Shown here: piece after piece, positions 1 to 64,000 of the stretch
Position numbering within the stretch: position 1 is the stretch's first letter
Layout: each line of letters begins with the position of its first letter
Origin: Mercenaria mercenaria
Taxonomy: Eukaryota
Direction of reading: 5' to 3'
Assembly (NCBI RefSeq): GCF_021730395.1
Contig: NC_069372.1
Coordinates: forward strand, 62,975,754 to 63,039,753
DNA: 64,000 nucleotides
The notes under the pieces: generated by a model
Seen by the model: the letters and a program-made list of their open reading frames with translations, nothing else
Database searches by the model: none
Told to the model about the DNA's origin: nothing
Made by a program: the position numbers and the translations under genes

Positions 1-2518
1 GATATTTAAAGGATTTTCTATTTTCAGCTCTGGTGACCAAAAGGGGTCTCGAGGAACCATTGAACAAACTTGCAAGGGGTCCATGCCAGGATGCTATCCA
101 CTCTGACCTGTCGTTTCTGGGCAGAAAAGTTTTATGTAAAATGTTCATGTGGGACAAAGGATAAAGAACAAAGGGCACCAGACCACCAAAAACGACTTAG
201 TAGTTTGTTACTTACAGTTCCTGATGTTATATTCAGATCTACTGTAGACACCATTGTAGATATTTCATTACCATCAATCTTGGCCTTTAGTGTTGCCTGA
301 AATTATCATTGTTACAGTAATGAATTGTACTGAATCAACTTACACTTGCTATAATTACTCATTTATTAATAGATTTAGCTTGAAATCTTATTTAGAATAT
401 GAAAATACTCTGCTATTTAAGGAGGTAGGTTACCTTCATATTTGTATGTGCGCATGTCCAACCGGAAGCTAATGTGACGATTTACGACGACGTTTACGAC
501 AAACTAAATGTGTTTGTATATTCATTCTTCTGATAACAAATCATGAATTTGTCTTCGATCTGATGCTTTATGGTTTAATAATGCAGAAATAATGAATAAA
601 TTGCCGCAGAAACGCTTCAAAACAATGTTGCCTTAAAATGACGTCATTGACGTCATGACGTTACGTGTCAGTTACCGCGCAAAATTAATAGCTTTTATCT
701 TGAAAGTACGTAATTCTGTACATTTTCTTTATTTTAACTATTTTCAACTAACCATTATTTGCTGAAATATTTTTTATGAGTCTTTTGCTCTGAATAATAA
801 TCAATATTTTGCTTCCTTTATGTAGTTATATTGAAATGTTATGCGGAATGTAAGAAAATGGATGATGGCAACCAATGTTATTTGGAATATAGTTGGGTGA
901 AAGGTTACTTGTTACGGCCATTTTCAAATAGAAAGTCTAGCAGTTTGATTTGTAATACCTATTTTTCAGGTTCCATTGATAATTTTTTACTTACATACTA
1001 AAACTAAGATCTAAAATTGTTCAAATTTCAGTAGAAAATTGTGGTTTCTTGAATTGAATTGATGTTACCATGGAAACGAAGCCCGTGACCTATGTATCTA
1101 AATGTAAAATTCAAAAGCGTTGACACTGGTCTATTTAAGAAACACAGCTTCGGCTTTTTATTTTCATTTCAACAATATCCATGAGAATAACAGCAGCACG
1201 CGGAACGATTTTTCCATGAAAAATGGCAGACGAGGGGTACTGCTGTACGTATTCTAAGCTGTGAAATTTGTTTAAATAAATGTAAATAACACGAAAATGT
1301 AACCTACATTACAAATAGTATGTTTTAAAGCTACATCAACTAGAAAGATAATCTTATTCAATATTTTTTTTTTAAGAAATTACGACAAACAGCACGATAT
1401 TCTATTTTAAACATCTCTGTTGCCATGGTTACTTTAAAATTTAAGAAAAATAGGGTACCATGTAAAGTGTTTGGTATTTTGCTAATAATATTACCCAAAT
1501 ATTTCATGTTGGTCATTAACAGAATGACACTGAAGCCGTCGAAAACCCCTATTTTTATACATAGTTGTTTAAAAATGAGAGAAAATGCGTTACCATGGAA
1601 ACACGAGCCCCGCGACATATACATTTTAAGCTTTTATTAGAAAGATAACGTGCATACCAGTAAAATTATCAATTATGCAGACTTCTACGGATATCAATGA
1701 AACTAAAATACACTGAAAAGTGTTAAATATCCGTATTTTCCTTCTTCTTTCAATATGAAATACCTTTGGAGGGTCATGTTCTTTAAACCTGGATAAAAAT
1801 TGAACTTGAAGGGACAGAGACAAACGAAATTGAGATTGTAGCAGTTAAAACTTCATATTACACGAAATACAAAAACATGCTGCGGTTCAACTAATTTGAA
1901 TTTACCCTTGTAACAAGGTATCCTACCTCCTTAAGACATTTCAAAAGTTACTTTCTTTCATTCATAAGCTGTCTTAAAAGTGTAGAAAGAGTAGAGCTCA
2001 AGATTATTTCTTTAAAATATCAAAAATCTTTCCATAAATAACTTGGTATTAAAGTTGGAAACATACTTCTACAATGTACAGATGATTAAAAATTAAACAA
2101 ATCAGGTGATGCAGTAAACAATTATTATACATGACAAGTGCAAACTTGAAAAGTACAATAAAAGCTGTGCTAAAGAACACCTCCAAGTAAGGATCATTAT
2201 TATAAATCCTCCTTATAAAGGCCACTATTTTCTCTTCCTTTAGCCATAAAAAGTGTGAATTTACCTGTGCTGAGAGACCACCTGTCAACAAAGGGTGGTC
2301 TTTTCACACAGGTTTAACTGCACTTAATTACCTTGATTCATTCATATGAAAACTTGAAGCCTTAACAGGTGTAGAGGAAAGAATCACAGAAGCAGCGACA
2401 TGACAATCATGCAAGTATAAAAACTTGTCACATTTTTCGAGTCCGCTATTATTCTACTTGGTTGCATTCTTTGCTTCCAGAGGATCTTTTTACAGATTTT
2501 ATTTTACATTTGCCTCAC

Positions 2519-2789
2519 CTGAGTACAGCTCTCTACAAATCCATACACAACTTGTCTACATCCACTGAAGAGACAAGGTATGTGACTGGGTGCTTGTGTT
2601 GGGGGTGTGGCCTTTTCATTGGTCTGGAGCCAATCAACATGCACATTAGATAAGCCAGGCTGACATGCCTTCTCAAGTTGGAAGAGTATTTTCCCTTGCC
2701 ACTGTGATTTGGAATCAGTATTGTAATGTTGGTAGGTTCCTCCGCTGACAGTTGAAATGCTCCGCAATAAATGATGGTTCACTGTTGAG
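2519..2789 (-). CDS. PARP4: PARP4-like exon, post-vWA region (...STVSGGTYQHYNTDSKSQWQGKI...PCLFSGCRQVVYGFVESCTQ)
   Basis: Minus-strand translation aligns to human PARP4 'ILSQCGAGVFEYFNAKSKHSWRKQI...VPSLFRNDRLLVYGFIPHCTQ'. Acceptor tttttcag| at 2790 and donor |gtgagg at 2518; phase 2 in, phase 0 out. Confidence 0.6.
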
Positions 2790-3192
2790 CTGAAAAAAAC
2801 ATGCCTTATCCTACTATATCAATTCAAAATTCAAGAAATTAACAAATATGTGAATTTGAGAAAATATTTTAGGACTTTTTTTTACTGCAGAGACGTGGTA
2901 GATCTAATTTCACTTTGCAATACTTCTAAGATATACTTAGCTGCCAATACATATACAATCATGAATACAATTACAGCGGAAATGCTCTATTGACACCTTT
3001 GACACCTTCAGTTTTTATCTTCAGTGCTTAAAAGACACCTCTGTCAATAATTTGAAAATCTTAAAAATTTAAGCACGTTCAAGTTGTTTATACTGATCTT
3101 TATTTAATTCTTCATTCATTTAATTTTGACTTGAAATTCATTTTGTTATTTGTATCACCAAAAAGTGATCTGGTTTAAAGACTAAGTTATAC

Positions 3193-3383
3193 CTCACTCC
3201 AAGAGTAAATACTCTTATTTTTTGGGAAGTTGTCTTTACTGCCTTCAAAACTGAAGATTCCTGAGTCACATGACCATCTGATATGAGAAAGAGGCTCTGG
3301 CTATGTCCAATAGCAGACAACAGTATCTGTGTGGCATGTAAGGGTTCCCACAATTCTGTGGAGCCAAGATTGGACCTTGCTTC
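3193..3383 (-). CDS. PARP4: PARP4-like exon, vWA domain C-terminal half (GSTELWEPL...LFLISDGHVTQES...KIRVFTLGV)
   Basis: Matches PARP4 'GNTDFWKTLRYLSLLYPARGSRNILLVSDGHLQDE...HTRLFACGIG'. Acceptor ctgttttcag|, donor GTGAG|gtataa. Confidence 0.65.
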
Positions 3384-5139
3384 CTGAAAACAGCAAAGAG
3401 GTAACAATGTCCATTCGACAAGCATTCCCTGCTTTGTAATGTTAGTTAATTTGAATATCCATCAATGTATAAAGAAGTAATAGACGGACAAGAAAAATGA
3501 AATAACCTATTTTTCTATCTGAATACTGAACAGACAAGAAAAAATAAGATGTTTGGCCTCTATGATGTAGTAAGAACTTGAGATTCAGCTGGGGATGTAA
3601 GCCTTGTATGAAACATATTGTCCAGTTAAGATGAATGCTTCTGCCAATATGTTTGATAACACACTGATGCCAAAACATATTTAACCTCTTTGAGTAAGTA
3701 GGCTAGGTCTTGTATGTGACATATCATCCTGTTATGACCCTCAGTAATGATATCTTACCAAGCAAAATAAAGTTCTAGTCTAAATAGGAGTTTTGAATAC
3801 AAACCTAAATATTTTTGCATGCACACACAACTATGCCCCTCACCTTTCAATGGTGATGGCATAAAAATCAGTTTTTTGACAAAAGCTTTGTTTCTAATCT
3901 GATTCTGACCTGTGTTCTCTTTCTGTCAAGCTCTCTCTCAACCTACTGTCTGTGATACTATAAAAATCTGTCAGATCCATTAACAATATAAAATTACCTG
4001 AATAAATTGTTTAGCAAGCTGTGATGAGAAGTTGTTGTATTTCTGTGATGAAGGGAATAATTCTCTGTATGTACTACCAAACACAACAATGTTGAACCTG
4101 CACTGTTGTGGCAAATGATCCATTGCTAAAAGGGCCACCTGAAACAGAAAAGAATTCTTAATTAATCATAAAAACATATCAGGTTGATATCAAATGGGTG
4201 TTGTTAAAGTATGGAATTTATTGGACAAAATGAATAAAATCATATTATTTTAGACTCTGGTCAGTCAGTCCAATACTAGAAACTACACAAATCTAAGATT
4301 CTTGATATTATAAACTCAATAACAAACAACCTAGAGTAAAACATGTTACCATGACAACAAAGACAGTTTGAGTGATATAGCTAATTGATCTTGAGCTTAA
4401 TGAAGAAGAAATATTGGTAAAACTATAGATGTTCCCCAAATTATAATTATTGAATGTTAAAAGAACAAAAGTGCAATTCACTGACTGGGCAAATATCGTA
4501 TGCAAATGTTGACTGATCAAAGGGCAATAACTCAGTGAAAAATTATCCGACCAGAACACAAAGATAATATGCACATCTCCTCTTGATAGTGAAGCTTCCT
4601 AGAAGTATCACTAAATTCAAACCACTGGTTGCTGAGAAATACTCTGGACAATAATATTGGAAAGATGGATGGACAAAGCGGCAATTATATGCTTGACAAA
4701 CAGAAGTTATTTATTTAGGTTTACTCATTTAATTTATATACTACAAGTACAGCCATGAGATATTACCCTACAATAACAATCTTACAGAGTTATAAAATGT
4801 GCGCATTTATGAGATAATAAGTTTATCAACTGTCAAATTCTGATATCAGTTTGAATGTGGAATAAGATCTCAAAAGTGCAAAATAGATCTTCTTCTTCTT
4901 GGCGTTCACCAAAATAGATGTACCTGATATCTCTTCTCTACTGCAGAGTTGTTTCAGCAGGTCATAGGCTTCCCATGAAGGCATAAAATCAGCAATAACA
5001 TGTTACAGTAAAACAATGAACGTCAAAGCCACAAGGTGATGAGCAAAATACTCAGGTAGTCCAGAGTTTCAAGAGATCCAGACATTGGTAGTCCAGAGTT
5101 TCGAAAGATCCAGACATTGGTTCTCAATTGTATTTTTAC

Positions 5140-5259
5140 CTTTTTAGCTTGTTCTTCAGCTGCACCTTTCATTGAATTTGACATGTCAAGAACAATTGTA
5201 ATGTCAGGTTCTGTAACAGATTCTGTCTCAAACTCTGGGTAGAATGTCAGCATACATGC
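5140..5259 (-). CDS. PARP4: PARP4-like exon, vWA domain start with MIDAS motif (ACMLTFYPEFETESVTEPDITIVLDMSNSMKGAAEEQAKK)
   Basis: DxSxS (DMSNS) MIDAS motif. Aligns to PARP4 'EACMLVFQPDL...EVIICLDCSSSMEGVTFLQAKQ'. Acceptor ttgtag|, donor AAAAAG|gtaaaa; 120 nt, phase 0. Confidence 0.7.
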
Positions 5260-5321
5260 CTACAATAGGTAAACATTTCAAAGTGTGACATTTTCTAGTT
5301 ACATGTTGACATTTATATTGG

Positions 5322-6775
5322 ATGTCTCTCAGGCCTAACTAAACTAAAGGAACCAGCGTGGGAGCCATCTGGTCTAGTCGGGTAATGGCTGCCAGGTATT
5401 TGAACACTAATTTTTCACTTGGCATGGCAACAGAGGTCTAAATTGTGGCTAGTTTTTGTTTAAAATTCATTGTGGATGTATTGTTGACATTTTGGTAGGA
5501 AAAATGGGAGAGCAGGTTGTATTTGGTGAAGTCAAGCTCAATTTTAGTATGAGTAGTACTTCCAGGTCACATCAGTGTGATTTTGATGTCAGTTTACAGT
5601 AAGTAAATGTGACCAGAGAAATCTCTCCTAGAAGATACATGACCCCTACTTTTCTCTTCATTTTATATCAGTTTTATCATAACTCTTTAAAATAAGGTAA
5701 GGATTTGTTCTCTGGAATGGGTCTAGCTATGTTTGGTAGCTCTTTGAAAAAGGTCAGTTTTATATAGAATATATAGGGAAAACTGTTTAGGCTATTGTGA
5801 CCTATAAGAAAATGTGGGCAAAAATTGAGATTTGTTCAGATATTGATATAAATGAACTAGTGTGGTCAGATTTTGGTAAAAAATGAGCATTTCATTGATA
5901 TATTGGTGCAAAAAATGATAAAAACCCAAAAAATCACATTTTCACTGTTTTGGGGGTATTTTTTTTAAAAAGTGCAAATTTGCACTCTAAATTATGCCCA
6001 TCTATACCTTTCAGAGGGGACATTTGGTATATTTCAAAGTGTTAATGTGTAATTTGCTTGCAAATTATGGTGAAAATTTATGAAATAGGGCAAAAACCAG
6101 CTCTGGCTAGAACTGGTTAAAAATTGTCGCGACATCAGTTTTGAAGGAAAATTGGCGCAGGGACCCGCGTTACTGAAAATGTCATAAAACCTGGAAAACT
6201 GATTTAATTAAGCTGAAACTTGGTATTTTTCATGCAGATGTGTTACTGGTACTATACAAATGAAATTGAGACTATTACAGAAAAACAGTTTTTCTTATAG
6301 GCCTAACTAAACTAAAGGAACCAGCGTGGGAGCCATCTGGTCTAGTCGTGTAATGGCTGCCAGGTATTTGAACACTAATTTTTCACTTGGCATGGCAACA
6401 GAGGTCTAAATTGAGGCTAGTTTTTGTTTAAATTTCATTGTGGATGTATTGTTAACATTTTGGTAGGAAAAATGGGAGAACAGGTTGTATTTGGTGAAGT
6501 CAAGCTCAATTTTAGTATGAGTAGTACTTCCAGGTCACAGCAGTGTGATTTTGATGTCAGTTTACAGTAAGTAAATGTGACCAGAGAAATCTCTCCTAGA
6601 AGATACATGACCCCTACTTTTCTCTTCATTTTATATCAGTTTTATCATAACTCTTTAAAATGAGGTAAGGATTTGTTCTCTGAAATGGGTCTAGCTGTGT
6701 TTGGTAGCTCTTTGAAAAAGGTCAGTTTTATATAGAATATATAGGGAAAACTGTTTAGGCTATTGTGACCTCTCA
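5322..6775. repeat. ~1.5 copies of a ~975-bp tandem unit: 480-bp direct repeats at 5322-5800 and 6297-6775, ~97% identical
   Basis: Near-identical direct repeats read by eye. The internal 5800-6297 segment is related to 57900-58350. Lies in a PARP4 intron. Confidence 0.7.
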
Positions 6776-7314
6776 GTACCCAAATATTTTGTATTGTAAA
6801 ATATTAACTTCTATAACAGTAAAGAGAAGATATTATTACATTAGTGTCTTTTCATACTGAATTCATTAAACGTGTTAAATAAAATAATAAAATGCCCAGC
6901 TCTGCGAAGTATTTTATCAATTTTATTCAATGAGTTCAAAATTTAACAAATTTAATGTGGAAAGACACAAATGAAATATTCTTTTTATCACATGCAAGCT
7001 TTTCCTGTTGAAACATCAAAATTTCTTCTTTCTTTACCTATTATAGACAAATTAATTTGACCAACGTCTCCTATAAATAAACTATGACAACGTCAAAGCT
7101 TTATTACACTAGTCTAGTGTATTATCAAATGTATGTAATGTCTTTATTTCTATCCCACGACGTTAAGTATGTGATAAAACATAATTATATAATATGTTCA
7201 TTGTAAATTGCATACAGAACTGCAAAAGTGTATGTGAATAAAGATGCAGATACAAAAGAACAGTTCTGTGATGTAGGAAATTATGTTATATTGTAATTTA
7301 ATAAAATGATAAAC

Positions 7315-7449
7315 CTGTGTATTATCTGTTGGATGTCTCTCCACCCACATTCTGGGAACATGGACCTCAGCCAGATATACATACAGCTGGAAACCATCAT
7401 CAAATTTACTCTTCTTGGGAAGGGAGATAACTGCTTTTGTTGCTGTTTT
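7315..7449 (-). CDS. PARP4: PARP4-like exon (KTATKAVISLPKKSKFDDGFQLYVYLAEVHVPRMWVERHPTDNTQ)
   Basis: Aligns to PARP4 'KAVISTMEGSSLDSSGFSLHIGLSAAYLPRMWVEKHPEKESE'. Acceptor atttcag|, donor ACACAG|gtttat; 135 nt. Confidence 0.6.
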
Positions 7450-8492
7450 CTGAAATATAAAGTTTTGTTAGGTTAACTGTCTCCCTTTCTCAAGTTCTCC
7501 AGAGGTATCTGGCAATTTTACAACACCCTTACCATGCTTGACATGATTGATTCTGCCTTTGCGACCAGTGTAGATCATAATCACCCTGCACATCCTTGCA
7601 GTCTGATCATGATCTGCACTGTATGCCATTCAGTCAGTATCTTTTTGGTATGCACCCTTTTTAACATTAAATGGTGCTGTCCAAACTGACAGATGGACAA
7701 GTTCATTATAGAAATTTAGCAGGGTAAGGGGCAGACAAATAACTTAAGACATATTATATTTAGACAAGATATCATTGTAATCTGTCAAACTGGGACATCA
7801 TTTAAAATTTGCTGGGTCTCATACAATCTATGGTTCTATCATACTGACAACACTAGTAGGCAACAGCCTTTTTAAGGAAGAGATATTACTTCTACTACTT
7901 AAGGCTATTTCCTGATACAAAATACAGTCAAACCTGTAATAAGCAGCCAGCCAAGGAAGGGACACATCTCTCGCTACTTAAGGCAAGTGACTGCTTAAAT
8001 CAGGTGGAAATATAACAAATATTAAGTTTAAAAGCTGGCTGACTGACTGCATAAGGTGGTAGATAAGGTATTCTTGCATACCAGATGGGGATTTCTGGTG
8101 ATTTCACCGGTGCTGGAAAACTCCATCTTACACCCCGGGGCGACGTATAACGAACTACATATGTACAGATGATGTGTGTAGTAATAATAATGTTTTTCGT
8201 AAAACGGATAAAAATTAAATACCTTGATATTTCCTCTTTGTTCCTTATAGCATATTTCTCGATTCAAAAAACGTTATTTTAAGGAAATAACATAACGTTT
8301 CATTGCAGATGATAAAACAAAACCAGAACTCTTACATTGTTTTCGTCTCTGTAACGTCATGATGTACTTCCTGTTTATGGACGTAAAGTTCCCGCGCTTT
8401 GTTAATACGCTACTACAAGATTTGTTTGAATTTAAGTTTTACTCTTCTTTGTTGAATATGGTATGCAAGAAAAAGATTTTATCACTGGCTGT

Positions 8493-8605
8493 AGGTGCAG
8501 ATGGGAATATCCGGCTCTCGGGTAACTGTTTATGCGGTCTCTCGGCTGGAGCCTCGTAACTGCCTAAACAGTTACCCTCGAGACCGGAAATTCCCATCTG
8601 CACCT
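8493..8605. repeat. Near-perfect ~48-bp-stem hairpin / inverted repeat
   Basis: ggtgcagatgggaatatccggctctcgggtaactgttta ... taaacagttaccctcgagaccggaaattcccatctgcacc. Confidence 0.7.
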
Positions 8606-8667
8606 ACAACCAGTGAAAGAATCTTATAAAATGTGAAGAGAGCAGAACATTAACTTAAATGTCTGAC

Positions 8668-8790
8668 CTTACACTTGACCCTGTGAGAAGGTGACTGTAT
8701 CTTCCTGATGTCAAAGGGCATCTCTATGGCAACCATTAGAGAAATATAACATCTCTTGTTGTCTGACACTTTGACTGAATCAGTAGTGGT
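8668..8790 (-). CDS. PARP4: PARP4-like exon (TTTDSVKVSDNKRCYISLMVAIEMPFDIRKIQSPSHRVKCK)
   Basis: Aligns to PARP4 'SFSLTMSIEMPYVIEFIFSDTHELKQKRTDCK'. Acceptor ccttttacag|, donor TGTAAG|gtcaga; 123 nt. Confidence 0.55.
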
Positions 8791-9822
8791 CTGTAAAAGG
8801 AGAGTAAATCTGTAAATATTAATTCAAACAAAGTTTTTCAAGCATGTGAGATTACTTCAAAGACATGTATTCATAAATATCTCAAAAGGATCATGTAATA
8901 ATAAGAATTTAATTTATGACTTTTCTGTGCCTTCTAGCAATATTGGCCCACCTTGTGCCTTAACTGCCCGAGGTCTTTAGCCCAAGGTCCATTACAAAAC
9001 TATGTGTGTTATTATGGCTAGGAGGCACACACAAGCCATTTATAGATCTTTTTATTATATTCATTATCTTCATATTTCTCTTAGTATTTTCATTCATCAT
9101 ATTTTCTACAGACTTATAAGTATAATGTATTGATTTTTTTTTCATCCACTATGCCATCAATATCTGACAATCTTATCTGAAAATGTTCAGCACTCTCTCA
9201 TCTGCATTACTGACATTGCTACATGTTTTTAACCACAGAATGCAACAACATTACAATTGCCAAGGGCCACTTTGCTTATAGCTAAAGATGCACACTGCAC
9301 CATTATGGATCCACAAATCATGGCCATAATGACCATTTTCAAGGATGTTTGTGTTACTATTTATAGTATCACATGAAATAGTAAATGACTATTTCCTGGT
9401 AAAAGGTATTTTACTTTTAATTAGATGTTGCTCCCTTGGTGCTAACCATCTAGACAATTATAATATAACACATGTATATCACTTATACAGTAAAACCTTG
9501 AATGCTTGGGGTCACCAGGGGGACAATCAAAATGGTCAAGTTACCCAGGAAACAAAGAAGATGTAAGCAAAAACAATAGTAAACCACATGATTTCCTTGA
9601 GCAAGCCTCGGTTCTTAAAGCATTGATGCTCATGCAAGCAATATTTCAATGTATTATGAAATATGGCCTGGGCAAACTCTACTAAAACATTAATAAGAAG
9701 ACATAATTGCATTTTTCATAGACCTGAGAAGTATTGAATTATGTGTACAAAAGTTTTCTTTTAACAACTGCTTTAAAGAATGGAATATTACTTTGTTTTA
9801 CTCAGTTTTATTTCACACTTAC

Positions 9823-9987
9823 CTGTGTTTTTTGAGAAAGAGCTCCATCTCGTAACCATGGTGCAACTGATGCAGGAATGTTAAATGTGATTGCCTCCCC
9901 TTGAACTTGTAGCTCCGAAATATATGTAATCTTGATAAGAACATCTGATTTTGGTGGCAAATTGCCAACACTAACAGAGAACACATT
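9823..9987 (-). CDS. PARP4: PARP4-like exon, VIT domain C-terminal part (NVFSVSVGNLPPKSDVLIKITYISELQVQGEAITFNIPASVAPWLRDGALSQKTQ)
   Basis: Near-identical to PARP4 'DVFTVSVGNLPPKAKVLIKITYITELSILGTVGVFFMPATVAPWQQDKALNENLQ'. Acceptor cattgcag|, donor CACAG|gtaagt; 165 nt. Confidence 0.8.
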
Positions 9988-10194
9988 CTGCAATGTACAT
10001 TTTCTTGCATTTTTAAATTAGTCTTAAAATTTATTTGTTCATTAAAGCTTCTTGCCTACAGTTGTGAAGAAATATTTTCAACATGTTCATTTTCAGCAAG
10101 TGTGGCACAGTGTATATGACCCTGAAAAATGAAGAAGTGAATTGAAGTAAGTGTCAGATATTAGTAAAAAAACAAGAGGGTCATGATGACCCTG

Positions 10195-11480
10195 GATCGC
10201 TCACCTGAGTAATATGAGCTACATGTTTCAAATGTCAAAATGATGATTTTTAGAAAAATTTTGGGAAGATTTTCCGATGTACAATCAAGTAACCCTCGGG
10301 GCAGGGCCAATTTTAACCCAGGGGTCATGATTTGAACAAAGTTTGTACAAGTCTACTAGGCAATATTACATATCAAATATCTAAGATCTAGGCCTTCTGG
10401 TTTATGTTTAGCAAATTTATGAAGATTTCTCTATGTACAAACAAGTAACCCCTGGGCTGGGTCAATTTGACCCTGGGGGTCAGATTTCAATAAATTTGTA
10501 AAAGGTCCACTAGGCAATGCTACATGTCAAATATCTAAGCTCTAGGCCTTCTGGTTTATTTTAGAAATTTTGAAGATTTTTCTATGTACAATCAAGTAAC
10601 CCCATGGGTGGGTCAATTTGACCCGGGGGTCATGATTTGAATAAATTTTGTAGAAGTCACTAGGCAATGCTACATGTCAAATATCTAAGATCTAGGCCTT
10701 CTGGTTTATTTTTAGATTTTTTTAAAGATTTTCCTATGTAAAATCAAGTGACCCCTGGGCTGAGGTCAATTTGACCCCGGGGGTCATGATTTGAACAAAT
10801 TTTGTAGAGTCCACTAGGCAATGCTAAAGTGAAATATCTAAGCTCTAGGCCTTCTGGTTTATTTTTAGAAATTTTTTGAAGATTTTCCTATTAAAATCAA
10901 GTGCCCCTGGGCGGGTCAATTTTGAACCCGGGGTCATGATTTGAACAAACTTGGTAGAGGTCCACTAGGCAATGCTTCACACCAAATATCTAAGCTCTAG
11001 GCCTTCTGGTTTATTTTTAGAAAATTTTTGAAGATTTTCCTATATAAAATCAAGTGTCCCCTGGGGCGGGGTCAATTTTGAACCCGGGGTCATGATTTGA
11101 ACAAACTTGGTAGAGGTCCACTAGGCAATGCTTCACACCAAATATCTAAGCTCTAGGCCTTCTGGTTTATTTTTAGAAAATTTTTGAAGATTTTCCTATT
11201 TGAAACAAGTGTCCTGGCGTGGTCAGTTTTGACATAACGGGGTCAGATTTGGGAATGTGAATCTTGTGTTTAAGAGGATTCTTTACAACTGTTCACAACC
11301 CCACACGACACGACATCTAAGCTCTAGCTCTCGTTTTGAGAAAAAAAGGATCATTAAGATTTTCTCATACTAAAATATAGTACCCACTCGGGTATTTGTT
11401 TTTACCCGGGTTCATTTTGACAAATTTGGTAAGCACCATAGGCAATTACACACCAAAAAATTAAGCTCTAGGCATACTGT
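10195..11480. repeat. Satellite array, ~150-bp unit x ~8; preceded by terminal palindrome aacaagagggtcatgatgaccct
   Basis: Recurring '...ctaggcaatgctacatgtcaaatatctaagctctaggccttctggtttattttag...gggtcatgatttgaacaaa...'. Confidence 0.8.
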
Positions 11481-12593
11481 TTTAGACAAACAGAACTTTT
11501 TTAATGTTTTTCTTTCGGTTGCTATGCAACAGAATGTTCTGTATGAATTCATCTTTAAAAATTTTGAAATGCTGCCATGCCCAGGATCAAAATTCATGTG
11601 AATGTTGGGTTTAATTTTTTTTTTTCAATGAAGAAATTTTTTTCAACTGTTACATTAGGACTGATCATATATGACATTAATACAAATATCACCTATCATT
11701 CGTTTGCAGTGATTGCGTAAACAAGGGATGTTGATTTGTCTTTTATTTCTGACAACATTACAGTTCCAACTCAAGTAGTTTTGTTATTTTAAATTCCTTT
11801 GCAAAATAAGGATAAGTCCAGTTACTTCATCCATTTTTTAAGACAAAAAGAATTTTGAAAAAAAAAAAAAACTGAGAACCAGTCACTTTAAGGCAGTGAA
11901 TCAGTACTTTCCGTGCAACTGTGCATTATTCAAATCATTTTGGGGCATTCTTTAGTGGTTACACCAACATGGCTTTAACAGTGCTGTTTATTAACTGTAT
12001 AGAAAAGTCAAAGTCAAAAGAATCATCATATATTCTGTTTAGACATCATATTAATGAGAAAAATGACCCTTGTCAGAAAAGTTGTTGTATTAAACTAGGT
12101 GCTCTTCAGATATTTATGTTAGGGACTTCAGACCATTACAAACTCTTTTTTTTTGCAAGAAACAAATCACTCTGTATCAAAATTCAGCAACTGTTTCCTG
12201 CAGAGTAATAACAGGCTTCTAAATCTGTGAAATATCTCCTCTGCAGAATTTGTGCATATTTCAAACCTATACTTACACATTACATATATTGAGGATATTT
12301 GTTTATTTCACTGTAAGATGAAATATCTTTCACGCGTGAACACCAGATGCAATATCTTCACGAGCTGCATAGCCACAAATGAAAATGTAAGATATGGTGT
12401 TCATGAGAGAAAGATATTTTTTTATCTTACATGTAAAACTTTATTTCACGTTTTGACTAAATTTACCCATTTCGCAGTTTCTTACCAGTGAAAAATATAT
12501 TTTGATATTTTTGACTCGTACCAAGTTTGGTTTTAATATTCCTAAGACAGTACCACACAATTGCAGCATTATAATTGGTTATACTATACATAC

Positions 12594-12685
12594 TGGTGTT
12601 TCCTCTTCCATCAAGTAGGCACCATCACCCCTGGCAACTGCCTCTTTGTACTCCTTCCTAGCTTTACTCTTCTCTTTTACCTCAC
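12594..12685 (-). CDS. PARP4: PARP4-like exon, VIT domain middle (GEVKEKSKARKEYKEAVARGDGAYLMEEETP)
   Basis: Aligns to PARP4 'GEIKEKEEAQQEYLEAVTQGHGAYLMSQDAP'. Acceptor ttttgtag|, donor CCA|gtatgt; phase 1 in, phase 0 out. Confidence 0.75.
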
Positions 12686-13095
12686 CTACAAAATATATAC
12701 AGGTATTGTACATCAAAATGAAAATCCTCTACTAGAAAAAAAGAGCTGCAAATCATAGCAAAACAGATCACATGCTAAACTGATGTAATAGCATAAAAAC
12801 AGAAAGGAACTGTTTTGTCAACAAACATGGTTTTATTGAACTTATTTCGAATTTATACAGTAGACTAGTAGCGACAATCGGCCACTTCAGTGTATTTACT
12901 CATTTTGAAATACTATTCCTGAATTCCTTTGCCGCTGTATTGAAGCATATAGCTTTCTGTAACAATTGGCAAAAACTGAAAAGGACATACAGAGAATACT
13001 ATGTAGTCACTTCAAGCTATTTACTTTAAACCTTCCAATGTGCATAGTAAATGTTAGTCAATTTAAAAGAAATACTTAATTATAATAACCCTTAC

Positions 13096-13222
13096 CTATA
13101 ATATGTTTCCCATTAATAAAAGCCTCAAATCCACACACGGCTGCAGTATCATCCAGTGGAAATACATACTTGGCTTCTATAGCTGTGTCATTATCATTCC
13201 TGTATGCTTGTAGTACCACAAC
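13096..13222 (-). CDS. PARP4: PARP4-like exon, VIT domain start (VVVLQAYRNDNDTAIEAKYVFPLDDTAAVCGFEAFINGKHII)
   Basis: Near-identical to PARP4 'VIVFQTYTNKSHVPIEAKYIFPLDDKAAVCGFEAFINGKHIV'. Donor TATAG|gtaagg. Confidence 0.8.
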
Positions 13223-13439
13223 CTATACAAATATAAACTTTATATAATCTCTGTTTATGTGTCATAAATCAGCAGCAACTTCTACAAACCTTTCCAACTG
13301 ACTGAGACTATAGAAAATTCATATGCAAGGTGATTTAATTCAAGAACTTAAGGTTAGTATTAGCCCAACAATAATTGGATGCTTTTATAGTCATGGTTCA
13401 GCATTTCAGACAGAAGATGATTGAAATTAAAATGTAACT

Positions 13440-14680
13440 AGAGTTGCCACAGGAGTGACGAATCATACCCCCACAATATGGCCTTGTCATAGAACTAAGC
13501 CAATGTCAAAGCCAAACTTGCTTGACCTTTGACCTACTGACCTCAAAATCAATAGAGGTCATCTGCTGGTCATGATCAACCTCCCTATGAAGCTTCATGA
13601 TCCTCAGCCCAAGCGTTCTCAAGTTATTGTCCAGAATCCAGGTCACTCTGACCTTTGACCTCTGGAAATCGAAATCAATACGGGTCATCTGCTGGTCATG
13701 ACCAACCTCCCTTTTAAGTTTCGAAATCCTAGTCTCAAGCGATCTGCACTTATTGTCAGAAAACTGTTTAAATGTTCCTGATCACTGTGACCTTAACCTG
13801 TGACCTACTAACCTCAATATCATTAGTGGTCAACTGCTGGTCATAACCAACCTCCCTATCAATTTTCTTGATCCTAGACCCAAACGTTCTCATGTTACCA
13901 TCCGGAAACCGTTTAACTGTTTTGTGTTATTGTGACTTTGACCTTTGACCTAGTAATCTCAAAGTCAAACTTGACCTGTATTTTATTAGTTACACCTGTG
14001 TACAAAAATTCATGATCCTAGACCCAAGCATTCTCAAGTTATCATACGGAAACCGTTTAACTGTTCTAAGTCACTGTGACCTTGACCTCTGGCCGACTGA
14101 CCTCAAAGTCGAACTTGACCTGTACTTGATGATGTTATACCTGTGTTACAAAAATTATGATCCTAGGCCCAAGCATTCTCAAGTTATCATCCGGAAACTG
14201 TTTAACTGTTCAGGGTCACTGTGACCTTGACCTTTGACCTACTGACCCCAAAGTCGAACTTGATCTGTATTTTCTGATGTTACACCTGTGTACCAAAAAA
14301 TCATTTAAATCGGTCAAGCCTTTCATGAGTTATCATCTGGAAAGCATTTAACTGTTCCGAGCCACTGTGACCTTGACCTTTGACCTATGGACCTCAAAGT
14401 CGAACTTGACCTGTATTTCATGATGTTACACCTGTGTAATAAAAATTACGATCCTAGGCCAAAGCGTTCTCAAGTTATCATCTGGAAACCGTTTAACTGT
14501 TCAGGGTCACTGTGACCTTGATCTTTGATCTACTGACGCCAAAGTCAAACTTAACCTGTATTTTCTGATGTTATACCTGTGTACCAAAATTTATTTAAAT
14601 CGATCAAGCCTTTCAACAGTTATCATCCAGAAACCATAAAACCAACGGACCGACAGACAAGCTCACTCCTATATACCCTC
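13440..14680. mobile_element. Helentron/HINE-like non-autonomous element carrying a ~145-bp satellite (gaccttgacctttgacct family) and a 3' (ACNG)n microsatellite tail
   Basis: 5' flank 'actagagttgccacaggagtgacgaatcataccccc', tandem units, 3' 'accaacggaccgacagacaagctcactcctatataccc'. The same flanks and array recur at 34035-34990. ORFs inside are artifacts. Confidence 0.6.
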
Positions 14681-15161
14681 CAAAACTTCGTTTTTTTGGG
14701 GGGTATAATCAGGGACACTGCTTGACCAGAATATATTATGTGTACGCTTAGACTGAAAGGGCTGTCTGGGTTGCATTTTTAAGGTTTTATCTTACAATGA
14801 GAGTTGTCCATAAGACAGATGAGGCTCAATTATTTAATAAATTTATCACAGTGTAATGAAACTGATATATGAACATTTGAACAAATTTGAGAAAGAAAGG
14901 GGTCCATGCAGAGAAGTTGTCTGTCATAAAGCACCTATCAGCAAACAATCCCTTTATCTTTTTGATAAAGTCAACATCCATGAAGTTTATACTTATCATA
15001 TATCTAGTGTAGTCAGAGTGATACAATTGTCAGTACAGCTTTAATCACTGAAAGTGTCAATACTACATGTATGATTAAATCACTGATAAAAATCATTCTG
15101 TAAGAAATATATCTATCATGTTGGAATATATGACCTTGGACTTAAGAAGACATTGTACATT

Positions 15162-15168
15162 TATAAAA
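15162..15168 (+). promoter_or_regulatory. TATA-like box (TATAAAA) ~45 bp upstream of the cGLR ATG
   Basis: ttTATAAAAtc at 15161-15170; the ATG at 15209 sits in a strong Kozak context (aaagATGG). Confidence 0.35.
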
Positions 15169-15208
15169 TCATCACTTTTTATGCTGATATTTAAGAAAAT
15201 TTATAAAG

Positions 15209-15229
15209 ATGGGATGTGCATCATCTAAG
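15209..15229 (+). CDS. cGLR micro-exon 1 encoding MGCASSK (predicted N-myristoylation Gly2 and palmitoylation Cys3)
   Basis: ATGGGATGTGCATCATCTAAG followed by a gtagaa donor. A 57-nt intron ends at the acceptor tgtgtgtttaag|ATATCAG and joins in frame (phase 0) to the Mab-21 ORF. The GTG 'start' of the ORF track has no eukaryotic ATG. Confidence 0.45.
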
Positions 15230-15286
15230 GTAGAAAATAACCTTGATATACCTAAATGAAGTATATGAAAAGAGTGTGTGTTTAAG

Positions 15287-16228
15287 ATATCAGATGAAGA
15301 AGTTAATTTCATTCAGGATGGGATAGAAACTCTTGTTCATGAAATAGCTAATGAAATATATAAAGATGAATCTTTTCAAGCTAAAATGAATAAGTATTTA
15401 ATAAAGGCCTTGGGAGAGGGAGGAGTGAGACAGCTTATTACTGGTGTGGGTAGTTTTTATGAGAAAACAAAAAATAGTTTTCCAGATGAATTTGACTTCA
15501 TTTTTCTTCTTGGAACATTTACTCAAATTTACACTTGGTCATACTTAGATATGAACATTTTTTTTACAACAATAACAGAATTAGTAAAAGATGACGAACA
15601 TAAGATTCATAAAAGTAGAAAAGCCTTCACCAGAGTAATAAACCGAACCTGTGAGCTTTATTTTCTCTCAAGCTACTACAAGACAGGTCCAGCAATAAGT
15701 TTACTATTTCGGTATCAGAATGGAATTGATAAAGAGAGAACTATAAAAGTAGATCTTGTGCCTGCTTTTGCATTTCCAACAATACATTGTAAACAGATTC
15801 AACGGAAAATAAATGATATTTGTCCACTGAGACCATTCTGCAAGAAGATATTATCTACAGGATCTTGTTTACAAGTTTACAAAAGAGGAACGACAGTTAC
15901 TGAAACTGAAGTAAATTTCATGAGAAATATCATGTCAAAAAATCATGTGGAAGTGTACCGGATCCTCAAGTATCTCATAAATGGACATGGCGATGGTGAA
16001 AAACTAGAAAATCATTTACTTCATACAGAAAAGAAACACTATTCCTCCTACAAGATTAAGACAATGATGATCTATCATCATTATAAGTGTATAAATCCTG
16101 ATTCTGCAGATATTGGACCTTGTGTCTTACAGGTGCTAAATGAAATCTGTAAATACAAGCATACAGACACTTTTCCTTCAATAGTTTCAATTCAAAAGTC
16201 TTTTGTGGAGAAATATAGGCGTGTTTGA
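15287..16228 (+). CDS. cGAS-like receptor (cGLR) / Mab-21-type nucleotidyltransferase, main exon (~313 aa)
   Basis: 'ITGVGSFYEKTKNSFPDEFDFIFLL' matches human cGAS '[24 protein letters not shown]' (GS motif plus the [DE]h[DE]h acidic pair). 'KVDLVPAFAF' supplies the third catalytic Asp. The N-terminal helix 'EEVNFIQDGIETLVHEIANEIYK' resembles the cGAS spine helix and 'VYRILKYLIN' resembles cGAS 'CLKLMKYLLEQL'. There is no H(X5)CC(X6)C zinc thumb. Stop codon at 16226-16228. Confidence 0.85.
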   Translation: MSDEEVNFIQDGIETLVHEIANEIYKDESFQAKMNKYLIKALGEGGVRQLITGVGSFYEKTKNSFPDEFDFIFLLGTFTQIYTWSYLDMNIFFTTITELVKDDEHKIHKSRKAFTRVINRTCELYFLSSYYKTGPAISLLFRYQNGIDKERTIKVDLVPAFAFPTIHCKQIQRKINDICPLRPFCKKILSTGSCLQVYKRGTTVTETEVNFMRNIMSKNHVEVYRILKYLINGHGDGEKLENHLLHTEKKHYSSYKIKTMMIYHHYKCINPDSADIGPCVLQVLNEICKYKHTDTFPSIVSIQKSFVEKYRRV

Positions 16229-16289
16229 GGAAATATATTTTTTATCACTTGCAATGGATTTACAGAAAATGCAAGAACAGAAAGTTGGT

Positions 16290-16880
16290 TATGATTATGA
16301 GAAGTGCAAAATCAAACAATCAGTTTCTGCACAATATGTAGATTCAGTTTTATGAGAATAAATCAAAATAAAACTAGAGATGCTTTTGAGAAAAGCGCAT
16401 GTCTCCCACAACTGCCTAATCATCTTGCGCATGTGCTTTCGTGCACCCAAAACGTACCCTATACTACATATTTCACATGCGCTTTCATGCAGGCAAAACA
16501 CACCCTATACTACTAATTAGTAGTATAGGGTACGTTTTGCCTGTATGAAAGCGCATGCGAAATGAGGATTTTTCTGTAATTCAAGGGCCATAATTCCAAA
16601 GTGCTTGAGCTGATTTGGCTAGTTATCAAACTTAGGCGAGGTCTTATGGTCAGACACATTTTGTTTAAGTTTGGTAAAGATCGGGCAAGAAATGTTCGAC
16701 TTAGAGTGCGGACAAGCTTTGTGACAGACAGACAGACAGACAGATACACAGACTGGAGTAAATCAATATGTCTCCCACACCACTGTGTGGTGGGAGACAT
16801 AATGAATTCAGAAAGGAGAGGAAAATCTCTTTCTTTTACAAAATGAAAGGAAAATGTTGGGGGACCAGGCAAATCTGCTG
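16290..16880. mobile_element. MITE/HINE-like element immediately 3' of the cGLR gene
   Basis: Contains a 48-bp perfect palindrome centred at ~16515 and a (GACA)5 microsatellite. The terminal motif 'atgtctcccaca' at 16397 is inverted at 16787-16801, forming a perfect 33-bp palindrome at 16769-16801. Confidence 0.5.
16357..16362 (+). promoter_or_regulatory. Candidate polyadenylation signal AATAAA for the cGLR gene
   Basis: AATAAA lies ~130 nt downstream of the stop codon. Confidence 0.35.
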
Positions 16881-18215
16881 CTTGAGCATGTGGTGTTTCA
16901 CTGTATTATTGAAATGGCTTAGAAATATGTTATGGCTAATCTATAGCTCTGATTTCAGAGACAAACGTGAATGCTTTGGGCAAACTATAATTTGCTCAGC
17001 CTCAATGAGTTAATTGAAAACTGTTGTAAATTATTCTTCCAGTTATATGAGTGAGCACTTTTTAATATAACATATTATTAGTAGTACTTTTTTCTTTTTG
17101 TAACCTAGATTTCAGATATAAACCTGTTTGCATGCACATTTTTGCCAACAAAGTGACTGTATAATTCGAGGCCTTAATATGAAACTAGCCTAAGTGTACA
17201 TAAGTAAAGAAGCAGATAAACTAGTTTTGCATTGAACCCACAAAATACTAATAGCTGACAATGGGCCAAAGCAACAGCCCATTCTCAGAACTTGAATTAA
17301 CTAAGTAAGTTAGTAAATGCTAATCTTCCATAGGGCACTCTTTTGAAGCATATATATACATATGTAAGAACATATATTAAAAAAAGTTTTTAAGGAAATA
17401 GAAGAATCCTTTTGAATTTGTGCATTTGAGTTATTCCTCATTTGGTTTCAAATTACAAACAATATGGCATCATTTGACATCATCAATAGAAACAAGGAAG
17501 AATCGCTGTGAATAAATGACATCTAATTTACTTACAAAAGAAAACTGATTTGATATCATTGCTAAACATCTCTGTGTAGTATAATCTTTTATTTGTTTCT
17601 GTTTAGTAAGGGTTTAAGCTGTCTTATAAAAATCATATCTTTTTGTTTTTACTGACCACACTGTCCGTAAACATTTTGAAAAATGGAAATAATTTACATT
17701 TCGGGAACTTTGCTCCCCACAAATGTCAATAGTGACTACTTGGTACAATCTCTTTGCCTAAGAGTAAGATGTATGTGTTTATGTACCTGATGTTCCCTCG
17801 GCTAGCAATGTTCGTAACGATAATATGTCATTATATCTACTTACATTTGCCTCACCTCTTGGACAGATTTTGCATATGGATATTTCTATGACATCATTCT
17901 GCTCTCAGATTTGTTCTAACAACTGACTGTATAGATCAATACAACTTGATCTAAATTGTCTGAAGCATCATTTCGACTAACTAGTATGATAACATACCTG
18001 AATGAATGTAAATCGAACATGTGTATGCCATCAGAATGATATTGAATTTACCATTACCTGTGATCATTAACATCAGCGCAGGGAGAACTTTGCATGTACT
18101 GGTGCAAAACACCTGGGATGTTAAAGAACAAGCCTGCCTATTCATAAAGAGCTAGGCTAAGTTTGTCAGATATACCTGTACCCAAAAGGTTCTCTTATCC
18201 TGCTTAAGTTATTAA

Positions 18216-18800
18216 GTGGACAATGTCAATTTTTGTACTTTTAAAGTATTTCCTGGGTATCAAACTTGCCTGAGATATTATGCCTATGAACATTGTGACC
18301 AAGTCTGGATAAGAACTACTCAAGTTATAGAGCAGACACTGCAAATATTTTCAATTTTAAGTACTCCAAGGGCCATAACTCAAGGCCTTCGGTATCTGGC
18401 TGGTCACAGAAACTGCCCATGACATAATGCCCAAAACATTGCTGCTAAGTTTGGTGACCATTGGATAAGAACTGCTTAAATTAGAGATGGGACACTGTCA
18501 GTTTTCACAATTTTGAGTAATTCAAGGACCATAACTTTAGAAAGACTTTGAGGATCAAGCTAGCTATCCACCTTGGCCAAGATATTATGCTCATAAACAT
18601 TGTGACCAACTTTGGTGAACACTGGATAAGAACTGCTCAAGTCAGACAGCAGACACCGTCAATTATTGCAATTTTGAGTAGTTCAAGGGCCTTAACTCCA
18701 GAGTCACAAGGATAATCCAGCTATTTATCCAACATGGCCAAAATGGTGTGCCTATAAACACTGTGACCAAGTTTTGATAAGAACTTAAGTGGACACGGAT
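18216..18800. repeat. ~190-bp satellite x3 (gtgaccaa...ggataagaactgctcaag...ggccataactc family) ending in the hairpin ggacacggatagtccacctgtccg
   Basis: Three tandem units read directly from the sequence. Confidence 0.7.
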
Positions 18801-19435
18801 AGTCCACCTGTCCGTTGCAGGTATTCCCATAACATGTGTAGTTTAACAGGCATATAAAAAGTTGAGATATAAATCTGGTATAATATAATATTTCATTTTA
18901 TGGAACAATACAACCACTAAATCAACGGAAATTAGTTTCATGGTACCTGTAACTTCTCAACATAACCCACTGGCATGCTTAGAAATTGCCTCGTCTGGTT
19001 ACAGACAAGATTTATCTATTTCATTTTTTTTTAATTTCCTTAAATTCTTTTTTCTTTTTATTATATTGCAAAATTCTTCTCATCTCCCAAGTATCTATGT
19101 CTTGATGAGAGAAGGGACATAATAATGAAAAATCTGAATGGCTTTCATAGCTATCTCCTACGAACAAAGCAAAGAGTCTGAATGCAGTCTCAAATACTGT
19201 GCATTACAACATTCCTACATTTTTAGCAGCAAAGGATTGGGATGTTCTTAAATTATACTTTGAACACAAAATATGACAGACGGACAGATGCATGCATGCA
19301 CCATTATTAAATATGTCCTGTTTTTCTGAAACAAGACTTTTTAAAAAATATTTCTAAACATGCTGTTCTGAAGGAAGGTGCTAATACTGGGTTTATGTTG
19401 CTTTAATGTTATTTTATTTGTTGTTGTAAACAAAC

Positions 19436-19566
19436 CTTGGCAACCATATCCATCATTTTGCCTCTGATATGTACACTCTTGAGAGGAATGTGTTCTTTCT
19501 TGTTTCCCTGTAGTCCAGCTTTCACCTTGGCTAAAGGATCTGGGATATCTTTAACATCCGTTATAT
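19436..19566 (-). CDS. PARP4: PARP4-like linker exon between catalytic and VIT domains (DITDVKDIPDPLAKVKAGLQGNKKEHIPLKSVHIRGKMMDMVAK)
   Basis: Aligns to PARP4 'TKAGLQDASGNLVPLEDVHIKGRIIDTVAQ'. Acceptor ttttag|, donor GCCAAG|gtttgt. Phase 1 in matches the upstream exon, phase 0 out matches the VIT exon. Confidence 0.7.
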
Positions 19567-19596
19567 CTAAAATATAAACAAAGAAGGAAATGAAGT

Positions 19597-20190
19597 GCTA
19601 TTGAGCTAGCTTTTACAGCGATGTAGTAGTGTCTGATTCCTGGGTTTGATTTTCGGTCTGGGCTGAAGTATTTTCAGCCTGTTAAATTTGACACCCAATG
19701 TAAATAATGAATAGACACCTTGGAACATCCCACAGAGGTTCAAACTCCTGGAATTCGAAAATGAATTCTAAAATGGAGGGAGTGTATGGAGTAGGGTAGA
19801 GTTTAAGGTTGCACTCTTATACTTCCTTGCTATTGAGCTAGCTTATAAAGTGATGTGGTAGTGTGTCCGCCTTAGGCGTTAGAGGTCCCGGGTTGGATTT
19901 CCAGTCAGGGATGAAGTACTTTCAGCCAGTTACTTTTGACACCCAACATAAGCAAGTCATGAGTTTGACACCTATGAACGTCCCACAGAGGTTCAAACTC
20001 CTGGAATTCCAAGATGAATTCTAAAATAGAGGGGGTGTATGTAGTGTGGTAGAGTAAAAGGGTGCACTTAAACTTTCGTGCTACTGAGCTAGCTTTTAAA
20101 GCAATGTTGTAGAGTTCCACCTTAGGTGTGACAGGTCTCGGGTTCAATTCCCAGTCAGGGCTGAAGTATTTTCAGCCTGTTACATACACT
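19597..20190 (+). mobile_element. Tandem array of 2.5 tRNA-derived SINE-like units (~240 bp each)
   Basis: Each unit starts 'gctattgagctagctt...gtggtagtgt...gggttggatttccagtcaggg', a B-box-like GGTTCRANYCC motif. Units are head-to-tail at ~19597, ~19829 and ~20080 (the last truncated). Confidence 0.6.
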
Positions 20191-21249
20191 TTAACATCAA
20201 AATTGAGTGGCATACTGAGGGAAGAAGTTTCACATTTGGAAATCTTTGCAAAAATAAGATAAACTAAAGCAAGGTCATCATAGCCTAAACACACTCACCT
20301 GACCTTTTGACTTTAAAATATCTCAAAACACAGTTTTTCCAAAACATAATAAAAATGAAAATAGTCTTCAAACATGTAAAAATGTTGGATTCTTTTATCT
20401 TGAATAACTTTTTTGTGATGTATAGTTTGTAAATATTCATAATTCACAACATTTGAGTTGCCTGAGTGGCTCAGTCATTTATGTTGCTGACATTAAATCA
20501 TCTGCTTCTCACCTTTGTTGGTTTAAGCCATGAGTCTGTATACATCAATGTTTAAAGTCTAAAACATAGTCTTAAGAATAACAAATACTAAATTTGAAAG
20601 AGCTCTGGTAAATTTAAACAGATGAAAGTGTGCAGTGTCTGTAACTGCAGGTAAAACATTTATGCATTCTCACTACAATCTGTGCTATCATGTTGAAGTA
20701 TAAGACTAAATTTCAGACTTTAAATTTTGATAAGCACATGTACGTGCTCAGCTCATGTCATCATGTGAGACAGCCATCCAGCTGTCTTGCAGAAAATCAG
20801 TGGTTCTACCCAGTTGCCTACTTGTGTTCAGTTTAATGCCTGAAGGGGCACTGGGATGTTTTTCTACCTTTAAAAGCTGGAATGTCTCCATATGACCTGT
20901 AAAAAGAGCAGACCCGATGGTCCAACAGGAACATAGTCTAACTATGAAAACAGGGATCTTGAGCCTCCAACTCAAAATAACTAACATTGGGATAAGAGTC
21001 CAGCATATGGGTGCTTTACACCAGGCACACAAAAGAACCAGGAAAGCTTCTGGGATTGGAGCCTTTTCTGTATCTAGCACTATCCTCCTACTAAATGAAC
21101 CAACTGTCTTCTTGAGGAGTTGCCCATATAGGCTACTACTGGCAAGCATAAATAAGCTTACACACAAAACAACCTGGATTGTGTTGGAAAAAATTAAAAC
21201 CCATCAAAACATACAAACAGGAATCCTGTCCACTTCACAAAATATTTAC

Positions 21250-21433
21250 CAATATCTACTCTTGTAGGTTTGTTTTGAGGTAGTCCACCATCAGCAGTAT
21301 CTGTATCTTTAAGAAGCTGTATATCATTGTCAGTCATTGCTTTGTCTTCCTTTACAGTGTCTCCAGGAAGGGAAAACTCTACCAGGTATTTCATACACTG
21401 CTGACTTGCATTGTAAATGACAAATTCATTATC
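21250..21433 (-). CDS. PARP4: PARP4-like exon, end of ART catalytic domain with catalytic Glu (DNEFVIYNASQQCMKYLVEFSLPGDTVKED...)
   Basis: Aligns to PARP4 'DDEFVVYKTNQVKMKYIIKFSMPGDQIKDF', also PARP1 'NEYIVYD'. Acceptor ttttcag|, donor ATTG|gtaaat. Confidence 0.8.
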
Positions 21434-21999
21434 CTGAAAAATAGTACATACCTATCTTAGAGCAAGTTGTCAATTTATTAGTCGACTGTTTTTTTGGCAT
21501 GATAATTTAATTAAAAGGAATGGAACATACTTCCTCAAATGAATAAGATTTTGATTGCATACATAGAAGTTGTGTGTTCTCTTCCCATTTAAGCATTTTT
21601 CCCCCAAAAAACAGTTGCAAAAATGTAGAAAGTTTTTGAAATACGGAGGGACATAGTATTTTTGATGCAGGAAACAACCCATTGTAGGGGTCTAGCAACA
21701 CCGTGGCTGGAAGCCTAAAGCACTCTTAACTATAAGTTTCAAGACAGGTAAAGGATATAAATACTAATTAAAGGCTTGTTGCAGATTTTATGATGCACTT
21801 ATATCCAGTGGCTAGACTGTCCAGCAGATAGCTTTGTTGTTTTCTGTAAATCATATATTGAGAAAAATACAGAACAACTCAGATTCAACATTTTTAAGGG
21901 CTTTAGTGTAACTTGACCAGATATTAAAATTTTTCACTCCATATTTTAAGAAAACATTTTAAAAATGTTGCCAAGTTGTTAAAAAGAAAACAAGAGCAC

Positions 22000-22920
22000 C
22001 GCCTTGCGGGTGCTGACGCTCATCTGATTTTTTTGTATAACAGAAATATTGTCCTACCCATGATTTTCTAAGTCTAAAAAGGGCCATCATTCTTGCAAAA
22101 AGCAGGATAGAGTTATGTTTCTTGATGTACAGCATCCGCTTATGATGATGAAAAACTCTTGCAAGTTTTAAAGCAATAGCTTTGATAGTTTATGAGAAAA
22201 GCTGACTTAAACATAATACTCAACCAAGAAAACTGATTTTCTAAGTCCAAAAGGGGCAATAATTATTGCAAAAAGCAGGATGGAGTTATGTTTCTTGCTG
22301 TACAGGGTCAGCTTATGATGGTGAACAAGTGTTGCAAGTTTCAAAGCAGTAGTTTTGATAGTTTAAGAGAAAAAGTTGACCTAAACATAAAACTTAACCA
22401 AGAAATCTAATATTTTCTAAGTCCAAAAGGGGCCATAAATCTTGCAAAAAGCAGGATGGAGTTATGTTTCTTGCTCTACAGGGTCAGCATATGATGGTGA
22501 ACAAGTGTTGCAAGTTTTAAAGCAATAGCTTTGATAGTTTAGGAGAAAAGCTGACCTAAACATAAAACTTAACAAAGAAAACTGATTTTCAAAATCCAAA
22601 AGGGGCAATAATTCTTGCAAAAAGCAGGATGGAGTTATGTTTCTTGCTGTACAGAGTCAGCTTATGATGGTGAACAAGTGTTGCAAGTTTCAAAGCAATA
22701 GCTTTGATAGTTTAGGAGAAAAATTGACCCAAACATAAAACTTAACCAAGAAATCTGATATTTTCTAAGTACAAAAGGGGCCATAAATCTTGCAAAAAGC
22801 AGGATGGAGTTATGTTTCTTGCTGTACAGGGTCAGCTTATGATGGTGAACAAGTGTTCCAAGTTTCAAAGCAATAGCTTTGATAGTTTAGGAGAAAAGCT
22901 GACCTAAATATAAAACTTAA
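22000..22920. repeat. ~180-bp satellite x5 (ggggccataattcttgcaaaaagcaggatggagttatgtttcttgctgtacag family) inside a PARP4 intron
   Basis: Tandem units read by eye. The same family occurs in inverse orientation at 58380-58900. Flanked by the hairpin 'gagcaccgccttgcgggtgctgacgctcatctgat'. Confidence 0.8.
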
Positions 22921-23040
22921 CCAGGCAACGCCGACGCCGATCAAGTGATGACAATAACTCATCATTTTTTTTCTCAAAAAATCAGATGAGCTAAAAAAAA
23001 ATGGCATAGAATAAATTAAACATGAAAAGAATATAATCAC

Positions 23041-23224
23041 CATAAATGTACTAAGCTTGTCATCTGTAGACTGGACTCCCTGTACACTGTCAAACCCTTC
23101 AGGTGCTGCTGTAATATTTGAATCAGACTGGTACATTTCACAACAATGTCCCAGAGCTACATCACAAAGCAGCAAAAACCTGGTACCAGTCTGAGAATTT
23201 TCTGTGGAATACTGGGCACTTTTC
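23041..23224 (-). CDS. PARP4: PARP4-like catalytic exon (KSAQYSTENSQTGTRFLLLCDVALGHCCEMYQSDSNITAAPEGFDSVQGVQSTDDKLSTFM)
   Basis: Aligns to PARP4 'SIKYSHPGETDGTRLLLICDVALGKCMDLHEKDFSLTEAPPGYDSVHGVSQT'. Acceptor tttttccag|, donor ATG|gtgatt. Confidence 0.8.
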
Positions 23225-23856
23225 CTGGAAAAAGAAGCCATTCTCTACTAACAGAGCACCAAAACCCTAAGGACTAAATATATAAGAAAACATTTGTACC
23301 AGTCTGTAATTTTCTGAGAAATACAGAGAAATACACAAGTTTGTCATTAAGGCCCTGTACAGCTCAGCTGAAAAGGCCCAGTTTCCATCTTCATCGAAAT
23401 CCTTTAAAGACAACTGTTCTGATAAATGTTTCAGGAAGATTATGTAGAAAATGTTATCTCTAATGTGTTAACAAGTTTTTCTATTATTTGACCTACTGAC
23501 CTAATTTTGAAGCCCTGATGACCCAGTAAAAACCTTGTCAAAGATCATTCTGGCAAAGTTTCTGTAAGATTCAGACAAATCTGTGACTTCAAGACTTAGT
23601 GTACTAATGACAACTTTTGACATATGATGGACATATATCAATCACAAGAGCAACTGGTTAAAACTATAAGTAAAACAAAAATTTCGCCTTCAAACCTGCA
23701 TTTAGATAAAAACATTGCTTTGAAACTTTTAAAGGTTTAAATCAAAGGTTAACCTTACAATGCAAAGGTTCAAAATGAAAATAAAAACTAGCAGTCTTTA
23801 GAGCCAGTAGCTGGTACCTAACATAGGTCTGACTGTTAATCTATCACCAACTTTAC

Positions 23857-23955
23857 CTTGGATTATCAGAGAAGTATATTCCAGCTCCTAGGTTACCAAC
23901 ATCTGTCCTGGATACACCCAGTTTGTCTGTGACCATGTTAGGCAATAACAGACCT
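23857..23955 (-). CDS. PARP4: PARP4-like catalytic exon with catalytic Tyr (GLLLPNMVTDKLGVSRTDVGNLGAGIYFSDNPR)
   Basis: Near-identical to PARP4 'GLLLPKVVEDRGVQRTDVGNLGSGIYFSDSL'. Acceptor ttttcag|, donor CAAG|gtaaag; phase 2 in and out, consistent with both neighbouring exons. Confidence 0.8.
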
Positions 23956-24469
23956 CTGAAAATCATATACATTTATGATGATATATAATGTCATAACTGT
24001 GTTAATAACAGTACCTGCAATATACTTTGATTTGGTAATGGAAGAAAGATAACAAGAGGGCCATGATGGCCCTATATCGCTCACCTGTTATCATTGCACT
24101 TGAGGACAAGAAGGTTCTCAGAAAAAAGTCCAAAGGACAGGAACAACAAAGGGAAGAAATTTAACCAAAAAGAAAAAAAAAATTTATAAGGTACAGATAT
24201 GTCAAAATACACCTAAAAATTGGAGGTACCATCCATGTTGTTTTTGTTTGTTTTGGGTTTAACGCCGTTTTCAACAGTATTTCAGTCATGTAACGGCGGG
24301 ACCATCCATGTTGTACCACAGAAAAGTGGTCTCGGTTTTTCCCTATGGCCAATAATAAAAAAGTTACTAAAAATAAGCTATTTATAGTAACGTAAAAGGG
24401 AAGTAATTAAAAATTAAAAAAAAAATTATTGTAAGTGAACAAAAGAAGGTATCTGCCAAATAAATCTGT

Positions 24470-27235
24470 TGACATAAATGAAATTTCAGATCAGTATCTT
24501 CATTATTCCATATTACTCGACATAAAATAAAAACATGTACCATTCTTTGTCTTTTATTTATCTCATTGTTATACTGTTAAATGTTTTAAGATCAGATAAC
24601 ACATTATGACGAACAAATGACTTAAAATACTTGATTTCTAAATTAATATATTCTACATCTGCTAAGGTAAATGCATCAATAGATCTGAGAAAAACATTGA
24701 AAAGTTAAGTTGGCATGTTTTTGGCCGCTCTATCTTCAAGCGAGAGGAGACCAGGCGCAAGCATGAGACAACACGCGATGCGATGACCCCTAAAAACCGC
24801 AGACGGCCCCCAGCACACGGACACACCCGAATGTATGACAGCAGACCTCAGCTCACCACGGTTCCGCACCAAAACGATGCCACGAAGCAAGTCAAGAGCT
24901 GCTACCAAACACTCAGTGCTAGAAAGCTGTCTGATATATGTCTGTGCTAAAACAAGAACGACAATATTGACATTATTGTCCACGAAAACGGCACGCGTTA
25001 AATATTCATGAGACAGCCCATTTCTTCAGCTAGTAAAACTAAAATACGGACTGACCGGGCCTACCACACAAAACATCAACTGATGCACCCCAGACACACT
25101 TCACCTTGCAAGAAGCAACGCAACATAAGCACCACACAACATTATAGTGAAGCATTAGTGAAGCATTACAGACAACGGAATGCAAACAGGGCCTCACCAG
25201 TACCATTGTGATGCATTACAGACACTTCATATCGCAAGAAACAACGCAACATAGGCATTACCAACACTATAGTGAAGCACTACGGACAACGGAATGCAAC
25301 TTGGGCCTCACCAGTACCATAGTGATACATTACAGACACAACCTAGGTTTCGCCAATACTGTAATTGTTCACTATAGAAGCTTCACTACGCAAAAAAGCA
25401 AAGCAACCTAGGCATCACCAGAACCTATAGTGGTGCACTACAACCACTTCACAAGCAAGCAACGCAACGCAAACGCAATGCAATCTAGGACTCGCCAGTA
25501 CTATAAGGACGAAATCCTAGTGACCCGAAGCAACTTCAGGTCAACAACCTTAAATAGCAAGGTGCATCTTTTGCAATGAACAACCTTTGGTGCATGTTTA
25601 AGACAATAATGCCCTTGTGATAGGCCCGATAAAGGCAAACATAGCTTCACCAAACTGAGCGGACCGTGTCCAAAAACTGACAGACGACAACGCAAATTAC
25701 ACTGAACTGTTCCGAATAAAATTCATCACACCAAACGCATAGATATATCTCTAGTTCGGCGTCTACCGTATAAATCGCCACAAAACAAACACCCAACCGG
25801 TTATTGTTTAGCAATCTAATTAACTCGATATCTCGCCTGATCCCCTCCATTCAACATTATTTGAGCGACAGTCCTAACATTTAAGGTATAATTACCGATT
25901 CATTAAAAATTACAAAACACATAAATAACTGCCAGTGAGCCTTATCTTTTATCTAGAAGCTAAGATATAAATGAAAATACCTAAGCCAAAGTAATACACA
26001 AGTTCATGTAATTTCTTTCCTATATATTCTTTTACAGAAAATGTCTTAAACATTAATTTAATTTCCGATATCCTAAAAAAGCAGACAGTTCCAGTTAAAA
26101 ACATTCTAACGAATGCTGTTATTTATCAACACAATACACCTGAATTCCATAAATCGGGAACTATCCAAAAGTTAATTCCAAGGAAGTATCTACGGTACTT
26201 TGAAGTTCCTTCGACTTGGCTTCTATCACAGAACATTCATTTGTAACTTCTTTGAGTATGATTATAATTGGGATATCGGAGACTTCACAGTGTACGTTGC
26301 ACTAACAGCTCACTGACATCTTCAATAAACGCCATATAAAAAATCTGTACCCTGAAAGTATAATACAAAACGCAGCAAATCTGACACAAATTTCTCCAGA
26401 ATGTCAGGTCTTTCACCAAAAAAAAAAAAAAACTAAGTTAACCATAAAAAACTACTGCATTAGCAACTTAGGGGTGTGGCGGGAGGGTAAGTTTATCTTT
26501 ACTGAACGACATGTAGAAGAACTGTAGATTCTGTCAGTCAGTGTATAATAACGGTCTATTCGCCCTTTCAGACGCAATGTGAGAAATCTGCACGGGCTTT
26601 TTGCTTTTATATCGAACAACTGGCTGTGTTCTCGGCTCGCTGAACATGCACATCAGTACTGTATTGATAAAACGAGAACCAGTTCAACTGAATAATAAAG
26701 GCCGATTAATCCCGAATCCTTAGCAACTAACAAACATTTTAAGTCTCGAGGAATAAATGAAATTATTTTAAAGAAATAATTTATATTTTTCCCATATTAT
26801 CGACATAAAATAAAAACATGTACCATTCTTTGTCTTTTATTTATCTCATTGTTATACTGTTAAATGTTTTAAGATCAGATAACACATTATGACGAACAAA
26901 TGACTTAAAATACTTGATTTCTAAATTAATATATTCTACATCTGCTAAGGTAAATGCATCAATAGATCTGAGAAAAACATTGAAAAGTTAAGTTGGCATG
27001 TTTTTGGCCGCTCTATCTTCAAGCGAGAGGAGACCAGGCGCAAGCATGAGACAACACGCGATGCGATGACCCTAAAAACCGCAGACGGCACCCAGCACAC
27101 GGACCACACCCGAATGTATGACAGCAGACCTCAGCTCACCACGGTTCCGCACCAAAACGATCCCACGAAGCAAGTCAAGAGCTGCTACCAAACACTCAGT
27201 GCTAGAAAGCTGTTTAACAAACACCATGCGTCCCG
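24470..27235. mobile_element. Composite repeat structure: ~500-bp segment A (24470-24990 and 26790-27235) in direct orientation flanking a minisatellite-containing core, with segment B (26470-26790) also repeated at 31738-32040
   Basis: Long near-identical direct repeats, LTR-like or tandem non-autonomous elements. No coding capacity. Sits in the 11.3-kb PARP4 intron. Confidence 0.5.
25120..25500. repeat. ~50-60-bp minisatellite (cattacagacaacggaatgcaa...gcctcaccagtaccat)
   Basis: Tandem imperfect units. ORFs 25008-25411 read through it and are artifacts. Confidence 0.6.
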
Positions 27236-30200
27236 TCTCCTCTCGATTTATTGATTTTTTCCGCCACAATAAATTTTGCAAAAATTTATCCCCAAAAAAT
27301 CAACACAAAGAAAAATTAGACATTTAGAATTTTCTATTAAAGCATCTCTGTGACCGCGGCAAATCTCAAGTAAAATGCAATGAATCCGCGCGAAAGAAAT
27401 TATAGCGAACGCATAAAATATAGGTAAACATTCAATCCACACGGCCAGCCAAGCGCTGGAGTCGAAAATATCATGCGGTGTTACCGAAAGATACTGTAAT
27501 ATTTCTAATACGAATGATCAGTACGTACAGGACAAACTAATTAAGCGTATTGATGCACTTATCCCTAATAGCATAAATTGAACAACATTTTTACCGGGAA
27601 AAAAGTTGCTGTGGCATAACACATTATAGTGTGATTTGGTTTAACCGTAAAAATCTTGGGCAAACTAGATCTTAACAAAATAATTCGATGTTAGGTTATT
27701 TGTGACGTCAGAACTTCTGAATCACAGTAAGTAGTCATGAAAAGTTATTTGTTTTATTTGCGTGTATACATGGTAAAAGTACATACATAGTTTCAAATCA
27801 CCAAAAATTCGTAATTTCGGATATTGTTTAATAGTTTTACCTAAATCAATGAAGAATTGTATCAACTTTTGGCACACACAAGTTTTATTTGAATTTGTGT
27901 CCAAATTGTGAAATAATTGTCATAAATTTAAACCTCTAGCATGTAAAGCGTCGGTAGCGATGAACATTTTTCTCAGAAATTGCTTGAACTATTTGGTCTT
28001 TGAATGTTTGACTCGGGGGATATTGCCATAAGAAAATAGTATCTTAATATTTCATAGAATCGCGTTAAATTAATTGAATTATGGGGAAGCTACACTGGTT
28101 TCGTTTTGTATTTTCAACAAAATAAAATCCCCTTTCTGATTGTCTTAGAATTTATTAAACGTATAACCAAATACTGTCCGTAAAAGACAGGTCAGCCTCT
28201 TCTCTAAATACCGGATCCCACCGACGCTTGAATCTACCAGTACACGTAATTAATCTGGATAGGTGGCCTGCCAAAATAGGCTAATATGAAAACAACTGTA
28301 AACATCCTTTATTCGTAGTTATAATAAATCTGCAATAAAACAGGTTTATATCTACCGCCGCAAAAATGAATTTGATTCCGTATGACAACCCTGTAATAGA
28401 TTACTTTAAAACACTCTCATATAAAAACTAATGAAAATAATGCTCGTAAGGTATGATAAACTTTGATGAGAACCCTTACAACTAAACCATACGTCATGAA
28501 TAAACATGATGACGTATTCACTAAGTATAGGCTATACTTTTACCGGTTATAATTGTCGAAATATTTCAAATGCTTTTAAAAAGCAGTGCTACACATTATC
28601 AGAGAATCGGTAGAGATTTCCGACCAATAAAATAAAATGTGTATTTTATACTTCTTTGTTCTAAATAAAGAATGTCTTGAACTTTTCAATTCGAAGGCGA
28701 AGCAGGCCATTTCAAATGCCATTAAAACGACCAGGCACGTGATTGATTTGAATAAAATATTTATATGAAGGCACCCAAACATAATCGCCACTGAATTTGA
28801 TTTCTTTAAATTCGACAAGTCGGTACCCCAGATAAATGGGGAATAACATAATAGTTCTAGAACAATTCTATCGGAAGTTATGCCACATTTATGCCACGTG
28901 TCAGGGAACAGTTTGCGTGACACCAATGACATTTAATCCAAACCTTCACCCAAGCATTTGCAGAAAAACAACTGTTTACCCTGATTGGTAATCCAAAATA
29001 GTCCTAAAAAAAACAAACGGATATACCGACTGTAATATCGCAAGAATCCTAGTATTGTTAAATCTAAACAAATCTCAACCCTTATGTGGTGATAGGCTTG
29101 TAAATCAACAGAATGAGCCGGATGAAGCAAAAGACGAAACATCCACATACATCTGCAGTCCTGAATAAAAATTATTCTGTGAAACAATCGTTTTTTTTTT
29201 TTTGTTTTTTTTTTTAATTTACTTTCTGAAGTGTAGTGGTCAGAATTCGGATCACCATCTGTAGGTCTACAATCAAGCTCTGAACCCCCAAATTTCAATC
29301 ATTATTGCTTTGTTTTTTCGTTTGCCAACTGCTATCAACTCCTAAAATACATTTAAAGCCGCAAAACCACCTCCAGTAAAATCGTCTAGATAGTTCTGCT
29401 GTTTGCCTGATTTCATGTTTGATTTCAACACAAAATTCTTAAATGCCCCCCGACCTAGTAACCTTTTTTTTTAACCACGGAAACTTCATGAAAATCATTC
29501 TTAAATTACAAGTAATATACAGCCATGATGGATAATCAAGGCCTTTCCAAAATAAATGAGTTTTACAGCTTCATATGCAAAAACTTATTCAATCAATCTC
29601 TTATCATCATAGTTTTAAGAGCATAGCATAGAATGACTACTTTACATTGAAGAAACCAAAAGTGTTCGAAATTTAACTTAATACACTAATTTCTGTACAT
29701 ATTGTTACATTGATTAAATATGTATTAAATCATTAAACACCTTGTTTTGGCCTAATCTATGTCACCGTCAACTTGTTACTAATACTTATATATTTCAATT
29801 TTTTCATGCAAATCATGTAAAACTACCGTCATGGAAATACAAAAGAATACAGGTATTTTGTGGCGTATCTTTTAAATCCTAGCAAATTTTTGCAATGATA
29901 TCCATTCCTCAAAAGGAAGTGTTGTATCAAAATAAAAACTTTCTGTGTCAGTCCAGTGTTTGTGTTAGCAGAGAAGACTATTAAACGTACTAGACGGTAT
30001 GCGTTTTGCGTTTTTTGATGACAAGTCCCTTGACCTAGATCTTGACATATTTTAGAAATTTAACAGCTGTTATTTTGGGTCGATATAGTCTACATTGACC
30101 GGTGAATTTGCTAAGTTAACTATATCGATATTTTTTTTTTTTTTTGTTTGAGCTCTGAGACGAAATTTCATTTGAACTTCATCTCCGGGCGCGACCCAAT

Positions 30201-30841
30201 CTTGACCCCTAAATGTCTCTGAAATGTTCTACTTGCAAATTATCCCGGGATGTGGGTTTTGTACTTCACTGAAAAGTTATACTGACTGCAGGACACTCCG
30301 AATGTGGAGCGAAGTATGTGCTTTTTTATGGAAAATTTGAATATTAATGAAGTAATTGCACATGCAGTGACGTGTACTCGCCCGAACCGTTTTCCGCCGC
30401 GTCATTAACCTGCACACATCGCCACCCCAAGTCTGTTATGTTTTAAGACCAGGATGCGGGCGATATCACCCGACGCAACTGAAACTGCCACCGTGCACAC
30501 GCCATGCTAAAACTTGTACATGTAACAAAGCATTTTCTGAACTTTATCACTGATTGGTTAGATATGTCGCCGCATAAATAATGAACGCTTTCGACCACCG
30601 CATATAGAATTAATCTTGCCCGAATGTTTTCAGCCTGACCGTCGGTAGACAGTCTAAAATGTCTTTCTTACAAAAAACGTTTTGATAACTAAATGCCCCC
30701 TTTGACCGGCAATAATGCCAAATTGATATATTCGTCTCTGAAAATCTGTTCAAGGGAGGAAAGCAGATGTGCCGCCAATAAGACACTGGTAAGACTAACA
30801 GAAGGTATGATTTAATTTGCGCATCTTCCCACAGACTGTAA

Positions 30842-31299
30842 CCAGGTCTAGGAAAGTGGAGTATTTACAGATTATCTGTAAATTTACAGAATTTCTATAA
30901 ATTTACAGATTTTTCAATCTGTAAATTTACAGATCAAGTGTTTGAAAACTGCTAAAATTATATTTAGACACAAAATCGCAGCTTGAAATTAATTGATTTA
31001 CTTATGGTATGTATAAATAAAGGTCATTTGTGGGTTTCAGTCATTTCTGTTGACTTTGATTTTTCTTAAAATGCCAAAAACTGAAAGTCAACAAAAATGG
31101 CTGAAACCCACAAATGACCTTAATTTATGCATGCTGTAAATAAACCAATTAATTCCAAGCTGCGGTTTTGAGGATAAATGTAATTTCATCAGTTTTCATA
31201 CACACAATCCGTAAATTTACAGATTGAAAAATCTGTAAATTTATAGATTATCTGTAAATTTACAGATAATCTGTAAATACTCCACTTTCCTAGACCTGG
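30842..31299. mobile_element. ~460-bp near-perfect foldback (long inverted repeat) built from palindromic 'ctgtaaatttacag' sub-motifs
   Basis: 'ccaggtctaggaaagtggagtatttacag...' at 30842 mirrors '...ctgtaaatactccactttcctagacctgg' at 31271-31299. The central axis lies near 31070. Confidence 0.75.
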
Positions 31300-32049
31300 T
31301 AACTTTTTGTTCAATATTAGACATGCTGACCATACAGACGAGCCTAGTATAGATGACCTATACACTTACACCGCCACACCCTCCTTGAAATTTTACCTCT
31401 AACCATGACATAGTCTTGTGAAATACACGAACCATGTAAAAATACTTAAAAATCAATAATATCATTAATACACCCACCAGCATTATCTTGTTACTGTCTG
31501 TTTCTTCCTTCTCGATATCGTTTGCACAATTACCGGTCCCTCGTGCTCCAAGGTCATGTGGAGGTATCTGATTCCGCACCTCGTTCCTGGCCGGCCTTTT
31601 GTTTCTCTCCTCTCGTCCTATGGTGATATTCCTGTTGTTGACGATTTTGCTCTTACATTTTGCCTGTGACCTTCGTCCTTCCTTTCCCGGCCTTGTCGTT
31701 TAGGTCTAACACGTTCATGCGGCATCTCAATTTAAGATTACTTTAAGTTTATCTTTACTGAACGACATGTAGAAGAACTGTAGATTCTGTCAGTCAGTGT
31801 ATAATAACGGTCTATTCGCCCTTTCAGACGCAATGTGAGAAATCTGCACGGGCTTTTTGCTTTTATATCGAAACAACTGGCTGTGTTCTCGGCTCGCTGA
31901 ACATGCACATCAGTACTGTATTGATAAAACGAGAACCAGTTCAACTGAATAATAAAGGCCGATTAATCCCGAATCCTTAGCAACTAACAAACATTTTAAG
32001 TCTCGAGGAATAAATGAAATTATTTTAAAGAAATAATTTATATTAGTTT

Positions 32050-33200
32050 TGGAGATATACCCATTTTAATTTGAAATAAAGGGAGGTAATTTGACATTAT
32101 CAGTCCATAGTTATCTACCCTGATTGGCTCAGTCCAACTAATGACAATAATGAAATTTCAAATAAGTCCTATAAGTACTTACTGATATAAATCCATTTTG
32201 ATTACAATCAGGGGAGGTAATCAGATATAAAATAACTCTGGAACCTATGATTGGATCTGATTTGTCATGGAATCCAAGATTTATTGTTGTTGAAGATATT
32301 TTGGAAGTTTGTATCAAATAAAACCATAAATGAAGTCTCTATATGGCTGCAAAAGCCAAAATAACCAATTTTGGACCTTTAAGGGGCCATAACTCTTGAA
32401 CCCATGAAGGAATCTGGCCAGTTCAAGAAAGGAACTAAGATCTTGTGGTGATACAAGTTGTGTGCAAGTTTGGTTAAAATCAAATCATAAATGAAGCTGC
32501 TATTGTGCAGACAAGGTCAAAATAGCTAATTTTGGTCCTTTTAGGGGCCATAACTCTGAAACCCATTATGGGATCTGGCCGGTTCAAAAAAGGAATTGAG
32601 ATCTTATGGCGGCACAAGTTTTGTGCAAGTCTGATTAAATTCAAATTATAAATGAAGCTGCTATTGTGCAGACAAGGTCAAAATAGCTAATTCTGGCCCT
32701 TTCAGGGGCCATAACTCTGGAACCCATAATGGGATCTCGCCAGTTCAAGAAAGGAACCAAGATCTTATGGTGATAAAAGTTGTGTGCAAGTTTGGTTAAA
32801 ATAAAATCATTTATAAAAGAAGCTGCTATTAAGCAGACAAGGTCAAAATAGCTAATTCTGACCCTTTCAGGGGCCATAACTCTGGAACTCATAATGGAAT
32901 CCGGCCAGTTCAAGAAAGCAACCAAGATCTTATGGTGATACAAGTTGTGTGCCAGTTTGGTAAAAGTCAAAGCATAAATAAATCTGCTATTGTGCAGACA
33001 AGGTCAAAATAGCTAATTTTGGCCCTTTCAGGGGCCATAACTCTGGAACCCATATTGGGATCTAGCCAGTTCAAGAAAGGAATCGAGATCTTATGGTGAT
33101 ACAAGTTGTGTGCAAGTCTGGTTAAAATAAAATCATAAATGAAACCACTATCGTGCAGACAAGAAATTGTTGATGGACGGACGGACGCACGGACGAACGA
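32050..33200. repeat. ~165-bp satellite x ~6 (ggggccataactctggaacccat...caagttgtgtgcaagt family) ending in a (GGAC)n microsatellite
   Basis: Tandem units followed by 'gatggacggacggacgcacggacgaacg'. ORFs 32641-33212 are artifacts. Confidence 0.8.
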
Positions 33201-34034
33201 AAGGGTGATCACAAAAGCTCACCTTGTCACTATGTGACAGATGAGCTAAAAATGATGGACATGACTATTCACAAGCCATAGAATTCTCCTATCAGAAGGG
33301 GCATCTGTCAAATTTGTTGCTGTAAAAGCCATATATTTTTGTACTGAAACTAGCCTCAGGCCCTGCACATTCTCACAAAATAATCCATCATCTACAAGCT
33401 AGGTTTCACTGCAGGATCTATCTTTTGTGGCTGACATATGGACAGACAGACAGACAGATGAAAAGAACAAAGAAAGGAACAAAACGAAATGATGTAAATA
33501 TTCTTTTCTATATCCAAGGTTTCATGAAAAAGTTCTGTACTTTCAAATCTATGGCAAAATCCTCCATTTGTGATTGACGGAAAAAAACAAAATAACAAGC
33601 ATGTTCTACATTATTGTCTTTCACCTGCATACACCAAGTTTCAGGAGAAAACTCTAGTATTTAATTACCACAGAATCCATTTTTGTCATGTTTTAGATTC
33701 TTTATTAGAATAGGCTTAGCAACCACCTTTGCTGCCACATAAACAGATTATGAAGTGTGTGTATTTTCCATACTGCCATCTATCCATGTACCTAGTTTCA
33801 TGAAAAAAAATATTTTGTTATAGCACTATCCCTTATAGTGTACTCACTGAAGGATGGACAGACTGCTTTAATTTTGCTGGTAGGGGTCTAATCAAAGCCT
33901 TTTTCTGCATATTTCAATATAATTTCCTTCTTATTTTTGGATAATTTGTTGCCACAGCAAGCAAAATTTAGCTACAAAAATAAAGACTTATAAATATTAT
34001 AAACATATAATACATTATAAAAACTTACACAAAA

Positions 34035-34990
34035 ATAACTAGTTGTCACAGGAGTGACGAATTATACCCCACCAATATTGCCTTGTCAGAGAACTAAGCC
34101 AATGTCAAAGCTGAACTTACTTGACCTTTGACCTACTGACCTCAAAATCAATAGAAGTCATCTGCTGGTCCTGATCAACCTCCCTATGAAGTTTCAAGAT
34201 CCTCTGCCCAAGCATTCTCAAGTTATTGTCCGAAAAAGGTTTAAATGTTCCGGGTCACTCTGACCTTTGACTTTTGGAACTCAAAATTAATACAGGTCAT
34301 CTGCTGGTCATGACCAACCTCCCTATAAAGTTTCGTGTTCCTAGTCCCAAGCGTTCTGAAGTTATTGTCCGAAAACAGTTTAAATGTTCTGGGTCACTGT
34401 GACCTTGACCTTTGACTTACTAAACTCAAAATCATTAAGGGTTATCTGCTGGTCATAACCAACCTCCCTATCAATTTTCATGATCCTTGGCCTAAGCATT
34501 CTCAAGTTATTATCCGGAAACCGATTAACTGTTTCGTGTTATTGTGACCTTGACCTCAATGTCGAACTTGACCTGTATTCAATCATGTTACATCTGTGTA
34601 CAAAAATTCATGATCCTAGGCCCAAGCGTTCTCAAGTTATCATTCGGAACCATTTAACTGTTCCGAGTCACTGTGACCTTGACCTTTGCCCTACAGACCT
34701 CAAAGTCGAACTTGACCTGTATTTTCTGATGTCAAACCTGTGTACCAAAAATTATTTAAATTGGTCAAGCCTTTCATGTGTTATCATTCGGAACCATTTA
34801 ACTGTTCCGAGTCACTGTGACCTTGACCTTTGCCCTACAGACCTCAAAGTCGAACTTGACCTGTATTTTCTGATGTTACACCTGTGTACCAAAAATTATT
34901 TAAATTGGTCAAGCCTTTCAAGAGTTATCATCCGGAAACCATGAAAAACCATCAAACTGACCGACCAACCGCCAAGCTCACTCCTACATA
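34035..34990. mobile_element. Second copy of the Helentron/HINE-like satellite-carrying element (same family as 13440-14680)
   Basis: Shares the 5' flank 'aactagttgtcacaggagtgacgaattatacccc', the gaccttgacctttg tandem units and the 3' 'ctgaccgaccaaccgccaagctcactcctacatacc'. Confidence 0.6.
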
Positions 34991-35264
34991 CCACCTCCCC
35001 TCCTGCACATTTCACTATACATTAATGAAGAAGTGACCATTTTCCTACCCTGTTAATCATGTTCTACATAAATAATATGTAAGTCATGTTTCTGTGTTAA
35101 GACCATCATGATTGTCTTATGTCACTAAATAAATATGAATTTTTACATCGAAATATTACACCTTTGAACATATTTGCCCCAAGCAGAATGAAGCTCACTC
35201 CTCCATTATATAGTCAAATGTTGATAAAATTTTAATTTAAAATAGGTAGAAACATTCTTCAAAC

Positions 35265-35486
35265 CTTGATAACAACCCAAGAAAGTTATAACATGGTGAT
35301 GCATGACTCAGTAAGTTGATATTTCCAACATCTGCCTGGAAATTCACTTCTTCCACTGTTCTCTTAACTCTGTATATGCCATGTATCTTTCCTCCATCTT
35401 TAGAGAGTTTCTGCTCCATGAGACTGTATATTTCTGCTGAGTCATTACTGGACTGGTCTACATATTGTACATGACAACACATGGCT
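35265..35486 (-). CDS. PARP4: PARP4-like exon, helical domain end and start of ART fold with catalytic His (...VQYVDQSSNDSAEIYSLMEQ...NINLLSHASPCYNFLGLLS)
   Basis: Aligns to PARP4 'LGNVRPLLHGSPVQNIVGILCRG' and PARP1 'LLWHGSRTTNFAGILSQG'. Donor TCAAG|gtttga splices across an ~11.3 kb intron to 23955. Confidence 0.75.
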
Positions 35487-36052
35487 CTGTATTTGGCAAT
35501 AACTGTAGCATCTGTAGACCAGTCTGTAGCTTCACTGACAGCAACAATGTCCGATAATAGCTGCAGAAATCAAAAATTAGTATTAGCATCATATATTAAT
35601 TTCTTGACAAAGAATTCTGTGAAAAGTACAATACTTCTTCCAGGCCAAGTCTTTTTTTTTTAAACATGTATTTTTTTGTGAAAAAGTACTTTCTATGTCT
35701 TGGTCATAATTCTCATCATTTTACTAGCTGCTATTATAGCAAAATATGCATTTTCCACTGAAGTCATGTTGTGAAACATTTTACTAATAGATCTTCATAG
35801 ATTCTTGGAGAAGGTTTTCTTTCTAACATAGTTCCTCTTAAAAGTATGAGAGAAAAAGGTTTGACAATTTCCAAATGTAATTTATATTCTCTGTAACCAT
35901 GGTAATAAAAATCACCCTACAGAGGTCACACCTTATGAGTCCAGTTATAGGCTATTTAATTCTTGTTAGGCAGTACCACAGAAGAAAACTTATTTCTCCT
36001 TAACATAACTATTACCAGTAACCCGAATCAATAAATTATTACCTGACACAAG

Positions 36053-36225
36053 TCCTGCTTGCCAATCACTTCTCTGAGGGTCCAGTTGTAGGATCTAAAG
36101 TCTTCTTTATGAGGCAGTACCTCATAGAACTGGTCTATCAACTTCCTTACACAGTCATCTCTGTCACTATGGTGACCAAGAAATTTATCAGTCAACTGGG
36201 CAAGGATCACTTTTGCTTCGATTAT
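36053..36225 (-). CDS. PARP4: PARP4-like helical (regulatory) domain exon (IIEAKVILAQLTDKFLGHHSDRDDCVRKLIDQFYEVLPHKEDFRSYNWTLREVIGKQDLCQ)
   Basis: Aligns to PARP4 'AEGILLLVKAALKNGETAEQLQKMMTEFYRLIPHKGTMPKEVNLGLLAKKADLCQ'. Acceptor gtgtttcag|, donor GTCAG|gtaata. Confidence 0.7.
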
Positions 36226-36944
36226 CTGAAACACATTAAATGTGCAGTAAATATTAAACATTCTAGCATGCCAACTGCATGAGGGAATAACAGTCTAGAA
36301 CTGATCATCTGGCATTCAAATGCGAGTAGAAACTCTGTACCAAAGGTGATTTTCATCATTGCTTCAAAGTTGTCATCTTGGGTGTTACAGATTTGGCTAT
36401 GCTTCTCACTTTAAACACTCAAACTATTAGATCAAAACTGAGAGAAGTTGAAAGAAGCTTGTGAAATAAAAAATATTGTCAAAATATGTTAAGCTACCTT
36501 ACTCAAAATAAGAAGTCAGTTAAAGTCTTTCTATTCAAAATAAGAAGCCAGTTAAAGCTTATAAAGTTATGAATGGTACATGACCATGGTTTGTAGATAA
36601 ATCTAGAAACAGTCCCAACAACTTTTTTAATGATTGTACAACAGCTACTAGGCATTATTCTTGGCTTTCCAGATAAATGATGTTATACCATCACTTCCTG
36701 GTAATAAAACATGCAGATCTTCTTAATGTTGTTCTCAAAGCCAGGGTCTAAGGTTAAAAGTATGAGTTTGGAAACCAGTCTAAAAATTCAGCCTTGCCAT
36801 TGGTCCATTTCAATATTGAGCTCAGAGAAACCAACCAATCAGTAGCTGGAGTTTTGAGACTTGTTTTTAAACTATGATCTATAATCTCAGAGTAAGTTGA
36901 CCAATGAACAAATGCAGTCAAAAATAATCAAAGGTGAATTGTAC

Positions 36945-37082
36945 TTGTTTTTCTTGTATATATTTCATAGGAGTTTCCAACATGGTGTCCACTTCTGTCA
37001 GAGCTTCATTCCAGACAAGTGATGTCAGTGCTGCCACCTGTGGGGAAATGTCTTCATTCAGGAGAGATAACTTCCCAAGAAC
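36945..37082 (-). CDS. PARP4: PARP4-like helical domain exon (VLGKLSLLNEDISPQVAALTSLVWNEALTEVDTMLETP...)
   Basis: Aligns to PARP4 'LSQEVSDLVEMIWAEALGHLEHML'. Acceptor aatttcag| is clear; the 3' donor is uncertain. Confidence 0.5.
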
Positions 37083-37407
37083 CTGAAATTTTTAGACAAT
37101 TTAATTCTGAGACATTCTAATTCAACCCAGTTTTATCAGAGACTGTCATTCTCGCACTCTCACATGCGCAATTTATTTATTAATTATAGCTTCGTTGTAA
37201 AAATCTCTCAGCTGGTTGAGTTACTATCAAATCTGTATCCGATATAAACAAGAACGAATATCTTATGTAATGACATTAAGGAAGTAGTCAGGGAGCTTAT
37301 ACTGACCATTCTGACCATCTACTTATGCTTGTATTTTAAAAAATGAGCCACATGCTATACCAGATCCAATAGTTTGCACCTAATTGCCATGTTAAGAGAT
37401 AACATAC

Positions 37408-37575
37408 CATTCTTAAGTTTGATGAACCAAAATTTTCCACTTCTACACTCCCTGGTTCACATGTAACCATACATGTAGGTTTGTTGGTGCACTGTCTGTA
37501 TAGCTGCTCATAACCACTGAGTACCTCTGACACTGTGCTAAAGTACCAAACTATTGCATCCTCTATTTTCACAAC
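37408..37575 (-). CDS. PARP4: PARP4-like exon upstream of the helical domain (VKIEDAIVWYFSTVSEVLSGYEQLYRQ...)
   Basis: Open frame on the minus strand flanked by acceptor ttacttacag| and donor AATG|gtatgt. Weaker similarity to the PARP4 region before the helical domain. Confidence 0.5.
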
Positions 37576-38388
37576 CTGTAAGTAAAAATGACCACCGGTT
37601 ATTGCTCTATTTTCTTGTTAAGAACCACACATTCTGCTATATAATCATAGTATTTATTCAAATATGATAAAACAACAAAGACTCGAGCTAAGTCTGATAA
37701 GTCTAGGTGAAATAAAATTCTAAACAAGAGCTGTCTGTAAGACAATGCACATCACTTAATATCTTAAATTTTGAAAAGGGGCCATAACTTTCAATGCAGT
37801 CAGACGAGACTTATTTAACCAATTTCTGACAAATTAAAGTTTTACTATGGAAACTATAACAACTTGCGGACAAAACTATAACCAAATTCTAAGTAATAAA
37901 CTCACTATAAATTGAATAATTCTCATGAAGAGTTATCTAACTTGTTTATGTAAGTGCATTTGATTTAGATGCCTTGTCTAAACTGGAAGAGTGGCACTGT
38001 ACTGCTGTTTCTATATCTTTCCTGTATCGTACTCTGGGTGACAACCATAATCACTGAAACTACTTTATATGAGCCACGCCATGAGAAAACCAACATAGTG
38101 GCTTTGTTCACTTTCAAAGCCTATTGCATGTAGAGAAACCGTTAGCGAACAGCATGGATCCTGACCAGACTGTGCAGATGCGCAGGCTGGTCTGGATGCA
38201 TGCTTGTCGCAAAGCCACTATATTAGTTTTCTCATGGTGCGGCTATTATATTAAAATGCTTTTTACTAAATATATCTCCTGTTAAAATACATTACCTGGA
38301 AAAAACTGTGGGTAAAGCTCTATACTTAATTTTTACGTTTATACAAAAGAGCTAAAAAATTGACCTAATAGATTAGTTTGACTGGTAC

Positions 38389-38493
38389 CTTATTGTTTTC
38401 AACAAGAGCATTCTGTGCATACAGTCTGTACTTGAACTTGCAGTTGAGTCTGGTTGACACATGTACTTCTAATGCTTCTAACTTCTTGGACTC
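38389..38493 (-). CDS. PARP4: Candidate PARP4 exon (ESKKLEALEVHVSTRLNCKFKYRLYAQNALVENNK)
   Basis: 105-nt open frame bounded by acceptor ttacacag| and donor AATAAG|gtacca. Homology is weak, so this rests on splice signals only. Confidence 0.3.
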
Positions 38494-39195
38494 CTGTGTA
38501 ATGAACAGATAGTACTTTCACAACTCTTTTTATAAATATAAACTTCAGACAATAAAATGATCATGCCATTACATTTTAGCAATGCACTGAAAATCATACA
38601 CCATGGAAAAATTCCTCTACATCTATATAGTCTATATAGAGCACTTTGATGAATTTACTCCTAACAAGGCAATAAGCTGTTTCAATAAATTTCATAAAAT
38701 CTAGAAAAGGAACAAATTTGCATTTAATATTCTGTTAAAAGTCACATATTAATGTTAAGCTGCAATGAAAATTTTTCTGAAAGATCTAAAATAAGGCCAA
38801 GTTGTAACAAAAAGAAAACAATGGGGACATTATGGCCCTAGATCACTACTCTTGCCAATAATGCTAAGTTGTAGCAAAAAAAATGAAAAGAGCAACATGA
38901 CTGTGACTGGCTGTTTCCTTGTGACTTCGCGTTTCATGGTTGACAAATGCTTATATGCTTTTTAAGGAAAGTGCAACTAACGTTTCATCACCTCATCTTA
39001 TTATCACAAGAACTTTGAGATTTTGATCTATGTTCTTATACGAGGCTCAGATCTAATTTATCTATAGATTTATGGTTATTAAAAATGTTTAAATACATGC
39101 CGAGTCGTTCAGAAACAAGAAACAGTATTAAAACATCTACAACAAGAGTTACCAGTATACATAAAGCATTAAACTGAATTATTCCCCCAACTTAC

Positions 39196-39516
39196 TTCAT
39201 TGATAAGTAAAGCCCATTTTGGCAGTTCAAATGCATTTTCATCAAATTCTGGAGCATTTACATCTCCAAATAACCAGCTCGGATGACTGGTCAGGTTTAC
39301 TGTAACAATCTTTTTCTTGACATGTTTACGATTTCTTTCTCCAAGAGATGCTGTAAAATAAAATTTAGCATTACTTATAAATAATATTTCAAGTTTTAAA
39401 CTTACATAATCAAATATATTGATCTTTTCTGAAAGTGTATCACGGCTTTGCATAACATGTACTGCATTGGCTGCTGGAGCATACCAGCATTTCTGCTGAC
39501 TCAGACAATTTAATCT
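39196..39516 (-). CDS. PARP4: Candidate PARP4 exon (RLNCLSQQKCWYAPAANAVHVMQ...VTVNLTSHPSWLFGDVNAPEFDENAFELPKWALLINE)
   Basis: Continuous 107-codon minus-strand frame with acceptor gttacag| and donor GAA|gtaagt. Loosely similar to PARP4 'VVVELQCSRDSRDCPFLISSHFLL'. Confidence 0.4.
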
Positions 39517-39649
39517 CTGTAACAACAAGTGGGAGAACATCTGCTCACATCAATAATTTTTCATGTACACATTATACTCATAGTATAATCACTGGATTAG
39601 TTTTTTGTTTGTTTTTGTTTTTGTTTGATTCAGAGTCACGCTGACATAT

Positions 39650-39925
39650 GATATTATAATTTGGTTCCAACGTGACAGTTTCGCCTTTTGACGGTGGAGA
39701 AAGACCCCAGCTGCCGCTTCCAGTATTATTTAATCACAGACAGGCACCTGGGTAGAACCACCAACTGTCCATAAGCCAGCTGATGGTTTCCTAGCATGAA
39801 GAACCCTACACTTCAAATGAGGTTTCGAACCCACATCAGCAGGTGGAGGGGGGTGAAGGGGAAGTCAGCAATCTGAACCACCTGGCTATGGAGGTCCCCT
39901 AACTAGCTCAATAGCTAGAGCATAA
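39650..39925 (-). mobile_element. Dispersed copy of the same SINE family (head gctctagctattgagctagtt...gggttcgaaacc) in a PARP4 intron
   Basis: The reverse complement shares the 'gctattgagctag' head and a B-box with the 19.6 kb units. Confidence 0.5.
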
Positions 39926-40354
39926 GACTACGAATCGATCAATCACAAGTCAGTTTCCCAGGCACAGCTTATGTTTTTCATGATGATCTGACAGAAGATA
40001 CCGTGCCTGCAGACATTTGTCCATAGAGTCAAATTCATGTTGGGAAGCTGTCAGTTACTTATTAAGACTAAGTCAGAATCCTGGTTAACTGACCAGTTTT
40101 ACATAGCTGAAATACTATTGAAAAACAAAACTAATCCCCATGCAATCAATCACCTCATCCTGTGACTAGATTTTTCTAAAGGTTTAAACTGGAAGAAATT
40201 TAAATAACTTCTCATACACCAGATGAGTACAGTCAAACTTGCCTCTTAGCAGCAACCTGTACTCAGCAGCCACTTGCCTTAAGCAGCCACTTAGCTGACT
40301 TTCTTGATTGACATTTAGTTCTAATTTCCACCTGACTTCAGCAGCCATACTCTA

Positions 40355-40626
40355 TCACTCGCTTGGCTGGCTGCTTAATACAAGTTTGACTGTACTCCAA
40401 TACTTACCTTTGATTTGATACTTACTCTGTATTTTCCCTTTCCCAAATTCCTGGTTACTATTTATGTCTGACAATCTGTAATTTTCTGTATCCAACAGTC
40501 TATTCTTAGTAACACACTGTTGCACATATTTTGGGCTCACCACAGGAATGTTATATCTGCTACACTGCCTCAATTTGAATGACACAATGCTGCCTTTCTT
40601 GTTGAAAACAACAAAAAAGGATGCCT
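40355..40626 (-). CDS. PARP4: PARP4-like exon, end of N-terminal BRCT-like region (...SPKYVQQCVTKNRLLDTENYRL...)
   Basis: Aligns to PARP4 'NPDFIWKSIREKRLLDVKNYDPYK'. Acceptor ctttttcag| at ~40627. The 3' donor and the true first exon are unresolved. Confidence 0.45.
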
Positions 40627-43600
40627 GAAAAAGATGGCTGTACCACATGAATAATGCTTAAGAAATGCATTGCTGTTTTGCAGTTTCTGTTTGAATATGG
40701 AATATGTAGGCCAAATACAGTCATGCCTTTATAAAATTAATGTATAACTTATCTCTCTTTTAAGTTCTGGAAGAAAGGGCCTTACTTGAATACTGCAACA
40801 TTATCAGATTTATACAAAAGTTATTTAAAACTACACTATGTATTTTTACCACCTCGGTATGCAATAATTAGTTTCCAGTCTGAAAATGACATCATCAATA
40901 GGCAAAAAGTACGAAAAAATCTTCTTAGTCAACATGCAGATTTTTTCTTCATAATAAGGGCCGTTAATAGGTCCCTTCCCCTCAGAAAATTTCTTTTAAA
41001 TCATGCAGTTTTCCCCAAAAATTAACTTTACATCAGGATTTTAATTTCCCTTTGCCCAAATACCGAGTAATTTTTTCCCCAACTCACAGGCCTGGGCCTC
41101 TCCCCTTCCTGGTAAAAAAACCCTGACATGTCATTGGATAATTGGAACAAATACTTCCTGGACAGCTAGATTTATGGATGTTACGAGCACTTAATAGTTC
41201 GAATTATTAAAGTAAATGTCTCATGACATTGTGTTTTTTTTTTTAATTTTCAACAAATACAAGAAATACTTTAGATATTTCCTTGAAAATGTGCACAAAC
41301 TGATCATGGTTTCATGTGTGATTGTCTTGTGGTTTTTAATTTTAATACTGACACAGTTTACTTCATTTCATAGATGAGGAAGAATCCTGTCATTTTTCAC
41401 ACTACATTGTAAAGAAGGCACCTTGGTAGAACTACTGACTCTCCCAGGCCTCCTTGTTCTAGCAGTGAAATAGGGTAATGATTTAAGATAGTCACATTTG
41501 CTATCATGATGGTTGACCATGAAGTTCCTATATAACATTGACAATTACCACCCTCAACATGAACTACAGTACCTATTTCTTCTTTCAATAATAACAGTTT
41601 TACATTTAGACATCGATTATAATTACCTTTTTAGTGAGAATATATGATATGACGCCACCATTGTCTGTGATTGTCTTTCTCCATTTACATTTTTCTTTGT
41701 ATGATGTGGTCGCCTCAAACTCCACCACTACTGTGCAGTTAGTAAACACCTTCATTCTGTGCTAGGTCTCCTCATACCATTCAGGGTTGTGGATTCTTGC
41801 AAAGTTTTATCAACCTGTAAAAGACATAAAATTCTAAACAAAACTAGACCTGTGTTCATAGGACACAGGTGCCCCTCCACTCAGTCACTGTACATGGTTT
41901 CATGACTCTACTAAGGTGTAACATTTTTTAAGATGTTTGCATAACAAAATTTTACAACTTTATGAATATTGTTCACTAAGGGAAGGACCATCATTCTCGT
42001 CTAGCTGCATGAGGTCCCAAAGAGAACACCAGGTGCACAACTTCACATGATATAAACCGTAATAGAAACGTAACTCTATAGTCTGGTTGAGTGAAATCCC
42101 AGACAGAACACAAGATGTGCAACTACACATGCTACATGTATATAACAATACTCCTATTATTTAAGACTACAAACAGAATGAAATTCATTATAATATTAGA
42201 TTATTTTGTTGTAATCAGTTTACAGTTAGTTCGCCGGTTCCGACGTTTCGTCGGTTTCGAAGTATTCGGAATTAATATCAAGTAAACAATAAGATATCAA
42301 TGATCAAACTATTGCTTTATTATTCTCCATTAACAAGTAACTATTCCTAGAAATTTCATCTCCCGGAGTTGTTTTAAAGTTAAAAAAATATGAATTATAT
42401 TGCGCCAAACCGGTGTAAATTGACGGTGTCCAAGTGACGCGTTTTGAGAGTAAATTTTACACGAAGCTGTTATTTTTTTGTAAGAAACAAATTCCATTTC
42501 ATTTTTTATCAGATTGTACTTCTATTTTGTCTGTATTTAACACAGAAAAAAAATCTTCAGAAGTTACTAAACATGTGTATTTTTCAAATGTAACTCTTTC
42601 CTCCAGTTTCGACGGATGTGTTGATGAAATGCCATATGGAAGAGGTATCCAGAGGGGGGAACCAAAAAACAGCTGATTCCATTATTCTCTGGAAAGCATA
42701 TGTTACAAACATTAACTTGCCTTCTTGAATTAAATTCTAATGAGCCAGTCTGCTTTCAAGCTTGTCTGTTTGTCTGTCTGTCTCACTCTGTCTGTCTGTC
42801 TGTCTGTGCATTATTAACAAATGTTAAAATTGTAATATGGCCTGACATATATTTGCTACTATAGGCATTTTAACACATTTTGTAATATGTTTGGTTTCTT
42901 TTAGATATGTCATGTCCATGCAACAGAACCCCTCCCCCTATAAAACTGCATCATAAAGTATGAGACTGGTCTGCACAGAGTATTATTATTAAAGCTGCAC
43001 AAAAGAATGTATTGAAAGTGGTAAAGTAAATCATATTGGAAGGCTGTCAGTATTCATTTTAAAGCCATATCTGAATAAATCTTATGATGGTAATTTTGTA
43101 ACTATAGCATCCAAGGATATAGACTTCCATGAGCTGAGATTTCTGAGAAGAAGACTAGGTCTAAATGATGAAGTACCAGTAGAAAATATAAATTGTCAAG
43201 GACCTGTATTTCAATGTATTCTTGAAAGAAAGAAAAAATGACATTATTTGTTACATGTTATTTCTCCATTTGATATCTTACCATATAGGGTTTTCAATTT
43301 AGATTGTGTTATTTCCATTTGTGATAACATTCTAGCCAAGGTTTGTTTCATACTACATTTTTCATGCTATATAATTAATATCAACTTTGCTTTAAGTAAA
43401 TGACACTGTCAAGGGTAGAATTTTAAAACATGTTTTGCCGTCAATGATATGTATGCATGAAATAAAGGCATACACGTATAAAACGGTGGTATTTATTCTT
43501 GAAATACATTAAACATTGCATCCTCATGCAGATTCCAAAGACAGCAGATAAAGCCATCTTCATAGCCCCCATGTTCATGAGTATCTGGTTTAATAACATA

Positions 43601-46600
43601 CTTCCATTGGCATTTCATATAGACCATGGACGGAAGCTCTGGTATGACTAGTGTTACTCATTTGACCTTTTCACTGATAAAGCCACCATATTGTTTTATA
43701 TTAAAATTCACATTTGAACTGACAAACAGGAATTTAAATGTTTAAAATTTTAAAATTCAGCTGACAGTCTTTATTGAGCTTGGCCTTCCATGCATGTTTG
43801 ATGTGAACCTTTCAATAGCTGGCACCCATACCAAAACAGCATTATCTTCATACATATCTGTTTTAGATATATTAAACTATATGTTTCTTCTGCAATTTTC
43901 AGGGTCGGAGCGAATAAATAAAATCTATTTAAACTACGAACCTCTCAGAAGAGGTTTCTTTTGTTTGTTTGTATTTACGTTTATTTATAGTCGCCATCGG
44001 TAATCCATACGGGCGAAAGACTATAAGTGTTTTTAATGGGAGGATAGTGTAAGATACAGAAGACGCCCCGATTCAAGAAGCTTCCCTGGTTCTTAAGTGT
44101 ACCAGGTGTAAATCACCATGGCACAGGACTCTGGTAATTTTCAATTGAAGAAGCAGGGATCGTACTCACGACCCCAGGTGTCGTAGTCAAACACTGTGTT
44201 ACTGGGCCACTGCGTCCGCTCTTACAGTTGAGGCTATCGCCGCAAATGCTAAAGTATAGAACCTCAGTCCTGGAAGGCAACCACTGACTAATAGGAGAGA
44301 CTATAGGTTCTTTCATTTACATGTACATTTACATATTCCTAATGCTGTTCTCATTTGACTCGTTGTAGAACAGAATGTATTTTAAGTGTATCGTCCCCTA
44401 CTCCCACAAAAAAAACAACAAAAAAACATAGTATACATTCGATTGAGAAGAACGAAATGATAAAGAAAAAAGCAGCTACTTCCAAAAGCAACAGTTTATA
44501 TATCGAAGCTCCTGAAATAAAAAAGTCGTACTTTTGAGAACACTGAAAGAAGAAGAAGAAGAAAAAGAAGAAGAAAAAAATGAAGAAAAAAAAGAAAAAA
44601 CTTTTTTTCAGATTTCTTACTGACGCTGATGACATAGATCTATACTGTTGTAAACGCAAAGCGAAAGCTTTTACATACTGACAGGGCCGGTGGATAATAT
44701 TTGAGAAATTGTCAGTATACGCCTTTTTACAGTCGTCAATAACGAAATGTCGTATGTGCTGTCTATTTGCTTATAATAATTATTGTTGTATCCAAAATTT
44801 TATAATATGCAATCTTAAAATGTTCCATATATGCCAAATATGGCATTTTTCTTCAGTTGATATTTCAAAAACTGGCCAAAAAAATGGGGCGTAAGTAACA
44901 GGTACGACTAAATGTTATTAACAAAATGCCATTTTTGGCTTAATAAATAGGGGTCACGCAATTATAATTTTATGTTCAGGTTGCAGATTCGAAAATGAAG
45001 GCCGTATCTTGGGACCGTTAGTATATGCATGAAAATGTGTAATTAGTAACTGACAAATATTTGTTATAATATCATGCTCCCTTTCACCAATCATAGTTTA
45101 AAATCAGACAGACAGACAGCTAGACAATTTTATTCACGTAAACTATACATGTATACATATGAATATTTGTCAACAAGAAGACATGTAATGCGGGCAGTTT
45201 TAACAATAAGTAAATAGACGGAGGGTGAATAAAAGACATAATGTATATAAGACCCATGTTCTAAAAAATGTTTTTGAGTGATCATTAATAAACTGAGAAT
45301 GTATGATGTCAAGTACAGTACTACAATAAACTTGATCTTAAGGATGATGCATAGTAAATAAACTTTGCTAAGTTGAGCATTATTCTATTCTTATCACATT
45401 TAAGGAGGTCAACGTATAAATTTTTGAACACTTGGTCTAAGGTTCTCAACCTGGTTTCTTTCCATCTTTTGGTTTAGCAGGACATATACCACCCAATTTT
45501 ATATCAACCAGCATTTCCCAGTTTCCCCACCCAGCCGGATACCCAATCTGACAATATGCTTGAACTGATCCATGAAATGAACTCCAGACTAAAATCTATA
45601 GAACATAATGTTACAAAAATAGGTCCAACGGAAAAAGATTTAGCTTACCTCAAGACTCAAATGTGTGGGATCCAAGATTCAAATATTTTATTGTCCAGAA
45701 AGGTTTCCGAGATAGAGAAATCATGCCAATTCAATAGTTAGTTGTTTGACAGTGTAACAGGTCAGATTTACGCTTAAAATATTTTCTCTAACTTCTTGTT
45801 TCACTTGTTGTTGTAATTCATGGGCGCCGCCATATTGTCTTCTTCGCCGAATGTATTTTACTACGGATCATTTCATTGGTTTATAAATTGTTTCAAGTGT
45901 TTTCATTGGTTTATGTTAGGTCCAATTATAAATTGTTTATGCATGTCATGTTACTATGATCGGGAAATTCCATTTATATACCCGTGCATAGTATTTTGTT
46001 AGTTAGATATCTGTACCGGGCAACCGGTATGTCACAGAAGCCTAAGAGCTCCATTTGTTTAATTGAGATCATTCTCACATAATACTTGCTGATAGCAAAT
46101 AGATCTCTAAAATTAAAACACTGAATTATTTCTCTTCTTCCCTTTAGACTTTGATTAATAATTAAAATTCTACTTTCATTCTTTAAGTTTCTTTGTTTAT
46201 TTAAATTTAAATAAATTCTGAATAAATATAGATTTGTATAGATTAATTCTATAAATAAAATTGTAGCACTAAGTTGTTGACTCTTGTCTTCATTGTAGTG
46301 TAGAGAAATTCCCTAGAAATATATCGGCCATATAGATTTATAAATCTGGGGTGACTAACTCAAAGGTCGTAACGTCACCTTTTCTTGCTCGTAGGGATTT
46401 TTTTGATTACCTCAATCTTCTCGTAAGATAAGAGATACCTTAAGTAATGCCGTAAAAGAATTGGTGCCTTATCTATAGGCCTATCGTAAATAGATAGAAA
46501 ATTGAAGAAATTAAGTTTTGTTAAACTTTCGGATTATTTTTTCATTTATAATCTAGCTTTTCTCATCCCTGTTGTTTTTTTAAATCGATATAGAGGTAAT

Positions 46601-47546
46601 TTCCTAAAAAATCTCCTTCCTTTTTTCGTCTGCCTGCAAGGCAACTATCATTTCAAACTATGATTTAGACACGTTAGTAAAGAAATTTTAGTAATCTTCA
46701 AAAGATTTACCAGGATTAAGTTTCACGTCAAATTCTTCGACTTAAATTACTCAAATTTAGAATTTAAACCAACAACAGCAAAACTCATTCGGTCAGATGT
46801 GATGAACTTGGAACTGATACGGGAACTGGAAAGCGGCACTTATCTTATCTTATGCTGTCGTCCAACCGAAGCGTATGCCGTAGGTTATTCTGCTATTACT
46901 CACACACTTACGCCGTACAGTTTAACTCGTCCTTCAGTGAAAATTTGGGAAAACATTCGTATTAGACCTTCCTGGTTGAACCTAATGATAAATTCTTGTT
47001 ACAAGGTATGCTTTGAGTTATCGAAATAGCGTTACCTTAGTGTTACCTTAACACTGTCGTAAATAACCTCGTAAATTCAGCGATATCGCGAGTTTCGAGT
47101 TAGCCACCCCAGTTCTAGACCACATACGATCATCCATATTAGAATTTTACTTAAAGATCTATTCCTCAGCTGAGGTTCGAGCCGGTCTAACTAGAGCCTG
47201 GTACATTGGTGCCGTGACCAATTGACTAGTAATACAGCCGACCAATTAGCTGGTGTAGAATAAATACAAATTTGCTAGTAGAAATATAACGTAACCTTTT
47301 CATTTTTCTGCGATTTTAATAATTTCGGTTTATAAACTCTACATACAGGACAGAGTCGTACAACTTTAAATTATCAAATAAAATTATATAAATAAGGGAA
47401 ATCAGTGCTACAATGACTACTACTATAATAAATAAATAGTCTATCTGTTAAATTTGTATAAAATACATGTACGCTTAAATAAAGTGTATCAAGAAGATAA
47501 ATTATAATTAGGTTGTACAGTGCATGTATAAAGTAGGGTAAAGTTA

Positions 47547-48290
47547 TTGTGTATTAGTATGGCAGAACAAAGCACATCGTTTCATACCGACGGTATCGGT
47601 TATACAAATGTAGATAGTCATATGTATGCTAGTGCGTGCACGAGTTCTGTGTTTTTACCAAGGAGTGAGAGTTGTCCACATACTTGTGTGTTTTCGCCTA
47701 TTAGACGACCTGAAGGTATCGTAACTTCTCATGTAAATTCTCCAAGAATTGACTTTGATGAAACATATTATGAATTACCTGCTAGATTACCGAATATAAA
47801 TTATGCTGGTTCATATATAGAAGAACCCATTGCAAGTGACACAACTAGGTTGTATCGAAGCAGAAAACATGGCGTTACTTTTTGAATTAGGGCATCAACA
47901 AACACAAGGCAGCATTGAAAGTCGTTCTACCTCTCGACCTGTTAGTACTTATTTAAATAGTCAAACGTTGCTACATAGCAGTAAAGAACCAAAAGTCAGG
48001 TACTATGATAGGCAAACAAGATTATTACAACCTGTTGACTGTATTGGCAATATGTCTCCGCATTATATGCCCACGATTTTGAATGAGAACCGTCAGTATA
48101 CGAATACACAAGTCAGGAACCCGGTATTCGAACCTAACAGAACACAGTTTGATTCTCTCAGAACAAATAGATATACAGCACCGATAACTGTAGATACAAG
48201 ACAGACACCTCTATCCCATCCCATTGCACAAACAAACACGTTTGTACCTACATGTATGGCGTACCATTTGGGTCGAAAGTTTCCAGGTAC
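47547..48290 (+). pseudogene. gag N-terminal region (Asn/Thr/Gln-rich), interrupted
   Basis: ORFs 47547-47885 and 47830-48387 are overlapping, frameshifted, low-complexity polypeptide continuous with the gag region. Confidence 0.4.
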
Positions 48291-50160
48291 CACGGGTATA
48301 AACTGGAAATGTACCCGCGGGTATAAAAATTGTTCCCGAGGGTACAATTTTATACATGCAGGTATAATTTTACACCCGCAGGTATGAAAATTGTACCCGC
48401 GGGTATAATTTTACAAAATTATACCCGCGGGTATAAAATTATACCTGCAGGTATAAAATTGTAAGTAGGTACACCATAGGTATAATTTTATACCCGCAGG
48501 AATACTTTTTATACCCGCATGTACAATTTTATACCCGCAGGTATAAAATTATACCCGCGGGTATAAAAGTGTACCCGAGGGTATAAAAATTATACCAGCA
48601 GGTATAAAAACTATACCCGCAGGTATAAAAATTGTACCCGACGGTACAAAAATTATACCTACGGGTATAAAATTATACCCGCAGGTATAGAAATTATACC
48701 CGCGGGTATAAAAATTATACCTGCGGATACAATTTTATACCCGCGGGTATAAAATTGTACTCACGGGTATAAAAGTATACCTGCTGGTATAAAATAATAC
48801 CCGCGGGTACAATTTTATACCCGCGGGTATAAAAGTGTACCCGTGGGTACAAAAATTATACCCGCGGGTATAAAAATTGTATCTGCAGGTATAATTTTAT
48901 ACCCGTAGGTATAATTTTATACCCGCAGGTATACTTTTATACCCGTGGGTACAATTTTATATCCGCAGGTGTAAAATTATACCCGCGGGTATAAAAGTGC
49001 ACCAGAGGGTATAAAAAGTATACCCGCGGGTATAAAAATTATACATACGGGTATAAAATTGTACCCGAGGGTATAGAAATAATACCCGCGGGTATAAAAA
49101 TTATACCTGCGGGTATAATTTTGTACCCACGGGTACACTTTTGAACCCGCGGGTATAAAATTGTACGCGCGGGTATAAAAGTATATCTGCGGGTATAAAA
49201 TTATACCTACGGGTATAAAATTATACCTGCAGGTACAATTTTTATACCCGCGGGTATAGTTTTTGTACCCGCGGGTACACTTTTATACCCGCGGGTATAA
49301 TTTTATACCTGCGGGTATAAAAGTGTACCCGCAGGTACAAAAATTATATATAGAAATTATACCCGCGGGTATAAAAATTGTATCTGCAGGTATAATTTTA
49401 TACCCGTAGGTATAATTTTATACCCGCAGGTATACTTTTATACCCGTGGGTACAATTTTATACCCGCAGGTGTAAAATTATACCCGCGGGTACAATTTTA
49501 TACCCACGGGTATAAAAGTGCACCAGAGGGTATAATTTTTGTACCCGCGGGTACACTTTTATACCCGCGGGTATAATTTTATACCTGCGGGTATAAAAGT
49601 GTACCCGCAGGTACAAAAATTATATATAAAAACTATACACGCGTGTATAAAAATTGTACCTGCAGGTATAATTTTATACCCGCGGGTATAATGGTACAAA
49701 ATTATACCCGCGGGGATATTTTGTATACCCTCAGGTATAATTTTTATACCCGCGAGTATAATTTTGTACCTGCGTGTACAATTTTATACCTGCGGGTACA
49801 AAATTATACCTGCGGGTATAAAATTGTACCCGCGGGTATAAAAGTATACCTGCGGGTATAAAAATTATACCTACGAGTATAAAATTATACCTACTGGTGT
49901 ACAATTATACCCGCAGGTACAATTTTTATACCCGTAGGTATAATTTTTATACCTGCGGGTATAAGTTTGTACCTGCGGGTATAATTTTATACCTGCGGGT
50001 GTAAAATTATACCCGCGGGTATAAAAATTATACCTACGGGTATAAAATTATACCCGCGAGTACATTTCCAATTTATACCCGCAGGTATAAATTTATACCT
50101 GCAGGTATAATTTTATTACTACCTGTGGTACCTGGAAACTTTCGACCCAAATGGTACGCC
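48258..50160. mobile_element. Foldback/MITE-like insertion: perfect 36-bp terminal inverted repeats enclosing ~1.8 kb of a 22-bp palindromic minisatellite (gtatacccgcgggtataaaatt)n
   Basis: Left IR ggcgtaccatttgggtcgaaagtttccaggtaccac (48258-48293) is the exact reverse complement of the right IR (50125-50160). The interior holds ~80 units, each with an ACCCGCGGGT palindrome. Confidence 0.8.
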
Positions 50161-50192
50161 ATATTCATGTGTGCAGACAGGTAGCTCTGTGA

Positions 50193-51074
50193 ATGACCTG
50201 TATATGCCCAATGATCGGAGTTTATGCTCAGACAGATCCTTCTTTACACGATAGGATAGGAAATACAGTGTACAATGTTGGTAATTTTCAGCCTACTAAA
50301 CATACAATGTTTGATGACAGTATGCAAAATACAGTTTATCCGCAGTCAAACTATAATACTCCCCAGAAAACTAAGGAAATTAAGCCAGATAAGTTTGATG
50401 GTACCTCTAGTGAATGGCCAGATTATATTGTTCATTTTGAGCAGGTAGCTAGCTGGAATACTTGGAACGAAAGGCAAAAGGCGTGTATGTTGTCTATAAA
50501 CCTTAGGGGTGAGGCACAAAGGCTTTTATCTACATTAAACCCGAACAAATGACAAACTACCTTGAAATTAAGAAAGTACTGACTCAAAGATTTTCCCCGC
50601 ATGAGAGAGAATTAGCTTTCAGGTGTGAATTTCGAACTAGGAAAAGACTAAAGGGTGAGTCTGTTTCCGATTACGGATATGTATTACGTAAGCTCGGACA
50701 AAAAGCTTTTCCGTCTATGCCTAGTACTGCGCTAGAAACATGTATAATTGATCAGTATATCCACGGATTAGGCAATTTTGATTTACAAAAACATGTTCAG
50801 TTTTTACATCATGACTCGTTAGATAAGGCAATAAGTGCAGCCGTTGAGTATTGTGCTTTACAGGGTTTCGAAGCCTGATAACACTGAAGTCAGGGAGACA
50901 ACTCCATCATCCTTGTTAGAAAAAGATCAAGTTGCGTCCCTTAGATCGAAAAAACTTAAACCGGATTGCAGTTTAGATGATTTACAAAAGATGTTATCCT
51001 CTCTGCTTGATCAAAAATTGACTGAAAAATTGTCGCATATACAGAGTAACGCTCATAAACGTATTCTAGCATAA
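50193..51074 (+). pseudogene. gag capsid-like core, three frameshifted ORFs
   Basis: See the element call above; ORFs 50193-50552, 50549-50878 and 50835-51074 lie in different frames. Confidence 0.55.
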
Positions 51075-51363
51075 AACTGCTGTTCTTGTCACTTTTTGGG
51101 GGTGTTTTAACAGGAGAGAAAACGTGTGTTAACAGAGAGATTCTCGCGCTCACGTGCTGTTATAACACCTTTTTATATATGCGCGTTCCGTGGCAGAGCG
51201 TTAACGCATTACGGCCCCAAAACGGATAATTCAAATTGAAATGACGTCAACGTGAAAAAACAACTCGGATATTCCCGCGCATTTCATGGAAATTTAATGA
51301 CGTTGAGGGATAATGTATTCATTTTTTCACGTTTTATGCTAGAATAGCGTTAGCGCATGTTAT

Positions 51364-51470
51364 TTTCGTGTTATAACATCTTCAGAATCCCTCGGGATAC
51401 GTTGGTACCATCGCCCTACGGGCTCGGGCACCAACCAATCCCTCGGGATTCTGCAGACGTTATAACACGA
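51364..51470. repeat. ~105-bp hairpin (cgtgttataacatcttcagaatccctcgggat...atccctcgggattctgcagacgttataacacg) inside the gag region
   Basis: Inverted repeat read directly; the 'gttataacac' motif also occurs at ~51140. Confidence 0.6.
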
Positions 51471-52689
51471 AAAAACATGCGTTATCCCTACAATCAAAGC
51501 CCAAAAAGGACCGATCCTGTGCAACCGTACGCCACAAATGCACAGCAACAGAGTAAAGGATTCGAACCGAGACAAGGCCGAATAAGGAGGTCGGATATTG
51601 TGTGTGGTTATTGTAATAAGAAAGGGCATGTAGAGTCACGTTGTTATAATAACCCAGCAGCAATTCAGCCACAATATGTTTATTATACCCCGCAGGGACC
51701 CCAACCAAGACAAGGTTACGGACCAAAGTTCCAAGGACGCGAATTTTACTCAGAAACACAGCCTCAGCCATATCAGGGAAACTAATTGAGACTGGGTTTG
51801 CGGCCGAAAATTCAGTCAATATCATTTCAAATAGGCCAGAAAATAAAAAGTCAGATTGTTCTAAGCAAAATTCGGAATCGCAGATATCCGCAGGTTCTAC
51901 AAATAAGCTTGCGAATCAGTGTATACCTTTTCTAACCATTTTTTAAAATATAATTCCTTGTGTTTGTATTTGTATCTATGATTATATATTTTTTTATGAC
52001 ACATTGCATTTTGTATCGCTAACAACAGTTCTTTGAATTGTCCGTTGAATGAATGAATGCTTGTCCGGTCCTGAAGATTTTAAACGACATTTTGTAGAAC
52101 GGTTTTATGTACGTAGAAGAATGGTAATCGATAGTAGAGTATTTCGTTGATAAAACATGGTAAGTGTGACAAGTTTCCGTCTTTTACAGGTAAAATCATA
52201 AAAAGATAATTTGGCCAGTCAGAGGACTCGAACACTCAACCCTGAGATTAGTGGCAAAACGCTTTGTCCGTACAGCTATATCTGCACATGATACGTGATG
52301 GTATATAATTGGCTTTTCAATAGCAATATCATTGTTTGGGTTCGTACACCGAAAATTAATTTACGGAAACATACGGAATATTCATAAGTGCCAGGTCAAT
52401 ACTTACGGACAATACAAAATCTATTTTATTGCATCAACCTTGTCTTAACTGCAAACAAATACTGAGAAAAGGCTATCCCTCTGAAGTAACGGTATGTTAC
52501 GCATTTTCACGTGTTTTTCGTGGGTTGTAGATATGTTTATGAGTTGGATAGATATTACAGCAGCATGCCTCCAGATTTGGCTAAAAATAATCTTTCTTTC
52601 AAATTGAACTTTGATCATATTATGAACATTAGAATATGAATTTTTGTTTCTAACATATCTTAAAAGTTTCAAATCAAGAAAAAAAGATG

Positions 52690-53760
52690 ACCGCGTCTGG
52701 TCGGGAATCGAACCCCGGACTAAAGGTTTTAGCCTTCCATTTTGTGTCCGCTTTATATCTTCTAAACCCCTCGAAGAAATTTTATAAAACTTGGGTCAAA
52801 TGATCACCTCATCAATACAATGTGCAGAACTTATGAGTCAGTTATGCCGGCTCAAGGTCAAGGTCACAACTTAGGGTTAAAGGTTTGAGTCTTCCATTTT
52901 GTGTTCGCCCTGTATCTCCTAAACCCCTTGAAGGATTTTCATCAAACTTGGGTCAAATGATCACCTCATCAAGGCAATATGCAGAACGTATGAGTCAGCT
53001 ATTTTGGCTCAAGGTCAAGGTCACAACTCGGAGTCAAAAGTTTGAGCCTTCCATTTTGTGTCCGCTCTGTATCTCCTTATCCCCTTGAAGGAGTCATATG
53101 AAACTTGGGTCAAGTGATCACCTTAACAAGGCAATGTACAGAACGCATGAGTCAGCCATGTTGGCTCAAGGTCAAGGACACAACTCAATGTCAAAAGTTT
53201 TAGCCTTTCCATTTCGTGTTCGCTCTTTATCTCCTAAATCCTAAATAGAAATGGTCTCCGTCTGTCCTTCCGTCCGTCAGTCCGTAACATTTCGTGTCCG
53301 CTCCATATCTCCTAAACCCCTTGAAGAATTTTCATGAAACTTGGGTCAAATGATCACCTCATCAAGACGATGTGAAGAACTTATGAGTCAGCCTTGTCGG
53401 CTTAAGGTCAAGGTCACAACTCATGGTCAAAGGTTTTAGCCTTCCATTTTTGTCCGCTCTGTATCTTCAAAACCCCACGAAGGAATTTTATAAAACTTAG
53501 GTCAAATGCTTACCTCATCAAGGCCATGTGCAGAACTTATGAGTCAGCCATGCCGACTCAAGGTCAAGTCACAACTTAGGGTCAAAGGTTTGAGCCTTCC
53601 ATTTTGTGTCCACTCTGTATCTCCTAAACTCCTTGAAGGATTTTCATCAAACTTGGGTCAAATGCTCACCTAATCAAGAACGCATGAGTCAGCCATGTCA
53701 ACTCAAGGTAAAGGTCACAACTAAAGGTCAAAGGTTTGAGCTATGTATCTTTTATCGCCA
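52690..53760. repeat. ~160-bp satellite x7 (ccattttgtgtccgctctgtatctcctaaaccccttgaagg...ggtcaaggtcacaact family); related copies at 63340-63600
   Basis: Tandem units; ORFs 52885-53088 and 53606-53794 are artifacts. Confidence 0.8.
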
Positions 53761-56700
53761 TCCTGTCGTGCTGATCGAAACATGTCTCTGTTAAGGTCGC
53801 TGACTTTGATCATGTGCCCTCTCCGATGTGCGTTTCGGGCATCGCTAAGGCGTTGAATTATTCAATGTGAGGAATCCACAGCTAGTCTGTGGTTCTACCA
53901 GGTGTCCTGTCATGATGAAATAATGTTTGGAGGATTATTCTAATCAATAGATTTTTTTTTATTATTTATCAATCTGAGGCTTTTCAAGTCAGACAAACTG
54001 AAAATCTGAAGTGCTTATTTTGAAATTAAGCACGTTACAACCGACAAAAGTTCTATTTTGAGGGAAAAATAAAATACTATATTACATTTACTATTCTCTG
54101 CCTGGAGTTTATTTTAATGTACAGAGAGGTATAAAATTTCAGCAACGACTAACTTTTTTAAAGAACACACATGCACACAATGACGTGTTTAACTTTATTT
54201 GTCATTCTACGAAAAAAGAAAAGAAATATGTACAAAATTATAAATCTATCTATTTGTAGATATTCTTAGATAATCTCTTACTGTCCAATGTTCCTCGTGT
54301 TTCATGCAGTTACGTTGAGAACGGGAGAATTACAAGGCTAACTCCATTTTCATTCAACGTTTCGACTATTTATTAAGTCTTCATCAGGAAGTCAACAAAT
54401 ATGATTTGAAACAAACAACGTCATGCAGTTACGTTGGTGTTTCTACACTTACCTAAGAGAAGTATCATTGAAACTATTCATTGTTGATGTCCGTTTAATT
54501 CCTAAACTATGTAGAGGATTTTCAGTTTACTTAAAAAAATAATTTAAGGAAAGACATTTTATGGAATTTCTACGCATAGAAGCAGGATTAGTTTGTATCC
54601 CCCCACTCCCGCCCACACACTAGCGATCTGTAAGTGGTTTACAGGACCAGTAGGTAAACATTATTATGACGTAGTGACTGAAGTTTTATTTTGACCTAGT
54701 ATACAGCTTTCAAAAGGAATCCGAACTGGGCAAAACTTAATATACAATACACTTACTGTGATTTTAAGTGTTACATTGTATGGTATGAGTATTATATTTA
54801 TCTAGTCCCTTGTAATTCTATATAGAATGACCATTTACTTGTATGATATGTGTAATTTCTATGTTTGTATATGTGTATAAAATGTAATAGACTCAAATAA
54901 ATAAATAAATAAATAAATACCAAATAGTATGCTAGTGTACCTTTTTTCTTAAAACACAAAATACAACAAAGTGTGTGACAAATATAGCATAATTGTCAAT
55001 TTTGACCGCGGGCTAAACTGTTCATTCAATCAAGGATCTATTATGAAATATATAATCAGAGTACTAACTGTATTCAACGCAATCATGTTGTATTGCTGTC
55101 TGATGCGTGTCCAGGTGATATTTTCCACCCCGTTCTCTTTGGAGGCCCGTCTATGCGAGAATCGTATTTCGGAATATAAATTTGAATGCAGCCAGTAACT
55201 CAATGAATAAAAGTAAAAATTACTAGTTTCACAACGGAAGTGGTTAAATCATTATTTAAAACTTTTGCTAATAAATCTCACCCAATCTACGATGGTTACA
55301 CCCTTATATTTATGATTCTTTATACCATATCTTATCAATAACATTGAACTATATTCATTGAGTAGTCGGTTCCAGTTACACTCAAACGGATGGCAAAAAC
55401 TAGAAAGAGTATGTTTGCATTGCCCACATGCTTGTGTTGCAATACGCTTGAATACAACACTACATTGCATGTCAAAAGTGCTGATTCCCTCCCTTCAATC
55501 TGGAAATCTATTTTAGTTACAGCGATATCAGAAAGTATGAAAACCACTTTGGAAGCATTGTATAGATACAGAGGCCTGTAGGCACATACATCCTTGAAAT
55601 TGCTAAAATGTGAAAATAAAATATACAAAGAAATATTAAGACTATGCAGTTTTCCGAACTAGCTCATTTAAAGGGAGGTAATCACAAAAATACGATTTCA
55701 TTGGTAATTCAGTTTGAAAAAGACCCAGTGCATGCAAATGTTTCTCTGTGGTACAAGCACATGTTAAAAGACGAGCGATGCTGTAAAATTGGTCCCGACG
55801 TGACAGTTGCTGCACATTGTCTACTCCCGTGACTCCCGTGGTCTTTATCATTGTATGTTCTGAAAAAAAAATGTTGTTTTTATGATGGAAAATTATGAAT
55901 AACATTGCCAAAAAACATAACTTCTTTAATTTGCCTAGAAATATGATATGGAGTAAATAAGAAATACCTGGCAAAACTAACTGTCGGAAAGGTCTGGCGA
56001 ATTTCAAATCATGGAGAAATTATAAGGAAGGAAAACGGCAAATAAAATGCATGTCGTGGTCACAACCAAGACTGCTGATTTTTTTTTGTGTACTAAGGCG
56101 GTAATAAAAACATATCTTAGTTAACAGTATCATGTACCCGGTATTTAGTTCAATGTATTCCATGTGCAAGTATATCCCAGAACAGTCAAGCATATAGTGC
56201 TGGGGAAAAAATGTGTGTTTTCGTTCTTTTGCGATCAAGATTGCCGGTCTCCGCTACTGCATGTTGTTGATGACCATTACAATGCTGGTCACATGGCGAA
56301 TTTCCAGCTTAAAGGTGAAAGGAGGCGACTTTCCAGCTTAAAGGTGAAAGGAATGTCTAAGCGCTGGGATGGAGGATCGGGGTTAGTACCACCAATATGC
56401 CACGTAACATAACTGGATAGGTCGGCTGCAAACAGTAGGTCGCATTAATATGACTAAACATTCTGTGAAACATAACTCAGTATCCTGTCAGCTATTGACA
56501 GCATCCCGTCAGATATATGTAGAAACCCCTGAATCTGAAATATAAGTACACAATTAACTGGCTCTTTCCATGCCTTAATGTATTTTTAGTTAAAACTAAA
56601 CTCGAACCATACTTCGATTCGGGCCTCACATGTCCAGTATAAAAGCACGTTTTTCCCGCGCAAACTTTCACACTTTGTGTCAGTTCTGATCGGATCATTT

Positions 56701-57015
56701 GCTGTATACTACAGATACACGATGGCGCTTAGACGAGTTTTTTTGGTTTTGGAGTGTTGTGTTGGCGAAGATGCGACTGTGGTTTGGTTCTGGAGTGGCG
56801 ACAGAGGCAGCGGAGGTAGCAGCGGAGGCCGGGGACCTTGCGGGTGGGGGTAAGTTATGTTTTTTATCATAAATTTCATGCATGTTTTTACAGGGTATTT
56901 CAGTGAAACTGACCTCTAATGAGAAAAAAAATGAAATTACAAACTGTGTGTACCTCTTTCGTCAGAGTGTACCAGTTATTATGTGTATTAATGGCTCATT
57001 GTCAAAGGGGGGGGG

Positions 57016-57042
57016 GGGGGGGGGGGGGGGGGAAGAACTTCA
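57016..57042 (+). repeat. Homopolymer (G)27
   Basis: aaag(G)27aagaac read directly. It creates the Gly runs seen in ORFs 56882 and 56919. Confidence 0.9.
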
Positions 57043-58379
57043 AAATCACTTTTTGGTATTTTTTCACAGAAAGATTATTCATTGGAATAAATTTAATGAT
57101 GTGCCTCATGAACCTGTACTGTGCCATAGATACGTTATTTCGTGGGTGTTAAATGTACCACTTTACTTATGGAGTAAATAGAGAAAATTTTTAATGATAA
57201 CAATTATTGATTTTGATAACCATCAGATTCTGAGGTATTTGCAATCTTTAATTTTTAGTGGGAGGTTAGCCAGGGATGGATAAATTAATCTAAAACACTT
57301 TGCTTATTAATCTTAATAGCAGAAATTATTCTTATCCAACATAATGAAAAACTTAGAAAAAAGTAGCCATTTGTAAAAATTAATTCTATATGAAAATTTC
57401 TGAGAGACTGCAGAATGATAAAGCATGTCATTCTTAAGGTAGTTCTGCACATTTGAAACACTGGGGTGATGGTGAAAGGTCATTTATTTAAGTAAAACAG
57501 AATATGTAAAACCTGATCACAACACAGAAACAAAAAATCATTTTATGAAATAATGGCAAACTATTCAGTAGGCAATGTAGGTATAATCTTTCTGGAGATA
57601 AGATATGATATAAAAAAGTTTTACACATTAAATTGTTCTTATAAATAGCTGAAAATATGTGGTCTCATTTTTTAGCTGATTTTGCAGTTTTTGTGTTTGA
57701 CAGAAATTTATTTTTCTTGCATCAAACATGACCCCCACTTTTCTTCTGATTTTTATTTAGCACTAACAATATTCTTCAAGAAAATGTAGGTTACAGACAT
57801 TTAAAATGGGTCCTGATGTGTGCTGCGGCCAGTGGAAATAGAATAAAATATAGCATAAAGAACAACAACTATTTAGTGTGTTATAACCTATAAGATGACA
57901 TATTGGTGAAAATTGAAATCTGACCAGATGATGGTGGACATGGGCTGCTTTGATTTAAGAATTTGATAGAAAATGACAAATTTATTGCAATTTTGTTGAA
58001 AATGAGGATAAAACCCCAAAAATATCACATTTTCACTGTTTTGAGTGTATTTTTTTCTCCAAAAACTACAGATTTATAGTATGATGATTACTAATTTATG
58101 GCCATCAGAGGTAAAAGTGAACATATCTAATGGTTTAAATGTGTAATTTGTTTGTAGATCAGAGTAGAAAATGTCAAAACAGGGCAAAACAAGGCTGCAT
58201 TTAGGGCAACTGCTTCAAAATTATGTTGCAACAGATATTTTTGACAAAATCTGATGCTTTTTCTTCTGGTACTGAAAATGCCATAAAACCTTAGAAACTG
58301 TTGATATCAGCTAAAACCTTGTATTTTTTCATGCATTTAGATTTCTTGCACATTTCAAATGAAACTGGCACAGTGTCAG

Positions 58380-58900
58380 AGAAAAAAAAATGTCTTATAA
58401 ACTATCAAAGCTATTGCTTTAAAACTTGCAACATTTGTTCACCATCACTAGCTGACTCTTTACAGCAAGAAACATAACTCCATCCAGCTTTTTTTGCAAG
58501 AATTATGGCCCCTTTGGACTTAGAAAATATGAAATTTCTTGGGTAAGTTTTATGTTTAGGTCAATTTTCCTTCTAAACTATCAAAGCTACTGATTTAAAA
58601 CTTGCAACACCTGTTTAACATCAAAAGCTGACTCTGTACAGCAAGAAACATAACTCCATCCTGCTTTTTGCAAGAATTATGGCCCTTTTGGACTTTCAGA
58701 TTTCTTGGTTAAGATTTGCGTTAGGTCAACTTTTCTCCTTTATGGTCAAAGCTATTGCTTTAAAACTTGGAGCAATTATTTGCCATTAAAAGCTGACACT
58801 GCACAGCAAGTACTGTTTTGCATTGCATTTTGCATTGAATTATGGACCCTTTTGGAATGGTCTAGCTATTCTACTCACCCTGGTGTCGGCATCGGCGTCT
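58380..58900. repeat. ~180-bp satellite, inverse-orientation copies of the 22.0-22.9 kb family
   Basis: 'caaagctattgctttaaaacttgcaacat...cagcaagaaacataactccatcc...ttgcaagaattatggcccctttggact' is the reverse complement of the 22 kb units. Confidence 0.7.
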
Positions 58901-61900
58901 GCGTCTGTGTCACACCTTGGTTAAAGTTTTGCATGCAAGTACATACAGCTATCATTTAAAGGCATATAGATTTGAAACTTATTTTTTTTCTAGGTCAATT
59001 ACCAACCTCACTGGGTCAAGTTCCAATAGCTCTGACATATATTTTGGGCAAATTATGCCCCTTTTGGACTTCTAAAATTCTTGTTAAAGTTTTACAAGCA
59101 AGTTACTATCTCCAAATCTAATGCAGATATTGAATTGAAACTTCACTTGTGTCTTCAGGGTTATAAAACTAGTTGATAGCTTAAAGTCCCATAACTCTGA
59201 CCTGCATTTTGGCCAGATTGAGCCCCCTTTGGACTTCAAAAATCCTGGTTATAGTTTTGTGTGCAAGTACATACAGCTATTACTTAAAGGCATATAGATT
59301 TAAACTTATTTTTTCATTTTCTAGATTAATTACCATCCTCACTGGATCAAGTCCCATAAATCTGACATCTATTTTGGGCAAATTATGTCCCTTTTTGGAC
59401 TTAGAAAATTCTGGTTAAAGTTTTGCATGCAAGTTACTATCTGCAAAACAAATGCAGATATTAAGTTGAACCTTCACATGTGTCTTCAGGGTTATAAAAC
59501 TAGTTAAAAGCATCAAGTCTCATAACTCTGACACGCATTTTGGTCAGATTATGTCCCCTTTTGAACTTAAAACTCTTTAGATATTTTAACATTTTGGGTA
59601 ATATTTTTCTGCTTCTGAGACAATACTTCGAATAGTCGAGCATTGGCTGTCTTATGGACAGCTCTTGTTTTGTTTAGGTCCTCCTTTTCTCAAAATCTAT
59701 GGGCTACAGCTTTGAAATTTTGCACACTTATATTTCATCATCAGATGACTTAGTAGGCCAAGAACCATAACTTTGGTTTGCATTTTGTAAACATTATGGC
59801 CTATTTTGTACTTAGAAAATTTGAGTTTCTTGGTTAAATTTTTTGTTTATATATATCTATAGGTCCACCTTTCTCAAAAACTATAAGAGCTACAACTTTG
59901 AAACTTTGCATACTTGATAATCATCATTAGTAGACTATGTAGGCTAAGAACTATAACTCTAACCTGCATTTTGTTTGATTTAAGGTCCGTTTTGTACTTA
60001 GAAATTCTGAACTAAAACTCTTTTCTTCAATACAGACCAGCACTTGCAGACGAGTGATGGCACCTGTAGGCAGTGTTCTTGTTTTCATTACATGTAAAAT
60101 TGTTTTTGATATAAACTCATCTTAATTAAGATATGGTTGATTACATTTGAAACACTTTCATGTCCTTTGAGTGTTTGGCATGGCTCATGTGCTTCTAACA
60201 CGCCCATGTAATTCCTACCAAAATGGAAATTACTAAGCCGCTATTGATATCCATGTTTAAACTGATTCAGTAATGAATACTTTCGACCTAATACTTTTTA
60301 ATCACAAAACTGTCAATTTGTGGCAAAATTAATGCAAAGATCTTTCCATAGCACTGATTCATTTCAAATCCTATGTTGAAAATGCTGTAGTTAATTTTGA
60401 CTTGCATTTTGCAGTTTTTAGCTTCACTATTCAAAGATAAGGAGAGCTAATACTCAGCATGGCGTTGGCGTCAACGTTAGCATAGGATCGTCACGTTTTG
60501 ATTAAAATTTTTGGTACCAATCCACATTTTGACAAAACCTGTTGACATATAGCTTTGAAACTTTCAACACTTCTGTGCCATCACCATGTCCAATTTTAGG
60601 CAAGAGTTCATGATTCCATAAGGATTTAGTCTGAATTATGGCCCCTTTTAACCTACATTTTTCATATTAGTCAAGGCAACTTTTGTTTTCTTTCTTACTA
60701 TTGCTTATATCTTACTGTAACTTCAAAGAAACATTGTCCAGCATACAAACAAAGCATATGCAGGAGGCCAGGAGCTGGGCTCATGTTACATAAGATCAAG
60801 GTCACCATGGTGTTATACTTAGGTCATTTTTAAAGCAACCTTTTTTTTTCTGTCATCTCATTGTTGCTATTGCTTATATCTTACTGAAAGTCCACAGAAA
60901 CATTGTCCAGCATACAAACAAAGTATGTGCAAGGGCTGGGCCCATTTTACATAAGGTTACCAAGGTGTTATACTAAGGTAATTTTAAATTTTAAAGTTTT
61001 TTTCGGCAACCTTTGTTTTTTCTGTTGTGTCTTTGTTGTTACTATTGCTTATATCTCACTGTAAATTCACATAAACATTGTCCAGTATGCAAAGTATGTG
61101 CAGGGGCTGGGCTCATTATACCCAAGGTCAACGTCACCAAGGTGTTATACTTAGGTTATTTTTAAGGCATCCTTTGTTTTTCTATCATATCTTTGTTGCT
61201 ATTGCTTATATCTTACTGTAAATTCACATAAATATTGTCCAGTATACAAAGTATATGCAGGGGCTGGACCCATTTTAAATTATGATCAAGGTCAAGGTCA
61301 CCAAGGTATTGTACTTGGGTTATTTTTAAGATTTTTTTATAATTAATTTAATTTATAATTAAGATTAAGTTTTCGGCAACCTTTGTTTTTCTATCATACC
61401 TTTGTTACTATTGCTTATATATTACTGTAGTTCACATACACATTGTCCATTATACAAACAAAGTATATGCAGGGACTGGGCCCATTATACCCAAGGTCAA
61501 GGTCACCAAGATGTTGTACTTGGAATTAATTTTATGTTATTTTTTTTCGAAAGCTTTGTTTATAGACATATCTTTGGTACTTTAAAAGATAATGACTTGA
61601 AATTAAATATATTTCTTCATAATTATCATCTGCATATGTGGTTACAAGCCCCATAAATCTAATTGTATTATTGACAGAATTATGCCCCTTTCATACTTAA
61701 AGCCTTTTTGGAAATCTTCGCTTTCTTGATATAACTTTAGTACAATATAAGATAAAGACTTGAAACTTTAAGTGTATCTTTATCATCATCATTTGCATGT
61801 GTAATTATAATCCCTATAACTCTGATTTGTAGTTTTGACCAAATAATGCCCCTTTCATACTTGAATTTTTTGACAAATTTCGTTTTCTGGATATATCATT

Positions 61901-63300
61901 GCTACTATATAAGATAATGACTTGAAACTCAAAATATATCTTTACCATCATCATTTGCATGTGTGGTAACAATCCCAATAACTCTAATTAGTGTTTTTGA
62001 TAGAATTATGATAGAATTATGCCCCTTGGAGTATCTTCCTTTTAAAGTAGAGGTCTCTTATTGAGACATAATTATGTTCATTTTACTGTCAAATTGTCAA
62101 ATAGTGGAGCGCGCATTAGGGCCTGAGAAAGTAAACAGTAATATTTTTTGCCTTAATGCTAGATTTGGGTCTGATGCATTATTACCCAATTCACATTACA
62201 TGTTTCTCGGCAGGATTGAAATAACAGGTATACAGTTCAGCAGCTTGTTATTTTAGATACGCGCATTCATTTTGCCAAAAAAAAAAAACACACCAAAATT
62301 TGGATGAAAGTCTTGCAACCAGTTTATAATAGTTTATGTAAAGAATACTATGGTAATACTAATACTACTTAATAAAAACAACAGCCATGTATGAAACTTT
62401 TAAGCTCAACTGTTCAAAGAATAGTAGAGCTATTGGACTCGCCCTAGCGTCCACGTCCTCATCCCAATTAGATAAAGTTTTTGTATGTAAGCTGGTATCT
62501 CAGTAACCATTTAATGGATTGAAACTTCACACACTTATTTACCTTTTTTAATTGACTTACATTGCACAGGTTCCATAACTCTATTTTGCATTTTTTTTTA
62601 CAAAATTATGCCTCTTTTTCGACTTAAAAATTTTGGTTAGGGTTTTGTATGTAAGCTGTTATCTCAGTATTCACAAATGGGAATGGATTGAAACTTCACA
62701 TACTTGTCCACTGTCATGATCTGACATGCACTGTTTAGGTCCCATAACTCCACTTTGCATTTTTCAAACTTATGCCCCTTTTTCCACTTAGTACTTTTTG
62801 GTTAAGGTTTTGTATGTAAGCTGGTATCTCAGTATCCACTAATGGGAATGGATTGAAACTTCACACACTTGTTCACTGTCATGATCTGACGTGCACTGTA
62901 CAGGTCCCATAACTACTTTGTTGTTGTTTTTTTTCAGAATTATGCCCCCTTTTCGAATAAAGCAGTTTTTGCTTATGTTTTTGTATGTAAGCTGGTATCT
63001 CATTATCCACTAATGGGAAAGGATTGAAACTTCACACACTTGTGCACTGTCATGATATGACATGCAGTGCAAAGGTTCAATAACTCTACTTAGCACTTTT
63101 ACAAAATTATGCCCCTTTTTCAGTTTAGCAGCTTTTGGTTAAATTCTTATTATTATGTAAGCTGGTATCTCAGGTAACCCACTAATGGGAATGCATTGAA
63201 ACTTCACACACTTGTCCACTATCATGAGCTGATAAGCATTATGCAGGTTCCATAACCCTGTTTTGCATTTTTACAAAGTTATGCCCCTTTTATACGCCCG
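58900..63300. repeat. Large satellite block: ~280-bp higher-order units (ttatgcccctttt...ggacttagaaaat...ggttaaagttttgcatgcaagt...), an embedded ~170-bp array at 60690-61560 and variant units at 62300-63290
   Basis: Repeated blocks read by eye; no coding potential beyond short artifact ORFs. Confidence 0.7.
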
Positions 63301-64000
63301 AAGGGACGTATCATGTTATACCCTGGTGTCCATCTGTCCGTCCGTTCATCTGTTAGCAATTTCGTGTTCGCTTTGTAACTCTTAGACCCCTTGAAGGATT
63401 TCAAGAAACTTAACACAAATGTTCACCACACCTAGACGACGTGCATGTTTTGGATGTCTCGTTTCAAGGTCAAGGTCACACTTAGGGGTCAAAGGTCATA
63501 TCAGTTTGTTTCATGTCCACTCTGTAATTCTTGAACTGCTTGAAGGATTTCAAAGAAACTTGGCACAAATGTTCACCACGACATGCAGAGTGTATGTTTC
63601 AGATAACTTGTTTTAAAGAGAATTCCTATAGTTTTTTTCCTTTCATAGAATTTTTTCAAATTCACATATATTATAGGAAAATGTGTACTGAAAACAATGA
63701 ACAAATAAAAACAATGGTTCATCAGACTTGTTTTTGTGAAAAATAGTTTTGAACACACCCAATGTTGCTGGAACTGCCAGCGAGTTTTCAAAATTTTCAT
63801 AATTTTCTGCTTTTCAGCTCGACTATTCGGAGAATAGGGGAGCTATCCTACTCGTCCCGGCATTGGCATGAGCGTTAACGTGAGCGTCGTACAAATGTTA
63901 AAGTTTGCGTACCACCCCAAATATTTTCAAAGTCCATTGAGATATTGCTTTGATATTTTGCATACTTGTTTACCATCATGACCCCAGTCTGTAAAAAGGA

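Follow-up and report, generated by a model that had tools for sequence, protein, structure and literature searches.

A frameshifted cGAS-like receptor gene copy within a PARP4-like intron of Mercenaria mercenaria is probably a young pseudogene of a bivalve family

The 64,000-nt stretch of Mercenaria mercenaria DNA analyzed here (the window) carries one copy of a cGAS-like receptor (cGLR)-like nucleotidyltransferase family named only from bivalves, and we read this copy as a young pseudogene lying within a PARP4-like gene, antisense in one of its introns, with a probability of roughly 60%. What the analysis itself shows is the family homology, fold and catalytic motifs of the locus, together with its frameshifts and its host intron. 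A real cGAS-like immune-sensor gene resides here, but the present copy is probably dead or mis-sequenced; as an explanation for the frameshifts, a young pseudogene was considered most likely, ahead of an assembly indel artefact.

The main open frame, a cGLR-like nucleotidyltransferase core, runs on the plus strand from 15269 to 16228 (319 codons and a TGA) and matched nodes 25-342 of the family HMM at 359.8 bits. The first-pass annotation had described an open frame ending at the TGA at 16226-16228, which is present, and had assigned it a cGAS/Mab-21 catalytic signature, which was confirmed: the GS motif (GVGSFYEK, 15443-15466), the acidic pair DEFDF (15482-15499) and VDLVPA, containing the third Asp (15746-15769), align to the motifs of cGAS and Cv-cGLR1. 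The motif YRILKYLINGHGD is found in the same frame at 15956-16000. Across the family the GS, [DE]xD and third-Asp motifs vary little or not at all. The catalytic triad is intact in the window protein and the zinc-thumb motif is absent, in agreement with the earlier description of a zinc-thumb-less cGLR.

The structural check that had been suggested, AlphaFold followed by Foldseek against cGAS, gave an AF2 model of the window ORF with a pLDDT of 80.9, for which the top 50 PDB matches were all cGAS at probability 1.0; the modeled window ORF has the fold of a cGAS-like receptor and keeps the catalytic triad. The suggested HMMER search with Pfam Mab-21 (PF03281) gave a match at E=1.8e-4 whose score, 22.1 bits, lies below the curated gathering cut-off of 24.1. 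A PF03281 match forms part of the superfamily definition in PMC10732462. The best cGLR-like database match to the window copy was 42% identical, and neither tblastn with 37 relatives nor blastn of the locus against the window revealed further cGLR-like copies in the window.

The proposed antisense nesting within PARP4 was also upheld, with the host best described as PARP4-like. The whole cGLR-like locus is contained, on the opposite strand, in a 6,213-nt minus-strand intron (13223 to 19435) with GT..AG borders that are exact (donor AAG/GT at 19436/19435; acceptor AG/G at 13223/13222). The exons on either side, 19570-19436 and 13222-13091, align colinearly with protein P0038, which bears PARP, VIT and VWA Pfam domains and with which 12 minus-strand exons are colinear. 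For the host itself, the PARP domain scored 39.7 bits, above its cut-off, and BRCT_2 scored 23.7 bits, below its cut-off of 27.3. A chimeric query assembled from the PARP4-like exons returned a single match at 43% identity.

Upstream of the core, the first-pass annotation had placed a micro-exon followed by a 57-nt intron (15230-15286), with the ORF starting at the intron acceptor at 15287. The ATG at 15209, the first one past an in-frame stop, is present as described and opens the putative ancestral N-terminus MGCASSK (15209-15229), a Gly2/Cys3 acylation-type sequence located where relatives have their own N-termini (MGNPFSK, MGNLISK). The 57 nt that follow proved to be frameshifted coding sequence, with homology to the family in two frames. 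Two deletions, of about 2 nt in a TA run near 15243-15250 and of 1 nt near 15270-15272, create in-frame TGA codons at 15257 and 15266. The region reads VENNLDIPK*SI*KECVFK in frame 2 and LIYLNEVYEK in frame 0, and with both deletions corrected it reads NNLDIYLNEVYEKECVFK against a family consensus of NNLELYLNDVYEKECVFK. This corrected coding reading raised the family HMM score of an N-terminal construct from 36.6 to 72.9 bits (+36), a value reached by none of 200 shuffled sequences (mean 36.8, sd 2.0, maximum 43.9 bits), and the same correction added 28 bits to the full protein. Additionally, the main frame is open from 15269 (KECVFK), within the proposed intron, and the tblastn alignments of all relatives begin at that same position. 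The proposed splice would remove a conserved helix, one that the model of the M. trossulus relative (P0002, pLDDT 92.9) folds with confidence.

The GT at 15230 and the AG at 15285-15286 do exist and the 57-nt gap joins in frame, but 8 of the 16 local GT/AG combinations that remove both stops are likewise in frame, and thus the in-frame join does not discriminate between an intron and damaged coding sequence. Both Mytilus relatives for which genomic loci were retrieved lack a CDS intron; the M. trossulus gene encodes 393 aa in a single-exon CDS of 1,182 nt, and the M. californianus gene is similarly uninterrupted by introns. The 11 local introns of the PARP4-like gene are all about 395 nt or longer.

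TATAAAA (15162) and TATAAAG (15202) precede the ATG, within 15162-15208, as a putative promoter. Of the TATAAAA box and strong-Kozak ATG reported previously, the box is indeed found at 15162, but on the plus strand of this 35% GC window TATAAAA occurs about once per kb and a Kozak-like ATG about twice per kb, so that both motifs are no more frequent than expected by chance. The junction TTTATAAAG/ATG could equally well mark the end of a 5'UTR intron and serve as its 3' splice acceptor, the arrangement seen in Mytilus, where both relatives carry TATTTTCAG 8 nt before the ATG.

A third frameshift, from frame 2 to frame 0, lies at approximately 16210 to 16226 on the plus strand, with family HMM nodes matched up to 342 in frame 2 and from 349 to 391 in frame 0, and yields the premature TGA at 16226-16228; it could be placed only approximately because the linker at this point varies in length among relatives. 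Beyond it, an out-of-frame remnant of the C-terminal helices (FEEIYFLSLAMDLQKMQEQKVGYDYEKCKIKQSVSAQYVDSVL, 16224 to 16355) extends to the putative ancestral TGA at 16353-16355. The remnant matched HMM nodes 349-391 at 17.2 bits (E=3e-7) and, in a different frame from the core, was 63% identical to P0014 over 30 aa by tblastn, and the P0002 model (pLDDT 92.9) shows the corresponding helices folded with confidence. Correcting this frameshift added 25 bits to the full model. The "compact" gene of about 320 aa described earlier is therefore an artefact, the conserved C-terminal 43 residues being out of frame and the ancestral protein having comprised about 382 aa. An intron that would repair this frameshift was rejected, as any GT..AG at the site would span less than 20 nt.

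Two polyadenylation-type AATAAA hexamers (16357 and 16367; 16357 to 16372) are positioned directly 3' of the putative ancestral stop. A palindromic MITE-like element follows at 16418 to 16570, with arms of 47-48 nt that are 83-91% complementary, and a 14-nt pair lies at 16399/16787. The MITE noted 3' of the gene is present as this palindromic, MITE-like element, and its copies in the window amount to one weak partial relative at 18511-18655.

Across the locus as a whole, an uninterrupted frame over the full family-homologous span is absent. The family HMM nodes are split by frame, with nodes 25-342 in frame 2 and nodes 21-34 and 349-391 in frame 0, and the family HMM score, 348.8 bits for the spliced two-exon model, rose to 377.0 when the N-terminal part was corrected, to 374.2 when the C-terminal part was, and to 402.2 when both were. 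The coding nature of the "intron", the C-terminal frameshift and the single-exon CDS of the two Mytilus relatives together point to an ancestral gene with an unbroken single-exon CDS from the ATG at 15209 to the TGA ending at 16355, of about 382 codons, with AATAAA just 3' of it. Its protein would have begun with MGCASSK, a motif of the Gly2-myristoyl/Cys3-palmitoyl type. In the proposed sequence of events, the copy would have decayed within a birth-and-death immune gene family through the loss of about 2 nt near 15243-15250, within the TA run, the loss of 1 nt near 15270-15272 and a frameshift near 16210-16226, with the GT..AG of the "57-nt intron" being a chance dinucleotide pair flanking the damaged segment. 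Due to the three indels, translation from the ATG at 15209 ends after 16 codons and the reading frame of the conserved C-terminal helices is lost; the copy could therefore make a lipid-anchored enzyme only if the indels were errors of sequencing. All family-invariant residues are kept, and 319 codons of AT-rich sequence contain no stop; if the copy is dead, its death was thus recent.

Two other possible fates of the copy were set aside. A processed (retro)pseudogene was rejected, as the relatives are also single-exon in their CDS, a poly(A) tract is absent after the AATAAA hexamers at 16357-16372, and the damage consists of frameshifts in a locus of native appearance. A product starting at an internal Met (MNKYL..., 280 aa) scored 312.8 bits against 348.8 for the spliced model, 36 lower, and would lack the N-terminal helix and the C-terminal helices, so it is unlikely to be functional.

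The pseudogene reading has to be weighed against the idea that the real genome contains an intact gene encoding a single-exon, lipid-anchored MGCASSK protein of about 382 aa with neither micro-exon nor intron, the three frameshifts being errors of sequencing or assembly. We regard this as unlikely, although several observations are in its favor. All three indels plausibly fall in slippage-prone low-complexity contexts, where long-read assemblies also make errors; the two N-terminal ones affect a TA repeat and an A/G run, both typical error sites. Moreover, every invariant residue is retained, substitution-type stops are absent from the main frame, and the out-of-frame segments remain highly similar to the family. 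However, the 12 PARP4-like exons of the same window (about 1.9 kb) align to P0038 with zero frameshifts and so speak against a high rate of assembly indels, though the contrast between 3 indels in 1.15 kb of the cGLR-like gene and none in those exons is only marginal (p of about 0.05 by a simple binomial estimate). The family also has demonstrably inactivated copies; one is the M. californianus orthologue of P0002, whose premature stop indicates that gene decay occurs amongst these genes. Exact-protein look-ups in public contigs, with the ORF taken from its GTG or from the first internal ATG, returned no same-species reads, transcripts or sequences, and look-ups of P0005 and P0008 in those contigs gave no match either.

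That the two-exon gene of the first-pass annotation is itself functional, with 15209-15229 joined to 15287-16228 and the damaged segment turned into an intron of a 320-aa lipid-anchored cGLR, seems very improbable. The required GT and AG are there, the join is in frame and bypasses both TGA stops, and the product would carry the MGC motif at the head of the catalytic core. Against this stand the chance expectation of in-frame GT..AG pairs (8/16 combinations), the excision of 19 codons of conserved coding sequence that forms a folded helix, and an intron length of 57 nt, about one-seventh of that of even the shortest of the 11 introns in the host gene. Splice donors usually have a G at position +5; the donor AAG/GTAGAA is without it, and the pyrimidine run at the acceptor is short. 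The two relatives with retrieved loci have no CDS intron, and the separate C-terminal frameshift is beyond repair by this splice. A different objection concerns the family rather than the copy, namely that its members are non-enzymatic or otherwise acting Mab21-fold proteins, such as membrane adaptors like MiD49/MiD51, for which the cGLR label would reflect fold resemblance only. The sub-threshold Pfam Mab-21 score of the window protein, the small number of members reaching E<0.01 (3/36), an identity of only 16% to solved cGLRs and the predicted membrane anchoring of many members, as in MiD49/51, are consistent with this idea. We nevertheless consider it improbable, given that GS, [DE]xD and the third Asp are invariant or nearly so, that GS..[DE]xD is found in 67/77 members, and that active cGLRs and cGAS, not MiD or MAB21L1, are matched best in both sequence and fold. 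A young pseudogene of a cGLR-like family is the reading retained here.

The family is new to annotation: it is named only from bivalves, each named member is labeled "uncharacterized", and none of the relatives has a precomputed Pfam domain. Pfam Mab-21 was matched at E<0.01 by 3 of 36 members and PF20266 by 1 of 36, and GS..[DE]xD is kept in 67 of the 77 near-full-length members. Membrane anchors were predicted in 36 of these 77 (about 47%), counting N-myristoylation motifs, CaaX boxes and hydrophobic C-terminal tails from sequence motifs only. Amongst these are the N-terminal acyl motifs MGNPFSK, MGNLISK and MGCASSK and the C-terminal CaaX boxes CVIL, CVML and CSIV; the intact M. trossulus LOC134723669 starts with MGNPFSK and the intact M. 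mercenaria LOC123538946 ends with CVIL, while M. mercenaria LOC123543181 exemplifies the predicted tail anchors. Close relatives begin with MGNxxSK and the window copy with MGCxxSK. MGCASSK fits the PROSITE-style pattern G-{EDRKHPFYW}-x(2)-[STAGCN]-{P} and shows the SH4-type features, with Met1-Gly2, a permissive residue 3, Ser at position 6 and Cys3 for palmitate; as sequenced, the ORF that it heads, from ATG 15209, is 16 codons long. Based on the anchors predicted in 36/77 members, the earlier proposal of a lipid-anchored cGLR is plausible for the family but not for the window copy as modeled, where the motif is present but translation stops after those 16 codons.

These observations led us to a broader, tentative view, to which we give slightly less than even odds: bivalves may have a so far unannotated clade of cGLR-like enzymes, competent for catalysis, in which membrane tethering is the rule, through three routes (acyl, CaaX and tail), with the window copy probably dead. 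We infer that the intact relatives would be enzymatically active and synthesize cyclic (oligo)nucleotides while attached to membranes through N-acylation, prenylation or a tail anchor, and that they would sense ligand at the membrane surface and signal to STING-type receptors. A literature search returned nothing specific on membrane-anchored or lipidated cGLRs, with coverage that was incomplete and is no proof of novelty.

The window copy by itself is of limited interest, yet the locus led to an unannotated bivalve cGLR-like family with conserved catalytic motifs and three kinds of predicted anchor. If the anchors are real, bivalve cGLR signaling would be partly organized at membranes, a parallel to the prenylation-dependent targeting reported for human OAS1 p46. 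If the tethered-clade reading is true, the family would parallel, amongst cGLRs, prenylated OAS1 p46 and myristoylated OAS2 and would point to nucleotide second-messenger sensing on membrane surfaces in molluscan immunity. LOC134723669 (M. trossulus) and LOC123538946 (M. mercenaria) provide concrete intact candidates for localization and activity work. The locus also holds a lesson for annotation, in that a chance in-frame GT..AG can "rescue" a frameshifted pseudogene as a micro-exon model, an error that relatives expose.

Amongst known systems, the animal cGLRs are the direct comparison. The GS, DEFDF and VDLVPA motifs of the window protein align directly with those of Cv-cGLR1 from Crassostrea virginica (PDB 8gjw); the comparison set also included a Tribolium cGLR (7lt2), Sp-cGLR1 (8gjy) and human MB21D2 (7lt1). 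A radiation of cGLRs in bivalves has been documented (10.1101/2023.02.22.529553). The zinc thumb is absent from the Cv-cGLR1 group, as it is from the window protein, but identity is only about 16%, and the bivalve family differs in having its own N-terminal helix (NNLELYLNDVYEKEC) and C-terminal helices (SYDYERDK..SV..Y), and in the predicted membrane anchors of about half of its members; the window copy differs further in its frameshifts and in its Pfam Mab-21 score below the curated threshold. With vertebrate cGAS the window protein shares the nucleotidyltransferase fold and the catalytic triad (Foldseek probability 1.0, TM about 0.57; profile E of about 1e-5), but it is without the H-x5-CC-x6-C zinc thumb and the long basic N-terminal tail.

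Lipidated or membrane-bound analogues come from outside the cGLRs. Human OAS1 p46, which carries a C-terminal CaaX prenylation site and is reportedly directed by prenylation to viral replication organelles, and OAS2, which is N-myristoylated, belong to the OAS superfamily and not to cGLR/Mab21; their products are 2'-5' oligoadenylates acting on RNase L, and the lipidation of the bivalve proteins is a prediction from their motifs. MiD49/MiD51 (MIEF2/MIEF1) are Mab21-fold proteins held in membranes by an N-terminal transmembrane anchor, and are not known to produce nucleotide signals; the bivalve family, by comparison, keeps its catalytic residues, and its predicted anchors are N-acylation motifs, CaaX boxes or C-terminal tails. 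MGCASSK itself resembles the SH4 dual acylation motifs of Src-family kinases and G-alpha-i (MGCIKSK in Lyn/Yes), with Gly2, Cys3, Ser6 and Lys7 in common, although the SH4 proteins are unrelated and the window ATG meets a stop after 16 codons.

The open reading frame that the first-pass annotation read as a cGAS-like receptor (cGLR) gene is present on the + strand within 15162-16362, ending at TGA 16226-16228. The Pfam Mab-21 match expected of it was obtained only below the curated threshold, the protein alone scoring 22.1 bits (E=1.8e-4) against 24.1, and PDB cGAS and cGLR sequences were weak matches. Database searches returned 37 and then 58 relatives, with identities to the window protein of at most 42% over most of its length and 45-48% only across about half. 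All named relatives were bivalve "uncharacterized protein" entries (Mercenaria, Mytilus, Ruditapes, Mactra, Mya), and no relative retrieved from the databases carried a precomputed Pfam domain. In an exhaustive profile search 574 cluster representatives passed E<=1e-3, 74 of them also E<=1e-30. The family profile aligned with oyster Cv-cGLR1 (8gjw) over ~280 positions (E=4e-11) and with many cGAS chains (E of about 1e-5). The AlphaFold model of the open reading frame (pLDDT 80.9) was matched to cGAS structures by Foldseek with a probability of 1.0. In the profile and structure comparison the values were 21.3 for Cv-cGLR1, 20.8 for Tribolium cGLR, 19.7 for MB21D2 and 19.4 for cGAS. Catalytic residues are matched in the alignment by the GS loop, by the acidic pair in DEFDF and by the VDLVPA Asp, all of them invariant or nearly so across the family; the zinc-thumb motif is absent, as had been described. 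Due to this agreement in fold and active site the cGLR-like assignment holds, and the family is a divergent cGLR-like subfamily missed by curated Pfam thresholds.

The gene model proposed for this locus, an MGCASSK micro-exon followed by a 57-nt intron, was refuted. Its elements are all present: ATG 15209, which is the first ATG downstream of an in-frame stop, the GT at 15230, the AG at 15285-15286 and an in-frame join across the 57-nt gap. The open frame nevertheless extends back to 15269 rather than beginning at the AG, with KECVFK preceding ISDEEV, and for each of the ten relatives studied closely the tblastn match started at 15269, inside the supposed intron. ATG 15209 and the main frame are the same frame, with two TGA codons between them (15257 and 15266). 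Relatives share a conserved N-terminal segment, NNLELYLNDVYEKECVFKIEQEEVEF, across which the window reads MGCASSKVENNLDIPK*SI*KECVFKISDEEVNF in frame 2 and LIYLNEVYEK in frame 0 over the same bases. Restoring TA in GATATA[TA]CCTA and one base in GAAAAG[G]AG gives NNLDIYLNEVYEKECVFK, equal in length to the family consensus and colinear with it.

Gene models were scored with a family HMM from whose build the window copy was left out. The spliced model scored 348.8 bits, compared to 377.0 with the N-terminal segment corrected, 374.2 with the C-terminal segment corrected and 402.2 with both. When paths with two frameshifts anywhere in the 57 nt were permitted, the real sequence reached 72.9 bits, versus 36.6 for the spliced model and 36.8 +/- 2.0 (maximum 43.9) for 200 shuffles. 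The in-frame join lends no weight to an intron, since among the 16 GT/AG pairs of this stretch whose splicing would bypass both stops, 8 preserve the frame. The CDS of the M. trossulus relative P0002 (1,182 nt, 393 aa) is uninterrupted, as is that of M. californianus, and in the P0002 model the stretch that would be lost to splicing forms a helix of high confidence (residues 17-30). Host-gene introns (n=11) are each about 395 nt or longer. The HMM gain, the shuffles, the uninterrupted Mytilus sequences and the modelled helix thus identify the "intron" as frameshifted coding sequence, and rescue of the window copy by splicing is highly improbable.

Relatives are 384-515 aa long and have C-terminal helices in common, which are recognised by L..MQ.S..SYDYERDK..SV..Y. 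The window carries this signature in frame 0 (FEEIYFLSLAMDLQKMQEQKVGYDYEKCKIKQSVSAQYVDSVL, 16224-16355), matching HMM nodes 349-391 at 17.2 bits (E=3e-7) and the relative P0014 at 63% identity across 30 aa. A stop at 16353-16355 is followed by AATAAA directly at 16357 and again at 16367. The third frame change falls somewhere in 16210-16226; an intron there was rejected, as there is no room for one. Because the conserved helices are out of frame, the "compact" size of 320 aa is an artefact, and the ancestral CDS is 15209-16355, about 382 codons.

At the 5' end, the TATAAAA read as a TATA box occurs about once per kb on the + strand of the window, and TTTATAAAG stands immediately 5' of ATG 15209 (15196-15208). 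In each of the two Mytilus genes a canonical 3' splice acceptor, TATTTTCAG, precedes the ATG by 8 nt (L001:3980-4000 and L002:2980-3000), which suggests a 5'UTR intron and not a TATA-proximal start. The "TATA box" may therefore not mark the promoter.

With three indels within 1.15 kb, the window copy is most likely a young pseudogene, a copy of an already known type of gene that lost its function recently (probability of about 0.6). That the indels are assembly errors is unlikely, although they lie in slippage-prone contexts, all invariant residues are retained and 319 codons lack a substitution-type stop. Against this reading, no frameshifts were found in the twelve PARP4-like exons of the window (~1.9 kb) aligned to the PARP/VIT/VWA protein P0038, and copy loss does occur in the family. 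The M. californianus orthologue of P0002 (L002:3001-4176) is cut by one premature stop (MIYHHFN*KTFDT) at a position that is Cys in relatives, with the remaining 90 codons intact and in frame; it is a second copy recently disabled, or polymorphic.

The antisense placement of the cGLR-like gene within a PARP4-like intron was confirmed, as 13223-19435 has canonical borders and encloses the whole locus. Minus-strand exons from 23238 to 2507 are colinear with the PARP/VIT/VWA protein, Pfam matches to BRCT and PARP were found further upstream, and the host gene (2507-41000, -) has a single database relative, at only 43% identity. Directly 3' of the cGLR-like gene, where a MITE had been proposed, there is a palindromic element (16418-16570); with just a single weak relative in the window, the MITE label is plausible but unproven. 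The ends of this element may be marked by a second short palindrome (16760-16808), whose arms are 24 nt long, and by an inverted pair of 14 nt (16399-16412/16787-16800, 374 nt apart; ATGTCTCCCACAAC / GTGGTGGGAGACAT).

Tandem arrays of a ~145 bp repeat (13523-14637 and 34118-34942; 2-5 copies, 75-88% matches) sit in two separate PARP4-like introns, one just upstream of the cGLR-like locus, and generate spurious repeated ORFs with CDLDLWPTDLKVELDLY. Repeats of ~161-173 bp with GGGGCCATAA(C/T)TC occur at 18427-18774, 22061-22923 and 32305-33163, and a related monomer (69% identical, 16570-16715) adjoins the palindromic element; these presumably resemble bivalve MITE- or Helitron-associated satellites. 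A + strand ORF run (47547-51785) resembles a degenerate retroelement gag region with a CCHC-like knuckle, CGYCNKKGHVESRC, in 51357-51785; Pfam returned no family at threshold for these ORFs.

Altogether, the cGLR-like identity, the antisense position and the MGC start stood, while the micro-exon, the 57-nt intron and the compact functional gene did not. The more interesting lead lies at the family level, in recurrent predicted membrane anchoring of bivalve cGLR-like enzymes. Of the dual lipidation proposed, MGCASSK is encoded in the DNA where family N-termini fall, and its acylation is a motif prediction. Three of the five best matches start with MGN (MGNPFSK, MGNRFVK, MGNILRC) and a fourth carries MGNNLSE at residue 7; in-frame stops lie upstream of the MG start of the relative P0012. 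Residues 1-12 of the P0002 model are disordered, as expected for a flexible anchor.

Among 77 near-full-length members, motifs predicted on predicted proteins comprised an N-myristoylation consensus in 7, a CaaX box in 7 (CVIL, CVML, CVLI, CSIV, CTCL, CSCV) and a strongly hydrophobic C-terminal tail in 22, with at least one of the three in 36 (47%). The GS..[DE]xD motif is kept in 29 of these 36. A cGLR survey paper noted the bivalve radiation and did not discuss membrane anchoring. For comparison, CaaX boxes occur in about 1-2% of proteins (PMC10541624), and precedents among related sensors are prenylated OAS1 p46 (PMC8357416) and myristoylated OAS2 (PMC13372824).
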